The notes beneath the pieces were generated by a model that did no database searches, was not told the origin of the DNA, and was given only the letters and a program-made list of their open reading frames with translations. The translations under genes were made by a program, and so were the position numbers. Shown one piece after another: positions 1-64,000 of a stretch of DNA of 64,000 nucleotides. Source of the stretch: Rebecca billardiae RCC1528 (Eukaryota; Protista; Haptophyta); NCBI GenBank assembly GCA_965240325.2, contig OZ251228.1, positions 62,001 to 126,000 of the forward strand, written 5' to 3'. Position 1 is the stretch's first letter. Each line of letters begins with the position of its first letter.

Positions 1-1423
1 GCGGTGCGCGCGACGGCGGCGCGCCCGGTGGCGCTGCTGTTGGAAGCTACTGCGCCCCTCTCCACCTCGCGCGCTTCGCTCGTCGTCGCCGTCTCCGCAC
101 CTGCTACCGGCATGCACGCGTGCGCAGCGCCTCGGACGCCCGTTGACGGCGCGCGCCCCGGCAACCGCCCATCACCGGCGGCGGCGAGTGCTGTTGCGGT
201 TGGATGGAATCGGATGGTCTGCTGATAGTTGGACCAACCAACCAACGCCCTCGGTGGGCTTGGGCTTTGGTGTACGGAGCGTTCGGTGGAACTTGAGCCT
301 CGGCACATTTCCCAGCGAAGTGGCCCACCTCGACGTGGCTGGCACGCTCGTCACGCGCTCCCGAGCGCTCGTTTCGCGGTGCCGCAGGCCTTGGGCAGAC
401 CAGTCAGACATGGCGCGACCGCATTACCGGGCCATGTGCGCACCACATCCGCGCTACGTGGCCTGCGCTCTGGACGACTGGGAGTCAATGCCCGGACCCA
501 CTGCATTCCACTGCCCCGCATGCACCCCGAGTCACCGTCAGAGGGCGTCGACGAGCGCAGAGCGGGTGCGCGGGAGTTCAACCAACTCGTGTACCTTCTT
601 GCAAGCACCAGTGGCGAGGTCGCACGCCCAATCGTGACCAGCCGTGGAACTTGACTCTTGAGCCGGTCGGCAGCAAAACCACCGTGTGGCGGCCGAGATG
701 AAGTAGCAGCGTGCAACTGCAAGGAGGAGGCGCGGTGCGTGTCCGCGGCTGGCGAGAGGCGTCCGGACCGTGATGTTCTCGGCCGCGTCCGCGCGCTTCC
801 CGCCGCCGCAGGCCCCGTGTACGCCCGTCGTCGCCCTCGCCGCGTGGGGCGTGGGCGCCCACCGAGCTCAAGTTCCATGGCAAGGAAGTACTGTACTGAT
901 CTACAGTTTACGATACAGTACGTAGTAAGATTTAACGTGCACACTTGGTTCAACAGTACGTAGTGATCTTGACAATGTGGCCGTGCACGCGGCAACAGGG
1001 CTCAGGCGGCCCAGTTGTCGAGTGCAGGCGTGTGTGGCTTGCGATGGCAGCCAGCCGTCAGCCGGGGCGCCACGCCCACGGTTCGCTGGTGGGCTGGCCC
1101 GATGGCGTCGCAGAGCTCACGCGTACGGGGGAGGAGGGCATCGACGAGGAGACGACCAAGGGCGAGAAGCAGCCGGGGGCACGCAGCACGGGGCTCGGAG
1201 CATGCCGCCAGCACGCATGCCTCCACACCGTCGCACGTCACCCTTGCTCGTAGCTGTGCGCTGTGCTGCACTCATCTCACCATCGCCCATGCTACGGGCG
1301 CGGCCGGGTGGTGGACATCTACCTGTCGGCGCAGCACTGGCATCGGTGGTCGCCAGACACTTCTCGACTTGCTCTGCGCGTGACAGCAAGGAGACGGCAG
1401 CGCCACAGCTGTGTGAGCAGATG
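1..1423. repeat. Left arm of long inverted repeat (partner 7073-8495); continues beyond window start
   Basis: Position i pairs with 8496-i. Mirrored ORFs give identical translations (104..328- = 8168..8392+; 351..995- = 7501..8145+). The match ends at ...gagcagatg (1423) / catctgctc (7073). Confidence 0.95.
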
Positions 1424-1589
1424 TCAGGTGCTGCTCTGCTCAGTGAGGCTGATAGACTGAGCACGCATGGCGGGCGCTGGCATTCCCCCGCATCCATGAG
1501 CCCAACAGGTGCATAGCCGTGCCCAGGAGCGCAGGACCAACCGCCCGGTGCTGCTTCAAACACCTGCGCCCCACGCTGCAGGCAGGATG

Positions 1590-3430
1590 AGGGGCGCTCG
1601 ACTCTACGCCGCACGCGGCGGCAGCAGCTGGGCCGCTGGGATGGTCCTGCGCGGATGACGGCGGTCGCCGCGGCTGACAGCTTGGTGTCACTGGTTCGAC
1701 GGGCCTGGACGACGGACGCGCCGAGCACGGTGACGCTGTTCGATGCGCCCACGGCACTGCCCAGCGCGCTGGAGGCGTCGCCATCTGGTGCTGCTGTGCC
1801 TGCGCCCAGCTTGGGCACCAGCAGCTGCGCTCAACTCCCCGCCGCGGGCAGCGGCAGGGATGGTGCCACGGCGGTCGGCGGCGGTCGGCGGAGCTGTCAG
1901 CTCGGCGGTGCACGCCCGAGGGGCGTGGGCGCTGGACGCACCGAGCGCGGTGACGCTGCTCGCCTCGACCATCGCGCTGGAGCCGCTGCCATCCGGTGCT
2001 GCTGCGCCCGCGCCCAGCTTGGGCAGCAGCAGCAGCGCTCGACTCCGCGCCGCGTGCGGCGGCAGCAGCAGGGATGGTGCCACGGCGGGCGGCGGCGGTC
2101 GACGGAGCTGTCAGCTCGGCGGTGCACGCCCGAGGGGCGTGGGCGGTGGGCGCATCGAGCGCCGTGACGCTGCTCGCCTCGCCCATCGCGCTGGAGCCGC
2201 TGCCATCCGGTGCTGCTGCGCCCGCGCCCAGCTTGGGCAGCAGCAGCAGCGCTCGACTCCGCGCCGCGTGCGGCGGCAGCAGCAGGGATGGTGCCACGGC
2301 GGGCGGCGGCGGTCGACGGAGCTGTCAGCTCGGCGGTGCACGCCCGAGGGGCGTGGGCGGTGGGCGTACCGAGCGCCGTGACGCTGCTCGCCTCGCCCAT
2401 GGCGCTGGAGCCGCTGCCATCCGACGCTGCTGCGCCCGCGCCCAGCCGTGGCAGCAGCAGCAGCGCTCGACTCCGCGCCGCGTGCGGCGGCAGCAGCAGG
2501 GATGGTGCCACGGCGGGCGGCGGCGGTCGACGTAGCTGGAAGCTCGGCGGTGCACGCCCGAGGGGCGTGGGCGCTGGACGCACCGAGCGCCGTGACGCTG
2601 CTCGCCTCGCCCATCGCGCTGGAGCCGCTGCCATCCGGTGCTGCTGCGCCCGCGCCCAGCCGTGGCAGCAGCAGCAGCGCTCGACTCCGCGCCGCGTGCG
2701 GCGGCAGCAGCAGGGATGGTGCCACGGCGGGCGGCGGCGGTCGACGGAGCTGTCAGCTCGGCGGTGCACGCCCGAGGGGCGTAGGCGCTGGACGCACCGA
2801 GCGCCGTGACGCTGCTCGCCTCGCCCATCGCGCTGGAGCCGCTGCCATCCGGTGCTGCTGCGCCCGCGCCCAGCCGTGGCAGCAGCAGCAGCGCTCGACT
2901 CCGCGCCGCGTGCGGCAGCAGCAGCAGGGATGGTGCCACGGCGGGCGGCGGCGGTCGACGGAGCTGGAAGATCGGCGGTGCACGCCCGAGGGGCGTGGGC
3001 GGTGGGCGCACCGAGCGCGGTGCCGCTGCTCGCCTCGCCCATGGCGCTCGAGCCGCTGCCATCCGACGCTGCTGCGCCCGCGCCCAGCTTGGGCAGCAGC
3101 GGCTGCGCTCGACTCCGCGCCGCGTGCGGCGGCAGCAGCAGGGATCGTGCTACGGTGGGCGACGGTGGTCTCTAGAGCTGAAAGCTCGGCGGTGTGCGCC
3201 TGAGGGCCCTGGGCGGCGGGCGCATTGAGCGCGCTGACGCCTCTCGCCTCGCCTGGCGCGCTGGAGACGCTCCCATCCGATGCTGCTGCACCTGCGCCCT
3301 GGCGCGCTGAGTGCGGCTGCAGCATCAGGGATGGCGCCACGGCGGGCGGGCGGCGGTGGATGCAGCTATCAGCTCGGTGCTGCACGCGCGAGGGGCCTGG
3401 GCGGAAGGCGCGCGCAATGCAGTGACGCTG
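1590..3430 (-). repeat. Tandem array of 214-bp unit (~6-7 conserved plus degenerate flanking copies), inverted relative to 4250-6720
   Basis: Motif ctcggcggtgcacgcccgagggg recurs every 214 bp; ORF ends are offset by 214 (1897, 2111, 2325). Confidence 0.93.
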
Positions 3431-4249
3431 ATGCACGCAAGCCCGGCGGCGCAGACCCGAGTCGTAGCCCGGCAGGTAGGCGGCACAGTAGTAGCATAGT
3501 TTTCGTCAGCATCGATCAGCATCGATCACGCGCATCATCACTGGCTACGACATCAGCGCATCCCGGCCTACACGGGACGGAGGCGGAGTGGCGTATATAT
3601 ATATATATATATCGCGTCGATCAGACTGACGCAGTCCGCGCGCAACTGAGCATCAGCAGGCAGTCCGACCGGGCCGTCTCCATCCGCGGCCACCGTTCGT
3701 CCGACGAAGTCACATCACTACACGGTACTACACCGTCACAGCAGATATATATCCGGAGCATACATATATACGCAGTGATGCCTGATGGCGCCACGGTTGT
3801 GCTGGCGGCTCACAGTCACACTCGATCAGTCGTCGCGTCCGGGTATAATAATAAGTGCGATGCCGAAGTACTGCTTAGTATGAGTATAGTCTGCGCTGAT
3901 GGCGATGGCTTAGCAGTCGTCGATCTGCTTATTACAGACTGCTGTTCTTAATAGTCTTACGGGCGGACCGTATACGGCTCAATAAACTCAATGTAGCAGC
4001 GCGCAGCAGTCGACATCACTCATCAGAGTAATAAGCTCAGTGACTAAGCTGACGACGATGAGGCGACTACGTGACGCGCGCGGTACTAGATCCGCGCCGA
4101 CCGTCAGCTTATAGCCTATAGGCCGCGGTCATCCGGGCACCGTGCTACACTCCGGCGCGACACGGTCAGCTGGTCAGCAGCTAGTAGAGTCGTATAGTTT
4201 AACGACCGGTCGTCGGCGTGCCAAGCAGTACTCAGCACCGCCCGACCAC

Positions 4250-6720
4250 CGCCGCCGGCCTGGCTGTGGCACCTCCCTGCTGCTACCACCGCATGCGGCG
4301 CGAAGCCTCCTGAGCGCAGCTGCTGCCAGCTGCAGCCGTGCAGCGGCGCCGTGGCACGGGCGCAGCGGCATCGAATGGCAGAGGCTCGAGCGCGCTACGG
4401 AACGAGGCGAGCGGCGACACCACGCTCGGTGCGTCCAGCGCCCACGCCTCTCGGGTGGGCACTGCCAAGCTTTCAGCTGCTGCGGCCGCCCGCCGTGGCA
4501 CCATCCCTGCTGCTGCCGCCGCACGCGGCGCGGAGTCGAGCGCTGCCGCTGCTGCCCAAGCTGGGCGCCGGCGCAGCAGCGTCGGATGGCAGCGGCTCCA
4601 GTGCCATGGGCGAGGCGAGCAGCGTCACCGCGTTCGGTGCCTCCAGCGCCCACGCCCCTCGGGCGTGCACCGCCGAGCTGACAGCTGCGTCGACAGCCGC
4701 CGCCCGCCATGGCACCATCCCTGCTGCTGCTGCCGCACGCGGCGCGGAGTCGAGCGCTGCTGCTGCTGCCACGGCTGGGCGCGGGCGCAGCAGCACCGGA
4801 TGGCAGCGGCTCCAGCGCCATGGGCGAGGCGAGCAGCGTCACCGCGTTCGGTGCCTCCAGCGCCCACGCCCCTCGGGCGTGCACCGCCGAGCTGACAGCT
4901 GCGTCGACAGCCGCCGCCCGCCATGGCACCATCCCTGCTGCTGCCGCCGCACGCGGCGCGGAGTCGAGCGCTGCCGCTGCTGCCCAAGCTGGGCGCCGGC
5001 GCAGCAGCGTCGGATGGCAGCGGCTCCAGTGCCATGGGCGAGGCGAGCAGCGTCACCGCGTTCGGTGCCTCCAGCGCCCACGCCCCTCGGGCGTGCACCG
5101 CCGAGCTGACAGCTGCGTCGACAGCCGCCGCCCGCCATGGCACCATCCCTGCTGCTGCTGCCGCACGCGGCGCGGAGTCGAGCGCTGCTGCTGCTGCCAC
5201 GGCTGGGCGCGGGCGCAGCAGCACCGGATGGCAGCGGCTCCAGCGCGATGGGCGAGGCGAGCAGCGTCACGGCGCTCGGTGCGTCCAGCGCCCACGCCCC
5301 TCGGGCGTGCACCGCCGAGCTGACAGCTGCGTCGACCGCCGCCGCCCGCCGTGGCACCATCCCTGCTGCTGCCGCCGCACGCGGCGCGGGGTCGAGCGCT
5401 GCTGCTGCTGCCACGGCTGGGCGCGGGCGCAGTAGCACCGGATGGCAGCGGCTCCAGCGCGATGGTCGAGGAGAGCAGCGTCACCGCGTTCGGTGCCTCC
5501 AGCGCCCACGCCCCTCGGGCGTGCACCGCCGAGCTGACAGCTCCGTCGACCGCCGCCGCCCGCCATGGCACCATCCCTGCTGCTGCCGCCGCACGCGGCG
5601 CGGAGTCGAGCGCTGCTGCTGCTGCCTCGGCTGGGCGCGGGCGCAGCAGCACCGGATGGCAGCGGCTCCAGCGCGATGGGCGAGGCGAGCAGCGTCACGG
5701 CGCTCGATGCGCCCACCGCTCACGCCCCTCGGGCGTGCACCGCCGAGCTGACAGCTCCGTCGACCGCCGCCGCCCGCCGTGGCACCATCCCTGCTGCTGC
5801 CGCCGCACGCGGCGCGGAGTCGAGCGCTGCTGCTGCTGCCACGGCTGGGCGCGGGCGCAGCAGCACCGGATGGCAGCGGCTCCAGCGCGATGGGCGAGGC
5901 GAGCAGCGTCACGGCGCTCGGTGCGCCCAGCGCCCACGCCCCTCGGGCGTGCACCGCCGAGCTTCCAGCTGCGTCGACCGCCGCCGCCCGCCGTGGCACC
6001 ATCCCTGCTGCTGCCGCCGCACGCGGCGCGGAGTCGAGCGCTGCTGCTGCTGCCACGGCTGGGCGCGGGCGCAGCAGCGTCGGATGGCAGCGGCTCCAGC
6101 GCCATGGGCGAGGCGAGCAGCGTCACGGCGCTCGGTGCGCCCAGCGCCCACGCCTCTCGGGCGTGCACCGCCGAGCTGACAGCTCCGTCGACCGCCGCCG
6201 CCCGCCGTGGCACCATCCCTGCTGCTGCTGCCGCACGCGGCGCGGAGTCGAGCGCTGCTGCTGCTGCCTCGGCTGGGCGCGGGCGCAGCAGCACCGGATG
6301 GCAGCGGCTCCAGCGCGATGGGCGAGGCGAGCAGCGTCACGGCGCTCGGTGCGCCCAGCGCCCACGCCCCTCGGGCGTGCACCGCCGAGCTTCCAGCTGC
6401 GTTGACCGCCGCCGCCCGCCGTGGCACCATCCCTGCTTGTGCCGCCAATGCGGCGCGGAGTCGAGCGCTGCTGCAGCTGGGCCCCAGCTGGGCGCAGGCA
6501 CAGCAGCACCAGATGGCAGCGGCTCCAGCGCGCTGGGCAGTGCCGTGGTCGCGTGGAGTGACGTCAACGCGCTCGACGCGTCCGTCGCCGTGGCCCCTCG
6601 AGCGAGCGACACCGAGCTGTCATCTGCGGCGAACGCCGTCATCCGCAGCGGGACCATCCCAGCAGCTGCTGCCGCATGCGGTGCAGATTCGCCGAGCGTG
6701 GCTGCTGCTGGTGTTGGCCC
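4250..6720 (+). repeat. Tandem array of 214-bp unit (~9 conserved plus degenerate edge copies)
   Basis: gtgcaccgccgagct recurs every 214 bp from ~4666 to ~6378; ORF starts at 4709, 4923, 5137, 5351, 5565, 5779. Confidence 0.95.
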
Positions 6721-7072
6721 GGATGGGCGCGGGCGCAGCATCATCAGTTGCCAGCGACCCCATCGCGGTGGACGCGATGGGCTAGGTCGCTACTTTCGGC
6801 GCGCCATTGCCCAGGCCGTTCAAGCGAGCACCACCGAGCTGATCGCTGGAGCGACTGCCGCCGCCCGTCGTGGTACTGTACTGCTGCTTGCTGCTGCAGC
6901 ATCAACAGCGCCGCTACTACTATTAGCAGCAGCGCTGGGCGCGTGTATCCGAAGCAGCACCGTACTGTATTGATGGCCCTGCCGTCTGAGTAGGGGAACA
7001 TGCCAGTAGCTCGCATGCACCAGGATTGCAGTCCATGCCAGTACTGCCTCGCCGAGTAGAGTAGTAGGACCT

Positions 7073-8495
7073 CATCTGCTCACACAGCTGTGGCGCTGCC
7101 GTCTCCTTGCTGTCACGCGCAGAGCAAGTCGAGAAGTGTCTGGCGACCACCGATGCCAGTGCTGCGCCGACAGGTAGATGTCCACCACCCGGCCGCGCCC
7201 GTAGCATGGGCGATGGTGAGATGAGTGCAGCACAGCGCACAGCTACGAGCAAGGGTGACGTGCGACGGTGTGGAGGCATGCGTGCTGGCGGCATGCTCCG
7301 AGCCCCGTGCTGCGTGCCCCCGGCTGCTTCTCGCCCTTGGTCGTCTCCTCGTCGATGCCCTCCTCCCCCGTACGCGTGAGCTCTGCGACGCCATCGGGCC
7401 AGCCCACCAGCGAACCGTGGGCGTGGCGCCCCGGCTGACGGCTGGCTGCCATCGCAAGCCACACACGCCTGCACTCGACAACTGGGCCGCCTGAGCCCTG
7501 TTGCCGCGTGCACGGCCACATTGTCAAGATCACTACGTACTGTTGAACCAAGTGTGCACGTTAAATCTTACTACGTACTGTATCGTAAACTGTAGATCAG
7601 TACAGTACTTCCTTGCCATGGAACTTGAGCTCGGTGGGCGCCCACGCCCCACGCGGCGAGGGCGACGACGGGCGTACACGGGGCCTGCGGCGGCGGGAAG
7701 CGCGCGGACGCGGCCGAGAACATCACGGTCCGGACGCCTCTCGCCAGCCGCGGACACGCACCGCGCCTCCTCCTTGCAGTTGCACGCTGCTACTTCATCT
7801 CGGCCGCCACACGGTGGTTTTGCTGCCGACCGGCTCAAGAGTCAAGTTCCACGGCTGGTCACGATTGGGCGTGCGACCTCGCCACTGGTGCTTGCAAGAA
7901 GGTACACGAGTTGGTTGAACTCCCGCGCACCCGCTCTGCGCTCGTCGACGCCCTCTGACGGTGACTCGGGGTGCATGCGGGGCAGTGGAATGCAGTGGGT
8001 CCGGGCATTGACTCCCAGTCGTCCAGAGCGCAGGCCACGTAGCGCGGATGTGGTGCGCACATGGCCCGGTAATGCGGTCGCGCCATGTCTGACTGGTCTG
8101 CCCAAGGCCTGCGGCACCGCGAAACGAGCGCTCGGGAGCGCGTGACGAGCGTGCCAGCCACGTCGAGGTGGGCCACTTCGCTGGGAAATGTGCCGAGGCT
8201 CAAGTTCCACCGAACGCTCCGTACACCAAAGCCCAAGCCCACCGAGGGCGTTGGTTGGTTGGTCCAACTATCAGCAGACCATCCGATTCCATCCAACCGC
8301 AACAGCACTCGCCGCCGCCGGTGATGGGCGGTTGCCGGGGCGCGCGCCGTCAACGGGCGTCCGAGGCGCTGCGCACGCGTGCATGCCGGTAGCAGGTGCG
8401 GAGACGGCGACGACGAGCGAAGCGCGCGAGGTGGAGAGGGGCGCAGTAGCTTCCAACAGCAGCGCCACCGGGCGCGCCGCCGTCGCGCGCACCGC
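7073..8495. repeat. Right arm of long inverted repeat (may extend to ~8669)
   Basis: Reverse complement of 1-1423. Confidence 0.95.
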
Positions 8496-8669
8496 AGCGC
8501 CCGCAGCGCCTTTACGCCGTCGGTGCGCCCCAAGGCACCCCCATCAGCCATCACCGGTGTCCACCAACGATCACTCAACAGACCAGGGCTCTGTCGAGAG
8601 GCCGCCAAGGTCCGACCGACTCAACAGAGCATTCTTCTGTCGAGTCCAGCTGGCCTCCAAGCTCAACTC

Positions 8670-9106
8670 GGGGCGATGGCCGACGCGACGGGAGTGGCGG
8701 GTTTGGCAGTCTGCGGCGGTTATCGCGTTATGACTGCCGGCGCCGCTTCGCCGCCGCCCGATACCCTCCTCCAGCGCCCCTCCGACCGCACCCCCGCCCG
8801 GACGGGCTCGGAGCTCGGAGCTCGCAGCGCGCCCCCGGACAGCGTTCCGAGCGTGTGGCAGCTCGCTTTTGGCGCGGACCGCAGAAAAGTGAGCGCGCGC
8901 CGGGAGTTGACGGGCAGTGACCGGCTTTGGCGAACAGGAGCGAGTTTCGCCCAGCAGCCGTCCGCTTTCCCGCCCGACCGCACGGCGCACCTCGCCCTGC
9001 CCGACCGCCGACCGGACCGCCGCCCGACTACCAAACCCAGCCGACGGGCCACGCTTGGCGCCGAGCAGCCGCACGGACAACCAGCTGCGCTCCTCCGCCT
9101 CCCGCC
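8670..9106 (+). repeat. Retroelement terminal direct repeat A1
   Basis: ggggcgatggccgacg...ctccgcctcccgcc matches 14585-15021 (offset 5915). Confidence 0.95.
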
Positions 9107-9114
9107 GTCCCGAC

Positions 9115-11112
9115 ATGGCGGTGCCTGCAGTCCAACGCGTGTCGCGGCGCCGCGCGGCGGCAGCGGCCGTCGTCAACCAGCAGGTCCTCGGCGCTCGTGG
9201 GCGCGGCGGCGGGGGCCGCGGTCGGGGCCGGGGTGGGCGCGCGGGTGGCCGCCAAGCAAGTACCCTGCCGCCTGCCGCGCCGGTGCAGCAGCTCGGCCCG
9301 CTGCCGGTCCAGCCGCCGCCCGCGACCGCGCCGGCGGCCGGTGCCAGGACGACGGCGGGGGCTGCTCCCGCGCCCGCGCCCGGGCGAGCGGCCGGCGCCG
9401 CGTCGACGGCGGCTGCTGCGCAGCCGCAGGCACCCGCCCCCCCGGCCGCGCCCGCTGGCCAGCCGGGCATTCCGACTGGCCTACCACCCGACCTCGCGAA
9501 CAGCCTCACTGACTTCCTTCGCGGCGTCCACGGCAACGGTGCGGGTGATGGGGCGGTCGGTGGCCACTCGGGCGCGCCGCCCGCCGACGGCGCACCGACG
9601 GGGCCCACCTCTGTCCCGCCGCCGCGGCCGCCGCCCTGGGGCGTCCGGCCGGCGCCGGACGCGGCGGCGCCCCTCGCCCCGCCCAGCTCGCTCGTGCCGC
9701 ATCCCGTCCCCTTCGGTGGGGCTGGCTTCCTTGCGGGGGCCGCGCACGAGTTCGCGAACGCTTGCGCGCTCGCGGGCGGCGCGGGCGGCCAACTCCGTGG
9801 GACCGGGGGGGGGAGGCCGAGCTTCCCGGCTCGCGGGGCGTTTTCGTCCATGCGGCGCGGCTTGGGCGTGCCGGCGAACGCGGCGGGTTCGGTCGTCTGG
9901 GAGTCCTTCAACATGGCTGAGGTGCCGCACGCGCAGGTCGATCGAAGCGTCTACTTCAACACGAAGGGCGAGCTGCGCGAGGCCTACCAGCTCCTCAGCC
10001 AGCTCCACTTCATACTGCTCGTCGAGCAGGCCGAGGGCTTCTGCACGCGCGCGGGTGACGCCGAGGTGCTGCGCGAGTACAGGGGCTTCGTGATGCAGCT
10101 CGCTGAGGCGCGCGACTGGCGGGCGGCGGCACAGTTCCACTCTGAATTCTCGGAGAGCCTCGGGCGGGTGCTCGACGCGCGCTCGGGCGTGGCGGCGCTG
10201 GTGGCGAGCATCGGTGGCGGGCGGGAGCCGTTCTTCGACTGCTACAAGAACGACAACCCCTTCCATGACAAGTTTGCCATGCGCCCGCTGATGCGCGTCT
10301 ACGGTGGGAGCATGCCGATTCCGCCGCCGCCGCCGTCGCTGATGGTGCAGGACCTGTCGCCCGGCTTTGGCGGGGCGGCGCCCGGCGCAGCGGAGTGGGG
10401 CTGCTGGTCGTGGTCGGCGCCGATGCAGGTGGCGCCGCACGGGCCCGTGCCGCTCTCGTTCACGTGCGCACCCTCGGCAGGATCGTCCTGGGCGCCCCGC
10501 CCGGCGCTGTGCCCGCCGGCGCCGTACCCGCAGGGGCTGCAGGCGGCAGCGCCGGCCCCGCCGGCGCCGCCGGTACAGGGGGCGCAGCCCGGGCCCGCGC
10601 CGCTCGCGCTCACGTACGTGCCGCCGGCGGGTTCGGCCTGGGCGCCCGGGCCGGCGCCGTACACACCGGCGCCGTACCCGCCGGGGCCGCAGGCGCCGCC
10701 TCCCGGCCCGCCGCCCCCGCCGCCAGGCGGGCCGCCGCGGACGCTGCCGCAACCGTTCCCGGGCGCCGCCTCTGCGGGGGGCGTGCCGCCGCTGACGCTG
10801 GCGCGCGAGCTGGCGCGGTACGGGGGTGTGTGCGACGCGAGCGGGCGGCCCCTGCTCTCGGAGGCCAACCACCGCGTCTTCCGCGCGCACGGCTGCCTAC
10901 GGCACCAGCTATTCGGCGACTGCTCCGCGGCGGCGTGCCCGCTGTTCGCCGCGTACCGGTCGGCCGGCGGCCAACCGTCTGCGCAGATGCAGCACAACTT
11001 CACGCTCGCGCACGCCACCAAGTGCGCTCTGTGCGGGAGCCTTGGCCACTTGGCCGGCGCGCACGCCGAGACAGCGCACGTGCAGCAGCACACGGGCGTG
11101 GGCCGCGTCTAG
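9115..11112 (+). CDS. Gag-like ORF1 (665 aa, Pro-rich, C-terminal Cys/His fingers)
   Basis: First ATG lies just after A1. C-terminus has CLRHQLFGDCSAAAC and knuckle-like CALCGSLGHLAGAH. Upstream of RT. Confidence 0.75.
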   Translation: MAVPAVQRVSRRRAAAAAVVNQQVLGARGRGGGGRGRGRGGRAGGRQASTLPPAAPVQQLGPLPVQPPPATAPAAGARTTAGAAPAPAPGRAAGAASTAAAAQPQAPAPPAAPAGQPGIPTGLPPDLANSLTDFLRGVHGNGAGDGAVGGHSGAPPADGAPTGPTSVPPPRPPPWGVRPAPDAAAPLAPPSSLVPHPVPFGGAGFLAGAAHEFANACALAGGAGGQLRGTGGGRPSFPARGAFSSMRRGLGVPANAAGSVVWESFNMAEVPHAQVDRSVYFNTKGELREAYQLLSQLHFILLVEQAEGFCTRAGDAEVLREYRGFVMQLAEARDWRAAAQFHSEFSESLGRVLDARSGVAALVASIGGGREPFFDCYKNDNPFHDKFAMRPLMRVYGGSMPIPPPPPSLMVQDLSPGFGGAAPGAAEWGCWSWSAPMQVAPHGPVPLSFTCAPSAGSSWAPRPALCPPAPYPQGLQAAAPAPPAPPVQGAQPGPAPLALTYVPPAGSAWAPGPAPYTPAPYPPGPQAPPPGPPPPPPGGPPRTLPQPFPGAASAGGVPPLTLARELARYGGVCDASGRPLLSEANHRVFRAHGCLRHQLFGDCSAAACPLFAAYRSAGGQPSAQMQHNFTLAHATKCALCGSLGHLAGAHAETAHVQQHTGVGRV

Positions 11113-12840
11113 GAGGCGGTGGGCGCGCGACGAGATCCCCTGTCGGTGCCCGCCGCGTTCCGCGGCGCGCCGCTCGCTATGACTCGCCCGCCCATCACCT
11201 CCGCCGAGATGGTCGCGCGCACCGGCCTGCGCGCTGACCTCGCACACAGTCTCGTGCCCAACGCCATGCAGCGCAACTACGTGGCGCTGGCGTCCTTCAT
11301 CCATGCCTTCACCGGCGTTGACCTGTCCGTGGAGCTGCGTGACGGCGTCGATCTGCTCTACCGCGGCGCGCGCGTGTCGCGGTTCCGTCCCAACCACCGT
11401 TCCTCGCTGGCGCAGCCCGAGTTTGTGCGCGCGCGGCTCGCCGAGTATGTGTCATCGGGCGTGCTGGCGGGGCCGGCGCGCGGCGGCCGGCCCCTGCCGC
11501 GGCCAGTGGCGGTGTCGCCGCTCGGTTGCGTACCGAAGGACGAGGACGACTTCCGCCTCATCGTGGACATGACGGCCTCGGGCGTGAACGCCGACATCCG
11601 CGCGCCGCGGTTCACCTTTGAGTCGCTGGACGAGCTCCTGGCCGATCTGACCCCCGGCACCTGGATCTTCAAGGTGGACATCGACGCGGCATACACGCGC
11701 GTCGCCGTGCGCCCGGAGGATCTGTGGCTGCTCTGCATTTGGTGGGAGGGCGCCTACTACGTGTACACCTCGCTCCCCTTCGGCGCCGCGTCCGCGCCGT
11801 TCCTGTTTTGCCGGCTCTCAGATCTGCTGCGGCACGCGTTCGTGGCGCGCTGGTCGGGGGAGCTGCGCTTCAAGCTCAAGAATTTTGTCGATGACGGTTT
11901 CGGGTGGAGCTCGCACCGGGGGGACCTCGATCGGGCATTCCAGCTCTACTGCTCGACGCTGCGCGCCGCGGGTCTGCCGCCGTCGGCCAAGCCGACCAAG
12001 ATCGTGCCCGCATGCCAGCACATCGAGCTGCTTGGCGTCGTCATTGACGCGGTCCAGGGCTCGGTGTCTCTACCCGAGCGGAAGCGCGCCAAGTGGTTCC
12101 CGGCGCTGCTCACGCTGCTCGGCAGCCGCGTGACGCGCCCGGAGCTCAGCTCGCTCATCGGCAAGCTCGGCTGGATCGCTCGGATACAGCCCGCGGTTCG
12201 CCCGTTCATCCGCCCCTTCCTCGACCTCCTCTATGCGCGGCACGATGCGTTCGCTGCGTCCGGCACCCTCGTGGCGCCCCTGGGGGTGCTGCTGCCGCGC
12301 GAGTGCGCTTTCTTCGCGCGGCTGCTCGAGCGGGGCTCGTGTCGGCGGCAGCTGTACGTGCGACCCTCGGAGCGGCTGGCGGTGGCCACGGACGCCGCCC
12401 TCTCCACGGGGCGCGGTGGGGCGGCGTCGTCGGCGGGCCATGTCGCCGCGTGGGACCTGCGCGCCTTCGTGCCGGCCGGCGAGGCGTGGGACATCAACGA
12501 GCTCGAGTGCTTGTGCGTCCTGCTCGCCGGCTTGCGCTGGCTCGCCGGCCGCTCCGCTGTGCACCTCCTCTTACTGTGTGATAACTCTGCATCCGTGGCG
12601 TGGCTGTCGCGCATGTCTGTGCCCCACCGACCGGTGCTCAACTGCCTGCTGCAAGACCTCGCCCTGCTCGCGGCGGAGACATCCAGCACGCTGCTCTGCA
12701 AGCATGTGCCTGGGGCGCGCAATCGGGTGGCGGACGCAATCAGCCGCGGCCGCGCGGTGCTTCCCGAGTACTGGCCCGAGCTCCGGGATGAGGCCGCCGC
12801 GTCCTTCGCGGCGGCCGGCGATCAGCACGGCCTGCCCTGA
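11113..12840 (+). CDS. Reverse transcriptase-RNase H (DIRS type), in frame with gag after a single TAG
   Basis: RT motifs SPLGCVPK..FRLIVDM, FKVDIDAAY, LPFGAASAPFLF, NFVDD. RNase H motifs ATDAA, INELE, LCDNSA, HVPGARNRVADAISR. Confidence 0.95.
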   Translation, partial: EAVGARRDPLSVPAAFRGAPLAMTRPPITSAEMVARTGLRADLAHSLVPNAMQRNYVALASFIHAFTGVDLSVELRDGVDLLYRGARVSRFRPNHRSSLAQPEFVRARLAEYVSSGVLAGPARGGRPLPRPVAVSPLGCVPKDEDDFRLIVDMTASGVNADIRAPRFTFESLDELLADLTPGTWIFKVDIDAAYTRVAVRPEDLWLLCIWWEGAYYVYTSLPFGAASAPFLFCRLSDLLRHAFVARWSGELRFKLKNFVDDGFGWSSHRGDLDRAFQLYCSTLRAAGLPPSAKPTKIVPACQHIELLGVVIDAVQGSVSLPERKRAKWFPALLTLLGSRVTRPELSSLIGKLGWIARIQPAVRPFIRPFLDLLYARHDAFAASGTLVAPLGVLLPRECAFFARLLERGSCRRQLYVRPSERLAVATDAALSTGRGGAASSAGHVAAWDLRAFVPAGEAWDINELECLCVLLAGLRWLAGRSAVHLLLLCDNSASVAWLSRMSVPHRPVLNCLLQDLALLAAETSSTLLCKHVPGARNRVADAISRGRAVLPEYWPELRDEAAASFAAAGDQHGLP

Positions 12841-12884
12841 ACGCCCGGTCGCCGCCGCTCAGCAGCCAGCGGGGCGGGTCAGCA

Positions 12885-14310
12885 GTGCTGACTCAGCCGG
12901 CCGACCTGCCCCTTGACCCTGCTAGTGCCGATCGTGCGCGCCTGCTGCGTGCCCCCGGCATGCTCGCCTGGCCCAGCCAAGAACCATCGGCGTTCGCTGC
13001 TGCTGCCTTCGACGCCGCGGCGGCGGGTGGCGGCGCCGCGCGCCACCGTCCGCGCCGCTCATCATGCGCGCGCGCCGGTCAACATGCGCCGAGCATCATG
13101 CGCGCGCGCCGATCATCACGCGCGCACGCCGATCATCATGCGCGCGCGCCGATCATCATGCGCGCGCGCCGGTCATCTTGCGCCGATCATGCGCGCGCGC
13201 CGATCGTCATGCGCCGATCATCATGCGCGCGCGCCGATCATCATGCGCCGATCATGCGCGCGCGCCGATCATCATGCGCCGATCATGCGCCGATCATGCG
13301 CCGATCATGCGCCGATCATGCGCCGATCATGCGCCCGCGCCGATCATCATGCGCCGATCATGCGCGCGCGCCGATCATCATGCGCCGATCATGCGCCGAT
13401 CATGCGCCGATCATGCGCCCGCGCCGATCATCATGCGCCGATCATGCGCGCGCGCCGATCATCATGCGCCGATCATGCGCCGATCATGCGCCGATCATGC
13501 GCCGATCATGCGCCGATCATGCGCCCGCGCCGATCATCATGCGCCGATCATGCGCCGATCATGCGCGCGCGCCGATCATCACGCGCCGATCATGCGCCGA
13601 TCATGCGCCCGCGCCGATCATCATGCGCCGATCACGCGCGCGCGCCGATCATCATGCGCCGATCATGCGCCGATCATGCGCCCGCGCCGATCATCATGCG
13701 CCGATCATCATGCGCGCGCGCCGATCATCATGCGCGCGCGCCGATCATCATGCGCGCGCGCCGATCATCATGCGCCGATCATGCGCGCGCGCCGATCATC
13801 ATGCGCCGATCGTCATGCGTGCGCGCCGATCATCCGCGGCGCGTCCGCCGTCGCTCGCGTGCCGCGCGACCGTCCTCGTTCGCGCGGCGTGCGTCGCCTA
13901 CTCCCCGCCGCTTCCACCGGCCGCCATCGCTCCCACAGCGCAGGCGGCCCGGCGGTTTGCCACAGCCGGACAGCGGGCTTCGGCGCTTCGCCCTTCGCGT
14001 CCAAGGTCCAAGGGGCGCATGGCGATTCAGGGCTACGCACGCTGGCTGGACGTCGCTTCGCGGAGCTCGGGGTGCTGCCCGCCGTCGACGGCCGACACCG
14101 GGCGGGTTGGCGCGCGTGCGAGGCTTTCGCGCGGCGTATCTGGCGTGGCTGCACGATGAGTGTCGGGCGCTGGGGCTCCCACAACGTGTGTTGGCGCCAA
14201 CTCGGTTCGACGCTCGGCCGTGGCGACGCTGGCCGTTCCTGGGGCTTCCCGCGGCCGAGATCACCGCTGCGGGGCGGTGGGCGGGGCCTGCGCCCCGCAC
14301 GTACTTCCCG
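12885..14310 (+). pseudogene. Disrupted tyrosine recombinase
   Basis: C-terminal YR motifs are split across frames: ANSVRRSAVATLA (~14196-14234, HxxR box with H>N) and LGLPAAEITAAGRWAGPAPRTY (W and catalytic Y). The upstream part is interrupted by a minisatellite. Confidence 0.7.
13058..13832. repeat. Complex minisatellite of gccgatcatgc / gccgatcatcatgc / (gc)n units
   Basis: Dozens of 11-20-bp variant units directly visible. Confidence 0.95.
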
Positions 14311-14584
14311 GGAGCTGCCCCGCCCGACGGCACGCGCTTGGCGCTGACGGCGTGCGTCGGGGCGTGGCCGGGCGCAGCGTCTCTGGGGGTCGGGGCCGGG
14401 CCTGGCCTCGACCGCGCCGGCCGACGCCGCCCATGCCGGCGTGGCGCCTGGCGCTGCGCCCCTGTGGGCGGGCGCTGTCTCGCCGCCCGGCCCCCCGTGA
14501 CGTCTGGCGGCCCCAGGCAAGCTAGGCAGCCGCCCAACGTAAACACCGGACCGCCATAAGGCGGAGCGCGACGCGCGCGGTTAT

Positions 14585-15021
14585 GGGGCGATGGCCGACG
14601 CGACGGGAGTGGCGGGTTTGGCAGTCTGCGGCGGTTATCGCGTTATGACTGCCGGCGCCGCTTCGCCGCCGCCCGATACCCTCCTCCAGCGCCCCTCCGA
14701 CCGCACCCCCGCCCGGACGGGCTCGGAGCTCGGAGCTCGCAGCGCGCCCCCGGACAGCGTTCCGAGCGTGTGGCAGCTCGCTTTTGGCGCGGACCGCAGA
14801 AAAGTGAGCGCGCGCCGGGAGTTGACGGGCAGTGACCGGCTTTGGCGAACAGGAGCGAGTTTCGCCCAGCAGCCGTCCGCTTTCCCGCCCGACCGCACGG
14901 CGCACCTCGCCCTGCCCGACCGCCGACCGGACCGCCGCCCGACTACCAAACCCAGCCGACGGGCCACGCTTGGCGCCGAGCAGCCGCACGGACAACCAGC
15001 TGCGCTCCTCCGCCTCCCGCC
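14585..15021 (+). repeat. Retroelement terminal direct repeat A2
   Basis: Copy of 8670-9106. Confidence 0.95.
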
Positions 15022-15082
15022 CGCCCTCCCTCGGCTAACAGAGCCTGGGCCCTGTTGTCGAGCCCACCCCCCCCCTCGCCGA

Positions 15083-15123
15083 TCGGCCAACTCAACAGAA
15101 CATCCTTCTGTTGAGTTGGCCGA
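15083..15123. other. Perfect 18-bp-stem hairpin upstream of BET gene
   Basis: tcggccaactcaacagaa-catcc-ttctgttgagttggccga. Confidence 0.8.
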
Positions 15124-15185
15124 AAAGCGCCAAACCGGGTTGGACTGGGCGCACTCCGACACAACCACGCCCCGCCTACGCAGGG

Positions 15186-16223
15186 ATGGCGGCGCAGCGC
15201 GCGCGGCTGCTGCACGGCGCGGTGCCGGTGGACGCCGCGGTGCGCGAGCGGTGCCTCGAGCTGCTCCGCCTCGTGCGCGACGACCCCTCCTCCCACGCCA
15301 TCCGCCAGCCCGTCTCGCGCAAGAAGGTGCCCGCGTACTACGAGGTGATCAGCCAGCCGATGGACCTGAAGACGCTCGAGGCGCAGACGCTCGAGGGGCG
15401 GTTCGGCACGCTCGAGGACTTCGCGAACGCGCTGCGGCTGATCTGGCGCAACGCATTCATGTTCAACGAGGCGGGCGACCGGCACGGCCGCCAGGTCTTC
15501 GAGAACGCCAAGGCGCTCGCCATCGAGTCGGAGCAGCACCTCGAGGCTCTCTTCGCCGAGATCGAATCTCGGCCGGAGGTCGGGTCCGCGCCGGAGCGCG
15601 TGCCGGTGATGCAGCGGCTGCAGCTCGAGCTCGCGCGCATGCGCGCCAACCCGCTCGCCCTCTGGTTCCGCGACCCCGTCTCCGCCGAGCTCCACCCCGA
15701 GTACTACGAGGCGATCGCGGAGCCGATGGACCTGCGCACCGCGCTCTCGAGCATCGACCTGGGGCACTGGAGCAAGCCGGCGCAGGTGGAGGCGGGGGTG
15801 CACCTGATCTGGACGAACGCGCGCGCGTACAACGGCGAGGGCTCCGCGATCGACGCCGCCGCGCTCTGCTGCTGCCACACGTGGAACGCGCGGTACACGC
15901 GCGCGCTCGAGGTGGCGCCGCGGCAGCGCAAGCTGCGCCGGCTCGCGCCGGCCGCGCCGCTCGACCACTCGCGCCTCGCGCTGCTCGACCTCTGCCGCCG
16001 GCTGCCCGCGCGCGTGCTGCGGCAGGCCGCGGCGGCGCTCGGCAGCGCGTGCGCCGAGCCCGCCGAGGACGGCAGCGGCGCGATCTCGATCGACCTCTCG
16101 CGCGCGGACGAGCCCTCCGTGCTCGCTGCGCTGCGCGTGGGCGTCGAGTACATCGAGCAGCAGCAGCGCGCGGAGGCGGGGGAGCAGCCGCAGCAGCAGC
16201 AGCAGCAGCAGCAGCCGTCGTAG
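15186..16223 (+). CDS. BET-family protein (two bromodomains plus ET domain), 345 aa, single exon
   Basis: BD1 VPAYYEVISQPMDL...IWRNAFMFN; BD2 HPEYYEAIAEPMDL...IWTNARAYN; ET-like LLDLCRRLPARVL...ISIDLSRADEPSVLAAL. Confidence 0.9.
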   Translation: MAAQRARLLHGAVPVDAAVRERCLELLRLVRDDPSSHAIRQPVSRKKVPAYYEVISQPMDLKTLEAQTLEGRFGTLEDFANALRLIWRNAFMFNEAGDRHGRQVFENAKALAIESEQHLEALFAEIESRPEVGSAPERVPVMQRLQLELARMRANPLALWFRDPVSAELHPEYYEAIAEPMDLRTALSSIDLGHWSKPAQVEAGVHLIWTNARAYNGEGSAIDAAALCCCHTWNARYTRALEVAPRQRKLRRLAPAAPLDHSRLALLDLCRRLPARVLRQAAAALGSACAEPAEDGSGAISIDLSRADEPSVLAALRVGVEYIEQQQRAEAGEQPQQQQQQQQPS

Positions 16224-16751
16224 CAGGGGCGCGCCGCCGTAGCGCAGATGCGCGAGTGCATATCAGCCGTCGTAGTATATACGGCTGCTAGCGTCATTGT
16301 CGGCGCCCCCGGCCTGCGTCCGCGTCCGCGCCCGAGTTCGCGGTACCGGGTCGTCAACGGTTCACACAGTCACAGTGACAGTTGACCGGCAGCCGGCAGC
16401 CGCGCCAAGCCCGGGCCCACGGGCACGGGCCCACCGACGGGCACCGTGCACTAGCAGCACTACTATATATACTAATTTAGCAGACGCGGCCGGTGCGGGC
16501 TGCTCGTCCGCGCATCAGGATGATCGGACGACTCAGGCTCAGCAGTAGACTACGGAAAACCCGGGGCGGTCTTACCGCAGCAGGCACTACCCGGCGACAT
16601 ACATATGCCAGTGCCTGCATCAGCGCGCGATCGGTGCGCGACGCGACTGTGAGCGCCGATGAGCAGCCGCCGCCGCAGCGCAGGTCGCTGATATGCGGTT
16701 AGTGGCGCGGAATACGGGAGGCGGCGACGTCCTCGTCCGGCCGGCCGCCTG

Positions 16752-19315
16752 CTACGCCATCGGGAGCGCAGCGGACTGACGATTGCTCTTGGCACCGCCC
16801 AGCGTCGCGGCGGTGGCGATCGGGCCGATGGGCCGCGCGACGGGCCGCGCAGGCGGCTGCCGGTGCAAGATCGGGTGAACGGGGGCCACGGGGCCGCGCT
16901 GGAAGCGCGCGCGGCCGCCGCGGCCTCCGCCGCCCTTGCCCGCGCCGCCGCCGCCACGCCGCGCGCCGCCGAGCTCGGCCTCGTCGGACGCCGACTCGTC
17001 CGTGGCGGAGTCGTCGCTGTCCCGCGTCGAGCTCGGTCCGGAGCGGCCGGGGCGGGAGAGGCGCCGGGCGCGCGCCCTGGAGACGAGGGCTGCCGCGCCG
17101 CACAGGGCTGCCGCGCAGCACAGGGCGAGGCTGACGGCCGCGCCCAGCGCCATCGCGCGCGCGGCGCCGCGCGTGTGGTGCAAGGCCGGCGGCGGCGAGT
17201 CCGCTCCGGGCGGCCGCAGCGGCGGCGGTGGCGGCTGCGGCGGCCGTGGCGGCGGCGGCGGCGGCGGCGGCGGCGCGGGCGGCGTCGGCGGTGGCGGCGG
17301 CGCCGAGGGCGGGCAGTATGGCAGCAGCTCCCGCCGCCCCCTCGTGCCATACGCAAACGGCCCGCCGCAGATTGCAGTGCCGCCCGCCTCCCTGCCGCGG
17401 CGCGCGCGCACGCGGGGGGAGGGGGTGCGCAGCAGCGCGCGCAAGGCCGGGGCGCGGCGGCGGCGCGGCAGTGGGCACGCTGCCGGCTGAGGAGGCGTGC
17501 CGCGCGCCGCGCGCCGCGTGCGCCGAGCAGCTCTGCAGCAGCTCCGGGCTGGGCGCGTGCCGGGCGCAGCCGCAGCAGAGGCGCACGCGCGGCCGGTGCG
17601 CGCGCACAGCAGAGAGAGACCGCTCAGTGCGCCCAGCTCGGACGGCACCGTGCCGCTCAGCGCGTTCGAGTCGAGGAAGCTGGGCGCAGGCAGAGGCGCA
17701 CGCGCGCGCGCGCCGGCGTGCGCGCGGGGTCAGTGCCGCCTCACGCGCGGCCACACACGGCCGCCGCGCAGCACGCGCGGCGCCGCGCGCGCAATGGCGC
17801 GCGCGCGCACAGCTCGCCCAGCCGGCTCATGCCGCCCAGCTCGGTCGGCAGCGTGCCGCTCAGCCGGTTGTCCTGCAGCGAGCTGCATCGCAGCAGCGGC
17901 GCAGCAGCGGCGCAGCACGGGGCGCAGCACGGGGCCGGCGCGCGGGCACGCGCGGGCACGCGCTCACGCCACGCGCGCCACGCGGCACGCACAGCGTGCC
18001 GCGGCCTCGCGAGCCGCGCACACACAGCGCGCGCGCGCGCCCGCGCGCGCGCTCGCTCGGCCCGCGATGTGCGCGCGCGCCGCGCGTGCTGTGTGCGCCG
18101 CGCGCGCGCTGTGTGCGCCGCGCGCGCTGTGTGCGCCGCGCACACAGTCCGTGCAGCGCCGAGAGCGCGCCCAGCTGCGTGGGCAGCGCGCCGCTGAGAA
18201 GGTTCTCCCACAGCTCGCTGCGCGCGCACCGCGGAGGAGGGCGGCGCACGGGCGTGGTGGGGTCCGGCGCGGCGCGCGGGCCGAGCCTGCCCTCCCCTCC
18301 GCGCCAACCTGGCAGGCGCGGCGCCATCCAATCAGCGTGCGTGGCGCGGCTGTGGCGCGCCCGCGCGCGCGTGCGCCCCGGCGCGCACAGGCGCTCCAGC
18401 GCGGAGAGTGCGCCCAGCTCGGTGGGCAGCGCGCCGCTGAGCGCGTTGTAGAAGAGCTCGCTGCGCACGCCGGCGGCGCACGCGCGGCGCAGCGGCTCAG
18501 CGCGCGCCCGCAGCGCGCCACCGCGGCGCCGCGGCCGCGAGCGCGCGCGCGCGCGCTCGCGGCCGGCCCGTGCGCGCGCGCGCGCTCGGCCGCGCTCACA
18601 GGTAGCGCAGACGGCTGAGCCGCCCCAGCTCGGTGGGGATGCGCTGGCTCAGCGAGTTCACGTCCAGGTGCCTGCGCCGTGCGCACGCGCGCGGGGGGCG
18701 GGGGTCACGCGGGGACGAGGGCGGACGGGTGCCGTGGCGCCGCCATGCGGCCGAGGCGGCTGGCGCGCGCGGCCGGGCGACCAGCAGGCGGCTGCGCGGT
18801 GCGCAACGCACAGGTACGTCAGCGAGGCGAGCTCGCCGACCTCCGTCGGGATCGTGCCCGTCAGCTCGTTGTCGTGCAGCGAGCTGCGCCCAGGCCGCGC
18901 GCGCGATGCGCGAGCGAACGCGCAGCCGCACGTGTGCACCGCACGTGTGCACCGCAGGTGAGCTGCGCACGCACGCGGCCACACGCGCGCGCGCGGCCGC
19001 GCGGGCGTACAGGTAGGTGAGCCGTAATCTACCCAGCTCCGTCGGCACCGTGCCTGTGAGCTCGTCGTTCAGCCCCCTGCGCACCAGCAGCGGTCGGAGG
19101 TCCGCCGGGTGCACACGCGGCCTCGTCGGGTCAGGCGGCGCGGCGGCGCGGCGCGGGCGCGCCTCGTGCCGCGCGCACATCATCTGCTCGAGCCAGAGTG
19201 GGCAGCTCCAGCCGGGGCAGAGCTCGCCGAGCCTCGACGCGAGCGATGGCTGAGAGGCCGTCGGCTCGCCGAGCATGAGCAGCGCCGCCACCCGCAGCAC
19301 CGCGCCGCGCCGCAT
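16752..19315 (-). CDS. LRR receptor-like membrane protein (signal peptide, 7 LRRs, poly-Pro stalk, TM, short tail); 9 exons
   Basis: Exons 19179-19315, 19011-19076, 18812-18883, 18600-18671, 18389-18460, 18146-18217, 17811-17882, 17608-17679, 16752-17391, with GT-AG phase-2 introns. Plant-type LRR NxLSGxxPTELGxL; TM ALGAAVSLALCCAAALCGAAALV. Confidence 0.88.
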
Positions 19316-19399
19316 GATGGCGGCCGCCCGTCTTGGGCCGCCAGTTCGCTTTGCTTTGGTTCAAAAGTGTAATTGGTTGCCGCACTGGAGCGACTCCTA

Positions 19400-20211
19400 T
19401 AGTGGCCCTCAAGTTTAAGCGATAAAATCAAGCGGCTGCTCTATCGTCGGCGCTGAAGGTGAAGGCCGTGGTGCTGATGGCTGCGTACTTGGGGCTGATG
19501 CCCGCCCACAGTCACGTGTTCAGCCTTGCCGTGTCGTGCGCGAGGCGGCGGTAGCGTGCGCTGAAAGTAGGTGCAGCCGATCGGCGAGCTCGACGGTAGC
19601 CGCGCGGCGGCCTCCCGACCAAGCCGTGTGAGGCAGCCGCCGGCCTGCGCCTGCGAGTCCTCCGTGCGTGGAGCTAGGCTCCCACGCGTGGCCCGAGGCG
19701 TACACGGGGTGCCGTCCGAGCGCGCCAGTACACACCGAGCGCAGCAAGCTGGGCACCCTGCGCGGCAGGAGCATCCAATCGAGCGAGCGCTGCCCACGAG
19801 ATGAGCCCGTCGAGCCGCTGGCACGGCCCGGCGCGGCAGCTGCGCGAAAGTCTGTGGTGCGCCTGCACGTGGTCAAAGCACGAGCTCACACGCTGTGTGT
19901 GGACCAGGGACCCAGAGTGTACGTGCATGCGCACCACGCTCGAATTTATTGCGTGCGTGGAGCGGCGCTGTGCGTGCACGACCATGCTGGTGCATGTGAG
20001 ACCAGTCAGGTCTGTGCGCGATGGCCGGCCGCGCGAGCGCGCGCGTGCGCGACACAGCACACTTGCGGGCGAGCCGTGTGTCTGCGCAGACGCGGGTGCT
20101 CCCCGACCGTGCGCCACGAGCGAGAGAGCCGCCATGGTGCGCTCGTCACGGCGTGAGCGGGCGTGCAATCACGTAGCCAGCGAAGCGAACGCTTAAACCT
20201 GAGGGGTACTA
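19400..20211 (+). repeat. 812-bp MITE-like module, copy 1, with 22-bp imperfect TIRs
   Basis: Starts tagtggccctcaagtttaagcg and ends cgcttaaacctgaggggtacta. One substitution noticed vs copy 2 (20106 a / 26171 g). Confidence 0.93.
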
Positions 20212-20698
20212 AGTGGTAATAAAAGAGAGGTAAATGTTGCGCTGGTGCCAGGGGTGCGCTGAGGCGCGCGGGCTGCACCACGCGTACGACAATATTCGGG
20301 TCGGTATTCCACCACAGCGCGACCTCCGATCATTCGGCCCTGGTGGGCGAGGAGGAGACCATGCGCGTAGTGATTTGCGAGAGTTCGCTGATGCTTAAGC
20401 GTTGCGGCGCGCGGCGGTAGCAGTGCGCAGAGCATGGAGAGAAGGGCTGCAAACCACGCTAGTACGACCCATTAGCGCTGCCTCTTCGAGGCTGTATGCG
20501 TCGATTGCGCTCTAACGCCGGGTGCTGCGCGCGCTGTGTCGCCCAGGCGGCCGCCACCGTGCCGCACGCGGCCGTCGCCGGGGCTCTGGACGGATGATGG
20601 CTGCGATTCAAAAGTGCATACCGCGTAGATTCTTGTAACCGACCAATCAGCGAGCAGCTCACCAACCGGGAGGCCGTCCTCCCACCCCGGGAGCCACC

Positions 20699-22015
20699 AT
20701 GGGGAAGGCCGCACAGCGAGCAGCCGTGCAGCAGATCATGGCGAACTCGTGCTTAGGCGTGACATACAGGAAGGATCAGCGCATCTCGAAGAAGACGTTG
20801 GCTGAGACCTATGATCGCCACAACCTCTCTGCGAACGATCGGTACGGCCAAGCCATCGGGATGGTGCTCGGGCTCATGTTTGGGGCAGACTTCGCCGAGC
20901 CAGATGCCGTGAATGTCGCTGCCGGGCTGTGCGAGGTCCAGCCAGCGACGATTCGCAAGTACTTGAAGTGGCATAAGACGGGCTGGGGGCCGAGCACTCA
21001 TGGGATGCAACGGCGCGGGCCACGGCCGAAGATCCAGAAACGAGTGAAGGAAGAGCTCGTGACCAAGCTCAACACTGGGCCGCTTGGCATGTCGGTTCGT
21101 GCGGCAGCGATCGAGGTGGCGAACGAGAACCCAGGCCAGAATGGGCTCCTGAAACTCTCCGACTCGACTCTGATACGCGCGATCGCCAAGGATCTGCGCT
21201 GGCAGCCAGTCAAGCTGATGAAAGGGCTTACGGATGAGCACATGCGCCTCCGCGCCGAGTGGTGCGCGCACGTCCTCAACCGCGTGCCCAACTTCTCACA
21301 GCGCATCTTCTTCACCGACTCAAAGTACTTCCGCTTCGACTTCACGACCAAGAAGATCAGCAGTTGGTCTCCCATCGACGGCTCAGGGCGGTCATTCGAC
21401 GAGTGGGCCAAAGGATCAGGGCTGGTGGTGCATGCGTATGCTGGCATCTGCTTCTACGGAATGACCGAGCGACTCATCTTTGTTACGGGAACGAAAGGTC
21501 CCAGTACCCTTGACAGCATGCCTGCTCCGCACTACCGTGCAGGGAACGCAGAGCCATGCCGTGGTGTGTGCGGCGCCGAGTACGCCACTCGCGTGGTGCC
21601 GAAGCTGACGGCTGCGGCGAAGCTGCTCTTCCCTCCCGAGATGCACGACCAGATCATCTTCCAGCAGGATCGAGCCTCCCCGCACATGACGCCGGAGGCG
21701 ATCGAGGCTGTGACGCAAGCGTTTCGCTGCTCCACTGTGGAGAAGGGGTCGCGCCTCTACTGGCCGTCTCGCAGCCCGGATCTGTCGCTTATCGAGCACA
21801 TCTGGGCTCAGGTCGAGCACGAGCTGAACCGCATCAAGCTGGTGTGGTACCAGAATCAGAAGCGGCCTGACAAGCCTGATCACGCTTGGTTCCACGATGC
21901 GGTCCAGCGCGCGTACGGGGAGGTATGCAGCAAGGTGAAGGTCAAGTCAATGTTCCGCCACTACAACCAGCGCTTGAGGGAGTGCCGCGATCGGTCAGGC
22001 GCGCAGGTCCGCTGA
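20699..22015 (+). CDS. IS630/Tc1/mariner-superfamily transposase, DD41E (438 aa)
   Basis: IFFTDSKYF (D, 21317), IIFQQDRASPH (D, 21668), WPSRSPDLSLIEHIW (E, 21794). N-terminal HTH-like region with GPRPKI linker. Intact and intronless. Confidence 0.93.
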   Translation: MGKAAQRAAVQQIMANSCLGVTYRKDQRISKKTLAETYDRHNLSANDRYGQAIGMVLGLMFGADFAEPDAVNVAAGLCEVQPATIRKYLKWHKTGWGPSTHGMQRRGPRPKIQKRVKEELVTKLNTGPLGMSVRAAAIEVANENPGQNGLLKLSDSTLIRAIAKDLRWQPVKLMKGLTDEHMRLRAEWCAHVLNRVPNFSQRIFFTDSKYFRFDFTTKKISSWSPIDGSGRSFDEWAKGSGLVVHAYAGICFYGMTERLIFVTGTKGPSTLDSMPAPHYRAGNAEPCRGVCGAEYATRVVPKLTAAAKLLFPPEMHDQIIFQQDRASPHMTPEAIEAVTQAFRCSTVEKGSRLYWPSRSPDLSLIEHIWAQVEHELNRIKLVWYQNQKRPDKPDHAWFHDAVQRAYGEVCSKVKVKSMFRHYNQRLRECRDRSGAQVR

Positions 22016-22124
22016 GAATGCTATATAGCGTCGCACGCGATAGTCGTCAGCAAATCATATCGTCATCAGACGACAGAACTCAAAATTGAAATAGATGAGT
22101 GATGATGGCTACGCCTACGGACTC

Positions 22125-25100
22125 ATACGGCGGAGAGCTGCGGCTGCGGCTAGAGCCAGCGAGAAGCGCCGAGTCGGCGCGCGCGCCGTGCGCATCTGAA
22201 GGGCGGGCTCGGGCACGTGGTACACGCGCGGGGGGCGTGCCGAGCGCGCGCGGGCGCGCGCGCGCTCGGCGCTCCTCCTGCGCCGCCGCCACGGCCGGAG
22301 TTTCGGCTCAGCTCAGATCTCACGACCTCCCGACCTGCCGATCAGCCGGCGCCTCACGGCTCAGGTAACAACACGGCTGCTGCGGCGCGTGCGCACACGC
22401 GCGCGCGCCGGCGCGGCGCTCAGCGCCAGGTACGGCCCCGGCGAGCGTACACATGGCACCGGCGGCCCGCCTCTACCGTCGCGCGCGCGAGAGCTTGATC
22501 TCGAATCTGACCAAGCTGAGCTGGGTGTGTCACGACCAACGGCTACGGAGAGCTGCGGCTGCGGCTAGAGCCAGCGAGAAGCGCCGAGTCGGCGCGCGCG
22601 CCGTGCGCATCTGAAGGGCGGGCTCGGGCACGTGGTACACGCGCGGGGGGCGTGCCGAGCGCGTACGGGCGCGCGCGCGCTCGGCGCTCCTCTTGCGCCG
22701 CCGCCACGGCCGGAGTTTCGGCTCTGCTCAGATCTCACGACCTCCCGACCTGCCGATCAGCCGGCGCCTCACGGCTCAGGTAACAACACGGCTGCTGCGG
22801 CGCGTGCGCACACGCGCGCGCGCCGGCGCGGCGCTCAGCGCCAGGTACGGCCCCGGCGAGCGTACACATGGCACCGGCGGCCCGCCTCTACCGTCGCGCG
22901 CGCGAGAGCTTGATCTCGAATCTGACCAAGCTGAGCTGGGTGTGTCACGACCAACGGCTACGGAGAGCTGCGGCTGCGGCTAGAGCCAGCGAGAAGCGCC
23001 GAGTCGGCGCGCGCGCCGTGCGCATCTGAAGGGCGGGCTCGGGCACGTGGTACACGCGCGGGGGGCGTGCCGAGCGCGTACGGGCGCGCGCGCGCTCGGC
23101 GCTCCTCTTGCGCCGCCGCCACGGCCGGAGTTTCGGCTCTGCTCAGATCTCACGACCTCCCGACCTGCCGATCAGCCGGCGCCTCACGGCTCAGGTAACA
23201 ACACGGCTGCTGCGGCGCGTGCGCACACGCGCGCGCGCCGGCGCGGCGCTCAGCGCCAGGTACGGCCCCGGCGAGCGTAAACATGGCACCGGCGGCCCGC
23301 CTCTACCGTCGCGCGCGCGAGAGCTTGATCTCGAATCTGACCAAGCTGAGCTGGGTGTGTCACGACCAACGGCTACGGAGAGCTGCGGCTGCGGCTAGAG
23401 CCAGCGAGAAGCACCGAGTCGGCGCGCGCACCGTGCGCATCTGAAGGGCGGGCTCGGGCATGCGGTACACGCGTGAGGGGCGTGCCGAGCGCGTGCGGGC
23501 GCGCGCGCGCTCGACGCTCCTCCTGCGCCGCCGCCACGGCCGGAGTTTCGGCTCAGCTCAGATCTCACGACCTCCCGACCTGCCGATCAGCCGGCGCCTC
23601 ACGGCTTAGGCAACAACACGGCTGCTGCGGCGCGTGCGCACACGCGCGCGCGCCGGCGCGGCGCTCAGCGCCAGGTACGGCCCCGGCGAGCGTACACATG
23701 GCACCGGCGGCCCGCCTCTACCGTCGCGCGCGCGAGAGCTTGATCTCGAATCTGACCAAGCTGAGCTGGGTGTGTCACGACCAACGGCTACGGAGAGCTG
23801 CGGCTAGAGCCAGCGAGAAGCGCCGAGTCGGCGCGCGCGCCGTGCGCATCTGAAGGGCGGGCTCGGGCATGCGGTACACGCGCGGGGGGCGTGCCGAGCG
23901 CGTACGGGCGCGCGCGCGCTCGGCGCTCCTCTTGCGCCGCCGCCACGGCCGGAGTTTCGGCTCAGCTCAGATCTCACGACCTCCCGACCTGCCGATCAGC
24001 CGGCGCCTCACGGCTCAGGTAACAACACGGCTGCTGCGGCGCGTGCGCACACGCGCGCGCGCCGGCGCGGCGCTCAGCGCCAGGTACGGCCCCGGCGAGC
24101 GTACACATGGCACCGGCGGCCCGCCTCTACCGTCGCGCGCGCGAGAGCTTGATCTCGAATCTGACCAAGCTGAGCTGGGTGTGTCACGACCAACGGCTAC
24201 GGAGAGCTGCGGCTGCGGCTAGAGCCAGCGAGAAGCACCGAGTCGGCGCGCGCACCGTGCGCATCTGAAGGGCGGGCTCGGGCATGCGGTACACGCGTGA
24301 GGGGCGTGCCGAGCGCGTGTGGGCGCGCGCGCGCTCGACGCTCCTCCTGCGCCGCCGCCACGGCCGGAGTTTCGGCTCAGCTCAGATCTCACGACCTCCC
24401 GACCTGCCGATCAGCCGGCGCCTCACGGCTTAGGCAACAACACGGCTGCTGCGGCGCGTGCGCACACGCGCGCGCGCCGGCGCGGCGCTCAGCGCCAGGT
24501 ACGGCCCCGGCGAGCGTACACATGGCACCGGCGGCCCGCCTCTACTGTCGCGCGCGCAAGAGCTCGAGCTCGAATCTGACCAAGCTGAGCTGGGTGTGTC
24601 ACGACCAACGGCTACGGAGAGCTGCGGCTGCGGCTAGAGCCAGCGAGAAGCGCCGAGTCGGCGCGCGCGCCGTGCGCATCTGAAGGGCGGGCTCGGGCAC
24701 GTGGTACACGCGCGGGGGGCGTGCCGAGCGCGCGCGGGCGCGCGCGCGCTCGGCGCTCCTCCTGCGCCGCCGCCACGGCCGGAGTTTCGGCTCAGCTCAG
24801 ATCTCACGACCTCCCGACCTGCCGATCAGCCGGCGCCTCACGGCTCAGGTAACAACACGGCTGCTGCGGCGCGTGCGCACACGCGCGCGCGCCGGCGCGG
24901 CGCTCAGCGCCAGGTACGGCCCCGGCGAGCGTACACATGGCACCGGCGGCCCGCCTCTACCGTCGCGCGCGCGAGAGCTCGAGCTCGAATCTGACCAAGC
25001 TGAGCTGGGTGTGTCACGACCAACGGCTACGGAGAGCTGCGGCTGCGGCTAGAGCCAGCGAGAAGCGCCGAGTCGGCGCGCGCGCCGTGCGCATCTGAAG

Positions 25101-25155
25101 GGCGGGCTCGGGCATGCGGTACACGCGCGGGGGGCGTGCCGAGCGCGCGCGCGAG
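22125..25155 (+). repeat. Tandem array of 415-bp unit, 7 full copies plus a partial copy
   Basis: ggagagctgcggct at 22132, 22547, 22962, 23377, 23792, 24201, 24616, 25031 (one unit is 409 bp). Confidence 0.96.
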
Positions 25156-25464
25156 CGCTCGAGGTCACAACTCCTGTGGCTGATTTGATCTTGCGTTCTC
25201 AGTGGCCTAGGCCATGGTCACCACATGTCACGTCCCTGACTGACGCTTACGAATGACAACCCAGTCATGTTGCCAATGGAGCAGCACAGTCTCGTGCAAC
25301 GGGGAGAAGCCGGCTACTCCGAGCGCTCCGGCACGATCAGTCCTAGCCATATAGCGCGCGCGCCAGCCAGAGTCGAAACGGACTGCGCGCGTCAGAGTGA
25401 ACCTTCGTCGACACCTCCTACGATGATGCTCACGTCTCACGCGGGTTTTCAGCAGCCTCCGACT

Positions 25465-26276
25465 TAGTGGCCCTCAAGTTTAAGCGATAAAATCAAGCGG
25501 CTGCTCTATCGTCGGCGCTGAAGGTGAAGGCCGTGGTGCTGATGGCTGCGTACTTGGGGCTGATGCCCGCCCACAGTCACGTGTTCAGCCTTGCCGTGTC
25601 GTGCGCGAGGCGGCGGTAGCGTGCGCTGAAAGTAGGTGCAGCCGATCGGCGAGCTCGACGGTAGCCGCGCGGCGGCCTCCCGACCAAGCCGTGTGAGGCA
25701 GCCGCCGGCCTGCGCCTGCGAGTCCTCCGTGCGTGGAGCTAGGCTCCCACGCGTGGCCCGAGGCGTACACGGGGTGCCGTCCGAGCGCGCCAGTACACAC
25801 CGAGCGCAGCAAGCTGGGCACCCTGCGCGGCAGGAGCATCCAATCGAGCGAGCGCTGCCCACGAGATGAGCCCGTCGAGCCGCTGGCACGGCCCGGCGCG
25901 GCAGCTGCGCGAAAGTCTGTGGTGCGCCTGCACGTGGTCAAAGCACGAGCTCACACGCTGTGTGTGGACCAGGGACCCAGAGTGTACGTGCATGCGCACC
26001 ACGCTCGAATTTATTGCGTGCGTGGAGCGGCGCTGTGCGTGCACGACCATGCTGGTGCATGTGAGACCAGTCAGGTCTGTGCGCGATGGCCGGCCGCGCG
26101 AGCGCGCGCGTGCGCGACACAGCACACTTGCGGGCGAGCCGTGTGTCTGCGCAGACGCGGGTGCTCCCCGGCCGTGCGCCACGAGCGAGAGAGCCGCCAT
26201 GGTGCGCTCGTCACGGCGTGAGCGGGCGTGCAATCACGTAGCCAGCGAAGCGAACGCTTAAACCTGAGGGGTACTA
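25465..26276 (+). repeat. 812-bp MITE-like module, copy 2
   Basis: Direct copy of 19400-20211 (offset 6065). Confidence 0.93.
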
Positions 26277-26438
26277 TACCGGCAAAGCCCACCGGCCGTC
26301 CCGGCCCGGCGGGTGGCGCCCCCCCCCTCGTTTGACCGCTGACCGTACAGTAAGTACTCTGTATCTCACCAGACTCCAGTCACACAGTGCCTACTGTACT
26401 GTCATAGTAGTAGTAGTAGTGCGGCATCAGGCGATTGC

Positions 26439-27542
26439 CTACGCACACGCGGTCCCGACCCCTTGGCGCGTGTACGCGCCGTCGCCCGTGTGCGCGACGA
26501 TGGCCGGTTGGCCGCTGCCGGGGAGCACGCCCCAGTGCCACTGCGCGCGCTGGCCCCGCGGCGGTGCGGCGTCAGCAGCGTCGTCTGGGAGGACAAACAT
26601 GGTGGGGGTGTGGGCGGGCATCGCCATCGGGAGCGGCTGGCTGCCGTTCGCCGGCGCGAGCCCCTTGCCCGTCGTCTGGCACGCGGCGACGTCGGTGCGG
26701 CGCAGGTACTCCGCCCGGGACCACGCCGCCGCCGTGCTGCCAAGGGCTGCTGCAGCCGAGCCGTTTGTCTTCTGAGGCGCCAGCTCGCGCACGATCAGCG
26801 CTGTGCAGGGGATGAGGTGCAGCCGCAGAGCGCTCACGGAGAGGAGGGCGCGACCGAGTCGGCACTCGGTGCAGAGCGCGTTGCCGCGCGCGCCGGACCC
26901 CCCGTAGCTCGCGTACAGCCGGCGGTAGTACGCCTCGGCCGCGCCGCGCGTGAGCACGCCGAAAACGTCCTTGGCGCACGTCCACGGAGGGCCGCGCCGC
27001 TCGCGGCAGCCGCCGAGCCGCGTCGTGTACGCGCGCTCCTCGCGGCCGGGGGGCGCGCGCAGCTGCAGCTGGAACGGGACGAACACGTCGGTGCGCATGC
27101 GCACCACCCAGTCGTACGCGCGTCCGAGCGCCAGCTCGCGCGCGCGCACCTGAGTGTACCCGCCGAGATTTGCAAACGCCATGGCAAAGCCGCCGGGCGC
27201 GGCGGGAAGACGGCGCCGCCCTTGCGGCGGGACGGGCACGTAGTCGCGGTGTGCGACGGCCCTGTGCGCGCGGCTGCTGTACACCGTGAAGCTCACCAGC
27301 CCGGCCGCGGGCGTGCGCACCCCGCTCGCCCTGAGGGCGGCCAGCGCGTCCGTGAGGTTGTTGGGCGTCGCGTGGACCGGCGCGGCGACCCCAAAGTGCA
27401 TGAAGTACTCGACCCGGTCGGAGGGGCCGGGGAGGACGGTGCTCAGCGCCGACTCGGCGACCTGCTGCCACGTGCGCACCTGGCCCGTGATGCACACCGC
27501 CACGTACAGGCCCGTCGCGCCGAGCTGTCCAGCGACGCCCAT
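26439..27542 (-). CDS. Putative glycosyltransferase-like protein (AVCxxGQxR / YDxVxRxRxD family)
   Basis: Motifs VAVCITGQVR, YDWVVRMRTDV, KDVFGV, CTECRL; 367-aa ORF. Confidence 0.6.
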   Translation of the reverse strand: MGVAGQLGATGLYVAVCITGQVRTWQQVAESALSTVLPGPSDRVEYFMHFGVAAPVHATPNNLTDALAALRASGVRTPAAGLVSFTVYSSRAHRAVAHRDYVPVPPQGRRRLPAAPGGFAMAFANLGGYTQVRARELALGRAYDWVVRMRTDVFVPFQLQLRAPPGREERAYTTRLGGCRERRGPPWTCAKDVFGVLTRGAAEAYYRRLYASYGGSGARGNALCTECRLGRALLSVSALRLHLIPCTALIVRELAPQKTNGSAAAALGSTAAAWSRAEYLRRTDVAACQTTGKGLAPANGSQPLPMAMPAHTPTMFVLPDDAADAAPPRGQRAQWHWGVLPGSGQPAIVAHTGDGAYTRQGVGTACA

Positions 27543-27959
27543 CGTCGTCAGGGACCGGGCCGGAAGTGCCGGGTACAGTACTGGGGAAGTGAGGAGGGGG
27601 CCCTATCGTCGTGATCGTCTGAACCGTCATCGCGCTTACTGCAGTGCAGGATTGTGAGATGATGATCGAGTGCCGGTTCATCATTCCATAGCTAATATTG
27701 ACGAGAGGTCTACGCGGTATATATATATATATACATATCTAGTCGTCGTTATTATTACGCCGTATCATAGTAATATATTGACGATATGATAAAGTCATAT
27801 CGCTGATGGTTCGGGTGGCGGGTTCCGCGAAGTTCGGGTCGGCCGGTCGGGTAGCAGGTAGTACGATGCTCATAGTGACGTCGGCTCCCTGAGGTGCCCC
27901 GGGCCCGGCCGCGCGCCACTATGGCTCGTCATCCTCCGAGTGCAATCGTCTCCTCGGTC

Positions 27960-29873
27960 TCACTCCGCCGGCACCTCGATGAGGATGCGCGCCAGCTTGA
28001 AGCGCGTGCCCCCGTCGGGCGAGGACGAGGCGTTGAGCACGCGCAGCTCGAGCACGCACGCCGCCGCCTCCGCCAGCACGGCACCCGCCGCAGCAGCGGC
28101 ACCCGCCGCCGGCGGCAGGCTGGGCGTCGCCACGGCTCGGCCAGCAGGCAGCGCGGCGGGCGCGGCGGCGGGCGTCGGCCGCGCGCCGGAGCGCCGCGCG
28201 AGCAGACTCAGGCGCTCGGTCGCGAGCACGGACGCGCGCGGCACCGCGCGATACCCGTCCACCTCCGTGTCCGCGCACGCGCACGCGGCCGCGCACGAGA
28301 CGCGCACGCGGCCCATGCGCTCGTACGAGCGGAGGAACTCAAGCGCGACGACGGCGCCGCCGGCCGCCGCGCCCGGCGGCAGCCCAAGTCCCAGCCTGAG
28401 CACAGCCCCCGGCGCGGCGCTCCCGATCCCCGGCTTGTCCCGGGTGGCGGAGCCGGAGGCCGTCTCGGCAAACGCCCAGCCCGAGCTGCCCGGGAGGATG
28501 GCGGGCGGCGCGCCGCGCGCCGCGACGATCGAGGGCGGCTTGCTCTGCCGCCTCCGCCGCGCCGCGGCGGAGGCGGCGCCGGCAGGCGCGGCGGGCGCGG
28601 CGCGTGCGCTGGAGGGTGCGCTCGAGCTACCGGCCACGGCTCCCGCCGGCGCCACGCCTCGCGCGCGCACCTGCGTCGCCGCCTCGTAGCCCTCTCGGTC
28701 GAAGGAGAAGCACAGCACGCCCTGCGTGCGCGGCAGCGGCGCCGTGGGGCGCGGCAGAGCCGGCGGCGCGCGCGCGCGCGCGCCGCGCCGCGCCCACGCC
28801 GCGCCCACGCCGGCGTGCACGCGCGCCGCGACCAGCCGCGCGACCAGCGCGCGCGCGCGCGCCGAGGGCGCCGGGTGCAGCCCGTCATGCGTGAGTGACG
28901 AAATCTTGAGCCCGGACTCTCGCGCCTCGAACGCGGCGGCGTACGCGCCGCCGAGCGAGGCGAGGGCGAGGTCGTAGTGCCGCGCGAGCGCGCGCGCGCC
29001 CAGCACGCCCGCCTGCCCGGCGAGCACCTCGCGGGACGCGGGCGGCAGCCGCTCGGCCGTGCGCGCCCCACGCGCCGCGGCCGAGCGGTTGGCGTCGCCC
29101 GGCCCGAGCCAGCGGCCGAGCGCGGCGGCGGAGGTCATGTACGCGCCGAGCGCGGCGGCGGGGGCGGCGGGGGCGGCGGCCTCGGGGAGCCCGCGCGCCG
29201 CGCCCTGCGCCGCGACGTACGCGAGCACGCTCGTCGGCCGCGGCACGACGGGCGGGTGCAGCAGGAAGCGGAAGAATTCGATCAGAACAATCGGCGCGCG
29301 CGTTGACGCCGAGAGCAGCCGCCGCACCAGCCGCTCGGCGGGCTCGCTCGCGCCTTCGATGGTGAGGTCGAGGAGGACGAGGTGCGGCTCGAAGCCCAGG
29401 TACGACGCCGGGCACGCCGCGATCGCCGGCACGAGGCTGCCGCCCGGCTCGCCCAGATTGTACAGCCGGTGCCCTGCGTGTGGGTAGCTCTGGTTGAGCA
29501 GCCGCACCGTCTCGAGCGCCCAGCCGCCGGAAGCGCCCCACGCGCCGCAGCGCGAGCCGCAGCAGGACGGGCAGCGGCGAAGGCACGCCTCGCTCTGCAG
29601 CACCGGCGCCGGGTGCGTGCACCCGCCCTGCACGCCCACCAGGCTCGAGCCGACAGCAAACACCGTGATCGGCTGCCGCTCGCGCAGCCGGCGCGCGAGC
29701 GCGGACCAGTGCGCCGGGCTGCCCGCGGTGCCGGCCCACGGGCGGGCGAAGAGGGCGGTCGGCACCTCCACGCCGGGCGCGCCCGACGGCCCCGCCGAGC
29801 CCGCCGCGAGCGCGAGCGCGAGCAGTGCAAGCCACGCCGCCCGGCCGGGGAGGCCGCCATCGGCCGGCGGCAT
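27960..29873 (-). CDS. Secreted SGNH-hydrolase-fold protein (putative polysaccharide O-acetyl esterase/transferase)
   Basis: Signal peptide; block I VFAVGSS, block II YNLGEPGG, block III HLVLLD, block V HDGLHP; C-terminal KPG...FLRSYERMG...C-C domain. Confidence 0.78.
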   Translation of the reverse strand: MPPADGGLPGRAAWLALLALALAAGSAGPSGAPGVEVPTALFARPWAGTAGSPAHWSALARRLRERQPITVFAVGSSLVGVQGGCTHPAPVLQSEACLRRCPSCCGSRCGAWGASGGWALETVRLLNQSYPHAGHRLYNLGEPGGSLVPAIAACPASYLGFEPHLVLLDLTIEGASEPAERLVRRLLSASTRAPIVLIEFFRFLLHPPVVPRPTSVLAYVAAQGAARGLPEAAAPAAPAAALGAYMTSAAALGRWLGPGDANRSAAARGARTAERLPPASREVLAGQAGVLGARALARHYDLALASLGGAYAAAFEARESGLKISSLTHDGLHPAPSARARALVARLVAARVHAGVGAAWARRGARARAPPALPRPTAPLPRTQGVLCFSFDREGYEAATQVRARGVAPAGAVAGSSSAPSSARAAPAAPAGAASAAARRRRQSKPPSIVAARGAPPAILPGSSGWAFAETASGSATRDKPGIGSAAPGAVLRLGLGLPPGAAAGGAVVALEFLRSYERMGRVRVSCAAACACADTEVDGYRAVPRASVLATERLSLLARRSGARPTPAAAPAALPAGRAVATPSLPPAAGAAAAAGAVLAEAAACVLELRVLNASSSPDGGTRFKLARILIEVPAE

Positions 29874-30051
29874 CAGACCTCATCACATTTGAAGACATTT
29901 TTCCTCGGGATCCGGTGCAAACTGCAAATTGTCAAATTGAACATCCGGAGGCTTTGACCCGCGTTGCTGGCCGTCAGCATGGCGACCCGGGACTAGCCCC
30001 GCGCGGAGGCTTGGCCATCGCCACGTGCGCGGGGCGGGCGGTCGGGGCGCG

Positions 30052-32082
30052 ATGGGCGTCTCGCTGGGCACGGTGCGCGTGCTCGGCGTGCTCCTCGCGC
30101 TCGCCGTCCTCGAGCTCGCCGTGCAGTACGCCCGCAGCCGCCCGGCCTCGGCGGAGCGGCGGGACGCGGCGGCGCCGCCGCGCGCGGCCGCCGCCGCGCT
30201 GCGGCCCGAGGGCGCGGCCGCGCCCGCGGCGCCCGCCGGCGCGGGCAGCCCGCTCACGCCGCTGCGCTTCGACGTGGTGCTGCAGACGGGCTGGGCCTCC
30301 GAGGCGCTGCGCGGCCGCATGCTCGTCGCGGCGATGCGGCAGCGCGCGGCGCAGATTGAGGCCACGCTCGGCTGCGCGACACGAGTCCGGCTGGTCGACC
30401 TGGTGGGCGACGGCAGCACGGCGGATCGGGTGCGGCGGTTCAACGCGTGGCAGGCCGAGCTCGTCTACGCCGACACGCCGCCGCACGCCGCCCTCTTCAT
30501 CAAGCGCGCGCCGTCCGTGCGCGCGCACTCCGCCTTCTGGCGCGCGTGCGCCGTGCTCGTGCTGGACCTCCTGGACGAGCTGCGCGAGATCGAGCGGCTG
30601 CGGCTGGAGGGGCGCGTGGACCTGCAGGAGTCGACGCCAGGGGCGCTGCTGCTCGTGCAGGCGCCGGGCACCGCGCGGATGCTCGCGCGCGCGCTGCACA
30701 CCACCTTCCACGACGAGCCGGGCACGGCCGTGCACCGCGTGGCGCTGCTGGGCCACCAGCACACCAACGTGCTGGGCTGGCGCGCGCGCTCGGCGGAGGA
30801 GGCGGCGGCGCGGGGCGTGCGCGTGGTGGGCGTGCTCGTCGGCGGGTGGCACAACCTGCCCGAGCGCGCCGAGCTCGCCGAGCTCGCCGCCGCCACGTGC
30901 AACGCGGGCGCCGCGCTGCTCCTCGTCTTCGAGAACGGCGCAGCCGGCAGCAGCAGCCGAGGCGCGCGCTACCTGTGCAGCGGGGAGCTGCTGCTGCCCG
31001 CCGACTGGCGGCACGCGCCGACCGACCGGAGGCCGGACGCGGGGGGCGCGCCGGGCGGCGGCGGCGGCGGCGCGCTCGTGAGCACGCGCTGGCGCGCGCC
31101 GGGCGCGCCGCCCTCGGCAGCGCCGTGCCCGGGCGACGCGGTGCTGCGCGCGCTGCCGCCGCTCAGCGCGCGCCCGCCGCACCCGCACCCGCCGCCGCGC
31201 GGCGCGGACGGCACACCCGCCGCCGCGCCCGCCCGGGCGGCGGGCGGCGCCGCCGGCGGGCACGGCGCGCCGCCCCTCGAGGACGTGCCCGGCCTCTTCA
31301 ACTTCTCCTCGCAGCGGCCGTTCCACGACGTGCCGTGGGTGGAGGCCGTGGACGTGGCGCTGCTCTGGCCGCCGCGGCTGCGGCGCAACGACAGCGCGCG
31401 CCACCGCCCGGCCACGCGGCTGCTGTGGTGGTGGACGCACGGCGTGCCCGCGCTCTTCTACCCGTACGAGAGCTACGTGGACGTCGCGCGCGCGCACGGG
31501 TACGTCCTGCCGCCAGCCGCGCGCGTGCCGAGCGCACGCGACCCGGCCGAGGTGGCGGCGCGGCTGCGCGAGCTCGGCGCGTCCGCTGCCGCTCGCGCCG
31601 CGCTCTGCCGCGCCGGCCTGCGGGCCGCGCGCGCGTACGACCCGGGGACGGTCGCGACGCGCCTGCTCGCCGCCGTGCACTCGCACACGGCGCGCGCGCG
31701 CGCGGCCGCGTACGCGTACCACGTCGAGGGCGCGCGCCAACGGGCCGCGCGCGGGGGCGCCGAGGGCGGCAGCGGCGACGACGGGCCGATGGCGCGCATC
31801 ACAGCGCGCGCGTGCGAGCGCCACCCGCCCGTGAGCGCGTGCCAGCCGTGGGCGGCGGCGTGGCTGCGAGGCGCGCCGGACGGCAGGGTGGCGCACGTCG
31901 TGCCGCAGATGTGGAACAGCTCGACGCCGCCGCCGCTCGAGTCCGGGCCCGATGGCGGCGACGAGTCCGACGGGGCGGGCGGCGGTGCGGCGGCAGCGGC
32001 CGAAGCGTTGGCGCGACAGCAGCGCGCGCGCTCAGGCTACGCAAAGCTGGCGCGGGAATTATTCTCGTCGCGAGGGTGGTGA
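30052..32082 (+). CDS. Type II membrane protein, possible GT-B glycosyltransferase
   Basis: N-terminal anchor VLGVLLALAVLELAV; VDVALLWP...RPATRLLWWWTHGVPALFYPYESY resembles a GT-B C-terminal segment. Confidence 0.55.
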   Translation: MGVSLGTVRVLGVLLALAVLELAVQYARSRPASAERRDAAAPPRAAAAALRPEGAAAPAAPAGAGSPLTPLRFDVVLQTGWASEALRGRMLVAAMRQRAAQIEATLGCATRVRLVDLVGDGSTADRVRRFNAWQAELVYADTPPHAALFIKRAPSVRAHSAFWRACAVLVLDLLDELREIERLRLEGRVDLQESTPGALLLVQAPGTARMLARALHTTFHDEPGTAVHRVALLGHQHTNVLGWRARSAEEAAARGVRVVGVLVGGWHNLPERAELAELAAATCNAGAALLLVFENGAAGSSSRGARYLCSGELLLPADWRHAPTDRRPDAGGAPGGGGGGALVSTRWRAPGAPPSAAPCPGDAVLRALPPLSARPPHPHPPPRGADGTPAAAPARAAGGAAGGHGAPPLEDVPGLFNFSSQRPFHDVPWVEAVDVALLWPPRLRRNDSARHRPATRLLWWWTHGVPALFYPYESYVDVARAHGYVLPPAARVPSARDPAEVAARLRELGASAAARAALCRAGLRAARAYDPGTVATRLLAAVHSHTARARAAAYAYHVEGARQRAARGGAEGGSGDDGPMARITARACERHPPVSACQPWAAAWLRGAPDGRVAHVVPQMWNSSTPPPLESGPDGGDESDGAGGGAAAAAEALARQQRARSGYAKLARELFSSRGW

Positions 32083-32306
32083 CGGCGCCCGCGGCCGCAG
32101 CCCCGCCATTGGCGCCGCCGGGGCCCGTGGGCGCGGGGCTAGCGCTGGCACTCTGCTGCTGCGCTCGCGGCGGTGTGCGCGATCCGGTCGTCCGAGCGCA
32201 CGCGCCACTACTCAGTACTCACTCATGTCAGTAGCAGTCGGTCGATCGTCATGCACTCAGCTGAAGTGCCATACTAGTTAGACGATACTATTACTAGCTG
32301 GCATAT

Positions 32307-34384
32307 ATGACCGCGTTCCGCGGTCTTTTTCCGTAGAACGAACGTAGTTCGGGGCCCGCGGCGCACCCTCCGTCGGCTGCTGTCTCAGTCTGACATGTGT
32401 AACAGTTCGCCTGAGCTGCCACCGCCAACTCAGTCACTGCCGCCCACCGGCACCGGGCCGGCGGGCCGAGGACTGTCGCCGCGGATCCGCGGGCCGCCGC
32501 GGGGACTAGCGGCCGGCGCGCGCGCGCAGGCAGGGCGAGAGGCGCTGGCGCGGCGCGAGCCGGCGCGTGCGCGCGAGCGGGCGCACCTGCTTGAGGTACT
32601 CGCCCTGCGCCATGCGCTCGACGACGGGCCGCTGGTCGCTCGTGCCGGCAGAGCGAGAGCGCGCGCCACTGCTGGCCCCGGCCTGCCGGCTGCGCAGCCT
32701 CGCACCGAGACCGACCGAGCGGAGCTCGGGGCGGTGGAACGAGGCGAGCGGCGCGTCGCGCCTGCCGCCGCGCGTGCGCGCCTGCTCCACCGCGCCGCCG
32801 TGCTCGCCCGCCGCCTCCTCCGCCGCGTCGGCCTCGAAGACGGCGGCTGCCAGCGGCAGGCTGAGCCGCGCGCCGGCTCACTCACACTGTGAGTCACACC
32901 CGCGGTCGCCTCGACAGCCAACTATCCACAGCTGCTCGAGCTGCTGGAGGGCGCCGCGACGATGGCGGCGCGGGCGCCCAGCGCGTCCGTTGCCGCGTCG
33001 CTCAGCTCGTCGAGCTCGGCGCCGCACTTCGCCAGCTTGGCGCCTAGCGCCTCCGCGTGTCACGTGCTCGTGCACGTCAGCCTGCTGATACGCCGCCGCC
33101 CATCGGCACTTCTGGCATCTGCGCGCGCAGCTGCTGCAGCTCGACGGCGGAGTCGTCGCGGCTGGCGGCGAGGGTGCGCACCGCGTCGATTGCCGAGGCC
33201 TGCAGCCCGGTGATCGCCGCGTCGACGCGCGCGGCGATTTCCCCACGCAGCCTCCTCGCGCCACGTGGCCGCCGCTCGCGTGGCAGGCAGCTGGGCGCCG
33301 CTGCGCGACCCGGAACCGGCGCGCGTTTCACTGATGCTCCTGCTCGTCCTCACGCTGCTGCACCTCCGCGCCGCCGTCGACCGAGTTGAGGAGGAGCTCG
33401 CGCTCGGCGTCGAGGCGCGAGCTCGCGTGCTCGAGCTCGCCCTTCAGCCGCGCGAGCTCCGGGCGCATCCGGCTCATCAGCTCTGCCGCGCTGCCCGCTC
33501 GCTCGCAGCGGCGCGCTCTGCTCCGGGCCGCCGTCGACTGAGTTGAGGAGGAGCTCGGGCTCGGCGTCGAGGCGCGAGCTCGCGTGCTCGAGCTCGCCCT
33601 TCAGCCGCGCGAGCTCCGGGCGCATCCGGCTCATCAGCTCTGCCGCGCCGGCTCGCTCGGCGGCGGCGGGCGGCGCGCTCTGCTCCGGTCGGCGAGCGAC
33701 GAGCTCGCGTGCTCCGGACTCGGCTCGCCCTTGCGCGCTGCTCCTCGAGTGACGAACGCGCCCGCGGGCAGGTTGTTGCCCGTCGCCCCCGCCGCGATCT
33801 CGCCGCCCCCGCCGCGATCTCGTCGCGCATGTGTCCGTGGCGCGCGCCTGCGAGGTGACAGGCGGGCCGCGAGCTCAGCCTCGGGGAGAGCGGAGCGAGG
33901 AGAGGGCGAGACGCGCGGCCTGCGAGGCGACGACAGGCGCGCTCGGGGAGAGCATTTTACCATTCACATTTACAAGTGATCAAGTTTCCCGTGCGCCTGC
34001 GAGGCGACAGGCGCGCTCGGGGAGAGCATTTTACTATTCACATTTACAAGTGATCAAGTTTCCCGAGCCCTTGCCTTGCCGTTTTTATCGGTTGGCGGTT
34101 GGCGGCAATCTCATACTTAAAATCGCGCTCGTAACGAACCGTTACACTAATGTCACGTCCAGCTGACGTCCAGATCGCACTTTACTTAAGGGAATCAGCT
34201 GGACGCGCTTATTTTCGGCCTAATAGACCTCTCTATGCGATCTCAAAAACTCGAAACTCGGTCTCCGCCAGCCCTAAAAATCGCCCCCCGTCCCTTTTTT
34301 CTTGATCAAAGATCTTTTTGAAACGTGGTTCGGGCCCGCTGGTGCGGGCTCCACGCTGCGCGCTCCGCCCTGCACCGCGGGCCA
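32307..34384 (-). mobile_element. Non-autonomous Helitron2/Helentron-like element, copy A
   Basis: Ends shared in inverted orientation with 49162-51475: ~150-bp 5' block and ~70-bp 3' block with subTIR and hairpin gaccgcg-gaa-cgcggtc. No TSD. Confidence 0.6.
32500..33830 (-). pseudogene. Fragmented coiled-coil gene remnant inside element A
   Basis: Helical-looking segments (ELARLKGELEHASSRLDAE; EIAARVDAAITGLQASAIDAVRTLA) broken by stops and frameshifts; ~115-bp internal duplication (33373-33490 / 33531-33648). Confidence 0.4.
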
Positions 34385-34427
34385 CAATTCGACGACGATC
34401 GATGTGATGAATACTTGCTGATGATGT

Positions 34428-34546
<119 letters not shown>

Positions 34547-34800
34547 CGGCGGCGGGGCATTTGACTCATACTTGTAACTGCCCGCCGGCCTGCTTAGCTG
34601 CTACCGTAGTGTGTAGTATAAGAATGATATCCGTGACACTGTCGGGCCGCGTGAACCGGGCCGCCCGTCGGCACGCCCGCCGCCCCGTGAACCGGAAGCG
34701 GCACGATGCGGCGGTCCCGCGGTCCGGACCATGGCCCCGGCGCGGACTCCTGCCGACGTCAGCGGACCGCAGCGCCGACAGCATATGACTGCCGAGGCTA

Positions 34801-36749
34801 CCAGGTCGTTCCCCGTGCACTGGGAATCCGCGGTTTCGCCCTATTCAGAGCGCGAGGCCGCGGCATAGCAACGCAGATTTAGTCTTCCGCTTCGTCTATC
34901 AGACCACTTGAACGATCTAATCGAGCTTTCCAATTGAAAATGACGAAACTAGATCCATCCATTGGAGAAGCCAAATCCCGAGCGCGGCAAAGCCGTGGAA
35001 CGCAGTAATCAGCCTCGTCAGCGATAGTCCGCTCACGAAATCGATGCGCTGGAAATGAGTTCTTCGTGTGCAACCTGGAGGCGGGAGCCCTCCGCCGCGG
35101 GTGCGGAGCACCGATTCTGACCCGCCCCCTGCGGCTGCGGCCGGGCACGAGTGCGATGCCGCTGGCCCCGGCTGGGGGGCGCGCCCGGGCCAGGGCACTG
35201 CGGGCGCGGATGTGCTCGCGGAGCCGGCGTGCGTGGACGGGCTGTTGCGGGAGAGTATCTGCCGCCCTCCTGCGCCGTGCGACTTGCGCCACGCCTCTTT
35301 CGCCTCGGCTCAGGGCAGCGCACACGCGCGCGCCGCCTCCGAAGGCCAGCCTTGCCTGCGCCGCAGCCGGTCGCGCGCGCGCCGTGCGCGGCGTGGTCGG
35401 GAAGGAACGGGGGGTGCTGCCGGGCGAGATGGCGACATCATGTGCGCACGCCATGCCGCCGCGCCACGCCTTGCCGAGCGTGTCGCCGGTCCGTTTGCAC
35501 GCCTCTTCCAGTTGTCACAAATGGTGTCAGGTGTGCCGCACGGCCTCGCGGTCGTGACCGCTGGGGGGCGCGCCCGGGCCAGGGCGCTGCGGGCGCGGAT
35601 GTGCTTGCGGAGCCGGCGTGCGTGGACGGGCTGTTGCGGGAGAGTATCTGCCGCCCTCCTGCGCCGCGCGACTTGCGCCACGCCTCTTTCGCCTCGGCTC
35701 AGGGCAGCGCGCACGCGCGCGCGCCGCCTCAAGGCCAGCCTTGCCTGCGCTGCAGCCGACCGCGCGCGCGCCGTGCGCGGCGTGGTCGGGAAGGAACGGG
35801 CACGGCTGCCGGGCGAGATGGCGATATCATGTGCGCACGCCATGCCGCCCCGCCACGCCTTGCCGAGCGTGTCGCCGGTCCGTTTGCACGCCTCTTCGAG
35901 TTGTCACAAATGGTGTGCACGCGGCCTCGCGGTCGTGACCGCCTTGTCGGGACGATCATTGAGACACAGAACAGTGCCAGACGGGCACGCGGGAAACTCT
36001 TACATGAATGTTCATCACTGCGTGGTCATGTAGAAGTGCTGGGTGCGACGCTTTCCTCGCGCGGATGCACTTTCATCATCTTCTTCGAGCTCAGGTCTGG
36101 CTTCAGGCACGACAAGAAAGCAGCACTCGTCAACAGCTGTGCGGATCCGTTATCGTGCCCTTTCGCGGCGCCGCGGGGCGGCATGGCGTGCGCACATGAT
36201 GTCGTCATCTCGCCCGGCAGCACCCCCCGTTCCTTCCCGACCACGCCGCGCACGGCGCGCGCGCGGTTGGCTGCGGCGCGGCAGTGCTCGGGCCTCGAGG
36301 CGGCGCGCGCGTGCGCGCTGCCCTGAGCCGCGGCGAAAAGAGGCGTGGCGCGAGACGCGCGGCGCAGGAGGGCGCCAGATACTCTCCCGCGACAGCCTGT
36401 CCACGCAAGCCGGCTCCGCGAGCACATCCGCGCCCGCAGCGCCGTGCGGCGTGCCCCGGGCGCGCCCCGCCAACGGCGCTCGGCCGCCTTGCCGCTGCCC
36501 GCCTGCCGCCGAGGGCAAAAGGTCAAGATTTGGTCGGCCCTCGCCTGCCGAGCCGCCACCGGGGGCTCCGCCCTGCCTTCTATCTCGTTGCGGCTCAATT
36601 TTGGGATTGCGAGACCAGCTCATCGATTGACGCACATCCGCACCCGCGAGACCTGAAAATCTTATTCGCGGGTAGCGACGGGTGCGTCCTGCGGCTGTTT
36701 TTCTCGTATGTCCAAACCGCGGATTCCCAGTGCAGGGGGAACGACCTGG
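34801..36749. mobile_element. Non-autonomous TIR element with TA TSD (Tc1/mariner-type)
   Basis: 36-bp TIRs 34801-34836 and 36714-36749 (1 mismatch), TA on both flanks. Internal ~389-bp tandem pair (35172-35941) and an inverted third copy (~36170-36465). Confidence 0.8.
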
Positions 36750-36895
36750 TAACCGGCGCGGTCCGGGGCGACCGGCACTGCGGGATGCTGCCACGACTGC
36801 GGCGTTACTACTCGTCGTCGTAACTAGTGGCAGTGCCGCAGTATAACGTTCTGAGTGGCAGCACCGCGGTCGTCTTCCGTGACCGTCACTAAGAC

Positions 36896-37485
36896 TTAGC
36901 ACTCTTCACAGACAGCAGCTCGCCGGCACCGGCGCGGGTGGCGGGCGGCGCCCTCGGCGGCTCCGGTCAGCGCGCTGCGACTCCCGTCGGCATCGCTCGC
37001 CGTGGTGGGCGCAGCAGCGGCGGCGTCGCGCGCGTCGTCCTCCCCGCCGGTCTGGTCGACAGCAGCGCCCCCGGCCCGGTCGGCGATGGGCGGGGCACCC
37101 CGTGCCTCAGCAGCAGCAGCAGCATGCTCAGTGCTGCCGCCGCATCCTGTGCCCGCGCTGGCAGCCCGCGCGCGCGGACCGGCCGACGGCGGGGCGGCCC
37201 TCGGCTGCGGCACGCGGAACGACGGCGGCGCGCTGTGCACCGCCGGCGGCCCCGGTGCGGGCGAGGCGCCGCGCCGCCCCTGCAGGCCGAGCACGCGGCG
37301 CGCGCACACAGGGCACGCGCGCACCCCCAGCCCGCACGCCCGGCACACGGCCTCGTGGCCGCAGGGCAGGAAGGTGACCTCGATGGGGCGGCTGAGGCAG
37401 GCGGCGCAGCACGGCTCGAGCGCAGCGGCGACAACCACGGCCAGATCGCGCGCCGACTCGCCGTCGCGAAGAAGCGCCGCCCCTT

Positions 37486-37518
<33 letters not shown>

Positions 37519-37717
37519 GGCTCGCGACGAGCAGGGGCTCGCACAGCGCGGGCGCATGGCGTGTGCGCGTGGCCGCGCGCCGTCTTCTCAGGACGACGGC
37601 GAGCCACACGACGAGTGCGAGCACCGGAACCGAGAGCGACGCGAGCACGCCCGCGGGCGGCAGGTACGCGTCGTCGGGCATGGGTCCATCCGCGGGCGGG
37701 CGGATGTCGTCCGCCAT
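36896..37717 (-). CDS. Membrane-anchored RING-HC E3 ubiquitin ligase
   Basis: TM VPVLALVVWLAVVL; CAACLSRPIEVTFLPCGHEAVCRACGLGVRACPVC. Confidence 0.82.
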
Positions 37718-37927
37718 CGTCGAGTCCGGTGGGCAGGCACCGGCGCATCTGCCGGCCACACCGCGCGCGGCCGGACTTTTAAGATCGCAAACGACGTCAA
37801 CGCGATCGGATGATGCGGTGGGCACGTGGGTCGTATTTCGTCATCGCGCCGAACGACCTGCGCGGGTAGCTTGCCCCGGTGGATCTCGCAGGCAGCGGCG
37901 TGCAGGCCACTGCGCGCGCGCTGGCGG

Positions 37928-38906
37928 ATGGCCGATGCGGAGTCCGCCGCGGCGGCGCGCCAGCCGCCGCCGGTCGTCCCGACCGACGGGATGGCGCGCT
38001 GCGTGATCAAGAACGCGCGCGAGGACGCGACCAGCCCCACGTGCACCCCGAGCAAGGTGCGCGCGCGCGCGGCGCCGCCGCGCGCGCGCAGCGGGCACAC
38101 CGGTGGCGCGCTCACACGCGGCCGCCCCGCGCGGTGCGGCACGCGCAGGCGGCGCGCACGGTGGAGCGCGCCGCGTCGCCCTTCGCGCTCGCCCACAGCG
38201 CGCCGCAGCCCGCCATCTTCCTCGGCGTGCCCGCCAGCGGCCCCGAGCTCGAGGCGTCCGCTGAGGGCGGTGCGTGCGCTGGCTGGCCTCTGCTCGGCCA
38301 CTGCGCGCGCGGCGGGAGCGCGAGCGCGAGCGCGGCGCTCGGCACGGACCCCGCGGCGTGGCGGTGTGAGCCGAGCGCGGCGTGCGTGGCGGACTGGTCG
38401 CACCCGTCCACGCTGAGCCTCGCCGGCTGCCCGCCCGCCGCCGAGCCGCGCGCGGCGCCCGCGCGCGCGCTCGGCAGCGCGCGCGGCGCGGACGCGGACG
38501 CGGGCGCGGACGCGGACGCGGAGGCGGAGGCGGAGGCGGAGGCGGGGTCGGCTCGCTCGGGCGCGAGCACGCCGCCGCCGGCGCTGATCGACGCGGAGTA
38601 CGGCGCGGCCGAGCTCATCGTGCCCGAGACGTTGCCGCGCCCCCCGCGCGCCTCGGCCGAGGCCGCGCGCTGGCCGCAGCCGCCCACCGCCGCCGCGCCG
38701 ACCGCCGCGGCCGTTGCGCACGCCATCGTGCTGCCGGCGAGCGGCGCTGCCGCCGGCGGCACCGTCGTCGGCGCGAGCGCGCCGATGGGCCCGTTCGCGC
38801 TCGGCGTGGCGGCCCCTGCCCCCGCGGGCGGCGCCGCCCTCGCCTCCTCCCCTCCGGCGCTCTGCGCGACACTGGCCGGCGCGTGCGCCGCGCTCGAGCC
38901 GGGGGC

Positions 38907-38958
<52 letters not shown>

Positions 38959-39953
38959 TGCTGCGTCGGCGACGTCGGGGACGAGGACCCCGAGCTGCAG
39001 GCGGCGCTGCTCGCGTCGATGCTGGGCGGGGACGGCGGCGGCGGCGCGTCGAGCGTGGGCGCCGAGAGCACCTCTGCCCTCACCGGCTCGCGCCCCACCG
39101 CCGCCGAGCTCTCAGCCTCAGCGAGCGGCCCATCGCTGTTTGACGGTTTTGAGCGGCCGCCGCTGGTCGGGGCGGCCGAGCCGCTGCACGCGCTGAGCGG
39201 GCCGAGGCTGCGCGCGCTCGAGCCCGCGCAGCGCGCGCTGGACGCGCTCGGCCGCGGCGGCGCCAAGCTGCTCCGCGTGCGCGGCGACGGGCACTGTCTG
39301 TTCCGCGCGTGCGGTGGCGCGCTCGCCCTCGCACTGCAGGGCATGGCTGCGCCCTGCGCAGCCGCCGCCGCCGCTGGCCTGGCGCGCGTGCTCGAGCCCG
39401 CGCACGCCCTCGCCGCCCTCGCGACGCAGCCGACGCCGACGCCGACGCCGGCGGCCGCGGCCGCGCCGCGCGCGGACGACGACGCGACGATGGGCGTCGC
39501 GCCCCCGCCCCCGCCGCCGCTCCTCGACGCGCTGCGCTCCGGCGCCGTAAGCGGCTGGAGCCGTGTGCAGGTGGTGGCCGCGCTCGCGGACGAGGCCGCG
39601 TCGGACGCCCTGGTGCTCGCGCTGCGCCGCGCGGCGTGCGCGCACATGCGCGCGCACGCCGCGAGCTTTGAGCAGCTCGAGGCCGGGCTGGCCGACGCTG
39701 GCGAGGGCGTGGGCTTCGCCGCCTACCTCCACGCCATGGAGCAGCTCACGCCCGAGGATGGCTGCCCGCGGTACGGCGGCGCGGTCGAGCTGCTGGCTCT
39801 GGCGGAGTGCGTGGGCACGTGCGTGGACGTGTACGACACGGCGCTGCTCAAGCTGAGCGCGCGCACGAGCCCGCCCGCGCGCGCGGCGGCGGCGCCGCCG
39901 CCCGCGCCCGCCGCGCAGCACCAGCCGCCCGCCGCCACCGGCTGGTGGCCGTT

Positions 39954-40028
<75 letters not shown>

Positions 40029-40434
40029 GGCGTGCGCGGACGCCCACCGCCCGCCGCCCGATGCCCAGCAGAGTCCGGGCGCTCCGAGTCCGGGCGCAGA
40101 GCTCCTCCAGGACTGGCAGGAGGTCGTGGAGCCGTCGTACCGCTTCTCGTGGGGCGAGCGCGAGGCTGGCGCGGGCGCGGACGAGCCGGCGCTCGACGGC
40201 TCGATCGTCGAGCAGCGCGCGGCGTGCCTCTCCGCGGGCGGCGCCAGTGGCAGCAGCCTCGCAGCCGAGTGCGCGGAGTGTGTGGACGACGACGACGCTT
40301 GGGTCAAGCTGGACCACAAGCCGACGCCGCCGCTGGCGGGCGTGCGGCTGAGCGTGCTGCGCACGGGGCTGCACTACCACATGCTGCTCGACGTGCCAGC
40401 CTCTGTGGGCCAGGCCGCGCCGGCTGCCGGGTGA
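37928..40434 (+). CDS. OTU-family deubiquitinase with UIM; one intron 38057-38148
   Basis: Phase-0 GT-AG intron joins MADAES... to the long ORF. UIM DEDPELQAALLASM; OTU motifs VRGDGHCLFRA, YGGAVELLALA, GLHYHML. Confidence 0.85.
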
Positions 40435-41116
40435 TAGATCGACATTCTGGCGGCTGCATGATGCCATTGCCATTGGCGCCGCACGGCGGACCGGTGTCGT
40501 CGATCCGACACCATTGTGATTGATGGCTGACGAGGCGCGCCGCGGGCCGCGCAGGCGCAGCCCGCGGTGCCGCAGTCGCCGGCAGTCGGCCCGAGTGGCG
40601 AGTCGGGCCGTGCTACTTACGAGTTCACGGAGCAGTCAGCGACAGCAGTGCCTGCGCGGCGCCGGCTGCCCCGGTCCGCGATATATATATTTAAATAATT
40701 AAAATAATATTATATATATATATAATTTATAGAGAGAGAGAGAGAGAGTGTGTCGTAATTTTATTGTCTCCGCGCAGCAGCCTAACTAGCCTGCTTGGTG
40801 ATGCCGATGTGTCTGCGTGCCGCTGCTGGCTGCGTTACTGACCCGGGGATGCGCGCAGCGCGTGCCCCGGCATAAGCCGCGCCCGTGCGGAGTGACGCTC
40901 GGGCCCGGAGCAGCACGGCGCAGCCGCACGGCGGCGCCGGCACGCGCGAGCGCCGCAGTTCGTCCCTGGCGCGTCCGAGCGCGCGCTGGGCGCAGGTGAG
41001 CCCCGCAGCCGCGCGCGCCGTGCTCGGCCGCCGGACGGAGCCGTCCGTCCGCCTGCCTGTCAGTGCCACTGAGGGGAGTCAGCCAGTCTGCCAGTCTGGC
41101 ACGCGCACGCTCGCGC

Positions 41117-43024
41117 TCACGCCGCGCCGTCGTAGAACTCGGCCGGATGCTCCACCGCCTTGTCCGCCTCCCTCACTGCGCGCGCGGAGAGGGCAGGGTG
41201 CGCGCGCGCCGCCGCCGCTAGGCGCCGCCCCGTCCGCGCCGCGCGCGCGCGCGAGGGAGCGCGGCGCGCGCGCGCGCGAGGCGCGCGCGCGCGCGCACTC
41301 GTCATGCGCACGTCCTGACCGCCCTCATCCTCGTCCTCGTCGAGCTCGTCGTCGTCGGCGCCGTCGGCGTCGCCCTCGCGCGGCGTCTGGTGGAACGGCA
41401 CCGACGGCGCGGCGGGCAGGTGGCTCAGGTTCTCGAAGAGCCGCTCCCGGATCTTGTCCAGGTACTCGGGCGTGTTCAGGTTCTCCATGTTGGACGGGTG
41501 GATGTGCAGCTTGAAGTCGGGCGCGTAGTACTCAAAGTAGTCGTTGTACGGCAGCTCGTCCGGCACCTCCTCGCCCAGCGCGACGGCGGTCTCGTACGTC
41601 CAGCAGCGCGCCACGTTGCGGATCGTGTACCCGCCGCCGCCGAGCATCAGCGTCGGCAGGTTGAAGCCGAGCACAAAGTCCACGCAGTTCGCGTGCCCCT
41701 TGATCGACATGTTGAAGCAGCCGAGCCGGTCGCCGGTGAGCGAGTCGGCGCCGCACTGCAGCACGACGGCGTTGGGCTGGTACGTCTCCATGATCTTCTG
41801 GATGACGGGCTTGAAGATGTTCTCGTACGACTGGTCGTCGATCCCGTCGCGCAGCGGGAAGTTCACCGAGTAGTGCTTCCCCGCGCCCGCGCCCACGTCC
41901 TTCACGTCGCCCGTGCCGGGGAAGTACTCGCCAAACTTGTGGAAGGAGACCGTCATCACGCGGTCGGTCGTGTAGAAGGCCTCCTCGACGCCGTCGCCGT
42001 GGTGGATGTCGATGTCGATGTACAGCACGCGCGCGTGGTGCTTGAGCAGCTCGAGGATCGCCAGCACGATGTCGTTCACGTAGCAGAACCCGCTCGCCTC
42101 GCACTTCTTCGCGTGGTGCAGCCCGCCCGCCCAGTTGATCGCGATGTCGGCTTGCCTCCGATTCAGCTTGACCGCGCCGCCGATCGAGCCGCCCGCGGAG
42201 ATCTGGCAGAACTGGTACATGCCGTCGAAGACGGGGCAGTCCTCGCCCACGTTGACTGCGCGGCGCCGAGCGTGCGCGCCGAGCGGCGCGCGCGCGTGCC
42301 GACGCGGCGAGCCGAGGCGCGCGGGGCAGCGGCTGAGCGGCAGGCGGCGGCACAGCGCGCGCGCGGCCCGCTCCCCGCCCCGCGGCCGCAACCCCGCGCA
42401 GACCGCGTGGTACGCACGCACACGCGCACGCACACACGCACGCACACGCCCGCCCGCCCGCCGCGCGCCGCCGCCGCCGCCGCCTCCGCGCGCACATCGC
42501 TGCAGCTGCTTGGTGTGGTCGCTCATGTTGTCCGGCGTGATCACCTTGAGGAAGGACGTGTACTCGTCCGAGTGGAAGCGGCACATCTCGTCGTACTTGG
42601 CGGGCATCGGGCGCTGCACGCAGAGGGCGGAGAAGGACGGCCGGCCGCGCGCGCGGCGCGGGGGCGTCAGGCGCGCCGAGCCGCCGCGCGCGCGGCGGAT
42701 GGCAGCCGCGCGTGCGCCGGCCGCGCATGCGGCGCACGGCGCGCCCGCACGTAGATCTCCATCTTCTTGTAGAGGCCGTAATTTAGGAGGAGGTTGTGCG
42801 CCATGCGGATGCGATGGGGCTTCATAGGGTGCCCCTGCCCATAGTAGAAGTTGCCCACTTCGGCTGCGCCCATGATACGCGCGGCGCGGCGCCAAGGGCG
42901 CGCAGCCATAAGGCAGGCGCACGGGCGCGCCGCCGCGCGTGCGGCGCGCGCTCGCGGCGCGCGGGCCGTCCCGCGGCGCGCGCGCACAGTCGTAGAAGTA
43001 GCAGACTTTCTGCTTCCGCGTCAT
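41117..43024 (-). CDS. RPD3: Class I histone deacetylase (HDAC1/RPD3), ~5 exons
   Basis: [82 protein letters not shown]. Confidence 0.97.
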
Positions 43025-43699
43025 GGCGTAGCAAGCGCTCTGGCTGGCTAGCGCGCCGCGCGACGGGCTCGGCTCTCGAGGTCGCGGGGCGAGTGGTGCA
43101 GGACTCCCTTGCTGTGTTTGCTGCCTCTCGGCGTGGCCCTGCCGAGCCGGACTTTTTGCACACGGCGCTCTCCCGGACTCCGTCGAGGATACAAGAATGG
43201 CCGAATATTGATCAGAATACTATGCCGCGATATGCCGATGATATTCGCTTGTGGCCGGGATGGTGGACCATCGGTCCATCGCCGTGCACTAGAGCTGGGC
43301 GCAGCCGCCCGCGCTGCACCTGGCGCCAACGTGGCAGCGGACCCCGCCCGACCGACCGACCGCTCAGGACGCGGCTCAGACTGCGGGCCATGACCGGCAT
43401 GAGGCAGGCGCGGACCCCGGCCGCCGGGCCCGCCCGGGACGGCGGCCGAGGAAAGTCAAAGTCCGTGAAAGTGTGCAATAAATGTGCATGGTGAGGCTGC
43501 GACGACAGCGCCTCGCCTTGCCCTCCTCCGCCGCGGGCGCCGCCCGCCTTCTACCAGGCGAATCGCGTTCGATGGGCGCAGATGGGTGCCGCGGAGCGTC
43601 GGGCGGCCGTCGGCGATCTCGGCGATATTCGAAGATGCATGCTGTATTTCGCTCAGAATCGAGCTGGAACCTTGCGCGTCAGAAAATAGCTAGCAGCAT

Positions 43700-45397
43700 A
43701 TGATGGCGGCCCGCGCGGGCCGGCCGCGCGCGATCTCGCTCGCGGGGGTGTGGCTGCTGCTGTCGGTGGGCGAGCGCCGGCCGTGCGCCGCGCACGCGCT
43801 CGCCACGCGTGCCGAGACGCTCGCCGCCCTGCACGCCGAGCGCCAGGCGCTCGTCGAGCACAACGCCCGGCTGGCGGCCGCGCAAGAGGCGTACTCGCGC
43901 CCGGAGCCGCTGCCGGACTCGTGGCGCGCGCTGCGCGCGGCGGAGGCGCGGCGCGGCAAGCTCTCGGGGGCGCAGCTCGCGCGGCTCTTCGGCGACGAGG
44001 TCTCCGCGCTCGCGTACCGCCAGTGGACCCACCCCGGCTGCCACGGCGCCGGCCACCTGCCCGGGCGGCGCATCTACGCCAACGCATCGGGTGCGGACAT
44101 CGGCCGCGCGATGGGCATGTGCGGCGCGCGGTGCAAGCAGGGGTGCTTCCACGGCGCGGGCGCGGCGTACGCTCAGGACGTGCTCGTCCGCGCCTCGCGC
44201 GCCCGGCGCCACGGCGACGCCGCGCTGCGCGCCGCGCTCAACGGCAGCGCGGCCGCCCTCGTGGACGGCTTTGCGCACGCGCCCGCGCTCGAGGCGGCCG
44301 TGCTGGCGTACCCGGGCGAGGCGGCGCACGTGGTGGGGCACGGGGTCGCGCAGTCGGGCGTCTTCGCCCACGTCCCCGCGATGCTCGCCTTCTGCGCGCA
44401 CTGGCTCGCGCCGCGCTCGCCCGCGCCGCGCGCGTTTGCCCACTACTGCTCGGGCGGCGCGGTGATGGATTCCCTCAAGGAATCAAAGCTGGCGCTCGGC
44501 TCGAGCTACGCGGAGGCGGCGCGGTTCTGCGGCGGGCGGGAGGTGCCGCCGGCGAGCCGCGCGATGTGCTACTACTACGGCTTGCGCTCCGCCTTCCACA
44601 CCTGCTCCACCTGCGCCGACCCCGCCGGCTGCCTCCACGCGCCGCGCGCGCGCGAGCCGTGCGCGCCCGCGCCCGCGCACGGCGCGCCCGCGCGCCCGCG
44701 CGGCGGCTGGTCGCCGCCGGCGAGCGCCGAGGCGGTCGCGGACGCGCTGGTGGCGCTGTGCGCCAACGTGACCGCCGCTCAGCCCGCCGAGGCGGTCGCG
44801 AGCTGCTGGTACGTGCTCGGCGCGACGAGCACCTACCGCAACGACAAGCACGGCCGGCGGCGCGTGCACCCGCGTCTGTGCAGCCGCGCGCCCGAGCAGG
44901 GCGGCGCGCGGCTCGCGTGCATCGACGGCATGGCGACGCGCGCGGACAAGTACTTCCCCGAGCGGCTCGGCGCGATGTGCGCCGCGCTGGCCGCCGAGCC
45001 CGACCGCGCGCTGTGCCTCGCCATCGGCCGCGTGAACATGTACGACTCTGCCGCCAAGGAGAACACAGTGCTCCGGGCGCTGGCGGGGGCAGGCGCGGGC
45101 GCGGAGGGGCGCGGCGCCGAGCCGGCGGCGCTGCCGGCCCTGTGCGCGTCCGACGGCGGCTGCCACTTTGGGCGGAGCGCGCAGAGCCGCGCCGCGGACC
45201 CTGGCGGCGCGGAGCTGCCCGCGGCGTGGCGCACAGACCGGCTCGCCGCCTCGGCCGCGCGCCAGGTGCGGGCTGAGCGCAGCGAGAGCGGCAGACTCAC
45301 AGAGCGCACGCGTGAGCGCACGCGTGAGCGCACGCGTGAGCGCACGCGCCCAGGCGGCAGGCCCAGCCGCAGGGTGGTCCTGGAGCGAGTATTGTAG
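43700..45397 (+). CDS. Secreted Cys/His-rich hypothetical protein
   Basis: Signal-like N-terminus; repeated motifs GCHGAGH, CKQGCFHG, AHVVGHG, HYCSGGAVMD, CYYYG, CWYVLG, CIDG. Confidence 0.7.
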   Translation: MMAARAGRPRAISLAGVWLLLSVGERRPCAAHALATRAETLAALHAERQALVEHNARLAAAQEAYSRPEPLPDSWRALRAAEARRGKLSGAQLARLFGDEVSALAYRQWTHPGCHGAGHLPGRRIYANASGADIGRAMGMCGARCKQGCFHGAGAAYAQDVLVRASRARRHGDAALRAALNGSAAALVDGFAHAPALEAAVLAYPGEAAHVVGHGVAQSGVFAHVPAMLAFCAHWLAPRSPAPRAFAHYCSGGAVMDSLKESKLALGSSYAEAARFCGGREVPPASRAMCYYYGLRSAFHTCSTCADPAGCLHAPRAREPCAPAPAHGAPARPRGGWSPPASAEAVADALVALCANVTAAQPAEAVASCWYVLGATSTYRNDKHGRRRVHPRLCSRAPEQGGARLACIDGMATRADKYFPERLGAMCAALAAEPDRALCLAIGRVNMYDSAAKENTVLRALAGAGAGAEGRGAEPAALPALCASDGGCHFGRSAQSRAADPGGAELPAAWRTDRLAASAARQVRAERSESGRLTERTRERTRERTRERTRPGGRPSRRVVLERVL

Positions 45398-45601
45398 CGG
45401 GTAGCGCCACGCGCTTCATCACGATGCTTCGGAACTCGCGGATCAGACTGAGCTGCCACGGTGGCCACGGCGGGCCGCTGGGCGGGGGCTGGCGCCGGAC
45501 TCGACTCGGCCGGCGGTTCCTCGTCCTGCTAGCTCGCACTTTGCAACAACGAAGAGCTGCTTCGGGCGACGACGCGCGGCAATTTCGGCCGGCCGCGTCG
45601 C

Positions 45602-48068
45602 ATGGCGGCCTGCTCGATGCCGCCGCGCCGGCGATGGGCGGCGCTGCTGCTCGCCGTGCTGCTGCCGCTCGTGGCGCTCGGCGCGGGCAGGCCGGGCGTG
45701 GGCCGGCCGGGCGGGGGCCGCGTCGCGCGGCCCGCCTCCGCCGCGCAGCCGCCGCGCCCGCGCAACGCGAACAAGGAGATCAACCGGCAGCTGGTCGCGG
45801 CGCAGACGGCCGAGCAGATCGTGCGCTGCTACGAGCAGCGCGGCGCCGAGTTCGACGACGTGAACCTGAGCACGGCGTGGAACCGGCTCGGGAAGGCCCA
45901 CCTCGCGCACGCCGCGCGGCGCGCCTTCTTCACCGCGCACGAGCCCACCCTCCGCTCGATGCGCGAGCACCTGGAGGGCGTGACCGAGCGGCTGCCGCCG
46001 CGCAACCTCGCCGGCGTCGCGCACGGCATCGCGCGGCTGGGGTACAAGGGGGCGCACCCGACGATGGGCTCGATCGCGTCGGCCGCCGCCGCGCAGATGC
46101 CCTCGTTCAAGCCGCAGGAGATCGCCAACCTCGTCTGGTCCTTTGCGAAGGCGGGCGTGGCCGCGCCCGAGCTGTTTGGCGCGGTGCGCGCCGAGGCGGT
46201 GCCGCGCCTCGGCGAGTTCAAGGCGCAGGAGCTGGCGAACTCGGCGTGGGCGTTCGCGCGCTCGGGCGTGCACGAGCCCGGCTTCTTCGACCCCGTCGGC
46301 GTGCGCGCCGCCGACTTCCTCCACGAGTTCAAGGGCCAGGAGCTCGTCAACCTCGCGTGGGCGTTTGCGACCGCGCGCGTGCCCGCGCGCGGCTTCTTTG
46401 ACGCGGTCGCGGCCGAGGCGGCGGCGCGCACGGCGGAGTTCAACTCGCAGGAGCTGGGCAACCTGGCGTGGGCGTTCGCGAAGGCGGACCACCCCGCGCC
46501 CGCGCTCTTCGACGCGATCGCCGCCGAGGCCACGCCGCGGCTGCACGAGTTCAAGCCGCAGGAGCTCGCCAACACGGCGTGGGCGTTCGCGACCGCGGGC
46601 GTGCCCGCGCGCGCGCTCTTTGCGGCGCTCGCGCGCGAGGCGGCGCCGCGGCTGAAGCACTTCAAGACGCAGGAGCTGGCGAACACGGCGTGGGCGTTCG
46701 CCACCGCCGCGGCGCCCGGCCGCGCCGCGCTCTTCGCCGCCCTCGCCGCCGAGGCCACGCCGCGCATGGCCTCGTTTCGGCCGCAGGAGATAGCGAACAC
46801 GGCGTGGGCGTTCGCGACCGCCGCCATCGACGCGCCCGAGCTCTTCGCGAGCATGGCGCGCGAGGCGCGGCGGCGCGCGAAGGAGTTCAACTCGCAGGAG
46901 CTGGCGAACGTGGCGTGGGCCTTCGCCAAGCGCGGCGCGCCCGCCGAGGACGCGCTCGCCGCCATCGCCGTCGCGGCGCGCAGCCGCGCCGATACGTTCC
47001 GGCCGCAGGGCATAGCCAACCTCGCGTGGGCGTTTGCGACCGCCAACGCGCCGTGCGCGGCCGAGCTGCTGCGCACGTTCGAGCAGATGGTGCTGAGCGA
47101 CGGGCACGGTGGCGGGCTCGCGCTGCGCGCGTTCAAGTCGCAGGAGATCGCCAACCTCGTCTGGGCCTGCGCCACCGCCGGCGCGCGCTGCCCCGAGCTG
47201 CTGCGCGCGGTCGCAGACACGACGGTTCCTCGCATCGCAGAGTTTGAGCCGCAGGACGTGGCCAACACGGCGTGGGCGTTCACGGTGACGGAGCAGCTCT
47301 CGGCGGAGATCGCGGGGGCGCTGGTGGCGCGCGCGTGCGCGAGCGACGTCGGCTCCTTCGGCCTCGAGGCGTGCTGCCAGCTGCACCAGCTCAACATGGG
47401 CCTCCTCCTCGACGCGCCCGAGCTGGGCCTGCGGCTGACGGGTCCGCTCTCACGCGCGTGCCACGAGGCGATGGTGGTGCAGGCACCCGCCGCGTCGTCG
47501 CTGCTGCACATGGACGTGTCCGGCGCGCTGCGCCGGATGGGCGTGGAGCACGTGAACGAGCTGTGCGTGCCCACGCTCGGCTACCACTGCGACATCGCCA
47601 TCGTGCCCGGCGGGCCCACCACGCTCGCGTCGATGCCGACCGGCGCGCGCACGCGCGCGGTCGCGACCGACTGGCACCCGCCGCGCCCGCCGCCCGGCTC
47701 GACGATCGTCGAGGTGAACGGGCCGTGGCACTACACGCCGGACCGCAGGCCGCGCTTCGCGTCGGAGACGAAGGTGCGCCACCTCCGCCGCGCGGGTTGG
47801 CGCGTGCTCGAGGTCCCCTGGTGGGAGTGGGAGAAGCTGAACACCAACGACGCCAAGCAAGCGTACCTGCGCGCGCTCCTGCTGGGGGAGCCGTCTGGCG
47901 GCGCGGACGCGCGCGCGCGCCGCACGGGCGCGATGATGCGCGAGCTGATGGACGGCGACGCCGAGGCGAGGCATCGGCGAGAGCCGGCGATGGGCGACTT
48001 GCTCGGCGGCGCCGCCGCCGCCGCCGCGCGCGTCGCCATGGCCGAGCCGCGGCAAGAGCCTCGCGAGC

Positions 48069-48135
<67 letters not shown>

Positions 48136-48493
48136 ACCGACGGCGCCGCCAGCGCCCCAGCAGCCGCCACCGTCACCGCCGCCCCCGCCGACCGCGCGCG
48201 CGGCTACCGCCGCCGCCACGTGGAGCGTGGCCGGCTGGGACGACGAGCGGCTCGACCGCCTCGTCGCGCGCTTCGTGCGCGAGGTCCGAGGCGTCTCGCC
48301 ACGCAAGGGGCGCACGCTGCGCGCGCACGCGGCCGACATGCTCGCGCAGGGCGCAGAGCTGAGCGCGCTCAGCCCAGCGCAGTGGCAGTGCGCCGGGATC
48401 GGCGAGCGGCTCGCGCAGCGCGTGCATGCCGTCGCGCAGGCCGAGGCCGCCGCCAGACGTGGCGGCGGCTCCGACGGCGACGGCGGGGCGTGA
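45602..48493 (+). CDS. Octotricopeptide-repeat (OPR) protein with RAP domain, probably plastid-targeted
   Basis: About a dozen ~38-aa repeats F-x-xQELANxAWAFA; RAP motifs VEVNGPWHY...GWRVLEVPWWEW; N-terminal signal peptide. Confidence 0.92.
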
Positions 48494-49161
48494 GGGCGCC
48501 AAGTGATCAGCGCGCGCGCGGCCGTGCCGGCGCGCACTCACTGGGCGCAGGCTGACGGCCAGGGGGGCTGCTGGTCTGCCTCGCTCGCTGGCTTGCAAAC
48601 TACACGCAAAAAAGGGGTGGCACGCGGCGGCAGCGCGGCTGAGCACTGCCCGGAAGCGTGCGCGTGCGCCCGCGCCGTCCCGTGGCTTTCCACGTCTCCG
48701 CCGCCTGCTCCTGCGGCCCGAGCAGTCGCTGCCGTCATCACCACCGTCATCAATCACACACAGGCACTACTTCTGAGTACTTCAGCGCGTATGAGCGCGC
48801 ACCCTGCTGCTTGCACAGCGCCGCACATCAAGGTATGCGGCGCTGCTGCCGGGCGGCGGGCAGATCGAACCACACTACGAGCAGCAGAATGATACGACGA
48901 CGCGCTACGACATCGTCCCGGAGCATATTCCGCCGATTATTCCGGACCGACGGCCGCGGCCGTGGCTAGTGCGCCGACGACGCGGACGACGCATGCAGCG
49001 CCATTCCGGCGGCGGCCGCCGGCGCCGGGACGGGACTCGCCACTCGCGGCCTGCCTGAGCCGTCGTGGGCCGTGTGGCGTGTCGAGGGCGAGTCGCGTCG
49101 TCCGCGCCCGTCGTCGTCTGAGTGCTGCTAGTATAGTACTACTATATCTAGCGCGCTATTA

Positions 49162-51475
49162 TGGCCCGCGGTGCAGGGCGGAGCGCGCAGCGTGGAGCCC
49201 GCACCAGCGGGCCGGAACCACGTTTCAAAAAGATCTTTGATCAAGAAAAAGGGACGCGGGGGCCGATTTTTAGGGCTGGCGGAGACCGAGTTTCGAATTT
49301 TGAGACCCTCTCTACAGATGCATCACGGAGAAAAAAACCGCGTCCACGACATTCCCCTAATCAATCGTGGACGGCCGGGCGTGAGAGTTCACTTCTGTGT
49401 GAAGTAGGACGGTTACAAGTCCAATACAAGCGTCAGCTTCTTTGAGGCTATTTTTGCACGTCCTTACGGGATCAGCGAAGTAACCAACCGATATATATTG
49501 GCTTCGTCGGGGTCGTATTCACTACTGCCCGAGTACTGGAGAACATTTGCACCGCGCTTCGTATTCATATGTATGGTTCACGCAGGCATAAAATCGCTTC
49601 GTCGGGGTCGTATCCACTATACTGGAGAACATCATTTGCACCGCTTCGTTTTCATCGAGCAGAATATCATATCGATATTCATCAGGCGCACGTGTGCGTA
49701 TTCATCATCAGCCTTCGGGAATTGGGAGTAGCTATTGGCCTTTGCCCTCTGGCGAGCCAGTTGTGCGCACTTTAAGAGCAGGCCTGAGCAGGCTCGAGGC
49801 CACTTTTTTGCCGCTCACGTGGACATGATGCCGAGCACGTCTCACGAGGTGCGCGCGGCGAGTGGCGTCTGGAGCGCGCGGCTGTGGTGGGCCCCGACGG
49901 CCGTCGACATCGCGTTCGTGCCCCGCTCACTCTGAACTCCGCGCGCCCCCGCCGCCCTATCGATCGATCATCGATGCCTGCGCGCGGAATCGTGCACCGC
50001 GCGTGCCGCCCGCGACCGGCCGCGGCAGGCCCGAGCCGCCCTTTCGGGCTCTCGCAAGCACGGGGGCAGCGGCGCCTGATGGCGGACTGATCGACATCTG
50101 AGTCTCCGACTTCACCACGCGCCCCCCTCGTCATGCCTTCCCGGGGTCTCCCACGGAAGACGGACTAACCGAGCAGGCGACGGTACTGTCTGTACGCTGC
50201 CGTGACACACGGCGCCTGGGCAGCGGGCAGTGGTGGCGGGGTCCCGCGGACGTCAGTCTTCCCCTCGCGCCCTGCTCACCTCGAGTGCGCCGCCACGCGC
50301 CTCCGCACGCGTGTCCCATCGATGCGCAGAGCGGCATGCTTGCATGAAAGTTGAAATGGCTGGGTCATCAGCCCGCGCCGGCAAGTCTGTCTAGCGCTGG
50401 ACGGACGGACATAGGAGGACGAGCAGCGCGGGCGACGGTGGTGCGCGACGCTCCCAGAGCTGGCCGTGCCTCTGCGACGCGTGCCGAGCCTGACCGAGGT
50501 GTGTCACCCGGTCCACGCGCGGCGCGCGCGAAGGCACCGGTGCTGTGGCTGCTCGGCTCGAATCCGCGGCCTCGCCTGGCACCGCGGCACCGTGCTCCCT
50601 GGCTGTCAGCTCCGCGTGGCCTGGCGTGCACGTAGAGTTGCGCTCATGCGTCGATCACGCCTCGCGCCCGCCTGTCGGCCGTCGCGCAGGCGCTGGTCGA
50701 ACCCTACTCGGACCAGTGCAAATCATCTATCCCGTGGCCGCTGCCGGCGCGCGGTGACGGGACAGCGCGGTCAGCAGCAGGCGCAGCGGCCCGAACGAAT
50801 CCGCGGCCCCGCACCGTGCTCCCTGGCTGTCTGCTCCGCGTGGCCTGGCGTGCACGTGGAGTCGCGCTCATGCGTCGATCACGCCTCGTCGCATCCGCCT
50901 GTACACAATATCGGCGCCGCGGCGGCGGCTCGCGGTCAGCAGCAGGCGCAGCGGCCCGAACGAATCCGCGGCCCCGCACCGTGCTCCCTGGCTGTCTGCT
51001 CCGCGTGGCCTGGCGTGCACGTGGAGTCGCGCTCATGCGTCGATCACGCCTCGTCGCATCCGCCTGTACACAATATCGGCGCCGCGGCGGCGGCTGTGAC
51101 TGGGCCCGCCCGGCCCCGGGCGCCCCGGCGGCCCGGCGCGGCCGAGGCGGCGGCGCGCCGCTGGAGTCTACTGCTACAGTTTACTAAGAATAAGAGACGC
51201 ACACAGCTCAGGCAGGCGAGATTGACGCCCGCCAGCTGTCACCGCCCATGAAGCCGTCGCCGATGGTAGCGCCGCCGGAAAAAAATCGTTACATCAGTAG
51301 TTGTACGGGCATGCCAACCGTGCCATTACTGGTCTCACTCTCAGCCTCAGGTCTGTCCGAATCGGACAATCGTGAAATTGAATAGAGTTAGACGACTGCG
51401 CGACGGAGGGTGCACCGCCACCGCGGGCCCCGAACTACGTTCGTTCTACGGAAAAGGACCGCGGAACGCGGTCAT
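49162..51475 (+). mobile_element. Non-autonomous Helitron2/Helentron-like element, copy B
   Basis: 5' ggcccgcggtg (49163-73) is inverted vs caccgcgggcc (51419-29); terminal hairpin 51457-51473; ends shared with copy A. Confidence 0.6.
50560..51093 (+). repeat. ~165-bp tandem duplication plus a diverged third copy
   Basis: gcaccgtgctccctggctgtc at ~50587, 50811, 50976. Confidence 0.85.
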
Positions 51476-51569
51476 TCTCAGAATAACTATATTGTCTATT
51501 CTCACCGCGGCCAGTCTGCAGCGCCGAGCCCTCACTCCCGACGAGTGACACAATCGATCTTGCTGCTCC

Positions 51570-51678
<109 letters not shown>

Positions 51679-52769
51679 AATAGGGAATATCTCCTCGGTT
51701 TGTAACTGTTTGAGTCCGTTTAAGTTCGTCGTTTAGGCTTAATTCCAGGGTGTAGAATCCGCCTGTCCCAATTTCAGACTGCCAAAATGTGATCTGCTAG
51801 ACGGTGCGATTCTGGTGCAAATAGCGAGATCACCTTGGAGATCGTGTATCTCCCCTACTAATGTTGCCGAGATCGCGTCGAGATTGAGGTCGTATATCTC
51901 CAGTATGATGTGACATTTTTTCGCAAAACTTGTCAGCGTGACCCCAGCTCATTTCAGGCGAATATTGACATCCCGAAGTTTGAGAGCCTCATCTCAAGAC
52001 GACAGGAAGTTGGATTTTGGGCCACGCACCCCCCAGTGTGAGTGGGGCTCTGACCCCTCTAGGCCCCGAGCCCGCGCGGCGCGCGGGCGGCGGGGCAGCA
52101 CAGTGAGTCAGAGTGTCACCCGCGGGCCTAGTGGCTAGTGAGTAACTACTGCCAGCAGTGCCCGCAGTGGTGCCGGTGCCCCCGCCGCCAACTACTAGAG
52201 AGAAGGCATCGCGTCCATGCCCGATGGCCGGGGCTATACCGCTTCATATATTGTTCGCTCAGACTGAGTCTGACTGAGCTAGACTCGGACCCGCGAGAAC
52301 GACCGAATATAACCGGATGACCGCCTGTAACCGAAATGGCGAGTCCGACAGGCAGTGATCCGCGGTCCCCGGCCCGCCAGGCGCCAGCCCCCGCGGGTCC
52401 CGCCAGGCCCAGGGCGAGGCCGAGACGGCGGCCGATACTAATAATGCTATATCCTCCGCAGCAGACTCGTCGGGTGCCCAATGCTAATCGTCGAGAGCCT
52501 CAGACTCCGTCTCCTGCCGGCGCGGCGCCTCACTAGTCAGAGCTTACACGGGCGCATACTACAGTGATACACCACTGATCCTGATGTCGTCAATCATCAG
52601 TTGATGTCCCGGACAGTATAAGCTAGTAGTGACTGCTCACTCAGTGCGGTGCTCGTGCGGCCCGGTCGGCCGGTGATGAGCTGGTTATATAAATCGTGCG
52701 CCTCTATAAGTCTAGCGCCAGCACTGCTGTCAGTGACTCACTCAGTAACAGTGCTCGTGCCGCTCAGTC

Positions 52770-53275
52770 GTGGCCGTCGGGGAGCTGGTCGTGCGCCTCT
52801 CGCGCCAGCACTGTGGATCTGTCATCACACTTCAGTGACTCAGACATCAGTTCAGTGGCGGTGCAGGTGCTCGTGGCCGTCGGGGAGCTGGTCGTGCGCC
52901 TCTCGCGCCAGCACTAGTCTGTCGTGACTCACTCAGTGGTGCTCGTGGCCGTCGGGGAGCTGGTCGTGCGCCTCTCGCGCGCCAGCGGCACTGTCATCAG
53001 TGACTCAGTTCAGTGGTGCTCGTGGCCGTCGGGGAGCTGGTCGTGCGCCTCTCGCGCGCCAGCGGCACTGTCATCAGTGACTCAGTTCAGTGGTGCTCGT
53101 GGCCGTCGGGGAGCTGGTCGTGCGCCTCTCGCGCCAGCACTGTCTGTGACTCACTCAGTGGTGCTCGTGGCCGTCGGGGAGCTGGTCGTGCGCCTCTCGC
53201 GCCAGCACTGTCAGTGACTCACTCAGTGGTGCTCGTGGCCGTCCGGGAGCTGGTCGTGCGCCTCTCGCGCCAGCA
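52770..53275. repeat. Seven copies of a ~40-50-bp unit with variable linkers, derived from the 3' coding end of the adjacent gene
   Basis: gtggccgtcggggagctggtcgtgcgcctctcgcgccagc at ~52770, 52874, 52945, 53022, 53099, 53167, 53235. Confidence 0.9.
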
Positions 53276-54210
53276 CGCATTGCTTCTGGCTGCTGATGCC
53301 GAGCAGCGGGAACATGACGACGAGCACGACGCACATGCTCACGAGCAGCATCGGTGGGCGCTCCGCCTCCGGCCTCTCCTGCCGGTAGTGCTTGCGCGTC
53401 CTGTGCGCGGAGCGAGAGCCCTGCCGGCCCGGCTCGGGCGGAGCGCCCTCCGCGTGCGCAGCGTCCTGCTGCTCCCGCCGCAGCGCGTCCTCGCGCGCGG
53501 CGCGGCCGCCGCCGCAGCACAGCCAGCTCGCGCGCGGCGGAGGCGGCGCCCCGCCCTCTGTGGCGGAGGTGCCCGCCTCGGCCGCTCTCGAGCGCCCGCC
53601 CGCCCCGCCCGCGCCCTCGTCCACGTCCACGTGCTTCTCAAACCCGTCTGGGCGGCGCGCGGGCTGCGCGCGCCGCCTGTGCCGGTAGATCTGCGCCTCG
53701 CGGGGTCGCCGCGCGGGGCGTGGCATGGCGCAGGCGTCGGCTCAGCCCACCACACGCCACGCCGGGCGCACGCGGGCAGGAGCGCACGCGGGCGGGAGCG
53801 CGGTGCTTCGGAGCGCGCACCGCGTAGAGCGCCATGCACAGCAGCGCCAGCAGCACCGGCACCCACGGGAAGACGTAGGTGAACCACGCCGGGTACATCT
53901 CGATCATGTCGTCGTGCGCGGTGTGATGAGGCGCGCCCGGATCCCTGCCCACCGCGTGCTCGTCGTGCTCCTCGCCGTCCTCCTCGCCGTGCTCGTCGAT
54001 GCCGAGCGCTTTCCGGTACCCGTGCAGCTCCTTGGAGCAGTTGCGCATCACGAGCGCCTCGGCGACGACCAGGACGATGAGGACGACGTCGACACAGAGG
54101 AAGATCCGCGTCACTGTGCTGTTCCACATCGTCATGTCGAAGCGCCGTTTAGCGGCCGCGGGCTCCGCCGCGGCCGGGCTTGCCGCCGCGGGCTGCTGCG
54201 ACGACGACAT
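53223..54210 (-). CDS. Three-TM membrane protein with His/Glu-rich loop; one intron (~53692-53820)
   Basis: TMs IFLCVDVVLIVLVVAEALV, VFPWVPVLLALLCMALYA, LLVSMCVVLVVMFPLLGI; loop DEHGEEDGEEHDEH; tail HDQLPDGHEHH. Confidence 0.7.
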
Positions 54211-54475
54211 GCTCGCGGCCGTGATTGCTGGCCAGGCGGGCTGGCTTGCTTTTCACTTTTTCAGCAGCGCGACCTCACAATCTCAAATGAATCTGATCTG
54301 AAAAGCGCCGAACATGCGCCTCCCCCGGACTCGGTCTCGGGCACTCTCGGCCTTGATCCGTCCGGCGATCTCGCACCACGAGATCCATCTGGCTTTTGTA
54401 CCGGCAACGCCCCACGCATTTTCAAACGAGCCAGGACAGCGCGGGCGGGCATCGCCTGCTGCCGCGCGTGCAGCC

Positions 54476-57424
54476 ATGGACAGCGACGGCTTCGTCGTGC
54501 ACGCGAAGGAGAATGAGCTGCCGCGCGCGTCGTCGCCGGCGCGCAAGAAGCAGCGCCAGTCGCTGGGCAAGCGCGTCTCCTTCGGCCACGTCGAGCTGCA
54601 CACGTTTCTCAAGGATGCCGACCGCACGCCTTCGCCGATGGTGGGCGCGCCCGGCGGCGGCGCGCCCGCTGCGCCGAGCCCCGAGGTGAGCGCCGGGCAG
54701 GGCGCGCAGCCCGTGGATGCGCCTGCTCCACCCGCGCCCAGCCTTCTCGACCTGGCGGCGGCGGACGAGGCGGCTGCCGATGCGGCTGCCGCGGCCGCCG
54801 CGGCTGCCGCGGCCGTGCCGGCTGCGCCGGGCCTTGCCGATCTCTTGCGCACGGACGAGGAGGCGAGCGGCGTGGCGGGCGTGACTGAGGCTGACGATGA
54901 TGACGACGACGTCGTCTTCCGCCCGCGCGCCGCCGCCGGGCCGGGCGGCGACGGCAACGACACGATGAGCATGGACTTCACGCAGAGCTACGGGCCGGGC
55001 ATCGTCTTGCGCGCGGCGGCGCAGCAGGGGCAGCAGCCGGAGGATGGCGGCCCGGCGGAGGCGCCGCTGGGCCAGGACGCGAGCGAGACGATGGACTTCA
55101 CCCGCAGCTACGGGCCGGGCATCCTGGCCGGCGTGACCACGCCCTCGGGCGCCGTGGACGACAGCGCGCCGCCCGCCAGCTCGCTGCTCGAGCCGAGCCC
55201 GCTGCAGCTGCAGCCGCAGCCGCAGGCCCCGGCGGCTGAGGTGGCGGTGCCGCAGCCGCCCGCCGCCCCCGAGAGCGTGCACGCCGAGGTGGCCGGGCGT
55301 CTGAGCCAGCTCACTGAGCAGGTCGCCGTCGGCGCCGCGGGCGGGGCAGGCCTCTCCTACGAGACGTTCCTCGCCAACCACGGTGCGTGCGGTCACGCGG
55401 AGGCGGGCGGGGAGGAGGGGGCGCGAAGTCGGGCGCGCGGGCACGTGCCGCCGCGCTGGCGGCTGAGACCCCGCCGCGCTTGCCCCCGCCGACGCGCGCG
55501 CGCGTGCGCCCTTACTCGCGCGCGCAGGCATCCGCTTCCTCGACGACGCGGGTGCCGCCGCGCGGCCGGGCTCGCTGGGCGGCGACGCGTGCGCCGAGCT
55601 CGGCTTCAGCGCGGAGGAGGCGCCGGAGGAGGCGCAGCTGGCGGCCGCTGCCGCGCTGCGGCCGCACTACGAGAGCGTGCAGTGGGGCGCGGAGCAGCTC
55701 GCCGCGTCTTGCGCGCAGATCCGCGCGGCGATCGCGCACACCGAGGAGCACGTCGCCTCCACCGGCGGCTTCTTCGAGCACCTGCCCGCGCGCGAGGACG
55801 AGCTGCACGCGCTCAAGGCCACGTGCCGGCTGGGCGCTCTCTCGATGTGGCACGAGTGGCGCGCCAAGCTGGAGACGTCCAACGCCAAGATCCTCTCGGA
55901 CTCGGAGGGGTACCTGCTCGCCGACCTGGCGACGCTCGAGTCGCTGCTCGGCGCGGTGCGCGAGGCGAGCGCGCGCGTGCGCGGCGCGGCGGCCGACGGC
56001 CCGGCGCACGCGCACGCCGAGGCGCAGGTCGAGCTCGAGGGCGCGCGCGCGCGGCTGCGCGAGCAAGCGGACGCGCGCGAGCGCGCGCGCGCGCGCGCGG
56101 CCGACGCGCGCGCGGCGGCAGACGCGGTGCGCGCGGCGAGCACCGAGGCCGCCGACGGCTCGGCGGCCGACGCACTCGGCGCACTCGAGGCGGAGCTTGG
56201 CGAGCTCCAGCAGAAGCACGCGTTGGTGACGAGTGCGCTCGCCGAGGCGACGGCGGCGGCTGAGGCGGCCGCCGTCGCGCCCGCCGCCGCGGCGGACCCG
56301 GCGACGAGCGCGGCCGCGCGCGCGCGCGAGCTCGCCGTCCTGCGCGCCGCGCTGGGCTGGCGGCCGTGCGCGCTCTCGACCGAGGCGCTCGAGCTCAGCT
56401 TCGACGCGCTGGGCCTCACGCTGCGCGCGCGGCTCGCGAGCGCGCCCGGCGGCGGGCTGCGCCTGCGCGCCGCCCCAAAGCTCGAGCGCGCGCCAGGCGC
56501 GCCCGACGCCGAGGCCGGCGCGGCGCCGGCGCCGGGCTCGGTGCTCGCCGCCGTGGGCGAGGCGCTGACCGACCTCGCGGTGAGCGAGGTGGCCAAGGAG
56601 CTGGGCGCGTGCACGCAGCTTGCCAGCCTGCCCGCCGCCGTCACGCGCGTCGCGACCGTCGTCGGCCGAGCCGCAGAGCTCCACGCCGAGGTGAGTGCGG
56701 CAGCGAGCGCGCATCCGCCGCCCCCGTCCGCGCCGCGCGACAGCAGACGCCCGCGCCCCCACTGACGGCGCGCCGCCCGCCCGCGCGCGCCGGCGCCGCG
56801 CGGTGCGCGCCCCCAGATCGAGCGGCTGAGCGCGCCGTACGCGATGCACTGCACGCGAGACCCGATTGTCGTTGGCGGCCTGCCAGGTGCGCCACTCGGC
56901 GCGCGGCACGCGCGCGCGGCAGAGGGGCAACTCGCGCGCACACGCGTCACGCCCGCGCTCACGCGCGCGCGCTGCCGTTCGCCTGCCCCGCCGTGGCGCC
57001 GCAGGGAGCGCGCCCGTGCTGCACGTCTCCTTCTCGCACAGCGCGCACGCGCTTCGCTTCAGCGCCTCCATGCGCGTGGACGCGCTCACGATGCCGACGC
57101 AGCTGAGCTACCAGCTGGTGCGTGCGTGCGCGCGTGCGTGCGTGCGTGCGCACACGCCGGGCGCGGCCGGCTACGCGCCCGTGCGCGTGGAGATGGCGAC
57201 ACCCTCGGCCGCGCTCTCAGCCGCTGCCGCGCGCGCCGCGCGCCGCCGGTGCGCAGGTGGAGGTGAGCTCGTGCCCGGCCGGCCTCTCGCACGGCACGGT
57301 CGCCAACTGCGTGCTGCGCGCCTTTGAGGAGACGCGAGGCATCGGCCCCGGCCGCCTCACCGCGCTGCTCAGCGCCGTGCGCGACGGCTCTCTGCGCGCG
57401 TGCGAGCAGCACGCCGCCGCGTGA
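54476..57424 (+). CDS. KNL1: Kinetochore scaffold KNL1/Spc105/Spc7 homolog, multi-exon
   Basis: N-terminal KRVSF (PP1 motif); two MELT-like MDFT repeats; Spc7-domain signatures YETFLANH|GIRFLDD (across intron 55383-55528) and LKATCRLGALSMWHEWRAKL; coiled coil; RWD-like C-terminus. Confidence 0.82.
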
Positions 57425-58522
57425 GCGAGGCAGCGAGCGAGCGAGCCTCGCGTCAGGCAGCCAGCTGACGGCGCGCGGCATGCAGCCTGCAGGGCGTTGG
57501 CGCGCGTCCTCGGGCGCGCGCTCGGCGTCGCCAACCGCCGGTGGCGGTGATATGGCGGTCGGGCTCGCCGGCTCAGCAGGCGGTGACGGTGTCCGCGCAT
57601 CGCACTCGTACGACTAGGTACGTGAGTCGTGCGGCTGACACCGCGGCTCACTCACGCGGGGCCGCTAACGCGCGACTACTCATACTTCATAGGCGCCGCG
57701 CGCGCCGCCGAGAGGCGAGACACTTCGACGAAGTCGTCCGCACGAATTAATCCACGATCGATCGATGACGAATAATGTCGTCGTCGATGAATACGATGAT
57801 CGATGACTGATATATGCTACTCTGTAACTCTGATGATGATGATCGACCAGTAGTAGCATCAGCGCTCGTCGTATCATCGGCAGGCCGGCTAGTACAGACT
57901 ACAGGCCGGCAGCCCCGCAGCTCATCAGCCATCTGACATCTGTCTATAGTAGTAGTATATATCTGATGAGTGGCGAGTTATTGGCGCCCTATTGACGCGC
58001 ATCATATTATTTCAAGTTGGTCCATCGTCGACATGTCCGCCGCCACTGATCATGACACTGCTGATGCGCTGATCGTATTCGTGGGCGCTGACGTCGACGA
58101 TTACAGGCGGCCCGCCGGCGCGCCGCGCCGCTGACCCCGGCGCCGTGTCCGTGACGGGGCGACGCCGGAGGCGTGTTGCCGAATGCCGGACGCGCGACGG
58201 TGATGGCTGCTGAGCGCTGACGACGACGCCGCCATCGACGACAGCACGACGACCGCAGAATGCCGATGCACCAGCACACGCCACACGGTCTCCATCGCGG
58301 CCACACGAAGCCGTTGCTGCGCCATCGTCCACACCAACTGCAGACGGCCCGATCGATCCGCCGCGCGCGGCCGCCGCGGAGCTACTGCTGCTGCCGCCGC
58401 CGCCGCCGCCGCCTGCGTGCGCGGTGGCGCACGCGTAGCGCGCCGTGGCGGTGCTGGCGCAGGCTTGCCCAGCCCGCCGCCGGCGGCGTGCGGTGCCGTG
58501 CGCGCAGCGCCGTGCGCGCGCG

Positions 58523-58914
58523 TCAGCGCCCCTTCGTGCCCGGCCCCGCCTTCCCCAGATCGAAGAGCTCGATGTAACGGTTCCCCATGGACTGCAGGTC
58601 CTTGGACATGGCCCGCTGCGCCTCCTGCGCGCAAGGCCGCGGCGCGCGCGCACGTGCGCGCCGCGCGCGCCGCCCGGTGTGAGCGCTCGCTCGGCCGGGG
58701 CGCGCACGGCGTGGCGCGCGCGCGCTCGCGCGCGCGCACCTGCGCGGAGCCCAGTCGCACGTTCGCCTCGCCCGTCGGCCGCCCCTGCGAGTTGATGCAC
58801 AGCACGACGCTGCCCTCGTGCACGCGCACGCCCGCGCCCGCAAAGAAGCCGGCCACATCGGCGGCGCTCGCCTTGTACGGCAGCCCTCTCATCTTGATCA
58901 CGTGGGGCTGCGGC

Positions 58915-58970
<56 letters not shown>

Positions 58971-60179
58971 GGAGGAGGAGGAGGAGGAGGAGCCCCCGGG
59001 CGGCGGGGCGGAGGCGGAGGTGGGCATCGGCATCGGCGGGCCCGCGTCCGCGCCCCCCGCGCCGGCGGACGCACTCGTCGGCGGCGCCGCTGCATCCGCC
59101 GCCCAGCCGCCGCGTCCGCCGCCTGCCGCCGCGCCGCGCGCCGCGCCCGCGCCGCCGGCCGGCGGCATCGAGCCGCCGCCCGACCCCTTGAGCGGCGCGC
59201 CGGCGTGCTTGCCCGCGCCGGCCGAGCCCGGCCGTAAGCCCGCGCCCGCGCCACCACCGCCGCGCTCGCCGGCCGACGCGGGCCGCGCGCCGCCAGCCGG
59301 CGCGGGCGCGAGCACCGCCGCGCCGCCCTCCGCGCTCGGCGGCGAGCCCACGCGCGCGCCCGCCTTTGCGCCCGCCGCGCCGGCGGCAGGCGCCGCGCCG
59401 GGCAGTAGGAACACCTCGATGTAACGGCCGCCCATGTACTGCCGGTCCTGCGCGCGCGTGCGCAGGCGCGCAGGTGTGCGGGCGGGCGCGCGCGGCGGGG
59501 CGGCGCGGCGGGAGGGCGCGTGAGCCGCTCGTGCGCCAGGAAGGCGGGCGGCGCGGCGCGCTCAGCACGAGGCAGCCCGCGCCGAGCGCGCGCGCACCCT
59601 CTTCAGGGCCTTCTGCGCCGCCTGCGCGCTCGTGAACTGCACGCACGCCTCGCCGCTCGGCCGGCCCTGGTTGTTCATCAGGATGCTGCGCGCCGTCCGG
59701 GCGCGGCGTGCGCGCGCGCGCGAGGGGCGCGCGGCGGCTCAACGGGCGGGCTGGCTGCCTGAGGCGCGCACGGCAAGGCGCCGCCATCTGTCGGCGTGCT
59801 GGCCGGGCGCGTCGGAGGTGTCGCGCGCGCGCGCTCGCACCGAATGCCGTTCGGGGCGATCTTGAGCCGGTCGAAGAAGCTGCGGATGTCCTGCATGGAC
59901 GCGCGGTACGGCAGACCGCGCAGCTTGATGGTGCACCCCGCCGCCGCGCCCTGCTGCGCCGCGGACGCGGGCGCACCCTCGCGCTCGGCGCCCGCTTGCG
60001 GCGCGGCCGCGGTCGCGCGCTGCTGCGCGGCGGCAGCACTGCCACTGGAGGAGGACGAGCCCGCGCTCGGCACGCTCGCGAGCGGCACGGCCGCGTCCGC
60101 GGGCGGCGGCGGCCCCACGCCGCTCGCCCCCTCGCACAGCTCCACACCGCCCGCCTGCGCCTCTCCGCCTTCCTTGGAC

Positions 60180-60211
<32 letters not shown>

Positions 60212-61960
60212 CGGCCCCGGCCATGGTGGCCCCGGCCTGTCTGCGGCGGCGTTAGCGCCGTGGGCAGCGGCGGCGGCGGACACGGCAAAGAGGCCCGATG
60301 CGGAGCCGGGCGCGCCGCCGCGCTGCTGCTGCTGCTGCTGCTGCTGCTGCGCCCACGGCGCGCCCATGTCGTGCAGCCGAGAGTCGTGCAGCAGCGACAG
60401 CGCGCCCGGCGCGTCCTCCGTGAGCGTGAGCGGCGAGGCGGCGCACTGCAGCTGCAGCTCAAGGGGCGGCGGGGGCGCGGGCAGCGCAGAGCACGAGGAG
60501 GCGTGCGTGGGCGAGGAGGCGGGCATCGAGCCCGCGCCCAGCCCGAGCCCGCCGTGCGCGCCGCCGCCCGGCGACGCCACCGCCTCCGCCACCGGCCCGA
60601 GCGGCGAGAGCTGCACAGACCGAGGCGTGGACGCGGGCGTCGAGTCGCCTCCGAGGGATGGCGCCGCGGGCACGGGCTGTGAGCGGGGCGAGGCGCGGCC
60701 GCACCAGCCGCCGCCGCCGCCGCCGCCGCCGACCACCGCCAGCGTCGTCTCGGCCGACGAGGAGAGCGCCGAGCTCGAGCACGGCAGCGTTGGAACGTGC
60801 CCAAGCCGCGCGCCCACGCCCCCGCCGGCGCAGCACGAGCCACCGCCGGCCGCGAGCGCGCCGCCGCTGCCGCGCATCGCCTCCGCAGGCGCGGAGCCCG
60901 CGTGCACGTCGTGCCAGCCGTGCGCGGCGATCACGTCGGCCATCAGCCCGCCACCGCCGCCGCCGCCGCCGAACACGCCGCCCGCTGAAGCCGAGCCCGA
61001 GTACGAGCGCTCGAGGCCCGCCAGCACGCCCGTCGGCAGCGGCTGCGGCTGCAGCGGGTGAGGCTGGCCGTACTCGGACGAACCGAGCGCGCCGCCGCCG
61101 CCGCCGTGCGCGCCGCGCGCGCCGGGCCACGAGTGGTCGGAGAGGGCGCCGAAGGCGGGCGACGCGGCGGAGGGCGAGAGGGGCGAGTGCGCGCCGTACG
61201 CCACGGTGCGCCCGCTCGGCACGCTGCCGCCGCCGCGCATCGACAGCGGCTGCGCCTGCGGAGACAGTGCAGCTGCCGTGCCCGCATGCGCGTGCGCCGG
61301 CCGCGCGCCCGGGATCATCTGCGGCGTGGAGACGGCGTGCCACGGCGGGAGGAGCGTCGCGGGCTGCACGGACGGGCGCGGCGGGGCGCACGCACGCCGC
61401 GTGGCCGCGCGAGTGAGCACGCTCGCCGCGCGGGCGGACGCGTCGCGCCGCGCGGCGGCGCACCGGCGCGGCGCGGCGCGGTGCGCCCGCGGCGCGCGCA
61501 CCGTCTCCACCGGGCGGCCGAGCCCGCCGACCGCGCGCGGCGCGTGCCCGGCGCCGAGGGAGGCTGCGCCCTCCAGGAACATCCACTCGCCCGGCGCACG
61601 CGCCGACTCGGCCGGCCGGCCGAAGCCGTAGCCGCGGCTGTCGCTCGGGACGCCGTGGCCCGCGCCCGCGCCGACGAGGTGGACGGCGTCCTGCTCGGCG
61701 GGCGCGCGGATGCGGCGGGCGCGCGCGGCGGGCGTGAGAGGGCATCGTGCCGCGCGCGCGCGACGCCGAGCCGCGCGAACGCGCGCGCGCACCTTGCTCG
61801 GCCACATGCCCGGCGCGGCCGCGTCCGCCTGCGAGCCCTGCGGCCACGAGTGCGCGTCGTGGCTCAGGGCCGGCGGCGCCGGGTGCGCCGGGCCGTCGCG
61901 CCAGCGGCCGTCGGCGACGTAGGCCTGCGCCGGCGACGTCCACACGCCGCCGCCGAACAT
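58523..61960 (-). CDS. hnRNP F/H / ESRP-like protein with two quasi-RRMs and long low-complexity N-terminus; multi-exon, start uncertain
   Basis: IKLRGLPYRAS...GRPSGEACVQF...MGGRYIEVF; IKMRGLPYKAS...GRPTGEANV...MGNRYIELF. Confidence 0.88.
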
Positions 61961-62271
61961 GCTGCCCTCGCGCGCGCGCGCGGCGCGGTCGTGCCGGGGT
62001 GCGTTGAGCGGGCGGTGATCAGGGCCCCCCCGCTTGCCGCCGGCCCGGGCGGCCAGCCGGCTGATCAGAAGGCGGTCCGGGGGCTCATCCCGACTTATTG
62101 CGCGCGATTAGTGGGGCAGTCCGGAAGCCAACGACCTTCTCATTCGTCGGCTTCTCAGATTCAGGCGAGCTCAATAATTGCCGGACCACCCCGAGCAATA
62201 CCCGGCCTATGATGAGTACAAACGGCGCCGTATCTGTCTTGCAAGTACGGGTAACGGGGGTACCGTCGTCA

Positions 62272-63018
62272 TCAGAAGAGCTCGGGCAGCGCGCGCGGCA
62301 GGTCGTGGATCGACGCGATGCTCGCGTCTACCTCCTCGGCGAGCCCGTGCGCGGCGGGGCCGCACGCGACGGCGCGCCAGCCCGCAAGCTTGGCGCCGCG
62401 AAGGTTGGCCGGCGCGTCGTCGACGAGGATGCACGCGCCCGGCGGCGGCGGCGCGCCGTCCGCGCCCGCCGCGAGTGCGCGCGCCGCGGCGAGGGCCTCG
62501 GCCGAGTGCTTCGCGGCGAAGCCGACGGCGCGCACGTCGATGATCGGCCGGTGCTTCACGGCGAGCAACTCCGCCACGCCGAGCGCCTCCAGGCAGCGCT
62601 GCGCGTGCGACGCGGTCGATGCCGTGTACACGCGCACGTCGCACGCGGCGCGCGCCGCGAGCCGCCGCAGCAGCTCGGCGAGCCTCTCGTCGCGGCCAAA
62701 GGCGAGCGGCACCGCGTGCGTCGTCTCGAGGAAGTGCTGCGCGTCGTGCGCAATCCCCTCGGCGCGCAGCCCGCGCAGGCACGTGCCGTGCGTGCGGTAC
62801 AGCTCGACCGCGCGCGCGCGCGGCACCCCGAGCTGCTCGGTGCAGTAGGCGAGGATGGACGCGTGCAGCGCGGCCTGCGTGCGCCCGCCGTCGTCGTAGA
62901 GCGTGTCGTCGACGTCGAGGAAGAGCGTCGGCCGGTGCGCGCCCGCGGGGGTGGCCAGGCGCCGCGCCGCGCCCGTGAGGCGCCGCGCCACCGCCGCCGG
63001 CGCGGCCGCGGCAGCCAT
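62272..63018 (-). CDS. HAD-superfamily pyrimidine 5'-nucleotidase (SDT1-like)
   Basis: Motif I FLDVDDTLY; LYRTHGTCLRGL; motif IV LVDDAPANLRGAKLAGW. Confidence 0.88.
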   Translation of the reverse strand: MAAAAAPAAVARRLTGAARRLATPAGAHRPTLFLDVDDTLYDDGGRTQAALHASILAYCTEQLGVPRARAVELYRTHGTCLRGLRAEGIAHDAQHFLETTHAVPLAFGRDERLAELLRRLAARAACDVRVYTASTASHAQRCLEALGVAELLAVKHRPIIDVRAVGFAAKHSAEALAAARALAAGADGAPPPPGACILVDDAPANLRGAKLAGWRAVACGPAAHGLAEEVDASIASIHDLPRALPELF

Positions 63019-63212
63019 CACGACGAGCCGTCTTTCTTATAGTTTCTTTATTGGCCGCCGCCGCCGCCGGGAAGTTCAATACTTCAATTCAGGAGTTTTT
63101 TAAAAATCCATCACGTTCGCGGTTCGACCTTCGACGAGGACCTCGAACCTGACGACAGCCCTTGAAACCAAATTGAAACGCTCCGCGGCCGAGTCGAGCG
63201 TCGTCGGGGGCC

Positions 63213-64000
63213 ATGAGCGCGCTGGACGACGTCGACTTTGAGCTGTGCGTGCGGCACGCGGAGGTGCGGCGCACGTGGGACACGTTTGGCCCGCGCACCG
63301 CCCTCCTCCTCACCCGCTTCGCCGAGCGCGTCGAGGCCCTCGGCGTCCACGCCCTCCGCGACGACGAGCTGCGGCTCGTGGTGGACACGATCCGACGCGT
63401 CGAGCCCACGCAGTGGCCGGAGGCGCACTCGCGCTGGGCCGCGCGCGCGCTCGTGCGCACGTGGCTCACCGACGCGTACGGCGTCCTCGCGCAGGCGCGC
63501 GAGCTCGTCGCCGACGACCCCGCCGACGAGAACACCGACGCAAGCAACGCGCGCCGGCCCGCGCTGCTGAGCGCGCCGGAGAGGCTGGCGCCGCCCAAGC
63601 TGCGCGAGGCGCTGGCGCCCTTCTACGCGAAGGGGGTCGACCGGCTGCCCGCGACCGACCTCCGCGCCGTCGCGCGCGCCGTCGCGTGGATCACGCGCAC
63701 CGAGCCGCCCACGACCGCCAAGCAGCAGCGGCGCATGGTGGCAGATTGGGTCCTCGCAGCGCGGGCGCCCCCCGCCCCCGGCGCAGCCGCGGCCGGCGCT
63801 GCGGCCGCGGCGGGCGCGCCGCGCAGGGCCGAGCAGGAGCGATCGGCTGTGCCGCTCGGCGCTGGTGCCGCGCCGCGCTCCGGCCCGGCGGCGCGGCCGA
63901 CGGCGCGCGCGGCCGAGCGCGCCGCGGCAGGCGGTGCGCCGCGAGGCGGTGTGAGCTTCGTGGTGGACGTGCGCGGCGCGGGGCAGGCGGCGGCCGAGGC
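63213..64000 (+). CDS. Hypothetical protein, truncated by window end
   Basis: ATG 63213 opens MSALDDVDFELCVRHAEVRRTWDTFGPR... with codon usage like neighbouring genes; divergent from the HAD gene. Confidence 0.6.
   Translation, partial: MSALDDVDFELCVRHAEVRRTWDTFGPRTALLLTRFAERVEALGVHALRDDELRLVVDTIRRVEPTQWPEAHSRWAARALVRTWLTDAYGVLAQARELVADDPADENTDASNARRPALLSAPERLAPPKLREALAPFYAKGVDRLPATDLRAVARAVAWITRTEPPTTAKQQRRMVADWVLAARAPPAPGAAAAGAAAAAGAPRRAEQERSAVPLGAGAAPRSGPAARPTARAAERAAAGGAPRGGVSFVVDVRGAGQAAAE

Follow-up and report, generated by a model that had tools for sequence, protein, structure and literature searches.

A Tc1/IS630-like DNA transposon of Rebecca billardiae with an inherited, TIR-bearing direct repeat of about 800 bp at each end

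Organization of the unit and its transposase

The window analysed here (64,000 nucleotides of contig OZ251228.1 from Rebecca billardiae RCC1528) harbours, at positions 19400-26276, a unit of 6,877 bp with the order module-internal region-module (M-I-M). Its features, in window coordinates, are:

19398..19399, no strand: left TA of the target-site duplication (flank ..gcgactccTA/TAGTGG), presumed duplicated at this copy from the empty site of the C17 unit (see below)
19400..20211, + strand: left terminal module M1, LTDR-like, 812 bp, with its own imperfect 22-bp TIRs (TAGTGG..GTACTA)
20212..20698, + strand: first part of the internal region I, ahead of the transposase ORF; begins AGTGGTAATAAAAG, the inner joint being the same at the family-1 loci examined
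20699..22015, + strand: Tc1/IS630-like transposase ORF, 438 aa, no stops, D207/D324/E366 (DD41E)
22131..25158, + strand: internal satellite, period 415 bp, 7.3 copies, 97% matches
25159..25464, + strand: unique 3' tail of the internal region I, ending ..CAGCCTCCGACT
25465..26276, + strand: right terminal module M2, 812 bp, one difference from M1
26277..26278, no strand: right TA of the target-site duplication (flank GTACTA/TAccggcaaag)

M1 and M2 lie in direct orientation and are identical at 811 of 812 positions, the sole difference being at module position 707 (A at window position 20106, G at 26171). Each of the two modules begins with TAGTGGCCCTCAAGTTTAAGCG and ends with CGCTTAAACCTGAGGGGTACTA, with inverted matches at 19 of 22 positions. 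An extra TA is found at the outer flanks (..ccTA/TAGTGG on the left, GTACTA/TAccgg.. on the right); the inner flanks (GTACTA/agtgg between M1 and I, ccgact/TAGTGG between I and M2) show no TA duplication. These observations confirm the sequence-only reading, which had described two direct 812-bp modules with imperfect 22-bp TIRs, an intact Tc1-type transposase and a 415-bp array between them, an extra TA at the outer flanks only, and inner flanks AG and CT. The element thus has four ends in two direct modules, and not the single TIR pair of Tc1/mariner/IS630 elements. Of the ORFs, the transposase alone is conserved across the three families of the genome (there is no second conserved ORF), and none of the ORFs within M is conserved between them.

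The window copy, a member of what is here called family 1, has the only intact family-1 transposase in the assembly. It scored 20.9 bits against Pfam DDE_3, below the cut-off of 28.6, and no HTH domain was detected in it with Pfam (including HTH_Tnp_Tc3_2); its relatives were also under the DDE_3 cut-off, and one of them (P0010) has HTH_28 above the respective cut-off. The profile of the three genome transposases matched the SB100X catalytic domain at 2e-7, with FQQD aligned on FQHD of SB (D244) and SPDLSLIE on SPDLNPIE (E279). D207, D324 and E366 are invariant across the three families, the first D being assigned by motif only; within the lineage, the D-to-E spacing is 41-47 and the first-to-second D spacing 105-116. 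Judged by the profile alignment and the TA duplication, the predicted protein is a divergent branch of the Tc1/IS630 class. A word-based protein search matched the same organism's own proteins only. The homologues below 1e-10 number 644. Compared to the non-autonomous copies, the window copy shows about 4% divergence up to position ~20600 and 25-35% thereafter (transposase segment). One sequencing run, searched as contigs with 5% of the words, contained the non-autonomous M/I variant and not the window transposase, a gap in such contigs being uninformative.

Family copies, sister families and metagenomic relatives

The family-1 module is present in at least 42 copies in the 72-Mb assembly and the reversed-pattern control in none, and therefore chance occurrence is excluded. 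Eleven arrays of family 1 are listed, and the M-I-M unit, with the same inner joints and TA at both outer flanks, occurs at 10 or more loci besides the window. The nine arrays with both ends examined (window pair included) have identical inner joints, TA/../TA outer flanks and unrelated surrounding DNA, and TA lay on both outer flanks of all the arrays examined; other family-1 loci (C5:1503883, C7:3261859, C7:4032835, C11:1122824-1148724, C14:308026, C37:508624) and the interior of the C15 array are known from coordinates alone. For the unit at C17, a paralogous empty site was found that is 100% identical over 136 bp and holds one TA; the filled site has TA on each side, which is the TA target-site duplication of Tc1/mariner/IS630 elements. 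A core of 808 bp, with TATA duplicated or TATATA as the target, was rejected on the single TA of this site and the plain TA/CAGGG flank of family 3. The identical inner joints across the family-1 arrays and the C17 empty site speak for the earlier proposal that the 6.9-kb unit moved in one piece; the proposed check on the window copy itself gave nothing, neither an empty site (sought in the same assembly) nor a polymorphism being found.

Multimers of both kinds, (M-I)n-M and M-(I)n-M, are present together with solo M. The solo 812-bp modules anticipated by the sequence-only reading do exist, about 5 in family 1 against about 12 arrays. That the inner ends are usable, as it had proposed, is borne out by four I-TA-I joints of family 1 and by an M'-TA-M' joint of family 2; no M-M joint was found in family 1. 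The family-1 I begins with AGTGG and ends with CGACT. Satellite copy number varies by locus, accounting for the differing array periods. In the C15 array, unequal crossover in place is visible as a 5803-bp higher-order repeat.

Modules belonging to the same array show concerted evolution: they are identical within the array in 9 of the 10 arrays, array-private substitutions are carried by both or all of the modules, and 17 of the 18 variable module sites are fixed within arrays and differ between them. A left- versus right-lineage test on the modules gave no left/right signal, all the variation being between arrays, a result compatible with a single-template route and with concerted evolution alike.

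Families 2 and 3 in the same genome have the same M-I-M build (transposases 38% and 28% identical, respectively), with modules of 794 and 782 bp (782-812 bp over the three families), TA flanks and an internal satellite in each (period 417 bp in family 2). The modules of families 1 and 2 are weakly homologous, as are their 415- and 417-bp satellites, and therefore the build is older than the split of these families. In family 2, the I'-I' joints examined all read I'-TA-I', the M'-M' dimer has one shared TA, and I' carries a perfect 9-bp TIR (AGTGAGCAG..CTGCTCACT) between TAs. In family 3, the inner joints are not TA, I has no TIR and the outer flank is the plain TA/CAGGG cited above. Throughout the lineage the modules have their own 20-26-bp inverted ends starting with YAG.

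Two metagenomic relatives have a TIR-bearing module of 796-797 bp in repeated M+I units. L054 has the order TA/M(796 bp)-I-TA-I-M-I, its I beginning with TGTG and ending with CACA; three short-read contigs assemble into circles (L047 of 3217 bp, L053 and L055 of 2996 bp each), and the module was found in L047 (797 bp) and L055 (796 bp). The same M-I-M build is present in contigs from independent JGI and ENA assemblies; the contigs of P0004, P0007, P0008 and P0016 were too short or had no clear module. The element is a Tc1/IS630-like DNA transposon with an inherited TIR-bearing direct repeat of about 800 bp at each end: the bacterial-style opportunistic composite of the earlier reading gives way to an architecture inherited by a whole transposase lineage (three families and metagenomic relatives).

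Movement of the unit and alternative explanations

The window unit, the one copy of its family in which the transposase is intact, belongs to a Tc1/IS630-like lineage whose standard build is LTDR-INT-LTDR, and probably moves as a whole via its M ends. The transposase would bind the M ends and bring together the outermost two, on the left of the first M and on the right of the last, the whole unit then inserting into TA and duplicating it; the same ends would also let a single M leave. A 2-nt staggered cut inside the TA-starting termini may produce self-complementary TA overhangs, whose religation would give the I-TA-I and M-TA-M joints, so that the joints observed fit excision at the M ends. 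Unequal crossover between the direct modules would generate multimers and solos and keep the modules of an array identical. We assume that the window copy could also supply transposase in trans, cross-mobilising at least 40 non-autonomous family-1 modules with matching M ends.

Several observations count against this account. Tc1/mariner enzymes usually favour close ends, a preference that predicts more solo M than units, and family 1 shows the opposite. Array-private substitutions in both or all of the modules need very efficient homogenisation, a single-module intermediate being simpler; a plain four-ended cut-and-paste composite does not predict such concert without frequent unequal crossover or an intermediate of this kind. 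The missed DDE_3 cut-off, the absent HTH match and the negative search for an empty site or polymorphism of the window copy were counted on the same side; the 25-35% divergence from the remnants bears on the assumed cross-mobilisation.

The strongest competitor, though clearly the less probable account, is a circle or cointegrate route resembling the IS26 translocatable unit, in which a circle of one M and one I, arising by M x M recombination, would enter the chromosome and yield M-I-M, its one M either transposing replicatively (nick-only) or recombining with a solo M already in the chromosome; the product would have TA at the outer flanks only, and multimeric circles would give arrays. The shared private substitutions and the identical modules of 9 of 10 arrays look as if copied from one template, the excess of units over solos in family 1 is in line with such a route, and L047, L053 and L055 close as circles of one M+I unit, although collapsed tandem or direct repeats also assemble circularly and a circle adds no joint to those of the linear array and so is undetectable in these data. 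Tc1/mariner enzymes, moreover, are known as double-strand cut-and-paste enzymes; no M_L/M_R chimeras were seen between haplotypes, against recombination into unrelated solo modules; and the in-place unequal crossover directly visible in the C15 repeat also homogenises modules. The authors of the KolobokP study proposed this route for their elements (PMC9587614), a point in its favour. That the lineage moves by an M+I circle entering TA sites as a cointegrate, both terminal repeats being regenerated from one template at each jump, is more doubtful still; if true, LTR regeneration would have an analogue based on DNA alone and the IS26 translocatable units a counterpart in eukaryotes, and the satellite conserved inside I and the constraint on module length (about 800 bp) would be functional parts of the cycle.

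It is improbable that I constitutes a Tc1-like element in its own right, with short ends of its own (AGTG..CACT between TAs) and mobile or excised independently of M, and that M-I-M is only one of the several ways in which two parts that move separately are put together. The perfect 9-bp TIR of the family-2 I' between TAs, the AGTGG..CGACT termini in family 1 and TGTG..CACA in L054 all point in that direction, and the M'-M' dimer with one TA resembles a precise loss of I'; against this, an I end never adjoins unrelated DNA of the genome (the array ends examined are all M ends), family 3 has inner joints other than TA and an I without TIR, and cleavage at the M ends alone explains the I-TA-I and M-TA-M joints equally well. 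Nested insertion of I into a TA between tandem M was rejected on the missing family-1 M-M joint and the non-TA inner joints of family 3, and remains a minor rival. Two independent insertions of the same MITE around a transposase gene and a satellite (the alternative offered by the sequence-only reading), or an assembly artefact, are very improbable: the modules are complete units bounded by TIRs and also occur solo, but the inner flanks have no TA duplication, the inner joints are the same at every family-1 array examined, M-I-M recurs in families 2 and 3 and in the JGI and ENA contigs, and at the C17 paralogue one TA holds the whole unit. The shared inner joints and this empty site led us to reject the independent insertions.

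Comparison with known transposable elements

Tc1/mariner elements normally have one TIR pair and duplicate TA. The lineage shares with Tc1, Tc3, Sleeping Beauty and Mos1 the DDE-type core with QQD and SPDLxxIE, the TA duplication and MITE-like non-autonomous partners, and its YAG-type ends resemble the CAGTG of Tc1. Unlike in canonical Tc1/mariner/IS630 elements, which lack long terminal direct repeats, the first-to-second D spacing is longer (105-116) and the window protein is under the DDE_3 cut-off; the D-to-E spacing is 34 in Tc1 and SB compared to 41-47 here. The lineage offers a small and simple test system for how two ends are kept identical, with a single protein of 438 aa, ends of 22 bp and TA as the target.

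The similarities to LTR retrotransposons are long direct terminal repeats with short inverted tips, solos, LTR-I-LTR-I-LTR multimers, and repeats that are identical within an element and share element-private changes; in contrast, reverse transcriptase, gag and integrase are absent, TA serves as the TSD, and the elements have TAG..CTA termini instead of TG..CA. Annotation will mis-call such elements as LTR elements, or as a MITE plus an orphan gene.

IS-flanked composite transposons are a bacterial architecture. The compound and IS26 pseudo-compound transposons have, as here, TIR-bounded direct modules around other DNA, a TSD at the outermost flanks only and tandem amplification of module plus cargo, but in bacteria the transposase gene sits in the flanking IS, with cargo in between, whereas in this lineage the modules are non-coding, the transposase gene is internal and the host is a eukaryote. 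A one-module circle, the translocatable unit of IS26, has been discussed as a possible intermediate (PMC9587614).

The closest parallel in design is KolobokP, a group of animal DNA transposons (Kojima & Bao 2022, Mob DNA 13:24, PMC9587614), so the architecture was already on record in eukaryotes, a correction to the sequence-only reading. In 2022 KolobokP was reported to be unique among DNA transposons in having long terminal direct repeats (PMC9587614); the design had so far been described for that group alone, to which this lineage is unrelated. Both have the LTDR-INT-LTDR build, LTDRs with their own short TIRs, TSDs at the outer flanks only, solo LTDRs, and (LTDR-INT)n-LTDR and LTDR-(INT)n-LTDR multimers; one target-like motif is retained at the INT-INT joints (TATA in KolobokP-1_MeMe and TA in this lineage), the LTDRs are constrained in length (~450 or 660 bp in KolobokP, 782-812 bp here), and LTDR excision is inferred for both. 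They differ in transposase superfamily (Kolobok versus Tc1/IS630-like), in TSD (3-5 bp versus TA), in host (animals versus a GC-rich microbial eukaryote) and in the internal satellite, present here in three families and weakly homologous between families 1 and 2. KolobokP also encodes a homing endonuclease, thought to drive multimer formation (PMC9587614), which is absent here; both multimer kinds nevertheless occur, which argues that the endonuclease is unnecessary for multimers. The LTDR-INT-LTDR build has thus arisen in an unrelated superfamily, in a microbial eukaryote and without an endonuclease gene, and the architecture is therefore a recurrent solution rather than a curiosity.

Organisation of the window element and of family 1

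The modules, their ends, the transposase reading frame, the 415-bp array and the flanks claimed by the sequence-only reading were all found in the window as described, with two direct modules (M) around an internal region (I):

19400-20211: left direct module (M1), 812 bp
20699-22015: transposase open reading frame, 438 aa, uninterrupted
22131-25158: tandem array, period 415 bp, 7.3 copies
25465-26276: right direct module (M2), 812 bp

The two modules differ by a single base (module position 707), and the 22-bp ends of each (TAGTGGCCCTCAAGTTTAAGCG and CGCTTAAACCTGAGGGGTACTA) have 19/22 inverted matches. The outer flanks are TA/TAGTGG on the left and GTACTA/TA on the right (slash, module boundary), and the inner flanks are GTACTA/AG and CT/TAGTGG. 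Immediately upstream, about 85 bp from the insertion, a minus-strand open reading frame (18596-19315) shows plant-type leucine-rich-repeat motifs (..PTELGRL..L..L).

The assembly searched (72 Mb, 41 contigs, very GC-rich; window at C11:62001-126000, GC 72%) contains at least 42 copies of the module at about 17 loci, most of them in direct arrays with regular periods: two-module arrays (periods 3514, 3516, 3803, 3923 twice and 3930; window 6065); larger arrays of three (3923), four (2683) and seven modules (3923); and a complex array on contig C15. The period differences are due to satellite copy number and internal deletion. Sequence was read for 30 modules, several other loci being known by coordinates only. 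In these 30, every array starts ..TA/TAGTGG and ends GTACTA/TA.. in unrelated surrounding DNA, and the inner joints, GTACTA/agtggtaataaaag and cagcctccgact/TAGTGG, are invariant and identical to those of the window. Three solo modules (M without I) were read, one with TA on both sides and two with TA on one side only. The left flank of a solo at G000:C5:27188 (locus L008) is 96.6% identical to window 51174-51290, the homology ending at the insertion point, where this flank has TG, not TA. Three modules known by coordinates (G000:C11:1122824, 1135774 and 1148724) are spaced by exactly 12,950 bp, which would fit a larger tandem duplication containing a solo module or unit.

In the whole assembly, only the window copy encodes the 438-aa protein; all other family-1 units are internal-deletion derivatives in which the window I is missing from position 724 to about 1919-2068, and they retain just the first ~78 codons. 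How far they depart from the window copy varies along the unit: M differs by about 1%, the first 390 bp of I by about 4%, the part from around window 20600 through the reading-frame remnant by 25-35% (peptide 64-66% identical), and the satellite and 3' tail by about 5%. This makes the window element a mosaic, unless the non-autonomous units derive from a different, lost master. The contigs of one sequencing run contained the non-autonomous variant, the window's transposase not being among them. The window protein scored 20.9 bits on Pfam DDE_3, under the cut-off of 28.6; a profile of the three transposase families of this genome matched the Sleeping Beauty catalytic domain at 2e-7, with the second D and the E aligned (catalytic spacings DD41E, DD47E and DD42E). 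Relatives matched Tc3-type HTH domains, and the language-model look-alikes were eukaryotic Tc1-like DDE_3 clusters. The window protein is a divergent Tc1/IS630-like transposase.

The same build in families 2 and 3

The transposases of family 2 (433 aa, 38% identical, about 24 intact copies) and family 3 (417 aa, 28% identical) lie in elements of the same build: M-I-M is an inherited architecture and no accidental assembly. Family 2 has direct 794-bp modules (TAGTCCC..GGTCCCTA), 100% identical inside each of four elements, with TA at the outer flanks only and the order module, transposase, 417-bp satellite; in family 3, modules of 782 bp (CAGGGTC..GACCCTG) lie between TAs and accompany a transposase and a ~200-bp satellite. 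The transposase is the sole protein-level conservation between families, no second conserved gene being found across them, and there is no ordinary nucleotide similarity. Sensitive alignment of family 1 with family 2 scored 60 for the modules and 73 for the 415/417-bp satellites, where shuffled sequences averaged 27 and 36 (SD about 5), and both families also carry the end motif CCCTCA(C)AAGTTTAAGC. Homologous modules and satellites together with this motif indicate that the design is older than the family 1/2 split.

Several further features were observed in these families. Within about 110 kb (G000:C1:2318313-2431806), at least 10 family-2 modules and 9 transposase copies occur in both orientations, which could reflect local hopping or a TE-rich domain. 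The family-3 locus L044 is a three-module cluster of mixed orientations, with an extra inverted module (L044:960-1744, 99% identical) 845 bp from the element. The 417-bp satellite unit (L036) is a diverged ~208-bp dimer (half-versus-half score 49, shuffle maximum 31); the family-3 satellite (L044:3466-4318) has a period of ~200 bp and the modules measure about 4 x 200 bp; all these satellite and module lengths are near multiples of a nucleosome repeat.

Target duplication, end use and module homogenisation

A perfect inverted duplication on contig C17 (L003:2313-2649; at least 136 bp, arms about 200 bp apart) carries the family-1 pair in one of its arms; the other arm (reverse complement of L003:2514-2649; 136 bp, 100% identity) is a paralogous empty site. 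The empty site reads left flank, single TA, right flank, and in the filled site TAGTGG...GTACTA is bordered by TA at both ends; thus, one TA holds the entire M-I-M unit and is duplicated, and the 812-bp reading gives the element boundaries. A search for an empty site of the window copy itself found none. The C14 pair (L007, left flank of the 2162424 pair) lies in a paralogue of the C17-flanking sequence ..caatggcaTAcccccgcc.. (compare L003:2330-2350), with an additional cgtatatata separating the element from the expected TA, which may be a scar of past insertion/excision rounds at a hot TA, or just a TA-rich target.

Family 2 also forms arrays of the type M'-(I'-TA)n-I'-M' (primes denote family 2), with n+1 = 4 at C7 (period 3999) and 3 at C30 (period 4832), all I'-I' joints being ..CTGCTCACT TA AGTGAGCAG.., and one M'-M' dimer in which the two copies have a TA in common, a two-base overlap (C1:2318313-2319898). 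Family 1 has four I-TA-I joints, all in the C15 array, and no M-M dimer. With Tc1/Tc3-type enzymes, cleavage of the non-transferred strand falls 2 nt within the element. Such cuts in module termini starting with TA would leave self-complementary TA overhangs on donor and element ends, whose religation would give I-TA-I once M is lost and M-TA-M once I is lost. Taken with this chemistry, the joints suggest that the inner ends are in use, in agreement with the four usable ends proposed from the sequence.

Under cut-and-paste transposition, the left and right modules of a fixed four-ended composite would be inherited as separate lineages. Among the 30 modules there are 18 variable sites, 17 of them fixed within arrays and differing between arrays: the C11:1815387 array carries five private changes in all four modules, the two window modules share changes private to their pair, and the window pair shows the only within-array difference. 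Array-private changes in every module imply some homogenising process. Unequal crossover is one candidate and is demonstrably active: two of the C15 I-TA-I joints repeat at a 5803-bp spacing equal to that of adjacent modules, a higher-order repeat indicating crossover in place. The other candidate, a route in which a single template serves for both modules, via a one-module circle integrating as a cointegrate or via a concatemer, we consider rather unlikely.

Relatives outside this genome and comparison with KolobokP

Among 1.8 billion representatives searched with a profile, 644 homologues scored below 1e-10; contigs were read for some of the nearest. The ENA contig L054 (57% GC) reads TA/M-I-TA-I-M-I, with a 796-bp M (TAGGGG..CCCCTA, ~26-bp TIR), and a 796-797-bp TAGGGG..CCCCTA module lies upstream of the transposase in contigs L055 and L047. 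Contigs L055, L053 and L047 are self-closing (units of 2996, 2996 and 3217 bp), which does not prove a circle, as short-read assembly of M-I-M or tandem units gives the same result. Module length in five lineages is 812, 794, 782, 797 and 796 bp. Near a more distant relative (P0008, 430 aa; Logan contigs L049-L052) no ~800-bp module was recognised in these contigs, and a 337-aa reading frame is conserved upstream in four independent samples.

In the full texts searched, this build was not described for any Tc1/mariner-type element, which does not prove its absence. KolobokP elements of animals are built as LTDR-INT-LTDR (long terminal direct repeat, internal part), with TIR-bearing LTDRs, and occur also as solos, (LTDR-INT)n-LTDR and LTDR-(INT)n-LTDR; their INT-INT joints retain one TATA, and their LTDRs are constrained in length and were inferred to be excised (Kojima and Bao 2022, PMC9587614). 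These authors considered the build unlike all other DNA transposons and connected the multimeric forms with a His-Me homing endonuclease that the elements encode, an IS26-like circle being discussed too (PMC9587614). The elements described here work like KolobokP, yet are not members: they have a transposase of another superfamily, a TA target duplication, no endonuclease, and in all three families of this genome an internal satellite, that of family 1 being homologous to that of family 2. The main proposal of the sequence-only reading was largely right, its composite framing giving way to a conserved LTDR-type Tc1/IS630-like lineage. Within this lineage, a second, independent occurrence of the KolobokP-type architecture, the window unit is the one family-1 member with an intact transposase.
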